A DNA stretch of 63,868 nucleotides, counting the filler, from Octopus bimaculoides (taxonomy: Eukaryota): assembly GCF_001194135.2 (NCBI RefSeq). It is 5 parts of 5 records of this genome, joined end to end, with 100 filler letters (N's around TTAATTAATTAA, not from the genome) between each part and the next. Parts side by side here need not be neighbours in the genome. Positions count along the whole stretch, not along the records: positions 1 to 14,084 come from NC_069008.1; 4 more parts are not named here. One strand, written 5' to 3'. The notes beneath the pieces were generated by a model, which saw nothing but the letters and a program-made list of their open reading frames with translations, had not been told where the DNA came from and did no database searches. Below, piece after piece: positions 1-63,868 of this stretch (position 1 is its first letter; the number at the start of each line of letters is the position of its first letter). The position numbers and the translations under genes are program-made.

Positions 1-21
1 TGGCTATTTTTAGAATTGATG

Positions 22-61
<40 letters not shown>

Positions 62-675
62 TCGACTAAAACCCTTAGAGCGGTGCCCATTCATGGCAGC
101 AATCAAATGACTGAAACAAATAAAAGAGATAAATGTGTGTGTGTGTGTGTCTGTTTTTGTTTCCTAGTGTCACTTGACAACCGATGCTGGTGTGTTTGTG
201 TCCCGTAATTTGTAAGTGTATTTGGTGGACGGAAACTGAAAACCTTATTGTGTTTCTATGCGTGTGTCTGTGTTTGTCTCCCGCTGCTACTTGACAACCG
301 GTGCTGGTGTGTTTACGTCCCTGCAACTTAGTGGTTCAGCAAAACAGACCGATTGATTAAGTACTGAGCTTCAAAACAAATAACTACTGGGTCAGTTCTT
401 CAAAGCAATGCTCCAGCATGTCCGCAGGCTAATAGATAGTAATAGAAGTAATAGATAACATATAACGTAATTGTTTTTTAGAATTGTGTCTCGAAATACA
501 ATTAAGCTATAAATAATAACGTAAATACTGGATTGAAAAACTCTTTTAGATAGAAAAAGACGTGTCTGTGTGTGTCTCTCTCACTACCTCTCTTTCTCCC
601 ATCTTTCCTACCCATGCTTCCAACATACCACTTTGTTCTTTCTCTCATCACTTTTCCTCCTACTTTTTCCCTTCT

Positions 676-714
676 TTTTTTCTGATGAAGGACTACTGTC
701 TGAAATGTCAAAGG
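676..714 (+). ncRNA. Minimal type-I hammerhead ribozyme motif (Penelope-type repeat)
   Basis: TTTTT-CTGATGA-A-GGAC-tact-GTCT-GAAA-TGTC-AAAGG: conserved core, stem II, GUC site. Helix III ACGT palindrome appears decayed to ATGT. Confidence 0.65.
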
Positions 715-991
715 CTCTTTCTTCTTCCTTCCAAGTGTTACACTAATAACACCTCTGTTAAAACTTGTCCTTCTTGTTTCATCTTTTCCTTATTTTTGCT
801 CGTTGCCTAACACCCACACTCATACACAATGAGCTTCTTTTAATTTCTATCTACCAAATCCATATCTATTATAGCTTCACTCAATCCAGAGTTATAATAC
901 AAGACATTCACCCAAGGTGCCATGCTGCACCATGTGGTTGGGAATCAAACATCTCAGTCACACAGCCATGGCTGCATTTGTACAAATATCA

Positions 992-1872
992 ATCATAGGT
1001 CTGGTGGATCAGGACTGACCTGGGGCTAGAATGACAGCAACAAGGAAGGACACATTAAATAATGTAGTCCTAGATACACAATGTGTGAGAATAAAAGTGA
1101 GAAGGTCACAGTTAGAACACCTTTGATCATAGGTCTGAGGGATCAGGACTGGCCTGGGGCTAAAACCACAGCAAGAACCAACAATAACAATGAAAGATGT
1201 TCGTTATTGAACTCAGTAATTGCTAATTAATTAGTCAATTATTTCCTCACTCATTTAATAAGTCTCTTGTCTGTTTATCGAAGAGTTATAAGAGACCATC
1301 AAGGGAACTTGCAAGAACACACTGGTTGTCTTTAGTGAAGGTCACACAGGTGATTGTTTCTGGAAGCAGAGATGTTGGAAAATGCATGAAGAGGGATTGC
1401 ATCTGCACCCAAACTATAACAATGTGTAACAAAATTTTAATTTTCTTTTGTCTTTGGTCAGTGAGTGTTATTTCTTATTTTCTTCTGTCTAGAAATCAAA
1501 GGAAATGACTATCATTCCCTTCAAACTTTGCTTTTGTAAAACTGACCTATTTTCCATTACATTTCAGACAGATTCAGCACTGAGTTGCCGAAGCAGAAAT
1601 ATCATTATAGCTAATACTCTGCTCAATACCACAGATTTGCTTGTCAGTTGCTTGACCATAATCACTTTAGCATGACCCTTAGTGGCTGACAATATGTGCA
1701 TCTTTGATGATGAGCAGAAGTAGTGGGGGAGCATTACAGCCTTGTGTTGAGAGGGATTCTTTAGGGCTTGAATAAATGTAACAAAAGCAAAGTTTAAAGG
1801 AAATATTAGTCATTTTTCATACTTCCTTGGACTAAACAAACAGGAAATAACAGTTGCTACCCAAGAACAAAA
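992..1872 (-). repeat. Left arm of ~0.9-kb inverted duplication (partner ~12270-13186)
   Basis: Read by eye, the reverse complement aligns collinearly with 12270-13186 across intron, exon and flanking repeat units. Boundaries approximate. Confidence 0.88.
1251..1359 (-). pseudogene. Antisense pseudo-exon copy of WDR83 exon 12824-12932
   Basis: Reverse complement is 101/109 identical to the exon, keeps ag|...|gtgagg, and has CGA>TAA (…DGLL*LFDKQTRDLLNE). Confidence 0.92.
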
Positions 1873-1953
1873 ATTATATTATATATTGTTATTTCATGGA
1901 TTGATTAATTAACTAATTAAATACTTAAATTTTCTTTTTCTCATGCCAACCAG

Positions 1954-2178
1954 CTGACGGAGAATATTGCATAAGCTGCGGTAGTGACAAGACTTTAAAA
2001 CTGTGGAACCCCTACCGACAGTTACATCTGAAGACATATTCTGGCCATGGTTATGAAGTCCTTGATGCCCACTCAGCCTGCGACAATGCCACACTCTGTT
2101 CTGGTGGTATGGATAAATCGGTGATCCTTTGGGATGTGGCAACAGGGCAAATGAAGAGGAAGTACAGAGGACATGCAG
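1954..2178 (+). CDS. WDR83: WDR83/MORG1 internal coding exon (phase 1 to phase 1)
   Basis: ccag| acceptor, |gtatga donor. Translates xDGEYCISCGSDKTLKLWNPYRQLHLKTYSGHGYEVLDAHSACDNATLCSGGMDKSVILWDVATGQMKRKYRGHA, matching recalled human WDR83 (DGNYCLTCGSDKTLKLWNP...YSGHGYEVLDA...KFRGHA). The upstream exon is not in the window. Confidence 0.95.
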
Positions 2179-2603
2179 GTATGATGGTGGATGTGGTGTG
2201 GTGGTTGTGTTGTGTTAAGGTGATGCTGATTGTGGCTATGTGCTGGGGTTGATGTAATTGACTCATCCCTTCCCCCAAATTTGGGGCTTTGTGGTTCCAG
2301 TAGAAAGGATTATTATTATTGTCATTGGTGAGAATAAGAACAAACTCTGGTTTGTTCTTACTCCTGGTAGAATTTATGTAACGGGTTACTACCTGTAACT
2401 TTAGGTGTCTACAAGCTTTCAACAATTTTTCAAGTGCTTAAGACCTTGGTAATCTTTCCTGTAGAAGCTCTTACAAGACATTCTATTCCAATTTTCTTCA
2501 ACCATTTGTCTATATCTTAACTCACAGTTCCTAATGCACTGTTTATTATAAGCACAACCCTTACAGTTTTCATACTCCATATTCTTGCAATTTCAAATTT
2601 TAA

Positions 2604-2823
2604 CCCTTTAGCATTCAGATTTGTTTGTTAAATGTAATGTTTATTTATTCAAATTGTTTTGAATTAGTCATGCATTACCTTGTAGCTTTGAGATTTCTGT
2701 GATGTGAATGTTTATTTTTTGGATAATATTGTAAGGTAAGTGTGAGAGGCTGGATCTGGCTAGTTTGAAGATAAAATAGGTAGATCATTTTGGCCAGTTA
2801 TGGCCAGTTTAAATACTAAAGGG
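2604..2823. mobile_element. piggyBac-type MITE
   Basis: TTAA|CCCTTTAGCATT...AATACTAAAGGG|TTAA: TTAA target duplication, CCC/GGG ends, 220 bp. Confidence 0.8.
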
Positions 2824-2986
2824 TTAAGGGATTGTATGTTTGTTTTCAGTACTCTTTCTTTGCAATCCTGGAGTTATTATTATTATTATGTTGTATTTTT
2901 TTTCTTCTTTCTTCAAATTTTCTTCCATTTCTTGCCGAGTATTTTCCATTATTATTATTATTATTATTATTATCATTATTATTATT

Positions 2987-3190
2987 GAAGGCAGAATCAT
3001 TAACATGCCAGGCAAGATGCTTACTGGTATTTCGTCTGCTGCTACGTTCTGAGTTCAAACTCTGCTGAGGTCGACTTTGCCTTTAATCTTTTCATGGTCA
3101 ATAAAATAAGTACCAGTCAAAAACTGGGGTTGATATAGTGGACTTAAACCCTCCCCCAAAATTGCTGCCCTTGTGACAGAATTTGAAACC
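2987..3190 (+). mobile_element. SINE family A copy with (ATT)n tail
   Basis: ggcagaatc.ttagca...gagttcaaa.tctgc.gaggtcgactttgcc...aagtaccag...ggggtcgat. Further copies at ~3791-3995, ~4530-4745, ~13612-13748 and ~62225-62280 (-). Confidence 0.8.
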
Positions 3191-3214
3191 ATTATTATTA
3201 TTATTATTATTATT

Positions 3215-3748
3215 GAGTGAGAGAGCAGCACATGCCATCAAAGTGACACTGGAGTACAAATATATGAATCCTAATATACCCATCATGATTACCCATCTGA
3301 TAAGGGCGCACCTGGCTCATGCATCCCAACGAAATGTGTCTGACATGGTGATCTCATATCAAAATAAACAGCACATGATCTTGCAGGTGGGGCCCAGTTA
3401 CAATATTGTTCAGTTCGATTAACCCATCCCGTTTAAAAAGTCTTTGAATAAGGTTTGTTTAAGGATGGTGAATGAAACACCCATATTTCCAGAAGTGAAT
3501 TATTCAAACCCCAAGGAATTCCTCTCAACACATGTCTATGGTATTCCCCCATGTGCATATTGTCAGCCACTAAGGGACGTCCTCAACTGGTTACGGTGAA
3601 GCAACTGATGAGCAAATCTGTGGTATTGAGCAGAATGTTTGGTATAGCCCATCTTGTATACCAAGACAAAACAATGTACATGACAACACTTCCAGTCACT
3701 TAAGATCAGAAGCCATCAGAGCCACTGCCTGGAACTGCATCAGGGCAA
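3215..3748 (-). mobile_element. Non-coding ~530-bp interspersed element (here called X) inserted in (TAA)n
   Basis: Second copy at 4013-4470, fragments at ~1600-1775, ~12370-12545 and 16429-16493. Full copies are bounded on both sides by TAT/CAT repeats. No ORF or tRNA head seen. Confidence 0.7.
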
Positions 3749-4012
3749 TTATTATCATGATTGTTGTTGTTATTATTATTATTATTATTATGGCGAACTG
3801 GCAGAGTCGTTAGCATGCTGGGTGAAATGCTTAGTGGTACCTCACCTATCACTACAATATAAGTTCAAATTCTGCTGAGATCGACTTTGCCGTTCATCAT
3901 TTTGGAGTTGATAAATTAAATATCAGTGAAACACTGGGGTCGATATAATCAACTTGTCCCCTCCTCACAAATTTTGGGCCCTTTGCCAACATTTTAAATT
4001 ATTATTATTATT

Positions 4013-4470
4013 GAGTGAGAGAGCAGCACATACCATCAAAGTGACACTGGGGTGAAATATATGAAGTCCAATATACCCATCGAGACTACCCATCTGATAA
4101 GGGCACACCAGGCACATGCTCCACAACCATATGCGCGCAACATGGTGATCTCATATCAAAATTAACAGCGCGTGACCTTGCAGGTGGGGCCCAGTTAGAA
4201 TTTTCTTCAGAAGCTGAATTATCCATGCCCCAAAGAATTCCTCTCAATGCATGGCTATGATGTTCCCCCACTACTTCTGCTCGTGATCAGAGAAGCACAT
4301 ATCGTCAGCCACCGAGGGTCAAACAACTGACAAGAAAATCTGTGGTATTGATCAGAATATTTGCTGTAACCAGTCTTTTATACCAAGACAAAACAGTGTC
4401 CATGATAACACTTCTAATCAGTTAAGATCAAAACCCATGAGAGCCACTGCTTGGTACTGCATCAGGGCAT
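4013..4470 (-). mobile_element. Element X, second copy (internal deletion)
   Basis: Same ends as 3215-3748 (gagtgagagagcag...gcatcagggca). Confidence 0.7.
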
Positions 4471-4837
4471 TCATCATCATCATCATCATTATTAGTATTA
4501 TTATTATTTTCATCATTATCATCATTGTCAAGGCAACAAGCTGGCAGAATTATTGGCCAGACAAAAGGTTTAGTAGCATTTCTTCCAGATTTATGTTCTG
4601 CATTCAAATACTGCCGAGGTTGACTGGCTTTTCATTCTTTCGGGGTTGATAAAATAAGTACTAGTCAAGTATTGATGATGGTCAGTGGAGTCGACTAAGC
4701 TCTGCTCCAACAAAACCATTTCAGGCCTTGTGCCTATAATAGAAAGGATCATTATCATCATCATCCTCATCATTATTAATTTTATCATCATCATCATCGC
4801 TTTTGTTATTATTTTTATGTCCCTTGAACATCAACAG

Positions 4838-4950
4838 GTACTGTTAGCTGTGTAAAGTTCAATGAGGAGTCAACAGTTATTTTATCTGGTTCCGTCGATG
4901 GAACCATTCTCTGCTGGGATTGTCGCAGCCGAAAGTCAGAACCTATCCAG
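4838..4950 (+). CDS. WDR83: WDR83 internal coding exon (phase 1 to phase 0)
   Basis: caacag|...CAG|gttggt. Translates GTVSCVKFNEESTVILSGSVDGTILCWDCRSRKSEPIQ (human GKVNTVQFNEEATVILSGSIDSSIRCWDCRSRRPEPVQ). Phase matches the previous exon. Confidence 0.95.
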
Positions 4951-5104
4951 GTTGGTTGTTCTACCTCAGTTTTTTACCCCTCACACTTATCTATTTATCT
5001 CTCTATTTGTTTGTCTATCTGCCTTTGCGTCTGTCTGCTTATCTATGCACCCATTTGTCTATCTGTCAATGTCTGTTTATATATTTGTCTCCCTCTTATT
5101 ATCA

Positions 5105-5490
5105 TAAACATCATCATCATCAATATGTTACATCCGTTTTCCATGCTGGTATGGGTCAGACACTTTGACTGGAACTGGTAAGCCAGAGAGCTGCACCAAG
5201 CTCTTGTCTGATTTGGCATCGTTTCTACAACTGGATGCCCTTTCTAGTACCAACCACTCCAAAAATGTAATGGATGCTTTTTATGTGCCACCATCACAGG
5301 TGCCAGTTACGTGACACCAGCATTGGCCATGACCATGATATCACTTGGCTTGACGAGTCTTCTCAAGCATGGCATATTGTCAAAGGCCTTGGTCACTTGT
5401 CACTGTCTCTGTGAGGCCCAACATTTGTAAATCATGCTTTGCCACCTCATCCCATGTCTTCCTGGGTCTACTGCTTCCACAGTTAGAGAT
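5105..5490 (-). mobile_element. 5'-truncated RTE LINE 3' end with (GAT)n tail
   Basis: RPRKTWDEVAKHDLQMLGLTE...LEKTRQAK*, then a 3'UTR ending in the tail. Confidence 0.8.
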
Positions 5491-5589
5491 CAGTATTTCT
5501 TTATACAGCTATCATTTTATATTAGTTTATGTGTGTTATATAAATATATATAAACTCTCTCTCTTTCTCTCTCTCTCTTACACACACAC

Positions 5590-5790
5590 ACACACGTAAT
5601 CATCATCTTCCATGTGGCATAGGTTAGTTGATTTGACAGGATCTGGTGAGCTACAGGGCTGTCTCATGCTCCATGTCAACTTTGGCATAGTTTCTACAGT
5701 TGAATGCCAGTCATAACATCTACCACTTTGCAGTGTGTATCAGATGCTTTTTTTCATACGACCAGCATTAGTAGGGTTGCCAAATAACAT
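5590..5790 (-). mobile_element. RTE-type 3'UTR fragment
   Basis: Similar to the 3'UTR of 5105-5490. Confidence 0.55.
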
Positions 5791-6399
5791 GCAAGACCAG
5801 AAAGAAGAAGAAAAGGAAAAGCTCTTTCAACTAAGTGGGGGAGAAATTGAAGGGTATTTATGCTAGGGACAAGCAGAGGTGGCTTGCTATGGATAAGATG
5901 TATGGCTACTTCACATTTATGTAAGGGCTGGAAGGAGAATCTGGGAAAAAGTTAAGATGGCAGTGATGGGTTGCCAGAGCAAAATGCTTAGGAAGTGAGA
6001 GATAATACAGGCTGTGAATGAGGTGGGGATAGTAATAGATGGCTGGATGCTGGGTTTGAGATGAATGTAATGAATGATGAACAGGAGTGTAAGTGCAGCT
6101 TGATGGGAAATATCAGTGTAGGCCAGGGTTAGTAAGAGAGAGATAAGAGTGGTGCAGGGATGATAGTTGAGAGAGTAAATGATGATGAGCAAGGCATGGT
6201 AGCAGTGGAGAGAAGGAGATGTAGAGGATTGTTGGCAGACAAGAGGGGCTGGCGCTATGAATGATAGCAGATATGTAAGGTGTTAAGATAAAGCATGGCA
6301 GAAGGAATGAAGAGGCAGAATAACATCTGAGAAGAGATGGAAGTGGTGGAGAAAGAAGGGAGGAATTGGTAGCACAAAGAATTAGGAGATGTGGTATGT

Positions 6400-6740
6400 T
6401 GTTACGATCAGACAAATTAATAATGTAAGAAAAAGGGGTAACTTTCTGATCGCAACAACAAAGTGTTCAAACAGGGAAGTAAATGTTCATATATGGAGAT
6501 TAGGTCCAGTCTCAAAGGTTTCAAGGTAAGTGGTGAACGGTCCGACCCGTATGCAGCTCCGTCTCTCGTTCTGGTTCTATTCGCGCCAAGCTCCTGCTGT
6601 CTTCCCCACTCCCCTTTTTAACAGGAAGTACGAGATTACCTGCCTTACTTGTTAACAAGAAGTGAACGAGATTACCTGTCTCGTACTATTGCTAACTTCC
6701 TGTGTATATCTTTGGTTATTCATACCAACGTTATTTCATT
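6400..6740. mobile_element. Possible solo LTR
   Basis: Begins TGTTAC, ends near ..TTTCA, GC-richer than flanks, internal duplication acgagattacctg. No clear target site duplication. Confidence 0.22.
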
Positions 6741-6984
6741 TCTACCAAGCAGTCATTGACAAACGTTTATCTCGCCACCTTTGGAAAATATAGGGTAAGT
6801 TCTCACACTTCATTATCTTATCAGAATACATAACAATGTGTAAAGGAGGGGTGGTTGAGTTGTGGGGAATGCTTAATGGGGCAACATGGGAGTAGGAACA
6901 GTGTCCAGTATGTAGGAGAAGGGGAGGTATGACAGAGCAGTATAGGTGTAGGAACAACATCTAGCAAGTACAAGCATAGGCAGA

Positions 6985-7265
6985 ATTTTTTTAGGATCTC
7001 ATATTTGCTGTTATGAATGGGTGTTGAGCACAGTGAATCACCAATTGTTGTTGTCTTTTGTTAACTCATCCATGAGGCTCACTATCTTGAGATCAGCCTT
7101 CACTACTTCATCCCCTATCTTCTTGGGTATTCCTCTTCCACAAGTTCCATCCATTTTAAGTGACAGGACTTTTTTATGCAGCTGACCTCACCCACAGCTA
7201 TCACATAACCATATCAGCACAGTATTTTCTCTGGCACACTACATCTGATGCCTCTCATACTTATT
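6985..7265 (-). mobile_element. RTE LINE C-terminal fragment
   Basis: RGIRCSV...SCIKKVLSLKMDGTCGRGIPKK..DEVVKADL. Confidence 0.72.
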
Positions 7266-8450
7266 GAAAATATTTGAATGTAATTTCTACTGTACTTCTT
7301 CTTGGAAAGTATCAAAAAAATGGAATATTTTGATACCACATTTGTGGAATTTGGCTGAATATTTTAGGAAATATAAGAATTTGAATGGTCAGCGAGCTGG
7401 TTGAAATTTTGCCTAATTTGTGTAAATGAATAGGTAGCTATATTTGTGATGTCATATCTTTGAAACTGTGATGACAATCATGTTCAAATTACACAAATTA
7501 ATAGTGGCTATGATACAGTAGTTGTCTATTTATTTTTCAGGTTCTTGGAAAGAAAACCTTTTATCTTTGGCAATATTTTAAATATTTATATAAAGCCTAT
7601 TTTGTTATGTAAAACAAATGGTTAGTTTTACAGTGTTTTCAGACCAAACTAAATCTCAAATCACAAGCCATAGAAATTTGAGTTTTGGCATGTTAATAGT
7701 AGGTATGGAGGTAAATAAATCAGGAGATTTTGGGACATGACACCATTTCAATAAAATTCTAACAGATTATTAAAAATGGTTATAAATCACAGAATTTCAG
7801 ATCAGGACGCCCATATGAGTTGTATTTTCTACATTTTGACTGGGATTTCCTCCATTTTTTCTCATCACAGCCTTGGAAATGTTGGGGTAAAGTTTTTTAT
7901 GAAATAAAGTTTTGTAAGATTTGTGATTATTTTTGTTTTACATCCACCCACTGTCCAGAGCAGTTTAGGCCAATTTTTGTTCGCTAGGCAGAAGCCTTTA
8001 TTGCAGGAAAAAACAATTATAAAACTATCTTGAGACAAAAAGGTATGTGATTTAGAGAGATTTAGCTACTGTTTCTAGCACATCCTACAATGACCTGGTA
8101 ACACGCTAGAAACTGCAGCGAAATCTCTCCTTAAATCACTGCTTTTTGACTCAAAATATTTTGATAAATGTTTTTCTTCCTGCTATAAAGGCTTCTCATT
8201 GCTATTAAAGTGCCTAGTGCAAACAAAATTGGTTTGGTGAGGAGAGGGGGTAAAAAAGATCATAAATTTTAAAAAATTTTGTTTCCTAAAACGCACCCCT
8301 CTCTTCATTTTTAAGGCCGCAGTGAAAAAAATAAAATAGGAAAAATTTCCGCAGTGCTCCAGCATGGCCACAGTCTGAAACCAGTAAAAGAGTCAAAATG
8401 AAGAAAATCCAACTTATGTGGGCGTCCTTGTCCAAAACTCACTCCTACAA
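7261..8450. repeat. AT-rich non-autonomous DNA-transposon-like repeat in imperfect fold-back arrangement
   Basis: 7261-8010 is a diverged reverse complement of ~33000-33770, and 8170-8450 resembles ~33020-33300 directly. A ~95-bp hairpin (8046-8141) lies between the arms. Confidence 0.55.
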
Positions 8451-9439
8451 ATAATTAAATGAAATTACAGCTATTGCAAGCATTTAATGTATATCCAGAC
8501 ATGATTATATTGTGATCTGTTACCTGTAGGAGGCTCAGTTTTGATACACTGGTATGAGATATAAAACTGAATCTTCTATAACTTTGGAGCTTTACAATAA
8601 ATTTAATAAGTATCCCTGGAAAGCTCTGTGGAAGGGGTGATGCATGCAATTTGACTATGCAAAAATCCATTGTTTTCATGAAAAAATACCTATTTTCATA
8701 GGGAAAATTATATATCATTTGAAAGTTCTATAGTTTTATTCAAAATCAGACACAAAAAAAAGGAAATGATATATAGGTAGATCAGGAGTAGTGTTGGTGA
8801 ATTTTGGGAAGTGTGGCATTTTTTAAGGATGGAATTGTGTCTTAAGTGTCCTGATAGCTGATGCAGTTAGTTTTATTCCATGCTTCAATGATTCTGGGCA
8901 TGAAAAAAGGCTCAAAAAAGCTGCATAAAAATGCCCATGTATTTTTATGTAGTAATTCATCTCTCTTTCTCTCTCCCATTTCCCCCTTCTCTCTCTGAGC
9001 AAGGAGACACCTCACAGCAATCATTCATGCCATCTTTCTGAGGAAAGCTCTTTCTCTTCAATCTCAGAGACCCTGTAAAGGATCAAGGGTACTGATTTCA
9101 GGCAGTGTTTATCCCCACTTTAACATGTGTGTTTTCTAAGAGACTGCAATTTTAAGTCCAGGAAGACATCTCCTCCAACTGGTTTATTCAGTGCTCTCTC
9201 TGCACTCAATATTTATTGCAAGTGGGAGATAACTCCTGCCATCCTAGCTTTGAGACCACTAAACCATATGATTTCAATCTAATTGGATCTCTTTGGTAGT
9301 GGGCCCCTGTTTGCCAAGCCAGGCAATAGTTTAAACTTGCAATATACAGAAAATACATGTCATACAATCATGTCATACACTGACTTTGTAACTAGCACAT
9401 AAAAATCACCCTTTGAAAGTTGGGTAATATGTTGTGTTT

Positions 9440-9660
9440 GAGAAGATCCGTCAAGCCAAGTGGAATTGTAATCGTGGCTGTAAAAAGCACCCACTACACT
9501 CTTGGAGTGGTTGGTGTTAGGAAGGGCATCCAGCTGTAGAGACCATATCAAATCAGATTGGAACCTAGAGCTGCTCCCCAGCTTACCAGTTTTCAGTGAA
9601 ATCATCCAACCCATGCCAGCAGGGAAAGCGGACATTCAATGATGATGATGATGATGATAG
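9440..9660 (+). mobile_element. RTE-type 3' end with (GAT)n tail
   Basis: cgtcaagccaagtg...ggttggtgttaggaagggcatccagctgtag...ccaacccatgccagc...gatgatgat. A shorter copy sits at ~11815-11900. Confidence 0.7.
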
Positions 9661-10302
9661 TAATAAAACTAGTTTGTTAGAAAATCTATTTGAGATAGAA
9701 AGCAGTATATGAACAACCAAAAGGCAATGTTTATCCCCACTTTAACATGAATGTTCTCTAAGAGACGATGATACAGCAATTTTAACCCCAGGACTTTCTT
9801 CCTGACAAAAAAGAGCAAAAATAAAACAAAATTACTTTCTCTGCTTTGTAATTTCTCCCCTTCACTCTCTCTTTCGTCCTCTTTTCTACTATATCACTAC
9901 TCTCTCTCTCTCTCCCTCCTTCACCTTTCTTTACCTCCTTCCCTCCCTTTTTCTTGCTATGTACCACTCTCTCAAACTCCATACTCTCTCTATCTCTCTC
10001 TCATTCTTTCCAACTCCTCTCCCTCTCTCTCACTCTATCACTCTTTCTAACACCTCCCTCTCACTCTCTACTACTACTACTCTCCCCAACTCCTTTCTCT
10101 CTTTTTCTACCCCTCACCACATCTGACTCCCCCCTTTCTCCTTTTCTCTCTCTATATACCACTCTCTTCTTTCCACTCTCCCTATCACTCTCTCTTTCTG
10201 ACTTTTCCACTCCATGCTTTACCCACTCTCTCTAATTCCTTTCTCTCTCTCTCTCCCTCACCTTTCTTTATACCTCTCACTCTCTCTCTCTCTCATCTTC
10301 AG

Positions 10303-10435
10303 AAACTGAAAGAGGCCAAAGACAGCATCACATCACTGCAAGTATCGGACCATGAGATTCTCTCTGGATCGGCCGATTCTTACATCAGACGCTATGACTT
10401 GCGGATTGGCCGACTCACCTGTGACTACGTTGGAA
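10303..10435 (+). CDS. WDR83: WDR83 internal coding exon (phase 0 to phase 1)
   Basis: Polypyrimidine tract, ttcag|...A|gtgagt. Translates KLKEAKDSITSLQVSDHEILSGSADSYIRRYDLRIGRLTCDYVG (human TLDEARDGVSSVKVSDHEILAGSVDGRVRRYDLRMGQLFSDYVG). Confidence 0.95.
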
Positions 10436-10469
10436 GTGAGTAACCAGTCATTGTTGTTGCTGTTGTTGT

Positions 10470-11070
10470 GCAGCTCCAGATCCCTCCTTATTCAGCAGAT
10501 CTGTGATTAAAGTTGATCCAGCTGTGACCACAGTGTATCTAGGACTACACTATCTAATGTGTCCTTCTTTGTTGTCAAGCAGCCCCAGAACAGTCCTGAT
10601 CCATCAGATTTATGACTAATGTTGATCTGACTGTGCAAAAATTGCTGTCTTCTATTCAGACCTAGTGTATCTCGGACTACACTAACTAATGTGTCCTTCT
10701 TTGTTGTGCAGCCCCAGATTAGACCTGATCCAGCAGATCTGTGATTGAAGTTGATCCAGCTGTGATCATTGTCACCTTTTATTGACATAGTGTATCTAGG
10801 ACTACACTATCTAATGTGGCCTTCCTAGTAGTTGTTGTAACCCTGGTTTGGTCCTAATCCAGCAGCTCTCTGATCAGAGATGTTCCAGCTGTTGTGACCA
10901 TCATGTCTTTTATTCAGGCATAATACATCTAGGACTACATTATCTAATGTGTCCTCTTTTGTTGTGTAGCCCCCCAGCTCAGTGCTGATTCAGCTGACCT
11001 GTGGTCATAATTGTTCCAGATGCGTCTGTCTTTTCTTTTAGAGTATCTCTATGGTGTATCTAGGACTACT
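10470..11070 (+). repeat. ~130-bp tandem repeat, about 5 diverged units
   Basis: Anchor gtgtatctaggactac at 10533, 10665, 10790, 10923 and 11054 (periods 132, 125, 133, 131). Same unit at 992-1165 (-) and 13035-13186. Confidence 0.85.
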
Positions 11071-11325
11071 TTTCACACACCATCATCGGTATATGTAGGT
11101 GTATCTATATGCATGTGTGTAATTTTATGTGTGCGTCAATGTGTGTGTGTGTATTAGGTTTGTATGTGTATTATAGATGCAGACGTAGGTATGTGATAAG
11201 ATGCTTGCTTTCCAACCACATGGTTCTAGGTTCAGTCCTTGAGCAAGTGTTTTCTGAAACCAACTTTGGGCCAACCAAAGCCTTGTGAGTGGATTTGATA
11301 GATGGGAACTGGAAGAAGCCCATTG

Positions 11326-11395
<70 letters not shown>

Positions 11396-11640
11396 AAAAT
11401 CAAAATAAGCAACAAGGATATCCAAAGTTAATGCAGTACAACCGTTTCATACAACTCCATTTATTTAAGCAATGTGAACATTACATCAAATGTAAAATGC
11501 TAATTAATAGTGAATTATTTCCTCACTCATTTAATAATTCTCCTGTCTGATGTAATGTTCACATTGCTTAAATAAATGGAGTGTCATGAAACGATCATAT
11601 TGCATTAACTTTGGATATCCTTGTTGCTTATTTTGATTTT
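11396..11640. mobile_element. MITE-like inverted-repeat element (~93-bp arms) carrying a captured WDR83 exon/donor fragment
   Basis: Arms 11396-11488 and 11548-11640 are near-identical reverse complements. 11515-11549 is the exact reverse complement of 12910-12944. Confidence 0.8.
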
Positions 11641-11735
11641 CATCACCTTATTCTGGGATTGTATGGATAATACCATACTTAATTCTGGTGCCTAAACTTA
11701 AGTACCATATTCACCTTGAATCTAAATTTATATAG

Positions 11736-11811
<76 letters not shown>

Positions 11812-12269
11812 GCCTGGTGCAGCCTCTTGGCTTGCCAGTTCTCAGTCAAACCATCCAACCCATGCCAGCATGGAAAGCAGACGTTGATGACAGTGTTGAT
11901 GTTTTTACATCCCCATAACTTAGCAGTTGGGCAAAAGAGACTGATAGAACTAGGCTTAAAAAAATTAGTCCTGGGGTCAATTCATTCGACTCAAAACTCT
12001 TCAATATGATGCCCCAGCTTGGCCACAGTCAAATGACTGAAACAAGTAAAAGATGAAAGATGTATGTATCTGTATATTATGTGTATAATGTATACGCAAT
12101 GTGTACGTGTACATAAATGTGTATGTGTACATGTACATAAATGTGTATTTGTACATGTACATAAATGTGTATGTGTGTAGATACCTATTTGTGTGTATGT
12201 GTCTGTGTGGGTGATGTGTATGTGTTTGAATGTGCATAAGGTATATGAATGATTACACTGTGTAATGTG

Positions 12270-13186
12270 ATTTTTGTCCTAATGTAGCAACTGTTATTGC
12301 CTATTTGCTTACCATTAGAAAGTATGAAAAAATGGCTAATATTTCCTTCAAACTTTGTCTTTGTTAAATTTATTCAAACCGCAAAGAGTCCCTCGTAACA
12401 CATGGCTATCATTCTCCCCAACTGCTCCTACTCATCATCAGAGATGCAGAAATTGTCAGCCATAAAGGGACATGCTCAAGCAGTTAAGGTCAAATAAATA
12501 ACTGACAAACAGATCCGTGGTATCGAGCAGAATATTTGCTATATTTGTGATATTTCTGCTTCAGCAACTCAGCACTGAATCTGAAATGTAATGGAAAATA
12601 GGTCAGTTTCAGAATATTGATGTCCAGGTTACAAAAAAGCAAAGTTTGAAGGGAATAGTAGTCATTTCCTTTGATTTCTAGACAGAAGAAAATACGAAAT
12701 AGCACTCACTGACCAAAGACGAAAAAAAAAATTAAAAAATAAAATAAAATTTTGTTACACAGCATTATAGTTTGGTGTAGATGCAATCCCTCTTCATGTA
12801 TTTTTCATCAACTCTGCTTCCAGAAACAATCACCTGTGTGACCTTCACGAAAGACAACCAGTGTGTCCTTGCAAGTTCCCTTGATGGTCTTTTACGACTC
12901 TTTGATAAACAGACAGGAGAATTATTAAATGAGTGAGGAAATAAGTTACTAATTAATTAGCAGCTATTTAGTTCAATAATGAACATCATTCATTGTTATT
13001 ATTGTTTGTTGCTATTGTTGTTGTTGTTGTTGTTGTCATTTTAGCCCCAGGCCAGTCTTGAACTGTGACCTTCTCACTTTTATTCTCACACATTGTCTAT
13101 CTCGGACCATATCATCTACTGTGTCCTTTCTTGTTGTTGTCGTTTTTTAGCCCCAGGCCAGACCTGATCCAGCAGACCTACGATCA
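12270..13186 (+). repeat. Right (source) arm of the inverted duplication, containing the functional exon
   Basis: See partner 992-1872. Confidence 0.88.
12824..12932 (+). CDS. WDR83: WDR83 internal coding exon (phase 1 to phase 2); last one visible before the scaffold spacer
   Basis: cttccag|...GA|gtgagg. Translates KTITCVTFTKDNQCVLASSLDGLLRLFDKQTGELLNE (human SPITCTCFSRDGQCTLVSSLDSTLRLLDKDTGELLGE). C-terminal exons were not found. Confidence 0.93.
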
Positions 13187-13291
13187 ATTTAATTACCTCT
13201 CTCTATTCCATGCTCCTTCCACATTCAACAGCCTCTCATAATAGTACTTCCATGCCACTTTCTTCTCTTCTATATCAATAGCATGTATGTC

Positions 13292-13510
13292 TACGAGGGG
13301 GGTACTGAAAAGTTCCTGGCTTTGGGTGAAAGAAACTATTGGAGGATCACTTAATTATAATTTTATTCAACATATCCCCCTCTCAGGTTCACACACTTAT
13401 TGCAGTGTCCCTTCAGTTTTTCTAATCCCTGTAAAAGAACTCAGAAGGTTGGGCCTCCAACCAGGCTTTCCCAATATCCTGAAAGCCAGGAACTTTTTTG
13501 CACCCCCTCA
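13292..13510 (-). mobile_element. Mariner-derived MITE
   Basis: ~30-bp TIRs (tacgaggggggtactgaaaagttcctggcttt / aaagccaggaacttttttgcaccccctc). The minus strand keeps a decayed transposase C-terminus (..CNKCVNLRG..VE). Confidence 0.75.
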
Positions 13511-14084
13511 CACACCATTCCAAATTCCCTTCTCATCAATGACATCTTGGTTCCCTCTCACACACTGTCTCACATTCCTGAACACTTCACCCCTTTGATC
13601 CTCATGTGGCACTGAGCTGGCAGAATCATTAGCATGTCAGGCAAAATGTTTAGCAGCATTTCATCTGGCTCTTTATGTTCTGAGTTCAAATTCTGCTGAG
13701 ATCAACTCTGCCTTTCATTGTTTCAAGGTCAATAAGGTAGGTACCAGGAAGACATTTTTGCTTTCTTTATATTTTCTATTTATTATTCTCTATTTTTTCT
13801 TCTCTCTTCTTCCTTTTCTTCCTTCTTCTACCATCCCTAGAAACCCTCTCAAAACAATACAGTAAGAAGTAAACAAGCTTTTAACCCCCCCCCTTTTTTT
13901 TTGACACTCCTTAAAAAGACCATTTCAATACAATGGCCCTTCTCTCTCTCTTTTACCACATCCATCTCTCTATCTGTCTGACTATCAGTCTATCTATCTA
14001 TCTCTCTATCTGCCTGTCTATTTATCTATCTGCTTATACATCTTCCATTGTCTCCAAAGCCTCACCCCCAAAAAACAAAAAAAC

Positions 14085-14184
14085 NNNNNNNNNNNNNNNN
14101 NNNNNNNNNNNNNNNNNNNNNNNNNNNNTTAATTAATTAANNNNNNNNNNNNNNNNNNNNNNNNNNNNNNNNNNNNNNNNNNNN
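14085..14184. other. Artificial 100-bp scaffold spacer N44-TTAATTAATTAA-N44
   Basis: Identical spacers at 27711-27810, 38947-39046 and 62125-62224. The 12-mer gives stops in all six frames. Confidence 0.9.
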
Positions 14185-14243
<59 letters not shown>

Positions 14244-14299
14244 ATATCAAAAAATTAAATGATATCTCATCAATACATTGGGGAGATATCATTATAGGA

Positions 14300-14605
14300 A
14301 CACATATAATACAATAGAGTGCACAAGAGCACAATACAATGTAAATACAGTACACAGTATTACAGTACAAGACAATACAATGCGACACATAGAGAGCAGC
14401 ATAATATTATAATACGGTACAATAGAAATACAATATTCACAATAAATATGACACTGTAAAATAGTGTAGTGGACAGTATAATATGGTGCACCGCAGTGCA
14501 ATAGATTTCAGCGTAATGCAACACAATATAACACTGTATTACACAGAATAATACAATATTGCATATTATACTATAATATAGTATAATACAATACAGAAAA
14601 TATAT
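14300..14605. repeat. Degenerate pentanucleotide (AAYAC-like) satellite
   Basis: 5-bp periodic aatac/agtac/aatat units. Confidence 0.7.
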
Positions 14606-15476
14606 AATATAGCAGGCGAAAAGGTTTAGTTTCCGCTAACTAACATGGCGTCATTATTCTCTCTTTAAGTATGATGGATGGTTGAAATATGGCGGTGTCT
14701 TTAGTTTACAATCTGTTGCGTCTAATGACCTTATGCTAAATACAACGTACGTTTGTGTGGTAGATGGTGTATGGCTCGCTGTATGCATGTGTGGGTGTTT
14801 GTTTGTGTGTGTGTGTGNNNNNNNNNNGGGTATGTGCGTGTGTGTGTGTGAGAATGTGCATGGTAGTGTTTATGTGCGAGTGTTTTTGTGTATGCGCATT
14901 TCTGTGTGAGTGTTTATATGTTAGTGGTCGTATATATGGGGGACGGAGTGTCCATCTGAATTCGTATATATATATCTATATATGTGTGTATTTGTGTCTG
15001 TGTCTGCATGCTTGTGCATAAGTATATATACGTATGTGTGTGAATGTCTCTCTCTCTTTCTCTCTCCTTCTTTCTCTCTCCTTCTTTCTCTCTCTGTATG
15101 TATATATAGCCATACATTCTTACATACATATATATATACATATATACTATATATATAAACATACATGTATGTATGTTTTTATACATACTTATACGCATAC
15201 ATATATATAATTAAAATCCCTACATACACACAAGATTGCACGCTCACACACACACACACGCACACACACGCACACACGCACACACACAAACACAGACACA
15301 CTCAAGTACACAACAGTAGGTGCTTCAGGTAAGCAAGACTTTTGAGTTTGGGGTTAAATGTGTGTGTATGCGCGCGCATATGTGTGTGTGTGTGTATGTG
15401 TGTGTGGATATATGTATATGTATATTGTTCTTTCACCTGTCTCTATTGTTTTTTGTACAGTTTTCAAACAAATTTA

Positions 15477-15526
<50 letters not shown>

Positions 15527-16504
15527 GTATGTGTGTACATGCATAAATACGCACACATATACAAATAGATAGATACATACATACATACATACATACATGC
15601 ATACATATATACATATAAATGTGTATATGTATGGCAGCATATGTAAATGTCAGCATGTATATATATATATCAGTGTCTCTTCTAGTATTTGTGAGAGAAT
15701 GCGTACATGCATCCATGTATGTGTGTCTGGGTGCGGTCGTTCGAGCGCCGTTTGGGTTCATTGTTGCTGTTGAGGACTGACTGGGAGTGAGGGGTTGAAA
15801 AAAAGACATGTAAAGGATTAAATGTACAAAATAAAAGGGGCAATGAAAGGGAATGAGTAAAATAAGGATTGCTTTCAAAATCGAGTTACCATACCCTTAC
15901 CCAGTATTTCACTCATACGCACACTCGTACCCACATATTGACACACATGCAGACATACACACATACACACACAATCAACGCGCGCGCACGGAAGGCAATT
16001 GAATACAGGAAACAAATAAAACCAAGTTTCATCTGATTCACGAACTGTTGTATATGTCTGTATGTTCTTTTGTGTATGTGTGCGTGCGTGTGTATGTTTG
16101 TGTGTGTGTGTGTGCGTGTGTGGGAAAGTGCATGCATGTGTATGTCTCTATGTGTTTGTGTGTGTGTCTGTCTATGTGTCTGTATGCGTCTGAGTGTCTG
16201 TGTGTGTGTGCGTTTGTGTGTGTGCCCAATTCTGGGTGTTTGCATGTATGAATATATTTATATTTCTATATGTATGATACACATACAAACACACACACAT
16301 ATATATACGTACACACATATATAAATATGCACACACACACATATGTATATACATGCACGCATACATACGTACATACATAAATACAGATACGCGCGCGCGC
16401 ATGTATAGAAACAGAAAGCGAAATATTTAACACTTCCATTCAGTTAAGATCAGAAGCCATGAAAGCCACTGCCCGGTACTGTATCAGGGCATTTATTATC
16501 ATCA

Positions 16505-16572
<68 letters not shown>

Positions 16573-17546
16573 TTTATTTTTATTATTTCTCCAAATTTTT
16601 TTCCATTTCTCGCCGAGTGTTTTCCGTACACCTAGGGCAGAGAAGCTCATAGTATGCATTCCCAGTTTACACACGCAAATTCACAGGTAAAATATATATT
16701 AAAAAAAATTAATTAATAACTAAANNNNNNNNNNNNNNNNNNNNNNNNNNNNNNNNNNNNNNNNNNNNNNNNNNNNNNNNNNNNNNNNNNNNNNNNNNNN
16801 NNNNNNNNNNNNNNNNNNNNNNNNNNNNNNNNNNNNNNNNNNNNNNNNNNNNNNNNNNNNNNNNNNNNNNNNNNNNNNNNNNNNNNNNNNNNNNNNNNNN
16901 NNNNNNNNNNNNNNNNNNNNNNNNNNNNNNNNNNNNNNNNNNNNNNNNNNNNNNNNNNNNNNNNNNNNNNNNNNNNNNNNNNNNNNNNNNNNNNNNNNNN
17001 NNNNNNNNNNNNNNNNNNNNNNNNNNNNNNNNNNNNNNNNNNNNNNNNNNNNNNNNNNNNNNNNNNNNNNNNNNNNNNNNNNNNNNNNNNNNNNNNNNNN
17101 NNNNNNNNNNNNNNNNNNNNNNNNNNNNNNNNNNNNNNNNNNNNNNNNNNNNNNNNNNNNNNNNNNNNNNNNNNNNNNNNNNNNNNNNNNNNNNNNNNNN
17201 NNNNNNNNNNNNNNNNNNNNNNNNNNNNNNNNNNNNNNNNNNNNNNNNNNNNNNNNNNNNNNNNNNNNNNNNNNNNNNNNNNNNNNNNNNNNNNNNNNNN
17301 NNNNNNNNNNNNNNNNNNNNNNNNNNNNNNNNNNNNNNNNNNNNNNNNNNNNATGTGTACAGTGCACTCTTGTCTATGAAGCTGAAAAGCAGGTGTGAAG
17401 AAGGCACTTCAAGATTGCTTTGCCTTGATTGTAGATACAGTAGGCTTCCTAGGAGGACTCAGAACAGGCTCGTTGGTCGAGCACACCATCAAAGAGGAGA
17501 TTTATGGAAACACACTTTATAGAAGAAGAAGAAGAAGAAGAAGAAG

Positions 17547-17578
<32 letters not shown>

Positions 17579-17600
17579 GAAGAAGAAGAAGAAGAAGAAG

Positions 17601-17641
<41 letters not shown>

Positions 17642-18428
17642 AAACAACAATAAATGAATGAATGAGTGAAAGTAAAGACACAGAACAAGCACAATGATAC
17701 AAGAGATTTAGCAGAAAGGTGATGACGAAAGAATGATGGAAACAACAGCAATAAAAACAGCAACAACAATAATAACAATATCATCATCATTAACAACAAC
17801 AATGACCAGCAAAGCAAGGACAAGGACTGTAGTGACGTCAAGAAGACCACCACCACCAACAACAACAACAACAACAACGACGACGACGACGACGACGATG
17901 ACAAAATAGATAGGATCAGTACGAATAAATACAAAAAGAAGTAGCAAAAAGTCTCGAAGAAGAAGAATAATGAAAAACTACTAACAAAAAATAAATACGG
18001 ACAATAACTTGATTGAGAAGAAGAAATTTTAATCTTCTGAATTCTTCTCTATTTAGTTTTTATTTTTATTTCTGTTTATCTTTGGGTAATGTCTGAATTT
18101 AATAGAATCGCCGGGTTTTTTGTTTTCTCTTGTTGTTCTTGTTGTTCTTGCTGTTATTATTATTTTTTTTTTGTGGTGGTTGATGTTGTTCGTCTTTGTT
18201 TTTACGAGGAGAAATGGAGAAATATTTTAAAGAAAATTTTATTTGAAACTAAGTTTAATTTTGTTCCCTAAAAAACGATATATGAAACCTGCGGTAAGAA
18301 ACATTATAAACAAGAAACAGAATAACAACATAAACAACAGCAACAACACAAGACGAAGAGGACAAATGAGAACAGAAAGAAAATCGTTTGACCGGTATTT
18401 TAACCTCCATGAACATCTTAAAACAGAA

Positions 18429-18499
<71 letters not shown>

Positions 18500-18514
18500 A
18501 AGAGAGAGAGAGAT

Positions 18515-18571
<57 letters not shown>

Positions 18572-18899
18572 ATGAGAAGGAGAGGGAAGAAGGGTGATGC
18601 TGAAACGGGGCTAGCCTGATTGGTAAGAAGGGGAGAAATAGTGAGTGAGTAAAGAGAAAAAGAGAATATGGGAGAATAAAAAGAAGGAATTACCTAACAA
18701 GAATTTAAAACACAAGGTGAGAAGTGCAGGAAAGACATTTTTCCTGCTAGTTCAAAGTTGATCTGGGTAGTAGGGAGAGGTTTAGAATAAGTGAGCGGTG
18801 CGATGGAAGAGAAGAAGGAGAGGAAGGAACGAGTGAGGAGTGAGAGATCGAGGAAAGGCACAGATTTTATTGAGAAAAGAGAGAGAGATGGGAAGAGAA

Positions 18900-18958
<59 letters not shown>

Positions 18959-19284
18959 AAAGGAATGGTGAGTGTGTTATAATAACAATTTAAAGCTCGA
19001 TTAGATCTAAGCTGAGAACGTAAAGGTGTGGATGAGAAGAGAGAGACTATATTTTCAAGGATAACATGACATCTGTGGGGTGTGGGGTGAGATAGAGGCT
19101 TGAGAAAGACATTTTTAATCATCAAAAATAAAACTAATAATTAGTTAGGAGCAGGAGGAATTCTTGGTTTTGTTTATATATTTATTATTTACTTCTTTAT
19201 TGGTTTTGTGTTAAATTTTGAAATTAAAACTTAGGCAATTTTTTTGTGGGTGGTGAAATCTTATTTGTTTTTATATTAATTAGT

Positions 19285-19827
19285 GGTTGGCAGAATCGGT
19301 TGAGCATCGGGAAAAATGCATCGTGGCATTTATTTTGGCTCCGTACATTCTGAGTTCAAATACTGCAGAGGTCAACTTTTCAAGTCATCTTTTCGGAGTC
19401 GATAAGCCATAATACAAGCCATGTACCAGAGTTCATATAATCGACTGTGCTTCACCCATCCTGACAATGCTGGCCTTATGTCAAAATTTGAAAGAATAAT
19501 TATAATTACAATTATTAACAAGGCAGCGACTTGGCAGAACAGTTAAGACGTGGACAAAAATGCTTAGCGACACTTCGTTCGTCTTTACGATCTACGTTCA
19601 AATTCAACCGAGATCCACTTGCTTTTCATCCAATCGGGTTCGATGAAATAAATACTAAGATCGACGTAATCGACAAGTGCCTCCCATTTCTTCTTCTTTC
19701 ATCCTTTCAGGGCCGATAGATTAAGTACCTGCGAAACCCTGGGATCGATGTAATCGACTAGTGCCCTCTCCACAAATGTCAGGCCTTGTGCCTATAGCAG
19801 AAAAGATTACTATTATCATTATTTTTA

Positions 19828-19871
<44 letters not shown>

Positions 19872-20090
19872 TAAGCCAGTGAGCAGGCAGATTCGTTAGC
19901 ACGCCGGAAAAAACGCTTGCGACATTTCGTCCGTCTTTATGTTTTGTGTTCAAATTACGCTGCGGTTGACTTTGCCTTTCCTCCTTTCGAAGTCGTACGT
20001 ATTCGGCCAGCACTGAGGTCGATGTAATTGGTTTAGTCTTCCCCCAAAATTTCGGGCTTTCTGGCAAGAGTAGAAAGGATTATTATCGTT
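19285..20090 (+). mobile_element. Head-to-tail cluster of three to four SINE family A copies
   Basis: Heads at ~19288, ~19523 and ~19877, plus a 3' fragment at ~19700-19810, separated by ATT-rich tails. Confidence 0.75.
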
Positions 20091-20449
20091 ATTCAAACTT
20101 ACATTTTATTTAAATTTCAAAGTAAATGAAAAAAAAAAAAAATTCAAAGATGGAAAGATACACAAATAATGTAAAGAAAATATAAAGATAATAATAACGA
20201 GGAAGGACAAGTTATACAATGAAAAAAAAAACAATGAAAATACAATAAATACAAATAAACGAATGAAGAAATTAGCTACCGAACGAACCTGAGCCGACAA
20301 TTATTATCTCCCTTGAGTATTTACGAGTGTGCATGTGTGTAAGTGTGTGTACATGTATATGTCACATACATGTGTGTGTATACATACATGCATACATACA
20401 TATATATATATATATATACACACACATATATATGCACATATATATACAT

Positions 20450-20521
<72 letters not shown>

Positions 20522-20721
20522 GTGTGTGTGTGTGTGTGTGTGTGCCTTAAATCTCCAATTTCCTATTTCTGCATATCATTAAAATGTGTGCGATCGGATC
20601 CTTTCTTCGAATTTCATTATTTCGTATTTCGTTATTTTCAGTCGCTGAATTTCGGTAAACTAAAACGAAAATTGATTTCAAAATCCCCAGAGTCGCTATT
20701 TTAATTAACACNNNNNNNNNN

Positions 20722-20779
<58 letters not shown>

Positions 20780-22104
20780 AAACAAGAAAAATAATGTTAC
20801 TAACAACAATAAGAATATAGGTGACGATGATAATGATGATGATAGGGAGAAGAAGGACGAGGAGGGAGAAGAGGATGACGGGGAGGACGACGTCGACGAC
20901 GACGAGTTGAAAAGGTCAAGGCAGTATAATATTAATATTACTGAAGATGAATTGAAAAACATGCTTAAAAGGTAGAAACTGGGAAGCTGTTCCTGGATTT
21001 TACGCTTTTCAGGGATTCTAGCTTTAAGACCTTACAAGGAGTAACAGCTATATACAACTGTTTCTTACTGACTACATAGAAAAGGTAACATTAACATGGC
21101 AGGCAAAACGAAAGTCATTGCTGATATAGAAAGACAAAGAATAGGAAAGAAAAGCCAGTAATTTAAGACCTATTACATGCTTAATTCTGGAAATTATCAA
21201 CTGATCTCATAGTGATGTGTGCTTTGTTGTGACATACCGATATATAGCTAACAATGAATAATGCGTTCACTGATACTGCGAAAATCATGTTGGTCAGAAT
21301 AAAACTCGGTATACGCAATTGAAACAGCATTAAATTAAAATAGCTGCAAATGTAATTTACTATGTAAGATACAGAGATAGATATTACATTTTAGTGCTGT
21401 TTTAACTGCGCACACCGACATTTCTCTATTTCATAAAAATCTTTTTTTTTCTTTTTCATATATATATATATTAAACTTGCTGACGATCCATGAGATGCAA
21501 CGTACATTTTGAAATACGAAATCGCCGCCATTTCCAGGAAACCAAATTTATTGTTCAGATAACAATTTTTCTTAAACAGTTTCGCATGAGCATTAGCTAT
21601 TTTGGTGGAAAGAGATAGTAAGAGCTTAATCTGAACTAAACCCAACAGCGTCTTCTCAGCATAAAACGTAAGTAATTCGCTGCGAGTAGGATATTGTATA
21701 TAAAATATTGAGAAGCATTCAATTGTATTGAAAGCCGAATCTATACACTGCATACTTCTACGCACACACACATACGCAGGGATATAAATATACATGTGTG
21801 AGTCCCAAAAATATATTGTATAAAAATAAGGAAAGAAAAGGAAAAAAAAGAGAATATGATTGTCAACAAAGATGGCGAATTAATCGCTGGTCTGTTTGTT
21901 TAAATAAATAAATCAAATCAAATCAAATATATTGAATAAATAAACACATAACTAAACCGACAAATGAATACCAAAGATAAATAAACAAATAAATAAATAC
22001 TCGATTTCACTCAAAGCAACAAAAATGGAATAAAATATAATAATCTACAAGCACAATATATGTATATACATATACATACATATATATATATGTATATATA
22101 TGAA

Positions 22105-22162
<58 letters not shown>

Positions 22163-23446
22163 TACAAACACATACATAATCAATGAATTGCGGAACTTCC
22201 TCATTAATTATCTCCCTTTACTGCCATTATTTTTCTTCCTTCGCCACGCCTTTAACTTTGATCTTAGAAAAGAGAAGAAAAATTGGATCAGTCACCATTT
22301 TGTTTTCTTTGCTTGTAATTTTATTGTTGTTTTGTTTTGTTGTGCTTTGTTTTTGTTTTGTTTTGTTTTTTGTTATTTTTGTTCTTGCTATTGTTGTCGT
22401 TGTTTTACATTTAATTTTATTCCATTGTGTTCTCCTCTTTCTTTTCTTTCTTCTTTCGTTCTCCGTCTCCGTTGATCACTTACAGTTATGGCAATTATAT
22501 GGCGAATTAAATAAACATTTATAGTTATATTAATTTCTCGCTTGATATTCTGTCTCTTCAATCAACTCAGCCTGTAAAACGCCTTCAGATCATTACATTC
22601 GTATTACATGCATACATGTACAGACACGTGCTGCGCAGGCATACATACATGCATACACAAGCATACGCATACACATAAATATACACACACCCACATGGAC
22701 ACATGCATAGATACATAAATATACACACTGACATGAACATACACACCCACACACACAAACACATGAAATATGTACGTGCACATACACGCACGCACACATG
22801 TACGTGGGCACGTTCATACATATATACTTATATTTATACATCTATATTATCCAACCATGAATACATTTACACACACATGCAGAGAGGCACAATTATATAT
22901 ATATATATATATGTGTGTGTCTGCACGTGCGCATGCGTGTATGTAAGTATGAGGGTATATAGGTAGGTTTGTGTATGTATGTATGTATGTATGTATATAT
23001 AGCATGCGTATATAGATACTTCCAATTATACATGCATGCATGCCAAATACATACGTACATACATAAAACGCATGCATGTGTATTTGTATGTATATTTACA
23101 GACACATAATACATACATGCACACATACATACATACATAAGTACGTACGTTCGTACGCACACACATACATACATACATACATACATAAAACGTATTTCTA
23201 TGTATACTTACATACAAACATACATGTATACTTACAGATACATACATACATACATATACGCCAAATTCACTATCCTTCATTCAAGCTGAATATCATTATA
23301 CTCATTCTCTTCTTCTTCTTCTTCTTCTTCTTCTTCTTCTTCTTCTTCTTCTTCTTCTTCTCCTCCTCCTCCTTCTCCTCCTCCTCCTCCTCCTCCATAT
23401 CCTCCTCCTCCTCCTTTTTTATCATCCTCATCTTCGTTTTTTCCCC

Positions 23447-23500
<54 letters not shown>

Positions 23501-23677
23501 TTCCTTTTCTTTCTTCTTCCNNNNNNNNNNNNNNNNNNTCTTCTTCTTCTTCTTCTTCTTCTTCTTCTTCTTCTTCTTCTTCTTCTTCTTCTCCTCCTCC
23601 TCCTTCTCCTCCTCCTCCTCCTCCTCCATATCCTCCTCCTCCTCCTTTTTTATCATCCTCATCTTCGTTTTTTCCCC

Positions 23678-23731
<54 letters not shown>

Positions 23732-24426
23732 TTCCTTTTCTTTCTTCTTCCGGCACTACGTATTTTTCTCTTCTCTCTTTTAGTGTTATTTTTCTACGTT
23801 TTTTTCCTCCCTTGCTTTCTTTTTTTTTTATTACATTTCTTTATTTTCATCTCTTTATTCCATTTTATTGACATTTCTTTTTATTACTATCTTCCATCTT
23901 CTCCTCCCTCTATCCCTCTCTTCACTCCCTCAATCCTCTCATTATCTGCTTCTGCCCGTGTCTCCCTTCTTCTCTTCTTTCTCCTATCTCTCCCTACCCT
24001 CTCTCTCTCTCTCTTTCTCTTTCTCTCTCTTTCATCATCTGCTTCTGTCTTCATCTCTCCTCCTCTCTCCCGTTCTCTCTCCTCCTCTCTCCTCTCTCTT
24101 TCCTCCCCCTCTCTCTTTCTCCTCTCATCATCTGCTGTCTTTGTCTTCTCTTGCATTCTGTTGTTTATTGTCAGATCTACGATAAAACGCGTTCCATCAA
24201 TGACCATCTCCTATTTAGACAGTCAAACGGGACAGTCGTTTTATAACTTCGAATCGGAATGTCTTGCGAATTCATTCCATCTCTCTACGCAGCGAGTTCG
24301 AATCTCGCCGTGGTTAATTTTGCATTTCATCCTTTCGAACATCCAGTCAAAAACTGAAGCCAATCCTTATTCATTTAGTTAGTTACATAGATAATTAATT
24401 CGCTCTCTCTCTCACTCTTTCTCTCA

Positions 24427-24464
<38 letters not shown>

Positions 24465-26039
24465 CTCCCTCTCTCTCTCCCCCTCTCTCTCTCCCTCACT
24501 GTGTGTATACACACACACACACACACGCACATATGTATGTATATCGTTGGTGCTCTAGCATGNNNNNNNNNNNNNNNNNNNNNNNNNNNNNNNNNNNNNN
24601 NNNNNNNNNNNNNNNNNNNNNNNNNNNNNNNNNNNNNNNNNNNNNNNNNNNNNNNNNNNNNNNNNNNNNNNNNNNNNNNNNNNNNNNNNNNNNNNNNNNN
24701 NNNNNNNNNNNNNNNNNNNNNNNNNNNNNNNNNNNNNNNNNNNNNNNNNNNNNNNNNNNNNNNNNNNNNNNNNNNNNNNNNNNNNNNNNNNNNNNNNNNN
24801 NNNNNNNNNNNNNNNNNNNNNNNNNNNNNNNNNNNNNNNNNNNNNNNNNNNNNNNNNNNNNNNNNNNNNNNNNNNNNNNNNNNNNNNNNNNNNNNNNNNN
24901 NNNNNNNNNNNNNNNNNNNNNNNNNNNNNNNNNNNNNNNNNNNNNNNNNNNNNNNNNNNNNNNNNNNNNNNNNNNNNNNNNNNNNNNNNNNNNNNNNNNN
25001 NNNNNNNNNNNNNNNNNNNNNNNNNNNNNNNNNNNNNNNNNNNNNNNNNNNNNNNNNNNNNNNNNNNNNNNNNNNNNNNNNNNNNNNNNNNNNNNNNNNN
25101 NNNNNNNNNNNNNNNNNNNNNNNNNNNNNNNNNNNNNNNNNNNNNNNNNNNNNNNNNNNNNNNNNNNNNNNNNNNNNNNNNNNNNNNNNNNNNNNNNNNN
25201 NNNNNNNNNNNNNNNNNNNNNNNNNNNNNNNNNNNNNNNNNNNNNNNNNNNNNNNNNNNNNNNNNNNNNNNNNNNNNNNNNNNNNNNNNNNNNNNNNNNN
25301 NNNNNNNNNNNNNNNNNNNNCCCTACCCATCTCATACATCACGTGACACGGGTTAATTGAATGTTACCTCATAAAAAATGTCAGCTGTGATGATTGAGCC
25401 CCAATTTCTATCGTATTTTATAGCCGCATCACCTTGGCATACAAACACATACGCGCACACACACATCCACACACACACGTACCCGTGAACAAACACATAC
25501 ACACTCACACGTTCGCGTGAACGCACACGTACGTGTGAACACACACATTCTTGTGAACATTCACACACACGCACACATATATACATGTGAACATATACGC
25601 AAACATACATGTGAATACATACAAACACACATACATGAATGTGCATATTCTCTCTTTTACTCTTAGAACACATATACATACAGACACACAGACAGACAAA
25701 TATGCGCACACGCGCACGCACACACGCGTGCACACTCACATAGACACCAGCACATAGTTTTACACAGATACACATACTTATCCATATCCACGTATATCTA
25801 TCTATCAGTTTATCTATTTATCATCTTATCATCTTATCATTCTATCTCTCTATCTCTCTCTCTTTCTCTCTCTTCACACACACATTTATATATACTCATG
25901 CACACACATTTGCATACACACAATTATTCATATGCAACCACAAAGAAACACGCGTGTATACACAGACTTCACCATGTGTGTATGTGTGTGTGTATACATA
26001 CATACATACATATAGTACTACACATGCTTATGTACATAA

Positions 26040-26427
26040 ATATACGCATGTATCTGATACATATGCAAATAGAGAGGATCACTTCCATCGCCCCCTTTTC
26101 CTTTTTTTATGGGGGTAGCTTCCCTGTTTAACAGCGCCACCTGGTTCATGGTTAGTGTCCTTCGCAGTGATCGCCTAGGAGCATACGAGCAGCCAGGTTC
26201 TCTGCAGGGGTTATCATGACCCGATCCTTCACTGGCACACATTCCCTACTCTCCCCTAAATGTCTGAAGCTAACACTGAATCAATAGATAAAATTTCTCT
26301 CCCTCTTTTCATTAACATCTATGGACTCCGATCTAGCTTAGACCACTCCCCCTCACAAACACACAAATTAAAACATCACCTCTTACTAACAAACAAACCT
26401 CACATCCTTTTCCTTTCCGAAATGTAG
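26040..26427 (+). mobile_element. 5' end of a CR1/Jockey-like LINE (start of APE domain)
   Basis: FINIYGLRSSL...KHHLLLTNKPHILFLSE matches the NIRGLRS...HHL....PH.LFL.E APE start. Confidence 0.55.
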
Positions 26428-26817
26428 ATGGAGTCATATCAGAATTATTGTAGATAAATCTTGAATTGGAAGAAACAAACAAAGAAACAAGAAAATTGTT
26501 TGCTTTTCAAATGTAATAAATATTTCATTGATTATTGTTTATAAAGTAATTTGATAAACCATCTTGGAAATCAATTCCATTCCGTTCATGTATATTTATA
26601 TATAAACAGACAGACAGGCAGACATGCAGACAGACAGGCAGACATGCAGACAGACAGGCAGACATGCAGACAGACAGGCAGACATGCAGATAGACAGGCA
26701 GACATGCAGACAGACATATAGATAGCTAGACTGATAGATGTATATATGCATATTTAGTGTTATAATCTTTTCCAGAGTGACTTGTGTAATATGTAGTTTT
26801 GCGTTATCCTTTGTAGA

Positions 26818-27035
26818 GGCGCGTGGCTTAGTGGTTATAGTGCTGGGTTCATGATCGTATGGTCGTGATTTCGAATCCTGAACCGAGCGATGTGTTGCGT
26901 TCTTGAGCAAACCATTCTATTTCCCCCTGCTCCAGTCCACTCAGCTGGTAAAAATGAGTAATCTTGCGTCCCGTTCAGGGAGGAATATACAAACCAGAGA
27001 AACCGGGAAACCGACCTTATGCTCCTTACGGGGTA
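26818..27035 (+). mobile_element. tRNA-derived SINE
   Basis: A box tggcttagtgg, B box atttcgaatcc, followed by a non-tRNA body. Confidence 0.75.
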
Positions 27036-27057
27036 ATATGGTCTAACCCTTATTCTT

Positions 27058-27355
27058 TACACGACTAGTGATGGGCACTTTTGGTTCAAAGTTTCGTGCA
27101 ATGCATCCAATTGATAGCAATACTTCTTCACATTAACTGTTTCGTTTTCGTTTAACACTTCTTGACGGACGATATTCTTCATATCTCACCAAACACAAAG
27201 CATAACATTTTTCAGGTTTGGAGATAAATTCTCTTTTCTTTTTTATTATCGGGTACAAACCATAGTCGTTTTCGTTGGATGTGGTTATAGAGAACTCACT
27301 TTTCATCACTTGTGGTAATTCTACCGTCAAAGTGAACATGTGAAAAATGCAACAG
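27058..27355 (-). mobile_element. Mariner transposase fragment (first catalytic D region)
   Basis: RITTSDEK*VLYNHIQRKRLW...KMLCFV/W*DMKNIVRQEVLNENETVNVKKYCYQLDALHETLNQK. Confidence 0.8.
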
Positions 27356-27418
27356 GACTATACATTTCTATTGTTATATATAATGTAGATCATAACACAC
27401 TCGCACATACAAACATGC

Positions 27419-27479
<61 letters not shown>

Positions 27480-27518
27480 CAGATAGATAGACAGATAGAT
27501 AGATAGATAGATAGACAG

Positions 27519-27589
<71 letters not shown>

Positions 27590-27590
27590 C

Positions 27591-27633
<43 letters not shown>

Positions 27634-27672
27634 CAGATAGATAGACAGATAGATAGACAGATAGATAGATAG
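27419..27672. repeat. (GATA)n tetranucleotide microsatellite
   Basis: Directly visible. Other (GATA)n tracts at ~45915-45962 and 58685-58747. (TA)n, (GT)n, (TACA)n, (GA)n, (TAA)n and (GAA)n tracts occur throughout. Confidence 0.95.
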
Positions 27673-27848
27673 GTTTCTTTATTAGCCACACAGGGCTCAA
27701 CACAGAGGGGNNNNNNNNNNNNNNNNNNNNNNNNNNNNNNNNNNNNNNNNNNNNTTAATTAATTAANNNNNNNNNNNNNNNNNNNNNNNNNNNNNNNNNN
27801 NNNNNNNNNNATATATATATATTTATATATATATTTATATATATATTT

Positions 27849-28340
27849 ATATAAGGGCATTACTATAGAATAATGCCTCACGCTATGAGGGACTGCTAAA
27901 GTCAAAATACCATAATAAACACATTTTTAACGAACGCGAGGAAATGCAACTCTCAAAAGTTGGCCTCTTAAAAACAGACAACTATATATTAACATACCAA
28001 AACGAACACCTCATGTCTCCGGCATAGTAGATAGAAGATTGTTTATCTCTATATATCTATGTAAAAGGCGGGCTTTTGCCGGATACATGAGGTGTTCGTC
28101 TTGCTATGTTGAATCTTCTGTTTATTTTTATGTATTTTGACCATACTATACTGATGAGCAGAAGTTGTGTATTGTTATAATAACTGCGAAATCGTTCGAT
28201 ATATAGTTCAGTCTGTTTTTAAGAGGCCAACTTTTGAGAGTTGCATTTCCTCGCGTTCGGTAAAATTGTGTTTATTATGGTAGTTTGACTTTAGCAGTCG
28301 CTCATAGCGTGAGGAATTATTCTATAGAAATGCCCTTATA
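27849..28340. mobile_element. Fold-back element (probable inverted Penelope pseudo-LTRs)
   Basis: Arms 27849-28024 and 28077-28340 are reverse complements. The right arm has an extra ~90 nt containing the hammerhead. Confidence 0.75.
28145..28207 (+). ncRNA. Type-I hammerhead ribozyme, complete core
   Basis: Stem I ACTATA/TATAGT (6 bp), CTGATGA at 28151-28157, stem II GCAG/CTGC, GAA-A, helix III ATC-GTTC-GAT, AUA triplet, predicted cut after 28201. Confidence 0.85.
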
Positions 28341-28656
28341 CAAATATAAATAAATATATTCTAGAGAATAAACTATGTTTTTTTTCCCTTATGAAGTTTT
28401 TTCACGCTAGCTACAGTATGAATTCTTGTAAAATTTTTTATCCTATTATTGAATTAATTAAGTATATATATATATATATATATATTTATACTTTTACCTT
28501 TACGGTGCTTTGTTTGACTGGAAAGTGATACATTTGTATTGCAATGTTCAATTTTTCATCGAAAACATTTTCACTGTTTCCGGTTCTGTTAACGGCCAGG
28601 CGTTCAGGCGAGTATACTGGGATTGATGTGGCAACGATTGAAATATTGTGCAGGTA

Positions 28657-28731
28657 AATCCAGCTGATGAAGACTAATCAAATTTACGATAACAAACGTA
28701 TTCGAAGAGTCCGAAACCTAGGTACTAGATT
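28657..28731 (+). ncRNA. Type-I hammerhead ribozyme with palindromic helix III
   Basis: Stem I AATCCAG/CTAGATT (6 of 7 pairs), CTGATGA at 28664-28670, stem II GACT/AGTC, GAAA, perfect palindrome ACCTAGGT, GUA triplet, predicted cut after 28724. Confidence 0.85.
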
Positions 28732-28896
28732 ATTCTATTCTGGGTTGTCCATTTATCTAATGTTCTTCCTTGAGTTAAAACGAAATTTTTTAATGTTCGC
28801 TGCACTCACACATCATATATACAGTGAAGCTTTACTAAAGCGTCGAAAATTTGTCGACTGCTATTTCCAGTAAACATTGGTACCTTGTTGTACCAC

Positions 28897-28950
<54 letters not shown>

Positions 28951-28993
28951 CCACTACACACACATTTTTCTCTCCTTGTTTCTTTCTGTGTTC

Positions 28994-29029
28994 CTTTCTG
29001 TTGAAGAGCGTAGGCCCGAAACGTTAAAG
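28994..29029 (+). ncRNA. Hammerhead-like motif with variant core (CUGUUGA)
   Basis: CTTT-CTGTTGA-A-GAGC-gtag-GCCC-GAAACGT-T-AAAG. Same repeat family as the 676-714 copy. Confidence 0.55.
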
Positions 29030-29994
29030 ACTTTCTCTATTCCCGAGCGTTATACTAATACATCCATTTGTTGTCTACACCACCTGTCTTCATCTGTTGT
29101 TTTTTTCGCGAATTCTCCCTATATATATACATGGAATGATAAGATTGGGTGTAGTTGTGTGAACGCTGACGATTTGGCGCAATTGACTGNNNNNNNNNNN
29201 NNNNNNNNNNNNNNNNNNNNNNNNNNNNNNNNNNNNNNNNNNNNNNNNNNNNNNNNNNNNNNNNNNNNNNNNNNNNNNNNNNNNNNNNNNNNNNNNNNNN
29301 NNNNNNNNNNNNNNNNNNNNNNNNNNNNNNNNNNNNNNNNNNNNNNNNNNNNNNNNNNNNNNNNNNNNNNNNNNNNNNNNNNNNNNNNNNNNNNNNNNNN
29401 NNNNNNNNNNNNNNNNNNNNNNNNNNNNNNNNNNNNNNNNNNNNNNNNNNNNNNNNNNNNNNNNNNNNNNNNNNNNNNNNNNNNNNNNNNNNNNNNNNNN
29501 NNNNNNNNNNNNNNNNNNNNNNNNNNNNNNNNNNNNNNNNNNNNNNGATAGAGAGCGAGAAAGAGAGAGAGAGAGAGAGTGTGGTGGGAGGCAGAACGAG
29601 AGAATCATCAAAACAAGAGAAATATTAAAACGTCTGATGTCAAAATAAGTCATTGTCGAATCAGCAACACCAAACAGGCTGCAATAGATCATCTCTTAGA
29701 CATACACACATAGACATACTTGCATACATACATAAATGCATACATACATACATACATACATACATACATGCACGCACACACATTTATATTCTTTTATTCT
29801 TTTACTTGTTTCAGTCATTTGACTGCGACCATGCTGCAGCACCGTATTATTTCTATCGGTCTTTCTTGCCAAACCACTAAGTTACAGGGACGTAAACACA
29901 CCAACATCGGTTGTCAAGCGATAGTGAGGACAAACACGGACACAAAACCACACACACATAGATACCTGTCTGTCTGTCTGTCCGTCTCTGTCTC

Positions 29995-30088
<94 letters not shown>

Positions 30089-30500
30089 CAGACACAGCTC
30101 ATATATATCTATCCCTTACGACCTTTAAGATCTCTGTATCTATANNNNNNNNNNNNNNNNNNNNNNNNNNNNNNNNNNNNNNNNNNNNNNNNNNNNNNNN
30201 NNNNNNNNNNNNNNNNNNNNNNNNNNNNNNNNNNNNNNNNNNNNNNNNNNNNNNNNNNNNNNNNNNNNNNNNNNNNNNNNNNNNNNNNNNNNNNNNNNNN
30301 NNNNNNNNNNNNNNNNNNNNNNNNNNNNNNNNNNNNNNNNNNNNNNNNNNNNNNNNNNNNNNNNNNNNNNNNNNNNNNNNNNNNNNNNNNNNNNNNNNNN
30401 NNNNNNNNNNNNNNNNNNNNNNNNNNNNNNNNNNNNNNNNNNNNNNNNNNNNNNNNNNNNNNNNNNNNNNNNNNNNNNNNNNNNNNNNNNNNNNNNNNNN

Positions 30501-30541
<41 letters not shown>

Positions 30542-31476
30542 CGGGCTTCTTTCAGCTTCCGTCTACTAAATCCATTCACAAGGCTTAGGTAGGCCCCAGG
30601 CTATAGGAGAAAACACTTGCCCAAAGTGCCACGCAGTAGGACTGAAAACGGAACCATGTGGTTGGGAAGTAAGCTTCTTACCACATAGCGAAAACTATAT
30701 TATCCATGTAATAGAGGTACGATTTAAAAATAAACATCAGCTCAATATGTTGGTCGAAATATGTATATAACTGAACATAGTAATAAAAAAGTTTTTAACC
30801 TGTCAAATATCTTTTTAGTATATTGTCGAACCTAACCACAATCATTTTCGTCGGTGGAAACACGATGCGCTTCAAAGAACCATTTTGAAAATATATTTTC
30901 AAGCGAATATTTTCGTTCAAGTATATTAGTTTTATTTTAGCCTTGATTTATATCATTGACTACCTATTCTGAGGACAGACATCTTAGGGGTTGAGATACG
31001 AGTCTTGAGAAAGTTCTTTCTTTAAAATTTCATCTTGAAAACTCCTCGCCTGTGCTCCAAAAGTAGATACAAACAAGAATCGGCTCATTGCTTATACCGA
31101 GCTAGGTGTTAAAAAAAAGTCATATTATTAGAGAATTGGGAATGAATCCATCCTATTTCTAGATAGAACTAGTTTGAGTTGTTCTAATTTTCTATAAAAT
31201 GCTGGACATTCTTTCAAAGGTAAACCGTATCCAAAACAGCGATGTTGCACTTTAACAGCAAGTCTGCTCCGAGCGAGCCTATTTTCGAAGCTAATCAAAA
31301 AGGTGGTTGAAAATTTCATAGGCTGACTGTGAAGGAGTGATACTAGAGCCAAGAAATTTTACATGCATTAATTTCAACTCTTGTTATTAATAACTCTATT
31401 GCTTCTTTCCAGGTAAACTGACAGCTGACTGTTCAAAGAGCACTTCAAAACTAACTACTATCGATTTCCATTAAAA

Positions 31477-31992
31477 ATGGACAAAATTTGGCATCATAGT
31501 GTTATCAAGTACCAGCAGAAAAAAAAAAGAAAAAGGTGTAATCCCCTCCGACATTCATGCTTACGTGGTTGCTACATTAGGAGACGACGCTCCAGCTTTA
31601 TCAACAGTGCAAAAGTGGGCAGCTGAATTTTGGTGGGGAAGGAAGAGTCCTGAAGATCACCGAAAATCTGGACGTCATGCAGCTGCCACTACCGAAAACA
31701 ACACTGATCGTATTCATGGATGGCAGCGATTGATTATAAATTAAAACGTCAATGCTATCAGCATATCCTGTGAGATAGTTGAGAATATTCTGCACAATGA
31801 ACTTGGCATAAGTGAAGTTTCAGCTCGGTGCGTACCACGTCTTCTGACACCTGATCAAAAGTGCACCAAGCTGGTTACATCACGAGAAAATTTGACAGTG
31901 ATTCAGTCAAATCCAGCTGGTGTCCTTGACGTTTTCTAACTCAGAATGAGTGTTGGGTTCATCAGTTTGAGTCAGAGATAAAGAGACAATCG
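31477..31992 (+). mobile_element. Mariner transposase N-terminal fragment
   Basis: MDKIWH..VIKY...GVIPSDIHAYVVATLGDDAPALSTVQKWAAEF...SGR...VSARCVPRLLTPDQK...ECWVHQFESEIKRQ. Frameshifted. Confidence 0.85.
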
Positions 31993-32984
31993 GTGTATAT
32001 TTTACTGTACATATAAATCAAACAGCAGATTCCACCTAAACGCTAACAATAGGTATTTCCATGCATTTACAAAGTTTGTTTTGACTGCTGAACGGTATCC
32101 CTCGTTCTACTTCAATGCGATCGAGCGCCATAACTCGAGTTATGTAAAAAACATCATATTGTTGTGAAGAGAAAGATTTTGCTTTATTTTGCTATAAAAA
32201 TCGATGGGGATAAGTCAGATAATTGTTACGAAATATAAAAGTTAATTTTCAATTAGAAAAGGACATATTTTCTTCAAGATATTTATAGCATAAGAAAAAA
32301 TGTGGTTTTGGTAAATCTCACAACAGTATGGCGAAAAAGCGCAGAGTAAAGAGGGTGGTATACTGTCCCTACTTGCCAAATTAATGTATTTGCGCGCGGC
32401 GAGAGATCAAACGAAACACAAATCCAAGACTTCAAATCTCGAGTTTGAACCAAAATTTCCAGAAATGGACGAACTAAGTAAACATATATTTCTAGTAAAA
32501 ATGCCCTTAATTGAGTTTAATAAGCCTTCTAGAACCCAAACTTAGCATGAAATCGTTGTTTTGAGAATGTTGTTTATTCGCTATCCCTGTTTTAGCATGT
32601 AGGGAGCCACTGGGCAAGCCTAGCGGATATTCTTTTACGAAAATATTTAAGTTTTCTTTGAGAAAAATTGGTCAAATTTCGACAGTAAAAATTATACTAA
32701 GCAATAAATATAATTTTGTAGACTATTAAAGTTACATGTGATGTTTTTTTATTCCGATTTTGAATACAGTCGAGATATCAGTGTTTACTTATTCACTTTG
32801 GGTTTTTCTCTCTTCTCCTACTAACTAGTTTTCTGTAAGTTACAGATGTTGTTAATGCCTTTAATTTATGCTTTTAATGCTTAAAGCAAGAAATTACTCT
32901 TCACATTTTGTTCGTTTTTTAATCAAGATCGACATGCAATTCTCGGAAAGGTATCAGGTTGTTGTGGAATGTGCTAGAAACAAC

Positions 32985-33770
32985 AACTAAATCTCCCTTA
33001 AATCGCACATCTTTTTCTTTGAAAATATTTTCATTTTTTTTACCGAAAAAGCTTCTCCCTTCGTTTTTAAGTGTGTAGTGCAAACAAAATTCGAGTGTGT
33101 GTGTTTGTGTGTGTGTGTGTGGGGGGGTGTGTATGGTGGTGGAAGGGGCTGATGGCAGAAAAACTTATAAACTTTCAAAATTTGTTTTTTAAAGGAGAAG
33201 CTTACCTCCATCATTTCTAAGACTGTAATGCAAAACAATTTGGAAAAATCCTCATAAAAACGGAGAAAATCCATTATATGTGAGCGTCCTCAATCGAAAC
33301 TCTGCCATTTATAACCATTTTTAATAGTCTATTAAAATTTTATTGAAATGTCCTGTTCCAAAATCTCAGTATTTTATTTAGTTCTGTACCAACTACAAAT
33401 GTGCAAAAGCTCAAGATACTGTGAGTTGTACTTTTGGATTTAATTAGATCTGAAAACATTGCGAAATTGACTGTGATATGTTACAAAATAGGCTTTACAT
33501 AAATATTTAAAAAATTACCAAAAAGAAAAGTTTTCTTTCCTAGAACCTGAAAAAAAAAAAGGCAATGGCTATACCATGGTCACTATTAACTTGTGTAATT
33601 CGAAGATGTTTATCACCTAATTCATCCTAAGTACGCAGGGACCATTCAAATTGTAATATTTCCTAAAATATTCACCCAAATTTCACAAATGTGGTATTAA
33701 AATATTTCTTTTTCGATTCTCTCCAAGAAAAAGTACAGTAGAAATTATATTTAAATATTTTCAAAAATTC
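32985..33770 (+). repeat. Second copy of the repeat at 7261-8450
   Basis: Shares blocks such as ccaagaa(a/g)aagtacagtagaaatta and atatg(t/g)g(a/g)cgtcct. Confidence 0.55.
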
Positions 33771-34616
33771 ATAGTGACACCTACTAGCAACATTTACATC
33801 CTCCATGATCACTTTAAATGTTAGGCCTTATTATCCGTGAAAACCTCTGTCTCTGGGTGAATACACATGCTTAGCACAACAAAGGCTGCCTCACAAAAAC
33901 TAATCTTCTTCTAGGTCAGCATATTCTTCTAATCTATAAAATTTAATCAAAAGAATACAGTATGTATATGTGAAGGCGTGTGCGTGAGTGCATATATATT
34001 TGCATATATGCGTGAGCATATGTGCTTGTATGTGTGCCCAAGCAGGTGTTTATATGTACCTGTGCATGTGTGTGTGCGTGCGTGCGTGGCGTGTGGGTAT
34101 GTACGTGTATGCGTCTGCGTACAAATTACTGAGACGTTAACGGTATTTTGTTCCAAAACTACAGTAGTAATTGAGTCTAAGAGGGGCTTACGTCTACTTT
34201 ATACAGTGGTGGCTAAAAACTATAGATAGATTCTGTTGATTTTATATAGATGTGTGCATATATGTGTGTGTGTGGTTGGATATATATTCAATGAAGTGTT
34301 AACAGACAAATAACAAAACATAAAAATATAAACAAAGAGTTTTAGTGTCAGGACTGAGAAAAGAATTCTATCTTAGAATGCAGATAATCCAAATAGCCGA
34401 GAGATAATTCGGCAATATTCCTGCATAATTGAAGGTTTACGGAGTGGGAATATGAGCTATTTTAAGATTCATGAAAATTTGAAAAATTTGTCGCCTCACA
34501 CGTAAGGATACAAATTCGAATGCTTGGACACATACATACTCACTCATATTATAAACATTTTATGTATTATAACTTGGCACACATCATATATACATACATA
34601 AATACATACATACATG

Positions 34617-34650
<34 letters not shown>

Positions 34651-34856
34651 TATATATAGCAATAAGAAAATGGAGGGAATCAATAGTTGGTATTCATCAA
34701 CTTATAGACATTATATAATGTCTATTTATTTTTTTAAAACGACAATTATAGCAATATACATATATGTATAGCATATTATGCTATACATATATAATATATA
34801 AAATATAAAATTACCAGTATTAAAATATATAACGTAGAACATAGAAAGTAGGATAA

Positions 34857-34984
34857 AATCTTCGACCTGTTTCAGCCAAGAGGCCACAGTATTCCCTTCT
34901 ACGTTTATCCCCCCAGTGAACTGAAGTATTTGGTAGATAAGATTAAAGTACTTGGGTGTGTCTCTGGGCTTCGTCAGATAGTTT
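34857..34984 (-). ncRNA. Degenerate hammerhead-like motif with long stem II insertion
   Basis: Minus strand CTGACGA-AGCC...(~89 nt)...GGCT-GAAAC-AG-GTC. Stem I pairs only 5 of 7. Confidence 0.38.
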
Positions 34985-35152
34985 CGAAAGTTCATAAGGT
35001 TATGTTATAAATATAAATACATACATAAATACATACTTTTACATATACACACATATACATAAATATACATAAAAACATATACATATATTAAAATGTATAT
35101 GCATATGTATATGTATATGCATATGTATATGTATATGCACACAAAGGAATAA

Positions 35153-35190
<38 letters not shown>

Positions 35191-35194
<4 letters not shown>

Positions 35195-35765
35195 TAGTTT
35201 TATTTTTATAACGTGCTTTCACTTCACTACCGAGCGCAGCTCTGTGCGCCTTGGGTATGTGCTGTGGTTTGCTGTGGTGCTCTTATGTTTACTGTATTGA
35301 AAGTGTTTTGCGTAGAATGTGTGCAGTACCCAGTAGTGCAATTTTCTGTATGTTATATATATTTGTAAGTCCTGGTGTTTTTGTTATGTATTTGTCTGAA
35401 TATTTTTTTATTATACCTATGATAGGAATTGTTTCTGTTTTTAGATTCCACATTCGAGTTATCTCTATTTCCAGGTCTTTGTATTTTGAAAGTTTTTCCA
35501 TTTCTTTTAGAGAAACGTTGTCATCTGCTGGTATTGAAACATCAATTAGAAGGCATTTTTTCCCTTCATGATCTTTGACAACTATATCTGGTCTATTTGC
35601 CTTAATTTCTCTATCTGTGTGTATTGGCATATCCCAGAGTATGGTTGCTTTCTCGTTTTCTGTGACCTTTTCTGGCGTGTGTTTATACCATCTTTTTTCT
35701 GTTGCTATTCCATAATGTTGGCATAGCTTCCAGTGTATATAGGTCCCAGCTCTGTCGTGCCTGTG
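35191..35765 (-). mobile_element. 5'-truncated R4/Dong-like RLE non-LTR retrotransposon embedded in (TAA)n
   Basis: ORF RHDRAGTYIHWKLC...ILWDMPIHTDREIKANRPDIVV...IDVSIP...EKLSKYKDL...KIALLGTAHILRKTL* (PD..D..K endonuclease), ~95-bp 3'UTR, (TAA)n on both sides. Confidence 0.9.
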
Positions 35766-35979
35766 AATTATTATTATTATTATTATTATCATTATCATTA
35801 CTATTATGTTTATTATATTATTCTTATTAGATAAAGTATAAACAGAGGTAGGAGAAAGTTATTAAAGGAGAAACAATAGTGCAATTTAAAAAATCAGTGT
35901 ATCTTAAGGTTATTGTAGTTATGTAGGAATGAAAAGGTATATATATGAGGAGTATATATATGTATATACACATATACAT

Positions 35980-36010
<31 letters not shown>

Positions 36011-36049
36011 CATATATATATACATACATACCCATAGGTACATACGTAT

Positions 36050-36157
<108 letters not shown>

Positions 36158-36303
36158 TATTTGCCAACATAATGTGGCAGTCCTGGTTACTGTTATTTAA
36201 CCTCAGGAAACATCGTCTCCAGCTGGCTATCCGACACATTATATGCGTCTTTATATTTTCGAACAAGGGAATTTAGCGTTCCCACTCAGCTCAAAGCAGT
36301 ATG

Positions 36304-36344
36304 TGCGTACCAATGGTTTTGGATTATTTCCCTTCATCAGCACA
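36304..36344 (-). ncRNA. Inactivated hammerhead motif (G12>A) next to a Penelope-like endonuclease
   Basis: Minus strand TGTG-CTGATGA-A-GG...CC-AAAAC(for GAAAC)-CATTG-GTA-CGCA. Confidence 0.5.
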
Positions 36345-36674
36345 GAATACCTGCTCGGCTAGGGATGGCACCACCAAACTCTTGTTCGAAGTATATACTT
36401 TTGAAAGTGACACACAATCGCTGATCTACTAATTAGAAGAATATTCCTTCTAAATCTCTGAACGAGAGTCATTCAGTAACAGTACTCTAGAGTAAAGATT
36501 ATTTGCCAACATAATATGGCAGTCCTGGTTAGGACGATTGTTACTGTTATTTAACCTCAGGAAACATCGTCTCCAGCAAATAATCTTTACTTTAGAGTAA
36601 TGTTACTGAATGTCTCGTTCAGAGATTTAGAAACAATAATTTTCTATACATGTAATATTATTTATTAATTAAAA

Positions 36675-37165
36675 AAATGACAAACATCTCTTACAGCTGT
36701 TTTAATTTTAGACCTTCAGAAAATTAATTATTAAAATAAAAAATTATCTGAAAGTCGAATCTCGTCAGAGGTAGTTTTAGATATACAAAATAGGTATTCA
36801 ATTCCTACATGTTCAGTATATAGTTATATGGTTCAATGGTTATATTTTAAATAAGATTTATATAGGATCGAGTTCTAATAAAATTAAATTACGTGTGGCT
36901 CAAAACACGAATTCCTTTAAGAAAAGAAATTTGATTAATTCTACTGGTCTTAGTAAATATATTTGAGAACTAGAATCTAAAAATATTAAGTACATTTTAA
37001 ATTGGGAGATAGTTTGTAAGGCGAAATCCTATCGTATAGATAGTAATTTTTTGTTGTGTACTAATGAATTTAAGGAGATATTATTAAATAATAATAATAC
37101 TTTGATTAACTCCCTTGATGAACGAAAAATTACATGTAGACATCAATTAAATTGTTTATATAATA
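36675..37165 (+). mobile_element. Penelope-like element, C-terminal GIY-YIG endonuclease remnant
   Basis: NISYSC motif, then KIYIGSSSNKIKLRVAQNTNSFKKRNLINSTGLSKYI*ELESKNIKYILNWEIVCKAKSY...LCTNE...ITCRHQ, the typical PLE YIG...ST.LSKYIW.L...W.I...A..Y...LC..E...CRH pattern. Contains stops. Confidence 0.8.
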
Positions 37166-37694
37166 CGTTTAGCTAATTGAACATATAAACATACATACAT
37201 ACATACATACATACANNNNNNNNNNNNNNNNNNNNNNNNNNNNNNNNNNNNNNNNNNNNNNNNNNNNNNNNNNNNNNNNNNNNNNNNNNNNNNNNNNNNN
37301 NNNNNNNNNNNNNNNNNNNNNNNNNNNNNNNNNNNNNNNNNNNNNNNNNNNNNNNNNNNNNNNNNNNNNNNNNNNNNNNNNNNNNNNNNNNNNNNNNNNN
37401 NNNNNNNNNNNNNNNNNNNNNNNNNNNNNNNNNNNNNNNNNNNNNNNNNNNNNNNNNNNNNNNNNNNNNNNNNNNNNNNNNNNNNNNNNNNNNNNNNNNN
37501 NNNNNNNNNNNNNNNNNNNNNNNNNNNNNNNNNNNNNNNNNNNNNNNNNNNNNNNNNNNNNNNNNNNNNNNNNNNNNNNNNNNNNNNNNNNNNNNNNNNN
37601 NNNNNNNNNNNNNNNNNNNNTGTGTGTGTGTGTGTGACGTAGTGGAAGGAATTAGTAGCAGGAATAGTTAGGGAGTGCTAGTGGACAATGGTCA

Positions 37695-38946
37695 GTGGAA
37701 GGTAAGCAGGCAGTATTTGAGTATGTGTGTGAGTGTGTGTTTGTATTGTGTGGGTGTGATTTCCTAGCAGTGTGTGCCTGTATTTTTTGTGTACGTGTGT
37801 GTATGTGTATATATATGTGCGTGTACGTGTGTGTGCATATGCGTGCGGTTTTGCTTTGTGGATCGCACGTGGGTTAATTCGTGTGTGTATGTGTGTGCGT
37901 GTATATGCGTACTATGTGTTCGTGTATGCGTCACTGTTTGTTGTGTGTGTATGTGAGTTATGTGTGGGTTCATTTGCGTGTGTACATGTATGTGCACATG
38001 GGTGTGTGTGTGTAGGAGTTGTGTGTAGGTTCATTTGCATGTGTGTGTAAGTGAGTTCGTTTCTACATGTTTGTGTATGTGCTTTGTATGTATGCGTGTG
38101 TATGTGCGTGTGTGTATGTATGTGTACTTGGGTGTGTGTGTGAGTGCGTGTTGTGTATGTGTAGGAATTATGTGCGGGTTCATTTGTATGTGTGTATATG
38201 TNNNNNNNNNNTGTTTGTGTGGGGTTGTAGGTGTTGGGTACGTGTGCGTGTGTGTGTGTGTCTGTATGTATGTGTGTGTGTATTTTGTGCGTGCGCGTGT
38301 GTGTATGTGTATGTTTTTGTGCGTGCGTGTGTGTTTGTATGTATGTGTATGTTGTGTATATGTGCGTTGTTGTGTACGTGTGTGCGCGTGCGTTTGCTTA
38401 TGTACGTGCGTGCAAGTGCGTGTGTTGTTTATGCCCATGTGTGTGTGATTGTATGCGTGTCTGTGTGAGTGTGTTGTGTTGGTGATAGGTGTGTGTGCGT
38501 GTGCGTGTGCGTGTGTGTATGTGTGTGTGTATATGTGAGTGTGCGTGTGTATGTGTATGTGGGTGTGAGCGTGTGTGTGTGTGTATGTGTGTGGATGTGT
38601 ATGTGTGTGTGGGATTGTGAGTGTTAGGTACGTGTGCGTGTGTGTGTATGTTGTGTATATGTGCGTTCCTGTGTTTGCTTACGTACGTGCGTGTAACTGC
38701 GTGTGTCATTTATACCCCATGTGTGTGTAGTTGCATGCGTGTTTGTGTGAGTGTGTGTTGTGTATGTGAGTGACTGTTGTGTATGTGAGAGGTGTGTGTG
38801 CATGTGTGTATGTGTGTACGTGTGTGTATGTGTGTATGTGTGTGTGTGTGTGTGTGTGTGCGTGCGTATGTGTGTGTGAGAGCGTAAAGATGTGTGCCAG
38901 GTATGTGTGTTTTATTGTGTGTGTGCACTCCTGTGTGTGTGTGTGC
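37695..38946. repeat. Long degenerate (GT)-rich repeat
   Basis: ~1.2 kb of interrupted TG dinucleotides. Confidence 0.9.
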
Positions 38947-39149
38947 NNNNNNNNNNNNNNNNNNNNNNNNNNNNNNNNNNNNNNNNNNNNTTAATTAATT
39001 AANNNNNNNNNNNNNNNNNNNNNNNNNNNNNNNNNNNNNNNNNNNNTATATGTACATATATACATATATTTATATATTATTGTGTTAGGGGAGAATCATT
39101 CTCTTTTAGTGCCTCATTATCTGACGCACTCACCGGTTTGATTTCCGGT

Positions 39150-40370
39150 TTGATGGTATTGAAACATCAGACGATGATGCTGACTGTCACGATAGTGCTA
39201 CTAAGGAAGATTACGTAGCTGATGACGATAGCTCTGAACCTCAGAAACTTTCCCAAACTGAACTGAATGACCTTGTTAGAGACCTATCCTTCTCAAAAGA
39301 TAAAACAGAACTGTTGGCATCTAGACTGAAGGAGAAGTATCTACTAGAGCACGGTATTCGTATAACTTATTTTCCGCAGAGAAATGTGGTTCTACAAACG
39401 TGTTTTTCTGTTGAAGTCCTGCTTTGCTTTTGCAGTAACATCGATGGACTTTTCGAATGTTTATCACAAAATCATGATCGTGGAGAGTGGCGTTTGTTTA
39501 TTGACTCTTCAAAACGAAGTTTAAAGGCTTTACTTCTCCATAATGGTAATTTCAAGCCCTCCGTTTCTGTTGCACACTCCGTTCATCTTCATGAATCATA
39601 TAAGAGTATGGAACTTTTACTTCATGTCATTGCCTATGAAAGATACTCATGGAAAACATGGAGAAATTTTTAATTCATTGGAATGTGAATGGGAATGCAA
39701 CCAGGTTTCACGAAATATTGTTGTTTCTTGTTTCTATGGAAAAGTCGGGCAATCGACAGACACTATTCGGAATCAAACTGGCAGACAAGAACATCATACC
39801 AGCCAGGACGTTTAGCGTCAAGAATACACCTCTTGTAGATCCATCTAATATCCTATGCCTCCTTTGCACATAAAGCTTGCACTGATGAGACAGTTTGTAA
39901 AGACACCATGAAAGAGAAATGCCAGAGGGTTTGAGTATATTGTAGAAAAATCTCCCAAAATCACACAGAAAAATCTCCCAAAATCACACAAGTTGAAAGA
40001 GGGTATCTTTGTCGGACCCCAAATTAGAGAAGTACTCAAAGATGTCAACTTCAAGACAACACTTGATGAATACAACTGCATGCTTGGCAAGCTTTCAATT
40101 GGATCTGTGAGGATTTCTTGGGCAACAAAAAGGCAATGGACTACAAAGATGGCATCAAGAATCTTCTGAAATGTTACTCAGCCATGGGTTGTCACATGTC
40201 ACTGAAAGTTCATTTCTTGGACTCCCATCTGGATTTCTTCGCAGATAGCCTTGGATGAACGTGGATGAACGTGGTGAAAGATTTCACCAGGACATTAGTG
40301 CTATGGAGAAACGGTACCAAAGCTTCTGGAGTGACAGTATGCTAGCTGACTATTGCTGAAAACTTTACCA
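39150..40370 (+). mobile_element. Chapaev3-like (CMC superfamily) transposase pseudogene
   Basis: ELNDLVRDLSFSKDKTELLASRLKEKYLL, EWRLFIDSSKRSLKALLLHNGN, PLHIKL.LMRQFVK, EGIFVGPQI, MSLKVHFLDSHLDFF, GERFHQDISAMEKRYQ, MLADYC. Multiple frameshifts. Confidence 0.82.
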
Positions 40371-40714
40371 TGATCAACCACATCAGGAACACCGCAGGAA
40401 ATCCAAATCACAATGTTTCTAACTGTTGTTCTAACTTTGTCTGTTTTGGCAGACGAATTTTTTGTGTATTCACTCTTTGTAGAATGATTTATAGAAAATG
40501 TGTAATTCAAAATATACTAAACTAAAAATTATATATTTACTTATTTAGCTAGTATTAATTAAAATTGATACCTGGTATTAGCTAAGGGAATATTTATGTT
40601 ATGGGACATTCTAATTTTACACTAATTTTTTAAAACTAAGTGTTGTATTATAGGTTTTAGAAGTTATTATTGTTACTCCATACATGATATTTATAGTTTC
40701 TTAGGGGTATTTAA

Positions 40715-40900
40715 TTAGAAAGGCTACTTATATAAAGGCCCTCATAAATATTAAGATCAGGAGGGTAGAGCACTTTAAGAACGGGATAAATCAAGTAACT
40801 TCTAAAGATCATTTCAAACAATATAGCCATATTGTATAAAGTTAAAATTTAGGGTTATCAAGAAGAGTTAGCATTGAGGTGAAAGAACAAATTAACTATA
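40715..40900 (+). mobile_element. Possible highly degenerate GIY-YIG (Penelope-like) remnant
   Basis: TYIKALINIKIRRVEHFKN...KDHFKQYSH...IEVKEQ loosely fits YIG.T...R..EH...H....H...KE. Confidence 0.3.
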
Positions 40901-41209
40901 AATTAATTAAATTATAATTTAAGCAATTTAATTTTAAGTTGTGAAGATACCCCTATTGTTTTATATAAGCTAAGTATGAATTTATAGGGGTACAAAAATT
41001 TAGGCTTATCTAAAGGCAATTATAAAGTATTATAAAGTATTAAAATGATCAGGTAGGGTAGAACACCATAGAAAAGGATATAAAATAGCTTAATCACTAA
41101 AAATAATGAAGTATATATACAACTTAGTAACATCAATAGAGAAGATTTATAGAAAATGTATAATTCAAGTATTTAAAACTAAAAATTGCTTATTTACTTT
41201 TTTAGCTAG

Positions 41210-41307
<98 letters not shown>

Positions 41308-41589
41308 TGTGTGTTTGTCCCCCCCCAACATCTCTTGACAACCGATGCTGGTGTGTTTATGTCCCCGTAACTTACGAGTTCGGCATAAGAGAACGATAAA
41401 ATAAGTACTAGGTTTACAAAAAATAAGTCCTGGGGTCGATTTGCTGGACTGAAGGCAGTGCTCCAGCATGGCTGCACTGAAATGACTGAAGCAACAATGA
41501 CCACAATAAAAACCGCAGTTACAACCACAATGTCAACAACACAAAGAACCTCTAACAGAAATTATGGAGTGTCTCATATGTAAGGCAGC

Positions 41590-41735
41590 ATCCTGAATAT
41601 ATTGTGGATTTCCCAACCACTTGGTACCAGGTTCAGTCCCACTGCATGGCACCTTGGGCAAGTGTCATCAACTATATAGCCTCAGGCCAAAGCCTTCTGA
41701 GTGGATTTGATAGACGGCAACTGAAAGAAGCCTGT

Positions 41736-41785
<50 letters not shown>

Positions 41786-41940
41786 CTTGTATTTGAGGAC
41801 GTCCCCCACCGGCGCTTGACAATCTGTGTTGTGTTTACGTCCCCGTAACCTAACAGTTCGGCAAAAGCGACCGATAACATAAGTACTACATTTAAGCAAA
41901 AAATTCTTCAAGGCGTTGCCTTAGCATGGCCGCAGACGAC
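41590..41940 (+). mobile_element. CORE-like SINE with internal microsatellite
   Basis: ccaaccac..ggttcagtcccactgcatggcaccttgggcaagtg...gacggcaactgaaagaagcc-(GT)n-cttgacaa...gtttacgtccccgtaac...agcatggccgcag. Related pieces at ~130-430, 830-970 (-), 11185-11330, 11900-12055, 29790-29950 (-), 30540-30690 (-), 41320-41500 and 57850-58030. Confidence 0.75.
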
Positions 41941-41954
41941 ATTAGAAACTACAG

Positions 41955-42720
41955 CTCACAGCAACTACAACAACAATAATAATGATGACAAGAACAACAA
42001 CTCTATAGCCACATTAACAGCAGTTGCAATAACGCCCGGTTCTAGAAAATATTATGCAAGAAAAAAAGCAAGAATTATATCTAGGATATAATAAATCTAA
42101 TGATAAATGACAAATATCATAGAAACTTACGATCATAGAAACCAAAGGAACATATAAACTTTTGTAGCAACCAGCGCTGCAAACACTACAAAAATAACAA
42201 TGGAAGCTCTACCACAACCATCGCCAACAACAGCACTGCTGCAGCACAAAACGCCAATACTTATACAGCTACGACGACCACTAACAATAACATCAACGAC
42301 AAGTACACTGTTACAACTACTAACAACAACAAAAATACTACAACCAACACCAACAACAACAGCAACACTATTGCAACTACTGGAATCACCATCACAGATG
42401 TTATTTCAAATGCTACTAACACCAACAGTAACAATGCTACTACAACAACCATTACTTACACTACTACTAGCAGCTATACTACAACCATCACTGCGACTGC
42501 TACTGCCACGACTAATACTGCTACAAGTACGACTACTTTTACTGCCTGTTACAATAATATTATTACTATTACTTTCACTACCAGCAACAACGCTGCTGCA
42601 ACTACAACGACCACCACAGCAACAACCACTACCATTCCAACTACAACTATCACTACAACTTCCACTATCATTACTACTACCACTACTGCTTTCACTATCT
42701 CTAGAAATAGCAACGAAATG
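41955..42720. repeat. Degenerate (ACN)n trinucleotide low-complexity tract
   Basis: 3-bp periodic aca/act/aac sequence, which explains ORF 42200-42727. Confidence 0.8.
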
Positions 42721-42875
42721 TACTTAAATTAACATCCTACTGTTTCATTAAAAGGGATCCAGAGAATGTAATCCTTAACAGATGGTACAAAAATAAATAA
42801 AAGAAAACGGAGACGAGGTAAAAAAAAAAAAAAATGAAACCGGGTATATTAGGCTTAAGCTTAGAAAAATTGGAA

Positions 42876-42915
42876 GTTTTTTACGTTTCGAGCACACGCT
42901 CTTCTACAGAGAGAA
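42876..42915 (-). ncRNA. Hammerhead-like motif with variant core (CUGUAGA)
   Basis: Minus strand CTGTAGA-A-GAGC-gtgt-GCTC-GAAACGT-A. Stem I is weak. Confidence 0.5.
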
Positions 42916-43508
42916 GAACGAGGAAAGAAAAAAATGGAGGAAAAAAACAAACGTATTTCAGTTGGACGGTCACCACATGAAATAGGGAAACAAATTGGTT
43001 ATAGTTGGAACTTTTGGATCATTAGTTTATTCAATCAGAGCTGACAGAACTAAACAACAACAATGATGATGACAACAACTACGACGACGACGAAGACGGC
43101 AGTAACAATAAAAAGACCAAGAAACTAGCACAAACAATGAAATATTACATTATGGAATGTCTTATCAGAGATGTCTTCGTTTTGGTTATCGACAAATAGC
43201 AACTTAAATTCTTGCTTTTGCTTGTTTCTGTTTTATCTCTGATAAGTTCTTGAAAAATGGCCAGACTGTGATGAGATCCTGGTAGTTTATTCAAAAGCAA
43301 AGATTTCCTTTTATTTATTTTATAGATTTATTTATTTACTTATTTATTTTTGCAAACTTTCTAAATGCCAAACATCACTTTACAATATGAGATGAATTTT
43401 CTGACTGGATGAATGTACATGTACTTAGAACTTCGGAGAATCTTGAAGAAAACAGCATGAGATATAAAAGAGTGATGCTATACTGAAGAACTAAAAATAT
43501 ATGATGAC

Positions 43509-43619
<111 letters not shown>

Positions 43620-44970
43620 AAGAAGAAGAAGAAGAAGAAGAAGAATCTTTCTCTGTCTCCATCCCTCTCTCTCCCTCCTTCTCTCTCTCTCTCTCTCCCT
43701 CTCTTTGTCATTCTCTCTTTCTCCACACCAGTCTATATCTGTATAACTATAGCTATAGAATCTACTGATAGCCACAAACTACAACAGATCTTTGTTACTT
43801 ACATCCTACTTTTCAAAAGATCCAGAGAAAATTATGTGCAACAAGAATCTAAAGCAATATAAAATTTCAATTGCAGATGGAATGGAAAGGTTAATAATTT
43901 ATTGCCCTCATGGGAGGTTGTTTTAAGAACAACAGATAATATGGTTTCCATCTTGATAAAAAAAAAATGCCGAACATAATTCTACAACGATGTAACTCAG
44001 TTCTGAAAAGTTTGTTATCTAGATCAAAAGTTAACTGTATCCGTTGGTTTTCTCAAAATATTTAGTAGATCAACCAAGAAATTTTATGTCACAGACTAAC
44101 AAACTGAAGACGTTGGTGTAACATGGAGGTTAAGTTTTGGGTTTCCCAGCCAAAGAAACCTATTCTAAAGTACCACAAACTACAGTTTTGGTTCTTCTTT
44201 TGTTTACTTGCAGTCAAATATATGCAATCAGTTTCTCCCAGCAGCTTTGTGCGCGACACGGAAGTTATGATAGAAATGAAAGCAAATGCACCTGTACTCT
44301 TCTCAAATCATATTGAAGTCATAAACAATGCGTAAATATATCAATATGGCGCTTAACAGCCACAGAATTCCAAGTCCTTCGTTATAGACAAAAAGAAAAT
44401 CATCCTCCTCCACACCCATTATGACACAACTCGAAATGTTCTTTCTTGCTTGAAAATAAGTTTGTCTCCTGGACATAGTTCTATCTATGAACGCCTGTTT
44501 CTTCAGACATATACTAAAAGAATGTCACCTACTAATGGAGAACTCAGAAGTTGATACCGAGAGACCCGATAGTGTTATTGTTGTCATTTCGAAATATTCT
44601 TCTATTGCCCGTATGTTGTACCTTCATCCAACGAAAGGTAATGCACAAAACTATAGAGTCTTTTGATGTTGTGTCAAACCAATCGTTTCACATGTGAATT
44701 GTTTACAGCGGTCACTTCTTCGGTCATCACTACACTTAGGCCTAAACTACTGTTGACAGCATTAGGTAACATATACCATTATTTATATAAGGAAGATCAT
44801 GTATGTGTGTGTATATATATATACATAATTATAACAAAGGCTGGGCTTGTGCCTCACCTCGCATTGAAAAATAGACGTCAAAAGACACTATTACCACCAT
44901 TAATTCTCCGAGAAAAACACACTACATAATAAGCTAGCAGAAGAAAGAAAATGAATTAAAACTTTGATAA

Positions 44971-45040
44971 ACCGCGTACATGATTGTGTTTCGGGCTTAA
45001 AGTAATAAAAACATTACCTATTGCCTTCATCAGCGTCGTT
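44971..45040 (-). ncRNA. Type-I hammerhead, left arm of fold-back element
   Basis: Minus strand GACG-CTGATGA-AGGC...GCCC-GAAAC-ACAATCAT-GTA-CGCGGT. Confidence 0.72.
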
Positions 45041-45203
45041 ATTCCAAGACAGAATTGATCTTTAACACACTGCACGTAGCTATAAGAGAAGGATATGAAT
45101 TCTACTTCGCAGCATATCTCGCAGAGTCTCGACGGATATAAGTAAAGCGAAGACGCAGCACGCTTACATATCTGTGGTCACTCGTATATTTATGCCTTGG
45201 AAT

Positions 45204-45273
45204 ACCGACGCTGATGAAGCCAATAGGTAATGTTTTTATTACTTTAAGCCCGAAACACGATCATGTACGCGGT
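45204..45273 (+). ncRNA. Type-I hammerhead, right arm of fold-back element
   Basis: Stem I ACCG(A)CG/CGCGGT, CTGATGA at 45211-45217, GAAAC at 45252-45256, near-palindrome ACACGATCATGT, GUA triplet, predicted cut after 45267. Confidence 0.78.
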
Positions 45274-45509
45274 TAACCAAAGTTTTAATTCATTTTCTTT
45301 CTTTTGCTAGCCTATTATGTCGTGTGCTTTTCTCTGAGAATTTATGGTGGTAATAGTGTCTTTTGACGTCTATTTTTCAGTGCGTGGTGAGGCACAAACC
45401 AAGTCCTTGTTATAATTATGTATATAATTATAAAACATTTATAAAATTTACGTATGAGGTTTTATTTCCACGCTGACCACATGGTAAAAATCATTAATGA
45501 TTTTTACCC

Positions 45510-45554
<45 letters not shown>

Positions 45555-45932
45555 NNNNNNNNNNNNNNNNNNNNNNNNNNNNNNNNNNNNNNNNNNNNNN
45601 NNNNNNNNNNNNNNNNNNNNNNNNNNNNNNNNNNNNNNNNNNNNNNNNNNNNNNNNNNNNNNNNNNNNNNNNNNNNNNNNNNNNNNNNNNNNNNNNNNNN
45701 NNNNNNNNNNNNNNNNNNNNNNNNNNNNNNNNNNNNNNNNNNNNNNNNNNNNNNNNNNNNNNNNNNNNNNNNNNNNNNNNNNNNNNNNNNNNNNNNNNNN
45801 NNNNNNNNNNNNNNNNNNNNNNNNNNNNNNNNNNNNNNNNNNNNNNNNNNNNNNNNNNNNNNNNNNNNNNNNNNNNNNNNNNNNNNNNNNNNNNNNNNNN
45901 NNNNNNNNNNNNNNAGATAGATAGAGAGATAC

Positions 45933-45963
<31 letters not shown>

Positions 45964-46084
45964 CACATATATACAAACATACATACATACATGCATACAT
46001 ACATACATACATACATACATACATACATACATGCATGCATACATACTGCATGCATTGATGCTGTGACTAAAGCCAGAATAACAA

Positions 46085-46575
46085 AAGTGTACTGCAGACG
46101 CCGGAAAATATATAACTCAGTGCTGTCGGCATTTAACATGTCAGGGCCAGCAGGTATTCATACCTTTAAAAAAAAAAAACAAGGAATATTGGTAGAACAA
46201 CCGAATAATAAAAAATCAATTCGGTGCAAACATGACAGACCTGATATTGTTCTACAGGACAGGGAACAAAAGGCATGCACTGTTGTAGCGATTAGGTTCC
46301 CAGCAGACATGAATGTACAATCAAAAGTCCAGGAAAAAGAGAACATTTATGGCGAATTAATGCGGGACTTAACAGCTCTTGTACTCTATCTATGAGTTCT
46401 CATTTGTAATCATCATGCTAGGTGCAATAGGTCATGTACCAACAAATCTGCACAAAAACCTAGAAGCACCTAGTTTCACGGGAAAAGTGCAGAGGAAACT
46501 AACGCAGGTTCTCCAAATCCAATCTATTAGTGGCAGGGGAAAGATTTGTAAGACATTCCAAGAATTCTCGATGTG
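46085..46575 (+). mobile_element. RLE-type non-LTR retrotransposon endonuclease remnant
   Basis: KHDRPDIVLQDREQKACTVVAIRFPADMNV..K..EK..IY...IIMLGAIG. Confidence 0.75.
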
Positions 46576-46990
46576 GGATTTTTATGAGAATAGATGCACA
46601 TACTTGGATGTATGCATCAACAGTTCAGCCAACAGACCAACCCAACCACATATCCACATATACCGGGAACTCTCTTAACTCAAAAAGTCATGTTGCTTTG
46701 CTAGAAACCAGCTTGAACTCGCTCAAGAAGAACTTAAATTAAACTCAGAGAAAAATCATACGTACATAAATGCATACAGACATAAATACATGCATACATA
46801 TATAAATATATACATACATGAATAAACACATACACACACACATACATAAATACATACATAAATGCATAGAGACATAAATACATGCATACATACTTTCATA
46901 TATACATATACGTATATACAATCATACATATATATACAAATACACATACATAACATATTCATGATATAACATTTATCAAATTATCTAAAA

Positions 46991-47257
46991 TCACGGGTAA
47001 GGATCTTTTGGCCATCCAAGTTGCTTTTCAAATGTTACTTTGTAGCGTCGTTCCCACAAATACGCTGGATATTGAGTCTTTAGATATTCTTGTCCTGATT
47101 TCCATCCTATCATTCCAGAAGCTGTTTTAGGTATTGGACCAGAATTGAGCGCTTTTCGTTCTTTGTTGTCTTCAGGGACAGAGATATTCTTCAGTTTGTC
47201 GATTTGTTGCTGTATACGATCTTTATTCTCTTTAATAACTGCCATTTCTTCCGAAAG
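46991..47257 (-). CDS. CIMIP1: Terminal coding exon of a C20orf85/CIMIP1 (LLC1-family) ciliary microtubule inner protein-like gene
   Basis: Minus-strand acceptor tttttgtttttgaacag|. Translates LSEEMAVIKENKDRIQQQIDKLKNISVPEDNKERKALNSGPIPKTASGMIGWKSGQEYLKTQYPAYLWERRYKVTFEKQLGWPKDPYP*. PIPKTASGMIGWKS...F.++L.WPK resembles recalled human C20orf85 PVPQTTQGFIGWRS...FARELCWPK. Confidence 0.72.
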   Translation of the reverse strand, partial: LSEEMAVIKENKDRIQQQIDKLKNISVPEDNKERKALNSGPIPKTASGMIGWKSGQEYLKTQYPAYLWERRYKVTFEKQLGWPKDPYP

Positions 47258-47638
47258 CTGTTCAAAAACAAAAACATTATTAAGTGCGAAATAAAATGGA
47301 AACAGAAGCGAAAGTATTAATAAGTTGAGGTATTTTCCAACCTGCTAATTCAAGAGGTGAGAGAGCTGGAATGCATACCGTGTCCAAGAGAACTGTTACA
47401 TAAACATTTTTATAAACCCAAGGTTGTAATGACAGAAAGGAAATGATGACACTTATTTTTTAGTACTAAAACATTAAGAAATTTAAGAGTATTCGTTATC
47501 TACATGATATTTTTAAATGTATAGGGAATAATTTTGGCTGTCAACCCGAAGCTCATTTAAAATGTTAAGCATGAAAAAGTGTACATTATTTACATTATTT
47601 ACAATTGACGGATATTTGTCCTCATTTTGTTTGTTGCT

Positions 47639-47684
47639 AACACAATGTTTCGGCTGATATACCCTCCAGCCTTCATCAGGGGTC
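47639..47684 (-). ncRNA. Decayed hammerhead, left arm of fold-back element
   Basis: Minus strand GACCC-CTGATGA-A-GGCTG...CAGCC-GAAAC-ATT-GTGTT. Helix III palindrome broken and stem I mismatched. Confidence 0.6.
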
Positions 47685-47740
47685 TTGGGGAAAATTCGAG
47701 TTCGATTTCAGGTAGTGACCTGAATAGTAATAATAATAAC

Positions 47741-47784
<44 letters not shown>

Positions 47785-47845
47785 TAATAATAATAACGTC
47801 GAAAAACACCTTAGGAATGAGAACCCACGTTCGAAATGTCCCCAA

Positions 47846-47891
47846 GACACCTGATGAAGGCTGGAGGGTATATCAGCCGAAACGTTGTGTT
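47846..47891 (+). ncRNA. Minimal (dimer-type) type-I hammerhead, right arm
   Basis: Stem I GACAC/GTGTT, CTGATGA at 47851-47857, stem II GGCTG/CAGCC, GAA-ACGT (loop-less palindrome), GUU triplet. Confidence 0.75.
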
Positions 47892-49469
47892 AACAACTAA
47901 CAAGATGAGGACAAATATCCGTCAATTGTAAATAATATAAATAATATACATAATTCCTCATCTCTTAAATATAGAACTGTATGAAAACGTGTATATGGCT
48001 TAGGGTGAGTAAATATAATTTTGGGTGTCTCTGTGAGTTTTGTCGTGGCACTTCTCATTGGATGACTACTGCCACTTCCGCTGCATTCAGTTTAACTTTG
48101 GCCTTCTTTGTCCCTAGCACATGTAGGAGACAGACGGTTAGAGCAGGCTTCCCACTGTGTAGAAATGTTAATTTTGTTGGGATTATTAAAATATTTATTT
48201 AGTTATTCGATTTCATTTTATAAGTTATCAAGGATGTTTGGGTTGCGTTTTGTCACTGTAGGTTGTAACTCATTCAGCAGTCATAACTGATTTAGAATTG
48301 TGTGAACTTGGACATCAAGTAATCTCATAACTGGTTTGTACATGCTATTCATTGGTCATAACTGTTTGTTTCTAAGTATACCCATGGAACTCCTATTTGT
48401 GATCGTGGTGCATCTTTGTTAATTAGTTTAATCTATGTTATTCGTATTTATTTCCCTTTTTAGTCTATTCTTTATATGTGTTAATTATTGTTAATTGAAT
48501 GTTTGACTTCGATAATTATAAATAATCTAATTGAATTGTTTAAAAATGTAATCGAGTTATAGAGGGTTAAGTTTGTAAATTAATTATAGTTTGTATCCGG
48601 GTAAAAAAAAAACTTAGGTTTGTATTTTCTTAGGCAGCCTTAGAATATATGTTTGTTACGGAGTTTCACTCTGACGGAAGTAGTGATACTTCCTATATGT
48701 GTCGAAATCATGTTATATCCGTTATATTCCTTAAACTACGTGCGAAATATGACTTACTTCGTTAACTTACAATACAAGATGTATGTGTTATACATACACA
48801 CACACACATACACAAATAAATATGCATGAGGGTGTAGGTGGGGTGTTATGTCCTAGTGGACAGTTATTGAAAGGGCGATAATCATTTCTTCATAGTTTTT
48901 GATGGGATTAGAAATTTGAATTTGAAGTTAAGGAATCATATGGGAAAAGATGCATAACATAGACATAGTTTTAATCATTGCTTACATATTAAGAAATTCA
49001 TAAAATTTCTAGTCTGTGGTAATTATGTATAGTACTGCTTTATTCTTTTTAGAAACTGCCAGCACGATATAAACTAGAATTCACTAATTTACAATTTTAT
49101 GGAGTGAGAGATTTCTTATAGAAGAAAAATAATTATAGAGTGGAAGAAATTCATGGAATGTATTTTTATTTCGTTTTACGTCATAGAGAGTTTCAAAAGT
49201 TCAGCAATCGAGAGAGAAAAGAAAGTTGTTGATGTCTGCACCGGAAATTCTACCTTGTAAATGGAACTTATAGTAGTTAATAATCATAATTTTAATTCCA
49301 AACAAAATTCACAAGCAGTGTTTGATATATTCTTTGAGGTGTAGATATTGATTTCAAACTGGTTCGTAGGAGGAATCAGTGGTACTCAAACATTTTCCTC
49401 CCTATGGGCCCCTTTGATTGCTGTTTTAATCAACTGGACCTCCATAGGAATTCAATCTATCTATATAAA

Positions 49470-49530
<61 letters not shown>

Positions 49531-50147
49531 CATACGCAGGCATATTTAATGCGTGTGTGAGAGAGGCTGATTGTATGTGTGTCTGTTTGGCAAACGACGC
49601 CAAAAACATAACTCTAAACCTCTCATATTAACATTATTCCTATCTTCAAAAGAGCAGTCTATGACTGGCTACTAGCTTCAGCTTGGAGCTGTTGTCTTAC
49701 ACAATAGAAGAACATCCAAAACATTTTTGGCATAGATTCTATGAGAATAATCACGGAATATATGTAAGGCTACTTGAATGGTCATTGAAAAATTTATGAT
49801 TGAACCGAGACAATAACTAAGAAACGGGCGTAATTGTGGAAAAGACCAGAGACACTTCAAAGACTTGCAGGAAGAGATTTCTTTCTCGTTGAGTGGGAGT
49901 TAAATCTACTTTGGATCTTTAATTCTATATTACTACCGTTCTTGATTATTTACATTTTTCTTTATCATTAGATCTACATATACATAGATGCACACATACA
50001 CACACACGCGAGCACACTCATATACATGTGTATGTGTGTGCGTGTGTGTTATAAATATATACATACACACACTCACACACATATATAGGGGGAGAATTCA
50101 CAAAAAAGCAAAAGACGAAGAGAGATGATGTAGACAACATGTGTGCA

Positions 50148-50193
<46 letters not shown>

Positions 50194-50198
50194 CTATA

Positions 50199-51452
50199 CA
50201 GGGTGCGAGGGGTATTTGGGGACATTTCGTGTTTAGTTCATTACACTTCAAATTATTTAATGTATCATTTTTTTTCAGATAACCCTTTCAAGATATCATG
50301 CTAACTGAAGAAATGAAAAGACATGCAGTCATAGTTGCTATACATGCAAACCTCAGTGATTTAGAAATTAGCAACTTTCTAAACGTTGCATGATCATGTG
50401 TACACAAAGTTCGGTTGGAATTGGAGGCATATGATGATAATGTTTCACCAGTATCAAAGAGAAAAAAAACATTCACAACGCTGACATATTTAAAGGATAA
50501 CGGAATTTACACATGTTCAAAACATTATCGAGGAAAACTCCAGAAGATCAATGAGGTCCATTACTAAGTAACTTCGGTTGTCAGAGTGGACTATCATACC
50601 TGTGGTACATCGTGACATTCGATACAAGTCCTATTTAATGAGGAAAGACCAATTCGTGTCTGCAAAGACACAGGAAAACTGTCTCATCCGTTCAAAACGG
50701 TTACTTAAAGTTAAAAACCCTCATGAATAAGGCATGCTTTGGTTTTTCTCTGACGAAAAAACTTTGACCAGGATCAAGAGTCTAACAGAAGAAATGACAT
50801 GTGGTTATGTGCAGACCCTACTGAAGTACCCAGAGTGATGCACATGAAATTTCCAGCTACTATGATGGTTTTGGGAGTAGTGAGTAACGAATGTCATGTG
50901 ATGCCTCCCCACTTTTTTCTACAGGGTCTTAGAATTAATGCTGCTGGATACATTGAGGTACTGGAGACTGTCAAGTCCTGGATTGATGAGGTATGCAATG
51001 GAAGGCCATACGTGTTTCAACAAGACTCAGCACCTTCTCACAAAGCCCTAGTCACCCAAGAATGGTTGTTAGACAATCTTACGATTATGTAACACCCAAT
51101 ATGTGGCCTTCGAACTCGCTAGATTTGAACCCCAATTACTACTACGTGTGGAGCATTATTGAAATGGAGACTAATCGTCATCCTCATAATACCATAGCTT
51201 CACTGAAGGTCGCCATTGTCCAGGTAATATCCGAAATGAATAAGGACAATATAGTGTCAGTATGCCAGCTGTTTCGGTCCCGCATTGAAGCAGTCATCGA
51301 AGCCAAAGACGGTTTCATAGAATAGTTTGCTTAAAAACTCTTTATCAAGACTAATTGCACAAATGTTTATTCAAATATATATTTATGTATGCTGAAATAT
51401 AGTTGTTTTATTGTATACAAAATCTGTCCTCAAATACCCCAAACTCACCCGT
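50199..51452 (+). mobile_element. Near full-length Tc1/mariner element, DD37D (maT-like), decayed
   Basis: TA|CAGGGTG..GGGGTATTTG(G/A)GGACA TIRs at both ends. Disrupted ORF 50298-51325 with FSDEK, VFQQDSAPSH and WPSNSLDLNP. 37 residues from the second D to the mutated third D position. Confidence 0.85.
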
Positions 51453-52451
51453 CCTTTGGACAGGTTAAGTTGCATAGGTAGTATTATTTTCACCAAATAA
51501 TTGAACTACCGAGAAGGTTTACGAATAGCACGCAATCTATGCTTCCGATTAACCTAGGAAAGGAAAATCAAATTGAAGGCTGGTTATTGTGGAGGTCGAT
51601 GCATTTTAATGATCATAGAACATATAAGTTTGCAAGCAATGCAAAGTAGAGCTACTGAAGCATTTTGGGAGTAGATTATGGATAATGACTACAAAATATA
51701 GTTGTTTTACATGAAAGCGAAATTTCTTGTCAGAAACAACCATATAAATGGTGTAATGAAATTGACGGATATTTAGCTTCATCATGAACCATGATTGCGA
51801 GTAAATTTATTTGATAGCATTTAATCTTGACTCGGTAAATTCCTTAAATCACTTCCAGCTTAAGAAAGAGCTACTATGCAGTTACTTGATTTGTTAGAAA
51901 TTGTAAATTAGACTTTACCGACTGTTAAAAAACCAAAAACAATACACATGAGACAAAGTTTTCTGAGATATACTATGCCCGGAAAAAAATTGCTATTGAA
52001 TATATTTGAACATAAAACTACACCATCGGAATCATATTGGTGCTTATATAACCAGAACAACAATAGCAACATTTAACAAACAAACCCTTTATCATGTAGT
52101 TAAATCTTCTTTCCTCTTAGAATGTATCCTTCGTTTCTGGTTCTCACCTGATGTAAGTAGTAGTGCTAATCTGTTAACCAGCACCGCCCAGCGCAGAGAT
52201 ATCGTTAACGAAACTACTCTCTTGTAGACATTTGGTTCAGAAGTTCAGTCTGAATATAACTTATTTTCTCCGATTTGTCTCAGAAGCCTTAACTCTTAAA
52301 TTATCACATGGCACACTCTTCGCCAAAATCCTTTGATGCAACAGCTTCGAGCAAAGTCACACGCTTCGTCATATATCTCATCAATGCAGAATTCCGTAGA
52401 GACGTGCTATGAAGGAGAAACAAGTCTTTGATAATAATCTGACTTTATATA

Positions 52452-53204
52452 CAGGTTTTCCTCTGAAATTCAACGTCAACAACTTCAATTTCATCATTAC
52501 CAGCATCAATTTCTTTATCTCGATCAATTTTCGTCTATCTCGATATCAAAATCATCAATTTAATTTCGTCATCATCAATTTGAATGTCATCAACAGTAGA
52601 ATGAAACAATTTTTTTTTTACGATCAGACTCTGAAATCAGTGATTACTTGCATAAAATTGTGAATGAATGTAAATAATAAAACGTTATATGAAGGAGTAC
52701 ATGATTTATGTAATAGAAATTGTCGCACCAAACATTTACGTTAATATATTGATACCAAGCTGCTTTTGATTACCGAGTGTGATCTCTTTAGGATTTTCGG
52801 AAGAGAATTAAAAAAAGGGAATAATGAATGAAAGGTTGAACTGGTAATATTTGGGTATTTTTGGTTTTGTTGTGTTGTGTATGTATATATTATATGTAGT
52901 CTTACACTTAAAGCATTATATGTAAGTATATTAAAAATAATTTTACGTGCGACAATTTTTAGCATACAAAACGTGCAATCTTTTATACAACTTTTAATGT
53001 CTGTATTTTTGTTACAATTCTCCGACACCCAGTCACTGGTATCAATATCTGCTCACAAAAGATGTGGTGACATTTACGTTGACGATGAGGAAACGGAATT
53101 CGTGACAATGTAAATGTAGATAAACAGAGGTTGACGCTGAAGAATTCGAGGTTGACGTTGACTAGATAGAGATTGGTAATGACGAAATTGAGAGGGAAGC
53201 CGTG
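52452..53204. mobile_element. TA-flanked non-autonomous element with long degenerate inverted ends
   Basis: TA|CAGGTTTTCCTCTGAAATT... and ...AATTGAGAGGGAAGCCGTG|TA. Repeated aatttcgtc/aacgtcaac motifs lie in opposite orientation at the two ends. Confidence 0.45.
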
Positions 53205-54723
53205 TAACGGGAAAATAGCAGGTTTCTCATTTCGATCCAAAGCCTTATATACCTATAAATTTCCCTAAGGAAAGAAAAAACACTAAAAAGTCATTTCTTA
53301 TTGAAATAATTTAAAATAAAATTTTAAACTAACGAACAAGTGAAAAAAACAAGTGAACAAACTAACGTGCAAACAAGTGAAAAAACATTCAATGCATAGC
53401 AAGTTCGGGGTTTTGGAAAAGCGTGAGACTAGCTCAACTGACTCAGCAATCCTTGACCGAGAATATATCATATTTTCTACACAGTATGAATCGTATTCGA
53501 AAAAAATTATGTCCATTTCTTCCTCACAACTTTATACCAGTGAAAGAGAATTCGTGCAATACATATATGCATAACATAAAGAAATATATACGTGTGTGTG
53601 TGTGTGCATATACACATCCACATATACACACATACACACACCTGTATATATATATCATATATATATATGCATACTCATGTACATATATGTTCAGTTATAG
53701 CTAGGTAAGGATATACATGTGTCTATGTATATATATACATATATATNNNNNNNNNNNNNNNNNNNNNNNNNNNNNNNNNNNNNNNNNNNNNNNNNNNNNN
53801 NNNNNNNNNNNNNNNNNNNNNNNNNNNNNNNNNNNNNNNNNNNNNNNNNNNNNNNNNNNNNNNNNNNNNNNNNNNNNNNNNNNNNNNNNNNNNNNNNNNN
53901 NNNNNNNNNNNNNNNNNNNNNNNNNNNNNNNNNNNNNNNNNNNNNNNNNNNNNNNNNNNNNNNNNNNNNNNNNNNNNNNNNNNNNNNNNNNNNNNNNNNN
54001 NNNNNNNNNNNNNNNNNNNNNNNNNNNNNNNNNNNNNNNNNNNNNNNNNNNNNNNNNNNNNNNNNNNNNNNNNNNNNNNNNNNNNNNNNNNNNNNNNNNN
54101 NNNNNNNTATATATTGTATAATGGAAGTGTTGATAGCATTAACACTTTGTGGAGAAGTCGGCTGAAATATCTTAGTGATACAGAAGACACTAATTATCCT
54201 ATTGCAGTGAATTCTAGTTGAATGGTTCGCTTTTATATTATGGTATATATTGGCTAGTCTTCTCCTCTTTAAATCAAAGAACCGCGCGCGCATAATTTTT
54301 GTGGGTATATGTAATAGACTTATCAGTATAAGTCTTTGTGTGTGTATGTATATATATGCATATATACATATATATGTATGTATATGTTCATATAAGTGCA
54401 TATATGTGTATACATATGTACATATGTACCGGTACTTACATATGTGTGCGTGCATATGTGTACACTCACACACATGTGTGTGCATATACTTATACATATA
54501 TGCATGTATCATTTGGTCGCATATGTGTGCATCGTGTATGCGGATGTAACGGGAATGGTGCTCACACTTTGCAAAACTTGTTTTCTACGCTATCAACTTT
54601 ATGTATGAAGAGAAGAGATAGCGAATATTGCAGGGCTATTAGAGATCGATAGATCGACTGATAATATAAGATCAGTGAGTGGTAAACAATTTGACAGAAA
54701 TCGTCTTGAAATAGCAGCTTTAC

Positions 54724-54737
54724 CTTTTATCCGCCAT
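54724..54737 (-). CDS. Speculative first coding exon (MADK..) possibly of the CIMIP1-like gene
   Basis: ATG GCG GAT AAA AG|gtaaag on the minus strand in the same scaffold piece. No linking middle exon found; one could lie in the gap 53747-54107. Confidence 0.2.
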
Positions 54738-54757
54738 AAATACTTTATATTAGATTT

Positions 54758-54816
<59 letters not shown>

Positions 54817-55429
54817 ACATACACACACACATATGTATATACATATATATATATGTACGTATATATATGTACGTACAAATGTATGTATGCATCTATTTAT
54901 GTATACATATATATATAATGTAAATTACATTCCTTCTAAGTTAGTGTGGCTTCTCATACGGATTGATTAAACTTTAACATAATTAAGTATTCTAGGAGCA
55001 GCGAAAGTTGTTATGAATAACAGCATGGGAATCATCAAAAATCTTTGCTCGATTATGTCATTGTTCTGCGATCGAATCTGACCTTGACTTTCATTTCTCC
55101 TTGATCTGCCTTTTATTTCAGAGCTTTTTTTAAAAAAATAAGGAATAATAGTATATTGTTTGCTATTTAGTGACATATGTTAATAGTATGAACATTAGTA
55201 TATTACTATCGATCTTTATTTATCTTCTATTGAAGACGTAAAAGTTTGCTTTTGGAGAATTCGAACGTAGAATCCAGAAGAACAGAACTAAAGATTGTAA
55301 AACATAGGCAGCATTTTGCTCAATACTCTTCTGTACCCTCCAACTCACTACTCTAGTAAAGGCGCGTGGCTTAGTGGTCAGGGGAAGTGGCTCACGATTG
55401 TATGGCGCTGCGTTGTGTCCTTAAGAAAG

Positions 55430-57300
55430 GTCACGAAGTGCTGGTGAAACAGCAGCCCAACGAGAGGTACAGTGGTTGATCAAAACATAAGGATACTCCT
55501 ACCAGCGAACTAGGCGACTATTAAGGTCTAAAATCACTTCACCTTGCCTGTTGGGGTCACATGGCTTGTCGATGAATGGGACTTAGTGGCTAGACTGAGC
55601 AGCTAGTAGAACTTTCGCATATCATCGATCGAGGCAGTTCGCTCAATGTCTGTAGCAATCGAGAGCCAGAAAGAATTTCATTCTTCTCGCGCGGAGCGAG
55701 CAGTTAGTCTTCTGAGGTGGCGGTAGTCATCAGAGACATTCATACGAGCTTGCTTGGTTTTCTCTCCCAGCTCTATTGTAACACTCGAGATCCAGTCTTT
55801 ACGCCGGCGTTTGGTGACGCCAAGATGTTTCTTAGCCACCTCTTTGACGTTGTGTTTGGACAACTACCACATGCTTTCTATCGGTACTTCCGCTTCGTGA
55901 AGGGCTTCTCATCCATCAAACCAGTTTTACATATCAACACGCAAGATGTTAGCAGTGTTCTGACACTTCAGCTTAGAAATGTCGTACCTGAATGGTCGAT
56001 CTGACTTATTCGCTTTCAGGCGAATCCTAAGTGTTGCACAGAATCTAGTGTATCTGGTTTGCCATTACGCCATCGGTTGAGTACCAGGTAAGCAAACGAT
56101 GCGTGGGATGCTGAAAGCGAGTGTCCATAGCACCCAGCCAGTTGGATGCTGCGAAGCCAACCAAGCGATCGCCATTTGCACAGTGTTACCGAAAATGGGC
56201 TCAGAATGCCACGAAAGTTCTGATCACCCCTGCCCGTACAGACATTCCAATCATATGCGACATCAAATAGATCGAGCGAAGGGACACGGTCACCAGCTGC
56301 TTAGAATCTGTCGTGCAAGTCATCTTTCGTCCGACCTTCAGCGTTCAGGGTGGGCACATACTCTGCAAGCATAGTGATATTGTAGATCGACCCTTTAAGG
56401 CGGCTATGGGCGAGGCGTGGAGAGATCGGCTCCAAAGCTATGAGAGCTCTTGGCTCGGCTACTGGGTCTCTCACTCCACTGAGGTAGAGGTGATAGCTGT
56501 CCCAAATTGAGGGACCCTGCTACTGCTGCCAGGATACCGCACTTTTGTTTGACATGCGACGTCTCCGTTGTACTCATGTAGAGTTGTCATCGCTAGTGTT
56601 TTGGTTGCAGCCCAAAAATCCAGTTTGCAAATTTGACAAATGCCCCACTTGAAGAGCAAGTGTGTTGAAGAGCTCGCACGCCATAGCTTTAGTCGTCATT
56701 CTGTTGAGGTGTAGAGTTCATGTTCGGAGTTTCAGTGGGAATAACAAGTTCACATGTGGTCCCCGGTCGCATATGTACACATTTTGGGATAGTCTGATCC
56801 GTAGTAGCTCATCATGCAGTCGATTGTCGACTGTTGCAAAGAGCTCGCTGACCAAATTAGTGCCGATTATCGGAGCAGATGTAGCCTGGGCTTGAAATGC
56901 GTTCTAAAGACATGCTTTAACAAAAGAGGTGCCACACTCCGAGCACGCCGAGCACCAACCCGGAATTTCTGAGTGATCGTGAAATTACTAGATAGTCGTT
57001 GAACCTACACTAGTTTCATCAGTCCTTTTTGACAGGTTTTCTTTTTAGTCCTGCTAGGTTTCTAAAACGCTCTTCACCAGGCAAGCCTAATGGAGGCGCT
57101 GATTTAATCGCCGCCGACCCGACCATACAACAAGTCGCACTGGATCCCATGTTACCAGTAGCACTCATGAGAGACCACACAAGTGACCTGAACCTTATCA
57201 CATGAATGTGCTGGAAATTAACTCACTCACTCTATCAAATCGGCATTGTCTGTACAGGTACATGGTGCGCTAGACGTCTGATGTCGAAGTAATCGCAGAG
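55430..57300 (-). mobile_element. RTE-clade LINE 5' portion (5'UTR, APE endonuclease, linker), decayed
   Basis: NGDRLVGFAASNWLGAMDTRFQHPTHRLLTWYSTDGVMANQI, then LGVTKRRRKDWIS..T and AREE*NSFW...DMRKFY. Confidence 0.8.
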
Positions 57301-57392
57301 CAACTCAAAATGAGGAGTTTTGCTCAAGGACACATTGCAAGATTACACAGCACTGCACGGTACGGAGCACCCTAACCACTAGGCCACGCGCC
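57300..57392 (-). mobile_element. tRNA-derived SINE-type head directly upstream of the RTE remnant
   Basis: gcgcgtggcctagtggttaggg (A box)...gtgtccttgagcaa, shared with SINE heads at 26818, 55361 and 63840. Confidence 0.65.
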
Positions 57393-58683
57393 CTCACACA
57401 CACATATACACACATACACACACACAACACACACCCATACATTATATGTATGTATATATATATATATATNNNNNNNNNNNNNNNNNNNNNNNNNNNNNNN
57501 NNNNNNNNNNNNNNNNNNNNNNNNNNNNNNNNNNNNNNNNNNNNNNNNNNNNNNNNNNNNNNNNNNNNNNNNNNNNNNNNNNNNNNNNNNNNNNNNNNNN
57601 NNNNNNNNNNNNNNNNNNNNNNNNNNNNNNNNNNNNNNNNNNNNNNNNNNNNNNNNNNNNNNNNNNNNNNNNNNNNNNNNNNNNNNNNNNNNNNNNNNNN
57701 NNNNNNNNNNNNNNNNNNNNNNNNNNNNNNNNNNNNNNNNNNNNNNNNNNNNNNNNNNNNNNNNNNNNNNNNNNNNNNNNATATATATATATATATATAT
57801 ATATACATACATACATACATACATACATGTGTTTGTCTTTGTATGTGAGTGCCCTTGTGTCTGCTTGACAACCGTCGTTGGTGAGTTTATGTACCCGTAA
57901 ACTAACGGTTTAGCAAAAGAGACAGATAGAATAAATCCTAGGCTTTTTTTCAACTAAAAAATCCCCTTCAAGGCGGTACTCCAGCATGGCTACAGTCAAA
58001 TGACTGAAACAAGTTAAAGAATAAAAGAATAAATAAATATTTATTCTGAAAATGTCTGATGCTTTGTGCAGAAGTACAGAAGGAAAATATATCATTCATT
58101 CTTTGCTCCCTTCTCGAAATATGCAATATACAAAAATAAAAAGTAATCAAACTGAAAACCACAAAATAAATAGACAATGAAAGACAAACCCAGAAACAAA
58201 TAATGTTTTGTTGTTTTGTGAGGTTTTTTTTTTTTCCAGATTCAGCAGACAAATTTGTAGAAATAACCATTTTATTGTATTTAGCGGAATGGTGAAGTAA
58301 TGTGCTAAAAATATAAGATACCTGGATAATGAAGAAAATGACAGTTACATGAATCGTGGATCCACACCGAAGATATTTTAGTATAACAACTCGAAATTGA
58401 TTTTCGGTGCAATGTGAAATATACAATAGATTTAGAAATACTTGATTGCTGCTTTTGTTTCCAATTTTTGTAAAAAGTAAAGCAATTTTAGAGAACTTTC
58501 TGGAACAACGGTTGTAGTAGTTATGTTATCTAATATTTTTTTTTACTTTGTTGTATTTGTAATAGAACATGTATTTGTTGTGTAGAGAGAGTAGAAAACA
58601 TGTGCTATTGTGTATGTTTGTGCGTGTGTGTGTGTGTGAGGGTATCTGCGTTTGTATGCATGTAGAGAGGGATGGAATGTGAT

Positions 58684-58748
<65 letters not shown>

Positions 58749-60009
58749 TCGATATAATCGTGCAATAAGTTTCTTCCGATAATGCATGCGCAATGATATC
58801 CAGTAACCAACCCGAACTAAGTGTCCATAGCCGGACTACAGTTTATGCACATCCATGCATGAATTACCTGCAGCTTTTTTAGAGCCTATGCTTCAGGTTT
58901 TGGGGGCTTTTTCTTCTTTTTTTTAGTTAGTTAAAAGTCTTCATTCAATCATCATTGCCTTTTTTAATATTAAATGCACATTCTGTTAATAACTGCTTTG
59001 TAATATTTCATCTTATAGTTGGCTGCTTTAAATTTTTCCGTGTGTAGATTTTAGAAAAATTCAGAAAAAAAATGGATATTTTTTTAATGAAATTTTCAGC
59101 AAATACCTTTCAGAGTGTGTAGATTACGATTAGACAGCAATTTGTAGTGAAAAAAAATTTCCGAATGGCGGGGAGAGTAGTTTATGAAAATTCCCACGTT
59201 TCGGCTCATAACTTTCAGAAAAACGAATGAAATGTTCTACAAATACATGCCAAAGTGACTGCATTACTATCATAACGGAATTTGAAGTGAAAAAATATCG
59301 GGGGCTTGCACACATATTTACTGCAACACATCACACATCTACAAAGCGAAACGTGAAATTCCGTAAAAATTGTGACGTTTGTCAGTATGTATGTATGCGT
59401 ACTCACCATTTTTCTTTACACAGCGAATCCCGATATAATCGTAATTTACACTGTTTGAAAAGTATTTCTAAATTTCATGTAAAAATACCTATTTTTCCGA
59501 TAGTAATTTTTCCGAAATTCTTCCACACACACATCGGGAGACTTTTTCCATAACAAATTCCGGTATAATCGAAATCTACACCATTTGAATCATATTTGTA
59601 AAAACCTTCATTTATCAAATACCCATTTTTCTGAAGATTATTGAGGAACCAAAGTCGGTGGAGCACATTTGTATATGTGTACCCTTTGCTTTAACATAAG
59701 TACTGCATTGTTATATGTACATATCTGCTTGCTTCGCTTCACTTTCATTTTGTATGTAACACAATTTGGTTATATAACTCCATGTTATATATTAACAAAC
59801 AACACACATTTTTCGTTCAGTTTTTATCAAAAAGGCTATAATAATGTGAATGAGATGGGCTTCATTTTTTTTCTTACACATAAAGGAAGATAGGATGGCA
59901 TATATATATTATATTATATTATTATATTATATTATATTATATTATATTACATTATATTTGTGTGTGCGCGTGTGCTATTGATAACGCCTAAAACAAGATA
60001 CTTCTCTCC

Positions 60010-60545
60010 AATTCACCTTGGTGAATATAGCTTTGGCTAGAAGGAATTGATGTTATTCGACGGTATCCAACGGTCATCGAGTATTTCGACCCTGAACCGT
60101 AACACCTTCCCGTTGGTGAATCAGTAGAAGTGGCCAAACCACTGCTCGTCATGTACACCTGCCTTTCACCTTAACTTGCTTCTCTCCTTGCTCCATAACT
60201 GGCAAGAAGCCCTTTCTGCTGTTTTACCGTCATGCACACAGCTACCATTCACCCGCTTCACTCTCTTCACTCCATACAGACTGAGCAGGGAATCTCCAGC
60301 ATCGACCGGGAATAACTATGACAGCCATCCCCTCTCCTTGCAATCCTGCCGAAGGCTCCCATGCTTGACACTTCTGTTGAAAGACTTCCTCAGACCATTC
60401 CTCCTACATAATTACCGTTTCAAATCATAAAACTACATCTGGCCTCGGGTTGTTAGAGAACTGCAATCTTTCTCACAGATCTACTTTCACATCCCATGAT
60501 TAGGTCACATGTAGTAGATTATTTGACCTATTTGCTGTTTTCACT
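60010..60545 (+). mobile_element. Degenerate APE endonuclease remnant
   Basis: LLFYRH... and LFDLF motifs in APE-like order. Many stops. Confidence 0.35.
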
Positions 60546-60574
60546 GGCTTTTCTCTTTCATTCACGAACTTGAT

Positions 60575-61060
60575 TATTGGTGTTGTTTTCCTCTGCTGAT
60601 GGTGTGGACGAGTTTTGCAAACACCTTGTCATGGTACCACTTGCATCTCCCTCGAATAAGTTCTATTTTGCACCTCGACAGTATGTGTGTCAAGGTGCCT
60701 CTTTTCTACAGTCTTCACAGCTGGTTCCCTTCCAAACCCCCATCTGTACTAGATTGTTGGAATTGTGTGTCATACACCAGCAGCTGCAGGAGGGTTTTAG
60801 CCTTCACAAGTCTGTCCATGTAACCTAACTTTTCAGGGTGTCCCATTTAGTCCAGGTTCACTGACATACCAGCTCAACAGCTCTTGTCCGTCTTCTTTCG
60901 TCCTCCTGGTTCCGTTCTTTTGTCTGATTCATTGCTCTCCTTTCCTTGACATGTTTTCTTCCATTGTTGGAAAAAGGAAAGAACTGAGACCCTGCCGTCT
61001 TGTGCCTGTAATTCCAATGATGTCGTGTAGGTTCAGCATTTTTTCAACCTGCAAAGATGT
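60575..61060 (-). mobile_element. HERO-like RLE non-LTR retrotransposon fragment
   Basis: EKMLNLHDIIG..GTRRQGL...EDERRRTRAVEL..Q*TWTKWD...VYDT...C..C...C...GRCKWYHDKV. Confidence 0.72.
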
Positions 61061-61089
61061 TGAAGTAGATAAAAGGCTGGTTGATGGAC

Positions 61090-61740
61090 GAAAATCTGAA
61101 ACGGCCAACTGAATTGCTAATTATAGCTACTTAGGAACAAGCTACGTAGACAAATTTGACAAAAGTAAAGATTGATGAAGCTCAGTCGGAGAGCACAGCA
61201 GGATCTGTGGGAAATGGGCCGAAATATTAACCATTTCGAAAATGGATATAGTAATCTAGCACAAAAAGAATATAAGCGCATGTATGACTGCGTCGCTAAA
61301 AGAGTGCATTGGGACGTTAATCATGAGTGCGGATTCAAAGAAGTAGAAAGGTAGTATGGACACCACGAGATAGAGAAAAATAACTGCAGAATTTTATGGG
61401 ACTTCTGGATAAAGACTGACAATACTAGTAAAGCAAGAAGGCTAGATATGATTGTAGAGTACAAAAAAAATCAAAGAGTATAAGATCATAGACTTTGCAA
61501 TACAATATGATGATAGAGTTGATATGAAATGAATTGAGAAAATTGAGAAATATCACACCTGAGATACGAAGAGATTGTCTGAGACTAAGACGATAATTGT
61601 CCTTGTGGTAATTGGTACACTTGACACTACGGCTAGAGGATACTGAAATTGAGACTCGCATTCTCAACCAGGACAAAAGAGCAATCTTGTATTCCGCAAG
61701 AATCTCAAGAAAGATTCTTAAGATTTAAAGGGACTTGTTG
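61090..61740 (+). mobile_element. R4/Dong-like zinc knuckle plus RLE remnant
   Basis: NLAQKEYKRMYDCVAKRVHW...ILWDFWIKTD...RRLDMIV...IIDFA...EKIEKY...VVIGTL...AILYSARI.RKIL. Confidence 0.78.
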
Positions 61741-61915
61741 CCAAATCTCAAAACAGCATTCCAACTAATATAGCATACCTATTATAGGCACAAGACCTGC
61801 AATTTTGGGAAAGGGTATAGTCAATTACTTATTTCATCAACCCCGAAAGACTGAAAGGCAAAGTATACTCCGACAGTATTTGAACTCAGAACATAAAGCT
61901 GGAAGAAATACGGCT

Positions 61916-61916
<1 letters not shown>

Positions 61917-62013
<97 letters not shown>

Positions 62014-62031
62014 AATAATAATAATAATAAT

Positions 62032-62124
<93 letters not shown>
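61917..62124. repeat. Compound (TAA)n(CAA)n(TAA)n(CAA)n(TAA)n microsatellite
   Basis: Directly visible. Confidence 0.95.
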
Positions 62125-62344
62125 NNNNNNNNNNNNNNNNNNNNNNNNNNNNNNNNNNNNNNNNNNNNTTAATTAATTAANNNNNNNNNNNNNNNNNNNN
62201 NNNNNNNNNNNNNNNNNNNNNNNNTGCCGCTAAGCATTATACCCGGCGTGCTAACGATTCTGCCAGCTCGCCGCGTGGAAAACAACAACAGCAACAACAA
62301 CAATGATAATAATAATAATCCTATTTCAGACCAATAACGTGCCT

Positions 62345-63225
62345 TATGCTAATGTAGCAACAAATGTCACGTGTATTGCCTGGTGAACTAAAATAGATAC
62401 GTGCAAAACGGTGGGATGCTATATACTGAACAGAAAGGGTGCCGAAAGAGGAGCCGAGTTAACAAAGGATCAGCTCTTAATGGATAATCTAATTATTTGG
62501 AACTGCAAGAGAAGGCACACAGACTTGATCATGGCATGAGTTGACTATCGTAAAGCATACGATATGATGCCACACTCCTGGATAATGGAAACAGAGGAAA
62601 CGTATGGAGTAGCAGAAGATATGAGAATCTTGTATGGAATAGCATGAAATGATGGAGAACGAAATCGACAGCAGGGAATCAAATATTAGGAGAGATGAAG
62701 ATTAAAAGAGGTATCTGCCAGGGGAACATTGTGTCCTCACTGATTTTCGTGCTGGGAATGAACCCCTTGAGTGAAATACTACAGAAAACAAAGTTGGGAT
62801 AAGATCTGGGAAACGGTAAGGTAAAACTGAACCACTTGCTATTTATGGACGACCTGAAGCCATCCAGACACTGATCGCCTATATATGAAGAGAGCAAATG
62901 GAGGAAGGGGACTGACGAGTGTGGAAGACTGTGTGCATATCGAGAGTTTAATGAGATACGTAGCCCAAAGTAAAGAAAACTTGCTAGTAACAGTTAGGAA
63001 GGAGGGAGTATTGAGATCAGAGAAAAAAAAGGAAAAATAAAGAAAGAAGTGCAAAAAAAGGACATGAAGAATCACGCAAGAAGGGACGACACGATCAATT
63101 CCAAGGGGCCACAACAGAAGTTGCTAGATAAAATAGGTGGGATCTGCTGATGGAAGGTACAATAAAAAATGAGACCGAGAGCACGATGCTGGCAGCGCAG
63201 AACCAAACTCTGGTCACGAACTGCA
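62345..63225 (+). mobile_element. R4/Dong-like reverse transcriptase remnant with internal deletions
   Basis: VDYRKAYDMMPHSWI, IKRGICQG..SSLIFV, LNHLLFMDDLK, KNETESTMLAAQNQTL. Confidence 0.82.
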
Positions 63226-63381
63226 ACTATTTTTTCGTTTTCTGAAAAAGCAAAGTTTTGGACTTACGACGCTTTGCATAATAGCAACGATATGTAAGTA
63301 TATATTTTGTACATCAAACCTAAGCGTGTTTATCTACATATCTACATATATAGATATGTATATATATATGCNNNNNNNNNN

Positions 63382-63442
<61 letters not shown>

Positions 63443-63504
63443 GTGTGTGTGAATGTGTATATATATATATATACATATATACGTATATATGTATGTATAT
63501 ATAG

Positions 63505-63840
63505 TGCTGAGACCCCCTTCGTTCATGACTGACCATGAGATTGCACCTAGAAAGTTACCCTCCCAGGCACAAGTCCGGGCAAGGTTGTTTTATGGGAGAC
63601 CAGCAGTCGCCTATGCATACCGACCTCACCTCTCCACGCCACCAGTGTTATCCAAGGGAAAGATAAAGGGGCCGATACAACTTGGCACCTGTGACATCGC
63701 AATTCATTTCTACAGCTGAGTGAACTGGAGTAAACGTGAAATGAAGTGTCTTGCTCAACACGCATCCCGGTCCAGGATTCGAACTCACAACCTCACGATC
63801 GCAAGCTCGACGCTCTAACCACTGAGCCATGCGCTTTCAC
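63505..63840 (-). mobile_element. Full-length tRNA-derived SINE (~335 bp)
   Basis: A box TGGCTCAGTGG and B box GTTCGAATCC on the minus strand, then a long unique body. Confidence 0.82.
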
Positions 63841-63868
63841 GTATGTATATATATATATATATATATAT

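What the first reader, a model, noticed from the sequence alone, without database searches (positions are those of the whole stretch)
992..13186. 0.9-kb intragenic inverted duplication gives a WDR83 coding exon a full-length antisense partner in its own pre-mRNA
Seen: 992-1872 is an inverted copy of 12270-13186, including a pseudo-exon (1251-1359) with 8 differences in 109 nt and a CGA>TAA stop. Four of the 8 differences would be G-U wobbles, so 105/109 exon positions can pair. The copy lies in the intron upstream of exon 1954, so both arms are co-transcribed. Established: long intramolecular dsRNA is the ADAR substrate, and coleoid cephalopods recode mRNA extensively. Inference: this could be an exon-complementary sequence made by local duplication rather than by SINE pairs. 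Caveats: the arms are ~11 kb apart, and both A:C mismatches put the A on the intronic arm.
Basis: partly seen in the sequence, partly recalled or inferred. Interest (0 to 1): 0.72.

Follow-up and report, generated by a model that had tools for sequence, protein, structure and literature searches.

The report
Old inverted exon copy in octopus WDR83
An octopus gene (WDR83) carries, in its first intron, an old, decaying backwards copy of one of its own exons; the copy could pair with the real exon in the RNA, but it evolves like junk and sister species have lost it, so it is probably a harmless duplication rather than an RNA-editing device.

Summary
Window 992-1897 is an inverted copy of 12245-13184 (87.8% identity). 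It contains an antisense copy (1251-1359) of the 109-nt WDR83 exon at 12824-12932. There are 8 differences, a CGA>TAA stop, and 105/109 positions can pair (-175.6 kcal/mol).

The window is Octopus bimaculoides CM046628.1. Exon 1 lies upstream of the window, so the copy sits in intron 1 and is co-transcribed.

The copy is not a mis-assembly. O. sinensis and O. vulgaris carry an orthologous piece of the same left arm upstream of exon 2. Site patterns place the duplication before the split of these species.

The functional reading, an ADAR exon-complementary sequence, has no support.
- The pseudo-exon changes at the same rate as its intron-derived flanks.
- Wobble-preserving changes do not outnumber A:C changes (32 vs 36).
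- O. sinensis and O. vulgaris have lost the pseudo-exon part.
- Argonauta and Sepia have no copy.
- The partner lies three introns and 11.5 kb away.

No RNA data were available, so editing itself is untested.

A new finding: a second, 53-nt antisense copy of the exon/5' splice-site junction (11498-11549) sits in the loop of a strong hairpin, 1.36 kb upstream of the exon.

Verdict: an ordinary, neutrally decaying intragenic inverted duplication that offers a useful natural experiment.

The parts
992..1897 (+). Left arm: an inverted copy of 12245-13184 lying in WDR83 intron 1. On the transcribed (+) strand it reads antisense to the right arm.
   Evidence: 763/869 ungapped positions identical (87.8%), collinear over the whole length. 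Its end is 56 nt upstream of the 3' splice site of exon 2.
1251..1359 (-). Pseudo-exon: a disabled copy of coding exon 5. It reads sense on the minus strand and so is antisense in the pre-mRNA.
   Evidence: 101/109 identical to 12824-12932, with CGA>TAA stop, G>R and E>D. Six of the changes map to this copy.
12245..13184 (+). Right arm (the source): the 3' part of intron 4, exon 5 and the 5' part of intron 5.
   Evidence: Orthologous in O. sinensis and O. vulgaris, where TE insertions interrupt it.
12824..12932 (+). Real WDR83 coding exon 5 (K)TITCVTFTKDNQCVLASSLDGLLRLFDKQTGELLN(E), 109 nt.
   Evidence: canonical AG/GT sites, in frame with the other exons, conserved in O. sinensis, O. vulgaris, Argonauta and Sepia.
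1954..2178 (+). WDR83 coding exon 2.
4838..4950 (+). WDR83 coding exon 3.
10303..10435 (+). WDR83 coding exon 4.
11498..11549 (+). Second, short antisense copy of the exon 5 / intron 5 junction. It is the reverse complement of 12910-12962: the last 23 nt of the exon plus 30 nt of intron, including the 5' splice site.
   Evidence: 50/53 identical, E 6.5e-18. The duplex alone is -74.4 kcal/mol. Absent from the other four species' loci.
11393..11643 (+). Hairpin in intron 4 with 96-nt arms (11393-11488 / 11548-11643, 92% complementary). Its 59-nt loop carries the short antisense copy.
   Evidence: I5. MFE -132.3 kcal/mol, z = -21.7.
10463..11028 (+). Array of a repeat of about 130 nt in intron 4. 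Units of the same repeat form the outer ends of both arms (992-1160 inverted, about 13040-13184 direct).
   Evidence: families D6, D7 and D10; I9.
1606..1775 (+). Dispersed-repeat fragment inside the left arm. It has closer inverted partners at 3551-3646 and 4219-4321; the right-arm equivalent is 12366-12543.
   Evidence: I6, I7, D15, D16.

Best explanation
This is an old intragenic inverted segmental duplication in Octopus bimaculoides WDR83. About 0.94 kb (the end of intron 4, coding exon 5 and the start of intron 5) was copied in reverse orientation into intron 1, ending just upstream of exon 2. This happened in an ancestor of O. bimaculoides, O. sinensis and O. vulgaris. Since then the copy has decayed as neutral DNA. 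It gained a stop codon, two missense changes and several indels, and in the O. sinensis/vulgaris lineage the part carrying the pseudo-exon was deleted.

Both arms are in one pre-mRNA and could in principle form a very stable long-range duplex. Any ADAR editing, splicing effect or back-splicing that this causes is most likely an unselected by-product, not a device kept for recoding exon 5.

Shown: the structure, its position in intron 1, its age relative to speciation, its neutral substitution pattern and its loss in sister species.

Inferred: the mechanism of origin (replication template switching or break repair), and the idea that pairing in vivo is weak because intron 1 can be spliced out long before exon 5 is transcribed.
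For: Structure.

Location in the transcript:
- The window equals L001 12131-26214 of O. bimaculoides CM046628.1 at 100% identity.
- Exon 1 is at L001 10001-10090 and exon 2 at L001 14083 onwards.
- The left arm (L001 13122-14027) therefore lies inside intron 1.

Not an artefact:
- The arms differ by 12% and by many indels.
- A true gap-edge artefact in the same record (exon 1 duplicated across a 10-N gap) is 99.5% identical over 209 nt.
- The long-read assemblies of O. sinensis and O. vulgaris carry the orthologous inner part of the left arm (window 1430 to about 1830) at the same place upstream of exon 2.

Age:
- In the inner region 16 sites group both left copies against both right copies, and 0 sites group by species. 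bimL-sinL p = 0.050 against bimL-bimR p = 0.117.
- In the outer region that carries the pseudo-exon, L=R!=sinR is 11 and L=sinR!=R is 12. This symmetry means there has been no recent gene conversion.
- Both regions give about 6% divergence per lineage since the duplication, against 3.5-4.9% since the species split.

Neutrality:
- The pseudo-exon has 6/109 changes on its branch and its flanks have 19/245 (p = 0.51).
- The 8 exon differences resolve into 6 changes in the copy and 3 synonymous changes in the real exon.
- G:U 32 against A:C 36 over the arms.

Loss:
- Exon 5 has a single copy in the O. sinensis, O. vulgaris, Argonauta and Sepia loci.
- In O. sinensis the left arm stops at a truncated TE.
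Against: - No RNA data were examined, so a lineage-specific function in O. bimaculoides cannot be excluded.
- The duplex would be extremely stable (-175.6 kcal/mol for the exon, -1163 kcal/mol for the arms).
- In human pre-mRNAs the enrichment of editing sites in conserved complementary regions did not depend significantly on their spacing up to 10 kb (PMC8052449). The 11-kb distance alone therefore does not rule out pairing.
- O. bimaculoides kept the pseudo-exon and also carries a second, 53-nt antisense copy of the same exon junction. Two copies are a coincidence that a purely neutral account does not predict.
- The neutrality tests rest on few sites (109 nt of exon).
- The outer part of the left arm (992-1428) is known from one short-read contig only.
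Confidence: 0.72

Rival explanations
1. One reading: the left arm acts as an exon-complementary sequence. It pairs with exon 5 in the unspliced pre-mRNA, ADAR deaminates exon adenosines, and WDR83 is recoded in a way specific to O. bimaculoides.
For: - Both arms are co-transcribed.
- 105/109 exon positions can pair, in helices of 11-27 bp.
- Exon 5 has 35 adenosines, and 22 of them would recode if edited.
- Coleoids edit heavily, and the role of introns in coleoid editing is an acknowledged gap (PMC8891338).
- Long-range pairs are edited in human (PMC8052449).
Against: - No conservation or covariation: neutral rate, no wobble excess, and loss in O. sinensis and O. vulgaris.
- The partner is three introns and 11.5 kb away, whereas genome-wide screens look within +/-2 kb (PMC9989829).
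- Intron 1 can be spliced as soon as exon 2 exists.
- Both A:C mismatches, the favoured ADAR context by established knowledge, have their A on the intronic arm.
- A near-perfect 109-bp duplex would be edited promiscuously, not site-selectively.
- WDR83 is not named in the editing supplements that could be searched.
- Consensus cuttlefish transcripts show no recoding of this exon.
Confidence: 0.1
2. The arms act on splicing rather than on editing. The left arm in intron 1 pairs with the intronic part of the right arm (12245-12823, intron 4). This loops out exons 2-4 (471 nt) and promotes back-splicing into a circular RNA or skipping of these exons.
For: - The geometry matches. The left arm ends 56 nt before the exon 2 acceptor, and the intronic right-arm part lies 1.8 kb after the exon 4 donor.
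- Complementary regions are enriched outside back-spliced exons in human (PMC8052449).
Against: - No back-splice reads were examined.
- circRNAs are reported to be low overall in octopus (PMC9699675).
- Substitution is neutral and there is no wobble excess.
- The inner left arm has closer competing inverted partners at 3551-3646 and 4219-4321.
Confidence: 0.08
3. The inverted copy, or at least its pseudo-exon part, is an assembly error in the short-read O. bimaculoides contig.
For: - The window is a single 14,084-bp contig bounded by N gaps, with the arms about 0.9-1 kb from each end.
- The same record has a gap-edge duplication of exon 1.
- No independent O. bimaculoides assembly could be found.
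Against: - The arms are 12% diverged with indels, so the left arm is a distinct genomic sequence and not a re-used copy.
- The inner half is confirmed at the orthologous position in two independent long-read assemblies.
- Inner and outer halves are collinear with the right arm and give the same age.
Confidence: 0.03
4. The inverted duplication is a hairpin-RNA locus: the long duplex is diced into endogenous small RNAs that target WDR83 itself.
For: About 0.9 kb of 88% complementary arms in one transcript. By established knowledge, inverted duplication of target-gene sequence is the proposed origin of plant MIR genes and of Drosophila hpRNAs.
Against: The loop is 10.3 kb and contains three exons. 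No small-RNA data were examined. Rfam gives only sub-threshold, low-complexity microRNA-like hits elsewhere in the window. The copy decays neutrally and is lost in sister species.
Confidence: 0.03

Closest known systems
Exon/editing-site complementary sequences of site-selective ADAR targets (e.g. GRIA2 Q/R and R/G sites, Gabra-3 I/M, Drosophila ion-channel genes)
   Same: An intronic sequence in the same pre-mRNA is complementary to a coding exon and could form the dsRNA that ADAR needs.
   Different: - Known ECSs lie in the adjacent intron, usually within about 2 kb, and pair imperfectly over tens of nt.
- They are conserved together with the exon.
- Here the partner is three introns and 11.5 kb away and covers the whole exon almost perfectly.
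- It arose by duplication, evolves neutrally and is lost in sister species.
- Editing is untested.
Inverted SINE/Alu pairs that give promiscuous hyper-editing
   Same: Two long, imperfect inverted copies in one transcript. This is the commonest class of ADAR substrate in animals, octopus included (PMC9989829, PMC9699675).
   Different: The arms are unique gene sequence and one arm contains a coding exon. The spacing (10.3 kb) is several times the usual range.
Intronic complementary sequences flanking circRNA-forming exons
   Same: Inverted complementary sequences lie in the introns on either side of a block of exons (exons 2-4).
   Different: The complementarity runs on into an exon and the next intron. 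No back-splice evidence exists.
Hairpin-RNA and MIR loci born by inverted duplication of target-gene sequence (plants, Drosophila hpRNAs)
   Same: An inverted duplicate of a gene fragment gives a transcript that can fold back on sequence identical to the parent gene.
   Different: The duplicate lies inside the parent gene's own intron. The arms are far apart and no small RNAs are known.
Ordinary intragenic segmental duplications and pseudo-exons
   Same: A copy with exon and non-coding flanks collinear, a disabled reading frame, neutral divergence, and presence or absence that varies between species.
   Different: Nothing essential. The inverted orientation inside the same transcription unit is what gives it pairing potential.

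Membership tests
ADAR exon-complementary sequence (ECS) | Intronic sequence complementary to the edited exon, on the same strand of the same pre-mRNA | tested here: met
   (105/109 positions pair). Searches place the copy in intron 1, downstream of exon 1.
ADAR exon-complementary sequence (ECS) | A-to-I editing of the exon that depends on the intronic element | not testable with these tools
   No O. bimaculoides RNA reads or transcripts were reachable. WDR83 is absent from the searchable editing supplements.
ADAR exon-complementary sequence (ECS) | Conservation or covariation of the ECS with the exon across species | tested here: not met
   The pseudo-exon is absent in O. sinensis, O. vulgaris, Argonauta and Sepia. 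Its rate is neutral. G:U 32 against A:C 36.
ADAR exon-complementary sequence (ECS) | Location in an intron adjacent to the edited exon, within a few kb | tested here: not met
   The left arm is three introns and 11,464 nt from exon 5. The separate 53-nt copy at 11498-11549 does meet this feature: it is in intron 4, 1.36 kb away.
Inverted-repeat hyper-editing substrate | Two inverted copies of at least about 100-300 nt in one transcript | tested here: met
   Arms of 906 and 940 nt, 87.8% identical.
Inverted-repeat hyper-editing substrate | Arms within the range used to call intramolecular dsRNA (about +/-2 kb) | tested here: not met
   10,347 nt lie between the arms. The criterion is taken from PMC9989829.
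Inverted-repeat hyper-editing substrate | Clusters of A-to-G mismatches in RNA on both arms | not testable with these tools
   No RNA data.
circRNA-promoting flanking complementary introns | Inverted complementary sequences in the introns on both sides of the circularised exons | tested here: met
   The left arm is in intron 1. Right-arm positions 12245-12823 are in intron 4. Exons 2-4 lie between them.
circRNA-promoting flanking complementary introns | Back-splice junction reads | not testable with these tools
   No RNA data.
Neutral intragenic inverted segmental duplication with pseudo-exon | Collinear homology across the exon and its non-coding flanks, with a disabled reading frame | tested here: met
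   (CGA>TAA stop).
Neutral intragenic inverted segmental duplication with pseudo-exon | Substitution pattern of the copy indistinguishable from its non-coding flanks | tested here: met
   6/109 against 19/245, p = 0.51.
Neutral intragenic inverted segmental duplication with pseudo-exon | An orthologous copy in related species that dates the event, with lineage-specific decay or loss | tested here: met

The most novel reading that the evidence does not exclude
In O. bimaculoides, exon 5 of WDR83 is edited or recoded in a species-specific way because the gene carries antisense copies of its own exon. One is the full copy in intron 1. The other is the 53-nt copy displayed in a hairpin loop 1.36 kb upstream, which also covers the 5' splice site. 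That would be an exon-complementary sequence born by inverted exon duplication. O. vulgaris and O. sinensis, which keep the intronic part of the arm but lack both exon copies, would serve as natural knock-outs.
Probability: 0.1. Interest if true: 0.7.

Novelty: new member of a known kind. Interest (0 to 1): 0.3.

Why it matters
Taken alone it is an ordinary structural relic. Its value is as a test case. Studies of coleoid recoding have mostly ignored introns (PMC8891338). Here three closely related octopuses differ cleanly:
- O. bimaculoides has a full-length antisense partner for a coding exon, plus a short partner nearby.
- O. sinensis and O. vulgaris keep only the intron-derived part of the same arm.
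- Argonauta and Sepia have nothing.

Existing DNA and RNA reads from these species could show directly whether an intronic complement 1-11 kb away is enough to create editing in an octopus exon, and whether such structures drive back-splicing.

Tried and rejected
- Exact look-ups of four window ORFs, including two that cross the pseudo-exon, found no independent contigs. No second O. bimaculoides assembly or transcript was available.
- A first protein search with exon 2 alone returned only fragments at 73% identity or less over the full query, none from a cephalopod. The four-exon query was needed.
- Supplements of three editing or genome papers do not name WDR83 or MORG1. The two key O. bimaculoides editing papers (Cell 2017, Cell 2023) are not held.
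- Rfam gave only sub-threshold microRNA-like hits on low-complexity TG/TA tracts and on the hairpin. ARAGORN found no tRNA. TRF found nothing at score 150 or above.
- Gene conversion between the arms was considered, because BLAST identities suggested that the paralogues were closer than the orthologues. A proper alignment rejected it: 0 sites group by species and 16 group by arm.
- The idea that the pseudo-exon was added later to a shorter ancestral copy was rejected. The outer and inner parts give the same age, and the O. sinensis arm ends in a truncated TE.
- Folding 11300-13200 cannot show the loop-exon pairing, because that pairing would be a pseudoknot with the hairpin stem.
- Cuttlefish WDR83 transcript variants look like species differences, not editing.
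- My Sepia exon extraction was out of register and was not used.

Full report
**Observation.** The inverted repeat is real.
- The repeat finder reports five collinear inverted pairs between 1030-1892 and 12252-13144.
- A gapped alignment joins them into 992-1897 against 13184-12245, with 763 matches, 106 mismatches and 108 gap columns, i.e. 87.8% identity.
- The real exon is 12824-12932 (109 nt, canonical AG and GT). Its antisense copy is 1251-1359.
- RNA cofolding pairs 105/109 exon positions in helices of 25, 17, 27, 25 and 11 bp at -175.6 kcal/mol. The whole arms cofold at -1163 kcal/mol, against -444 kcal/mol when folded separately.

**Gene and organism.**
- The window holds four in-frame WDR83 exons on the + strand: 1954-2178, 4838-4950, 10303-10435 and 12824-12932.
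- Their translation is 99% identical to O. bimaculoides WDR83, 98% to O. sinensis and 90% to Argonauta hians.
- The window is 100% identical to L001 12131-26214, which is O. bimaculoides CM046628.1:6,664,409-6,678,492.
- It is one contig bounded by N gaps.
- Mapping the 309-aa O. sinensis protein shows seven coding exons. The window's exons are numbers 2 to 5.
- Exon 1 lies at L001 10001-10090, about 2.1 kb upstream of the window.
- The left arm is therefore inside intron 1, and both arms are in one primary transcript.

**Not a mis-assembly.**
- The arms differ by 12% and by many indels, so the left arm is a separate genomic sequence.
- A real gap-edge artefact in the same record, exon 1 duplicated across a 10-N gap, is 99.5% identical over 209 nt.
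- The long-read assemblies of O. sinensis (L002) and O. vulgaris (L004) carry the inner part of the left arm (window 1430 to about 1830) at the same place, upstream of exon 2 and in the same orientation.
- The outer part (992-1428) rests on the one O. bimaculoides contig. It is collinear with the right arm and gives the same age as the inner part (see below).

**Evolution.**
- In a six-sequence alignment of the inner region the two species' left copies group together: bimL-sinL p = 0.050 against bimL-bimR p = 0.117.
- Sixteen sites separate both left copies from both right copies. None separates the species.
- In the outer region, sites where the left arm agrees with the O. bimaculoides right arm only (11) balance sites where it agrees with the O. 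sinensis right arm only (12). This is expected if the duplication preceded the species split and no recent gene conversion occurred.
- Both regions give about 6% divergence per lineage since the duplication, against 3.5-4.9% since the split. One event therefore produced the whole arm.
- Exon 5 has only one copy in the O. sinensis, O. vulgaris, Argonauta and Sepia loci.
- In O. sinensis and O. vulgaris the left arm stops at the position equivalent to window 1428-1430. In O. sinensis it abuts a truncated copy of a TE there. The same family has inserted independently, with a 7-bp target duplication, into the O. sinensis right arm.
- The simplest history is a deletion that removed the pseudo-exon and the outer repeat units in that lineage.
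- Argonauta and Sepia show no copy at all. This fits a later origin, but loss cannot be excluded.

**Is there selection for pairing?**
- With O. sinensis, O. vulgaris and Argonauta as outgroups, the 8 exon differences resolve into 6 changes in the pseudo-exon (the stop and both missense changes among them) and 3 synonymous changes in the real exon.
- On the branch leading to the left arm the pseudo-exon has 6/109 changes and its well-aligned flanks have 19/245 (Fisher p = 0.51).
- Across the arms, transitions that keep a G:U pair on the transcribed strand (32) do not exceed those that give A:C (36). There are also 38 transversions.
- The higher identity of the exon segment (92.7% against about 87%) is what coding constraint on one partner alone would give.
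- The copy therefore behaves as neutral DNA.

**Would the arms meet in the RNA?**
- 10,347 nt, containing exons 2-4, separate the arms. The pseudo-exon is 11,464 nt from exon 5.
- The left arm ends 56 nt before the acceptor of exon 2, so intron 1 can be removed soon after exon 2 is made and long before exon 5 is transcribed. This is inference from general knowledge of co-transcriptional splicing.
- Genome-wide calls of intramolecular dsRNA use +/-2 kb (PMC9989829).
- Against this, in human genes the enrichment of editing sites in complementary regions did not depend significantly on spacing up to 10 kb and rose sharply for stable pairs (PMC8052449). Pairing cannot be excluded.
- The inner left arm also has nearer inverted partners, at 3551-3646 and 4219-4321.
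- If pairing occurs, a near-perfect 109-bp duplex should be edited promiscuously. Exon 5 has 35 adenosines, 22 of them recoding.
- The two A:C mismatches, the context ADAR prefers, have their A in the intron.
- In octopus most editing is in introns and 3' UTRs, and circRNAs are rare (PMC9699675). The role of introns in coleoid recoding is an acknowledged gap (PMC8891338).

**A second antisense copy.**
- Window 11498-11549 is the reverse complement of 12910-12962, which is the last 23 nt of exon 5 plus 30 nt of intron 5 including the donor site. Identity is 50/53, E 6.5e-18.
- It is the 59-nt loop of a hairpin with 96-nt arms (11393-11643; -132.3 kcal/mol, z = -21.7). It lies in intron 4, 1.36 kb upstream of its complement.
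- The loop-junction duplex alone would be -74.4 kcal/mol. It would be a pseudoknot with the stem, so nested folding cannot score it.
- The element is absent from the other four species' loci. No other WDR83 exon has extra copies in the window.
- A 12-nt perfect palindrome, CTAATTAATTAG, lies at the edge of this homology, 20 nt after the donor site.
- One possible origin (inference only) is a break at the centre of a palindromic element repaired with a templated insert from nearby.
- This copy fits the usual ECS geometry better than the 11-kb partner does, and it would mask the 5' splice site.

**Verdict.** The functional part has no support from sequence evolution and could not be tested with RNA data. 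The best account is a neutrally decaying intragenic inverted duplication, older than the O. bimaculoides / O. sinensis-vulgaris split, whose dsRNA potential is incidental. It is a new example of a known kind. It is modestly interesting, because the three octopus species form a ready-made comparison for testing intronic complements in cephalopod editing.

Noticed in passing
window 11393-11643 (loop 11489-11547; copy 11498-11549): A strong hairpin in intron 4 carries in its loop a 53-nt antisense copy of the exon 5 / intron 5 junction, including the 5' splice site.
   Followed up: partly
window 12953-12964 and 1222-1233: A perfect 12-nt palindrome, CTAATTAATTAG, sits 20 nt downstream of the exon 5 donor, at the edge of the 53-nt copy's homology. 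Similar TTAATTAA motifs lie at the inner end of the left arm (about 1905-1925). This may be a hot spot for template switching.
   Followed up: no
L001 9724-9932 and 9943-10151: WDR83 exon 1 and its flanks are present twice, 99.5% identical over 209 nt, on either side of a 10-N gap in the O. bimaculoides record. This looks like a gap-edge assembly artefact.
   Followed up: yes
L001 26215-27400 (just after the window end): Coding exon 6 (residues 225-262) is not found in the O. bimaculoides locus and probably lies in the 1,186-N gap. This would explain why the RefSeq model XP_014773291.2 is 274 aa rather than 309 aa and has an odd ...LLNDCHQAETK... junction.
   Followed up: partly
window 10463-11028; also 992-1160 and about 13040-13184: An array of about 4.3 units of a repeat of about 130 nt lies in intron 4. 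Single units of the same repeat form the outer ends of both arms, so the duplication boundary lies in this repeat. TRF did not report it at score 150 or above.
   Followed up: partly
L002 17252-17668 and L002 10958-11097: In O. sinensis a 417-nt TE with a 7-bp target duplication has inserted into the right arm. A truncated copy of the same family abuts the truncated left arm about 55 nt from the equivalent site. These are two independent hits in near-identical targets.
   Followed up: partly
L002 24037-24177 and 24946-25086: The last coding exon of O. sinensis WDR83 appears twice, both copies 100% identical to the protein, about 0.9 kb apart. It was not examined whether this is a real tandem duplication or an assembly artefact.
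   Followed up: no
window 2948-3413 vs 3754-4210, and 3490-3790 vs 4208-4513: Intron 2 contains repeated blocks of about 0.8 kb period (72-83% identity) made of dispersed-repeat pieces. Fragments of the same elements occur inside both arms.
   Followed up: no
window 5173-5283 and 9481-9591: An inverted pair of SINE-like elements (111 nt, 79% complementary) lies 4.2 kb apart within intron 3. It is another potential dsRNA of the ordinary kind.
   Followed up: no

What the first reader, a model, noticed from the sequence alone, without database searches (positions are those of the whole stretch)
11396..11640. Inverted-repeat element has captured a perfect antisense copy of the host exon end and 5' splice site
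Seen: ~93-bp inverted arms (11396-11488 and 11548-11640) enclose a ~60-bp loop, and 11515-11549 is a 35/35 reverse complement of 12910-12944. That target is the last 23 nt of WDR83 exon 12824-12932 plus the GTGAGG donor. The element is ~1.3 kb upstream in the same transcription unit. Inference: in pre-mRNA the arms could fold into a stem that displays the antisense sequence mostly in its loop, where it could mask the U1 site or form an ADAR substrate, a built-in cis-antisense splice switch. Skipping this 109-nt exon would shift the frame. A neutral template-switch or Pack-MITE capture is the alternative, but even then the fragment is better conserved than the arms are to each other.
Basis: partly seen in the sequence, partly recalled or inferred. 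Interest (0 to 1): 0.8.

Follow-up and report, generated by a model that had tools for sequence, protein, structure and literature searches.

The report
Octopus intron hairpin with copied exon end
An intron of the Octopus bimaculoides WDR83 gene holds a hairpin-forming repeat whose centre carries a 52-base backwards copy of the next exon's end and splice site. It looks like an ordinary, decaying DNA-repair scar rather than a built-in splicing switch.

Summary
Arms 11393-11488 and 11548-11643 are 96 nt and 92% complementary, with a 59-nt loop. Positions 11515-11549 are a 35/35 reverse complement of 12910-12944, the end of the WDR83 exon plus its GT donor. The homology runs to 52/53 nt, with 2 mismatches and 1 indel in the intronic part.

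The window is Octopus bimaculoides WDR83. Positions about 992-1897 (minus strand, intron 1) copy 12245-13184 at about 80% identity and include a pseudo-exon with a stop codon.

The hairpin lies in a 1.43-kb block that is missing at the orthologous site in O. sinensis. No other copy of the arms was found.

At every site where the exon copies differ, the loop keeps the ancestral base. The real intron has since changed twice with no compensation in the loop. Exact runs of 35-40 nt also occur in the old duplicate and in the arms.

The best reading is a neutral, templated filler insertion at the centre of a palindromic repeat. A functional splice or editing switch is unsupported but not excluded. 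The anti-donor 13-mer is predicted to sit in an apical loop. RNA-seq would decide.

The parts
11393..11488 (.). Left arm of the inverted repeat (96 nt)
   Evidence: the repeat finder I1, alignment, fold.
11489..11547 (+). Loop between the arms (59 nt). 11489-11497 is a 9-nt spacer; its ATGTAA (11490-11495) repeats the start of the right arm (11550-11555).
   Evidence: The direct repeat was read from the sequence.
11498..11549 (-). Captured fragment: reverse-complement copy of 12910-12962, i.e. the last 23 nt of exon D, the donor GTGAGG and 24 nt of intron. Its last 2 nt (TG) are shared with the right arm (junction microhomology).
   Evidence: Local alignment of 52/53 nt, with 35/35 exact at 11515-11549; zero expected by chance.
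11521..11533 (+). Anti-donor 13-mer CCUCACUCAUUUA. It is predicted to lie in a 13-nt apical loop closed by the 8-bp stem GAAUUAUU/AAUAAUUC.
   Evidence: MFE and centroid structures. Mean unpaired probability 0.82; 13-bp duplex with the donor is -18.3 kcal/mol.
11548..11643 (.). Right arm of the inverted repeat (96 nt)
12824..12932 (+). WDR83 exon 'D' (109 nt; aa about 188-224 of the 309-aa protein). The donor GTGAGG is at 12933-12938.
   Evidence: tblastn and splice-site reading. 100% identical to O. bimaculoides WDR83 P0002.
12910..12962 (+). Source segment of the captured fragment (exon end, donor and start of the intron)
   Evidence: Orthologous sequence is present in O. sinensis (L001 18348-18403) and, for the exon, in Argonauta.
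992..1897 (-). D': a second, much larger antisense copy of exon D and its flanks, inside intron 1 of the same gene. The pseudo-exon is at 1251-1359 and has a stop. It also carries the 35-mer with 2 mismatches at 1239-1273.
   Evidence: the repeat finder I1, I2, I3, I9, I24. blastn 992-1897 vs 13184-12245: 80% over 956 columns. tblastn shows the stop. Exon 1 lies upstream of the window.
12245..13184 (+). Partner of D': exon D with about 580 nt of upstream and about 250 nt of downstream intron
   Evidence: Identity profile: 0.91-0.92 over the exon, 0.67-0.81 elsewhere.
10819..12250 (+). 1.43-kb repeat-rich block that holds the hairpin and is missing at the orthologous place in O. sinensis. In O. 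bimaculoides it is bounded by an imperfect 20-nt direct repeat (10800-10822 and 12251-12273).
   Evidence: Collinear anchors; empty-site alignment; D4 family.
11332..11391 (.). (TA)30 microsatellite that directly abuts the left arm. It is the internal microsatellite of a tRNA-derived SINE copy whose left half is about 11169-11329.
   Evidence: SINE copies from O. sinensis shown.
11739..11798 (.). Second (TA)30 tract, 95 nt to the right of the hairpin. The right half of the SINE follows at about 11876-12066.

Best explanation
The feature is a selectively neutral structural scar in an intron of Octopus bimaculoides WDR83.

A palindromic repeat of about 190 nt sat in the (TA)n-rich interior of a SINE. 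Whether its arms are a MITE-type element or a local palindrome is unresolved. Palindromes of this kind tend to break at their centre.

The break was repaired with a templated 'filler' of 52 nt. The filler was copied from the exon D/intron junction 1.36 kb downstream on the other strand. It could instead have come from the older antisense duplicate D' in intron 1, which has the same orientation.

The event left a 2-nt junction microhomology (TG) and a 6-nt flanking direct repeat (ATGTAA).

Since then the arms, the filler and the real intron have drifted at ordinary neutral rates. The 35-nt perfect match survives because the target side is exon plus splice donor (constrained) and because the loop happens to have no hit there.

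In the pre-mRNA the arms should form a 96-bp stem, a generic ADAR substrate like any intronic inverted repeat. Complementarity of the loop to the donor is a by-product.

Shown here: the anatomy, the direction of copying, absence in O. sinensis, ancestral states in the loop, and lack of compensation.

Inferred: the break-and-repair mechanism, neutrality, and behaviour at the RNA level.
For: 1. Position and junctions. The insert sits at the symmetry centre. The right junction overlaps the arm by TG, and ATGTAA occurs at 11490-95 and 11550-55. The template lies in cis, inverted, 1361 nt away.

2. Known repair outcomes. Templated and inverted insertions at breaks via microhomology-mediated template switching are documented (PMC11724301, PMC2943611, PMC5728401). 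So are centre-break revision of palindromes and counter-selection of unspaced palindromes (PMC3300023, which cites Cunningham 2003).

3. Direction of copying. The exon end is conserved at the orthologous site in O. sinensis and Argonauta and encodes the conserved ...DKQTGELLNE.

4. No conservation. Arms and loop have no match in the O. sinensis or Argonauta loci. The 1.43-kb block that holds them is missing between Os 15814 and 15796.

5. Age and decay. At the 4-5 sites where D and D' differ, the loop has the state shared with O. sinensis. D itself later changed 2 of 17 intronic bases, which reduced the pairing. The loop's own change is a 1-nt deletion.

6. Statistics. The D' lineage rate is about 5.5% (6/109). 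That gives P(0 hits in 35 nt) = 0.15 and P(<=1 in 52 nt) = 0.22. Exact inverted runs of 37, 36 and 36 nt occur in D/D', and of 40 and 35 nt in the arms.
Against: - No other copy of the arms could be looked for genome-wide, so whether the arms are a transposon family is open.
- 52 nt is longer than typical polymerase-theta inserts (5-34 nt), although distant templated insertions of this size are known.
- The left junction has a 9-nt untemplated or duplicated spacer rather than clean microhomology.
- The anti-donor 13-mer is predicted to lie exposed in an apical loop. That is what a functional design would look like. However, it follows automatically from the source being a small inverted repeat.
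- No RNA-seq was available, so an effect on splicing or editing has not been tested.
- The polarity of the 1.43-kb block (gain in O. bimaculoides or loss in O. sinensis) is unresolved.
Confidence: 0.7

Rival explanations
1. Pack-MITE-type capture. The arms are the terminal inverted repeats of a mobile, non-autonomous DNA transposon family. The element picked up the exon fragment during gap repair after excision or transposition, and may have copies elsewhere with or without cargo.
For: The whole element is two long inverted repeats with a short interior, as in hairpin-like MITEs. It lies in a TE-rich block that O. sinensis lacks. It abuts (TA)n, a common target of TA-inserting elements.
Against: There is no clean target-site duplication; only an ambiguous CAT/AT at the ends. 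There is no second copy in about 100 kb of octopod sequence, none in metagenome contigs and none by ORF-based protein search. The 1.43-kb difference from O. sinensis is not a precise empty site for the 251-nt element. At the repair level this rival is mechanistically almost the same as the best explanation.
Confidence: 0.2
2. Functional cis-antisense element. The stem presents the anti-donor sequence in a loop. A kissing interaction with the exon D donor, or a longer duplex when the stem opens, competes with U1. This causes regulated skipping of the frame-shifting exon or creates an ADAR editing site.
For: Complementarity is perfect for 35 nt and covers 52 nt (-73.8 kcal/mol). The 13-mer kissing duplex is -18.3 kcal/mol, against -5.1 for a U1-like 5' end. 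The anti-donor is about 82% unpaired in the predicted ensemble. The element lies in the intron directly upstream, so it is present when the donor is transcribed (inference). The pair meets the >=50 nt, >=80%, within 2 kb criterion used for potential dsRNA in PMC9989829. Long-range pairing is known to modulate splicing (PMC8052449, PMC2724269). Cephalopods edit heavily (PMC9989829).
Against: The element is absent from O. sinensis and Argonauta. Complementarity is decaying without compensation. There is no excess conservation. With the -132 kcal/mol stem closed, a loop cannot wind more than about one turn around a distant target, which is too short for ADAR (inference from RNA topology). WDR83 does not appear in the supplementary tables of the metazoan editome paper (a weak negative).
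Confidence: 0.07
3. Assembly artefact. A chimeric or fold-back artefact of the short-read assembly created the palindrome and the exon fragment.
For: The window is one contig between N gaps of a short-read-based, Hi-C-scaffolded assembly. (TA)n tracts flank the element.
Against: Artefactual palindromes have identical arms, and artefactual copies are identical to their source. Here the arms differ at 8% of positions, and the fragment differs from its source by 2 substitutions and 1 indel in a pattern that matches the inferred ancestor.
Confidence: 0.03

Closest known systems
Templated (filler) insertions at repaired double-strand breaks: polymerase-theta/SD-MMEJ and microhomology-mediated template switching; centre-break revision of palindromes
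   Same: The insert has an identifiable nearby template in inverted orientation and a junction microhomology. A short direct repeat flanks the insert. It sits at the centre of a palindrome, and the resulting spacer would stabilise the palindrome (PMC11724301, PMC2943611, PMC5728401, PMC3300023).
   Different: At 52 nt it is at the long end for such inserts. The template is 1.36 kb away rather than within tens of bases. The event is inferred from a single fixed genomic copy, not observed.
Pack-MULE / Pack-MITE style transduplication of host gene fragments by DNA transposons (from general knowledge)
   Same: A host exon fragment lies between inverted repeats, and the copy includes an exon-intron junction, so it was taken from genomic DNA.
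   Different: No TSD, no family copies and no evidence of mobility were found. The cargo is far shorter than typical Pack-MULE cargo.
Intronic editing-site complementary sequences (ECS), e.g. GRIA2 Q/R and R/G sites, and conserved long-range complementary regions that regulate splicing (PMC8052449, PMC2724269)
   Same: An intronic sequence is complementary to an exon end or splice site in the same pre-mRNA, at kilobase distance.
   Different: Functional ECS and PCCR elements are conserved and show compensatory change. This one is lineage-specific and decaying. It is also enclosed in a hairpin loop, which hinders formation of a long duplex.
Intronic inverted repeats as generic ADAR substrates (IRAlu-like; 'pairing of nearby inverted repeats', PMC9989829)
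   Same: The 96-bp arm stem and the 750-bp D'/D pairing are exactly this kind of substrate.
   Different: One partner of D'/D is a coding exon of the host gene itself rather than a transposon copy.

Membership tests
MITE / Pack-MITE (mobile DNA element) | Terminal inverted repeats | tested here: met
   The arms are 96 nt and 92% complementary. This is trivially met, because the element consists of the repeat.
MITE / Pack-MITE (mobile DNA element) | Target-site duplication flanking the element | tested here: inconclusive
   The ends read ...TATAC|AT[A/G]AAAATC...GATTTTCAT|CACC. Only an ambiguous CAT or AT appears on both sides, and it cannot be told apart from an extension of the palindrome.
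MITE / Pack-MITE (mobile DNA element) | Multiple dispersed copies in the genome | not testable with these tools
   No octopus genome search was available. No copy was found in L001-L003, about 100 kb, in metagenome contigs or by protein search of the arm ORF.
MITE / Pack-MITE (mobile DNA element) | Precise empty site in a relative | tested here: not met
   O. sinensis lacks a whole 1.43-kb block bounded by a 20-nt direct repeat, not the 251-nt element alone.
Templated filler insertion at a repaired break | Insert copied from an identifiable template elsewhere | tested here: met
   52/53 nt match to 12910-12962 on the other strand. The original is conserved in relatives.
Templated filler insertion at a repaired break | Microhomology at the junctions | tested here: inconclusive
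   The right junction shares TG with the arm. The left junction has a 9-nt spacer that contains a 6-nt repeat of the arm start. Such short matches can occur by chance.
Templated filler insertion at a repaired break | Location at a break-prone site | tested here: met
   The insert is at the exact centre of a palindrome that lies within (TA)n tracts. That such sites break is taken from the literature (PMC3300023).
Editing-site complementary sequence / functional long-range splice-regulating pairing | Complementarity to the exon or splice site within the same pre-mRNA | tested here: met
   35/35 exact and 52/53 overall, -73.8 kcal/mol. It lies in the same intron-exon unit.
Editing-site complementary sequence / functional long-range splice-regulating pairing | Evolutionary conservation or compensatory change | tested here: not met
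   Absent in O. sinensis and Argonauta. Target intron changes were not compensated.
Editing-site complementary sequence / functional long-range splice-regulating pairing | Observed editing or altered splicing that depends on the element | not testable with these tools
   No RNA-seq access. ORF look-ups in public assemblies found nothing. WDR83 is not in the supplements of PMC9989829.
Known structured RNA gene (miRNA precursor and others) | Match to a curated RNA family | tested here: not met
   No Rfam family reaches its gathering score anywhere in 1-14084.

The most novel reading that the evidence does not exclude
In O. bimaculoides only, exon D of WDR83 is shadowed by two antisense copies in its own pre-mRNA. 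One is a 13-nt anti-donor loop on a 96-bp stem in the intron just upstream. The other is a duplicate of about 900 nt in intron 1. Together they could measurably lower inclusion of this frame-shifting exon, or make it a species-specific ADAR hyper-editing target. That would be a natural, recently born cis-antisense regulator in an animal that edits heavily.
Probability: 0.1. Interest if true: 0.65.

Novelty: new member of a known kind. Interest (0 to 1): 0.3.

Why it matters
If neutral, as the evidence suggests, this is a tidy natural example of a palindrome centre repaired with a templated copy of a nearby exon-intron junction. It also cautions against reading a perfect 35-mer as a sign of selection when one partner is an exon.

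Its wider use is as a test case. O. bimaculoides carries two antisense copies of one coding exon inside the same pre-mRNA, and O. sinensis carries neither copy of the exon. Existing RNA-seq from the two species could show directly how much newly arisen intramolecular complementarity changes A-to-I editing and splicing of a coding exon in a cephalopod.

Tried and rejected
- A first protein search with two short exons joined found nothing. A 192-aa query built from four exons worked.
- The search for other copies of the arm family failed everywhere it could be tried:
  - blastn and nhmmer against the three octopod loci gave only self matches.
  - An exact 27-mer scan of metagenome contigs gave 0 matches.
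  - A protein search with the open frame across the arm and loop found no candidates.
- Look-ups of the exon D read-through ORF and the arm ORF in public assemblies, meant to find raw contigs or transcripts, found nothing on record.
- Rfam found no family in the window.
- No paper mentions both O. bimaculoides and WDR83, and WDR83 is not in the editome paper's supplements.
- Rejected: the exon end derives from a transposon. The sequence codes for conserved WDR83 residues and is present in O. sinensis, Argonauta and human.
- Rejected: a fold-back origin in which loop and arm were once contiguous. Neither D nor D' continues into arm sequence.
- Rejected: recent gene conversion keeps the 35-mer identical. 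The flanking 17 nt have 3 differences, and the loop carries ancestral states, not current ones.
- Rejected as unnecessary: a recent conversion tract between D and D'. The 0.91 (exon) against about 0.8 (flanks) identity profile is what one-sided constraint predicts.

Full report
**1. What is there**

The reported anatomy is correct.
- The arms are 11393-11488 and 11548-11643. They are 96 nt each and 92% complementary, with 59 nt between them. The arm alignment shows six substitutions and an offsetting pair of 1-nt indels.
- 11515-11549 is an exact reverse complement of 12910-12944.
- A scan allowing 3 mismatches found no match in any of 200 dinucleotide-preserving shuffles.
11498-11549 aligns with 12910-12962, 52/53 nt. 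The only differences are two substitutions and one 1-nt indel, all in the 17 nt beyond the 35-mer, which is intronic sequence.
- As RNA, 11385-11650 folds into one long hairpin of -132.3 kcal/mol, z = -21.7.

**2. Where it is**

The window is Octopus bimaculoides WDR83 (MORG1).
- A 192-aa translation of four exons is 100% identical to the O. bimaculoides protein P0002. It is 98% identical to O. sinensis and 90% to Argonauta hians.
- The plus-strand exons in the window are A 1954-2178, B 4838-4950, C 10303-10435 and D 12824-12932. All have AG/GT boundaries.
- Exon D is 109 nt, so skipping it shifts the frame. Its donor is GA|GTGAGG.
- The window is L002 12131-26214, a contig between two runs of N in the chromosome-scale assembly.
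- Exon 1 lies upstream of the window. Window 1-1953 is therefore intron 1.

**3.

The 35-mer has a third copy at 1239-1273 on the minus strand, with 2 mismatches. It is part of a large inverted duplication.
- Window 992-1897 (minus) aligns with 12245-13184 (plus) at 80% over 956 columns.
- This duplicate, D', contains a pseudo-exon at 1251-1359 with a stop codon.
- D' lies in intron 1 and ends only about 60 nt before the acceptor of exon A.
- Exon D therefore already has an antisense partner of about 900 nt in the same pre-mRNA. The best duplex has 753 bp and -1089 kcal/mol, against -73.8 kcal/mol for the loop fragment.
- Identity between D and D' is 0.91-0.92 over the exon and the 80 nt before it, and 0.67-0.81 elsewhere. 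This pattern is expected if only the D side is constrained.
- O. sinensis also has an inverted partner of the region upstream of exon D in its intron 1, at 70-81% identity. It has no pseudo-exon there. Part of the duplication is therefore at least as old as the split between the two species.

**4. Comparison with relatives**

Collinear anchors between the window and the O. sinensis locus L001 are:

| O. bimaculoides (window) | O. sinensis (L001) |
|---|---|
| 10701-10818 | 15697-15814 |
| 12251-12487 | 15796-16033 |

- The 1.43 kb from 10819 to 12250 has no counterpart in O. sinensis. This block holds a 130-nt tandem array, a tRNA-derived SINE with an internal (TA)n tract, the hairpin, and a fragment of another repeat.
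- The junction in O. sinensis is a single copy of a 20-nt motif. In O. bimaculoides that motif flanks the block as an imperfect direct repeat. Gain in O. bimaculoides and loss in O. sinensis are both possible.
- The arms have no match anywhere in about 100 kb of O. sinensis, Argonauta or the rest of the O. bimaculoides locus.
- In Argonauta the corresponding intron is only about 380 nt.
- The hairpin abuts the (TA)30 of a SINE whose two halves are contiguous in O. sinensis copies.

**5. Age and selection**

I aligned four sequences: D, D', the O. sinensis exon D region and the loop.
- The exon is the original, because it is conserved at its place in all three species.
- At every site where D and D' differ within the 53 nt, the loop carries the base shared with O. 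sinensis:
  - D' has two private changes in the exon part and one in the intron part.
  - D has two private intronic changes (AATTCAC became AAGTTAC).
  - The loop's only private change is a 1-nt deletion.
- The fragment was therefore copied before the present intron sequence arose. When the target changed, the loop did not follow, so complementarity has decayed without compensation.
- The D' pseudo-exon has about 6 private changes in 109 nt (5.5%). The arms differ by 8.3%, or about 4% per arm if they began identical. Orthologous intron identity between the two species is 86-92%. All of these ages are similar.
- At these rates the chance of no change in 35 neutral bases is 0.15-0.35. The chance of at most one change in 52 bases is 0.22-0.36.
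- Exact inverted runs of 37, 36 and 36 nt occur between D and D', and of 40 and 35 nt between the arms.
- A 35-nt perfect run is thus ordinary for copies of this age. It falls where it does because the target side is exon plus donor.

**6. How it most likely arose**

- The fragment sits at the symmetry centre of the palindrome.
- On the right, its last two bases (TG) are also the first two of the arm.
- On the left there is a 9-nt spacer. Its ATGTAA repeats the first bases of the right arm, so the insert is flanked by a short direct repeat.
- Unspaced palindromes and (TA)n tracts are break-prone. They tend to be 'revised' at the centre, which stabilises them (PMC3300023 and the center-break work it cites).
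- Breaks are often repaired with templated insertions. These are frequently inverted and are made by microhomology-mediated template switching (PMC11724301, PMC2943611, PMC5728401).
- I therefore infer a centre break repaired with a 52-nt copy. The template was either the exon D junction (1.36 kb away, other strand) or D' (10 kb away, same strand). The data cannot tell which.
- The arms may belong to a MITE family, which would make this a Pack-MITE-like capture. This could not be tested. No clean target-site duplication is visible.

**7. What it could do as RNA**

- The stem is a generic 96-bp ADAR substrate.
- Within the loop, the captured fragment forms its own 8-bp stem (GAAUUAUU/AAUAAUUC). 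This leaves the anti-donor CCUCACUCAUUUA in a 13-nt apical loop. Its mean unpaired probability is 0.82.
- A 13-bp kissing duplex with the donor would be worth -18.3 kcal/mol, against -5.1 for a U1-like 5' end.
- This exposure follows automatically from the source being a small inverted repeat around the donor.
- With the stem closed, the loop cannot wind around a distant part of the same chain for more than about one turn (inference from RNA topology). The 35-52-bp duplex needed for ADAR would require the -132 kcal/mol stem to open.
- D' has no such topological problem. It lies in intron 1, however, and may be spliced out before exon D is made (inference).
- The loop/exon pair formally meets the criterion for potential dsRNA used in PMC9989829: at least 50 nt, at least 80% identity, within 2 kb.
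- No RNA data could be examined.

**8. Verdict**

- The direction of capture is confirmed.
- The functional reading is unsupported.
- The feature is a new member of a known kind: a palindromic repeat with templated filler.
- The most interesting residue is comparative. O. bimaculoides has two antisense copies of a coding exon in cis, and O. sinensis has none. Public RNA-seq could test this directly.

Noticed in passing
window 992-1897 (minus) vs 12245-13184 (plus): Exon D and its flanks are duplicated in inverted orientation in intron 1 of the same gene. The copy is about 900 nt at about 80% identity. Its pseudo-exon (1251-1359) has a stop, and it ends about 60 nt before the acceptor of exon A. 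The two copies could pair over about 750 bp in the pre-mRNA, and they bracket exons A-D like the inverted repeats that promote back-splicing.
   Followed up: partly
L001 10958-11470 and 11785-11837 vs L001 15804-17394: O. sinensis also has an inverted partner of the region upstream of exon D in its intron 1 (70-81% identity), but no pseudo-exon. Part of the duplication therefore predates the species split. The exon part was either lost in O. sinensis or added later in O. bimaculoides.
   Followed up: partly
window 10463-11070; related units at 13061-13187 and 1030-1161: There is a tandem array of 4-5 units of about 130 nt in the intron between exons C and D. Single related units lie just downstream of exon D and at the far end of D'. 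O. sinensis has one unit at 15697-15814 and more at 18507-18673.
   Followed up: partly
window 11169-11329 and 11876-12066; other copies at 134-465; L001 17747-18156, 29183-29812, 6280-6900: These are copies of a tRNA-derived SINE with an internal (TA)n(TG)n microsatellite. The hairpin, 93 nt of unique sequence (11644-11736), a second (TA)n tract and a fragment of another repeat (11813-11885, like 9564-9636) all lie inside the microsatellite region of one copy.
   Followed up: partly
window 12918-12947; L001 about 18356-18385: The exon D donor lies between short inverted repeats (GAATTATT ... AATAATTC). These form 8/8 pairs in the inferred ancestor, 7/8 in O. sinensis, and 6 plus a wobble in present O. 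bimaculoides. The stem is weak and all A-U. It is not predicted as stable on its own and is not seen in Argonauta.
   Followed up: partly
L002 26215-27400 (N gap just after the window): The annotated O. bimaculoides WDR83 protein (274 aa) lacks the exon encoding aa about 225-262, which is present in O. sinensis and Argonauta. It reads ...GELLNDCHQAETK instead. The missing exon evidently falls in the assembly gap, so the gene model is an artefact of the gap.
   Followed up: partly
L002 9782-9871 and 10001-10090; L001 24037-24177 and 24946-25086: Exon 1 appears twice in the O. bimaculoides scaffold, on either side of a 10-N gap, which is probably assembly redundancy. The last exon appears twice, with identical protein, about 909 nt apart in a tandem-repeat region of the O. 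sinensis locus.
   Followed up: no
window 2990-3413 vs 3800-4210, and 3595-3791 vs 4317-4513: Large direct repeats (72-83% identity, spacing 720-810 nt) in the intron between exons A and B. They are built from SINE-like units with (ATT)n tails.
   Followed up: no
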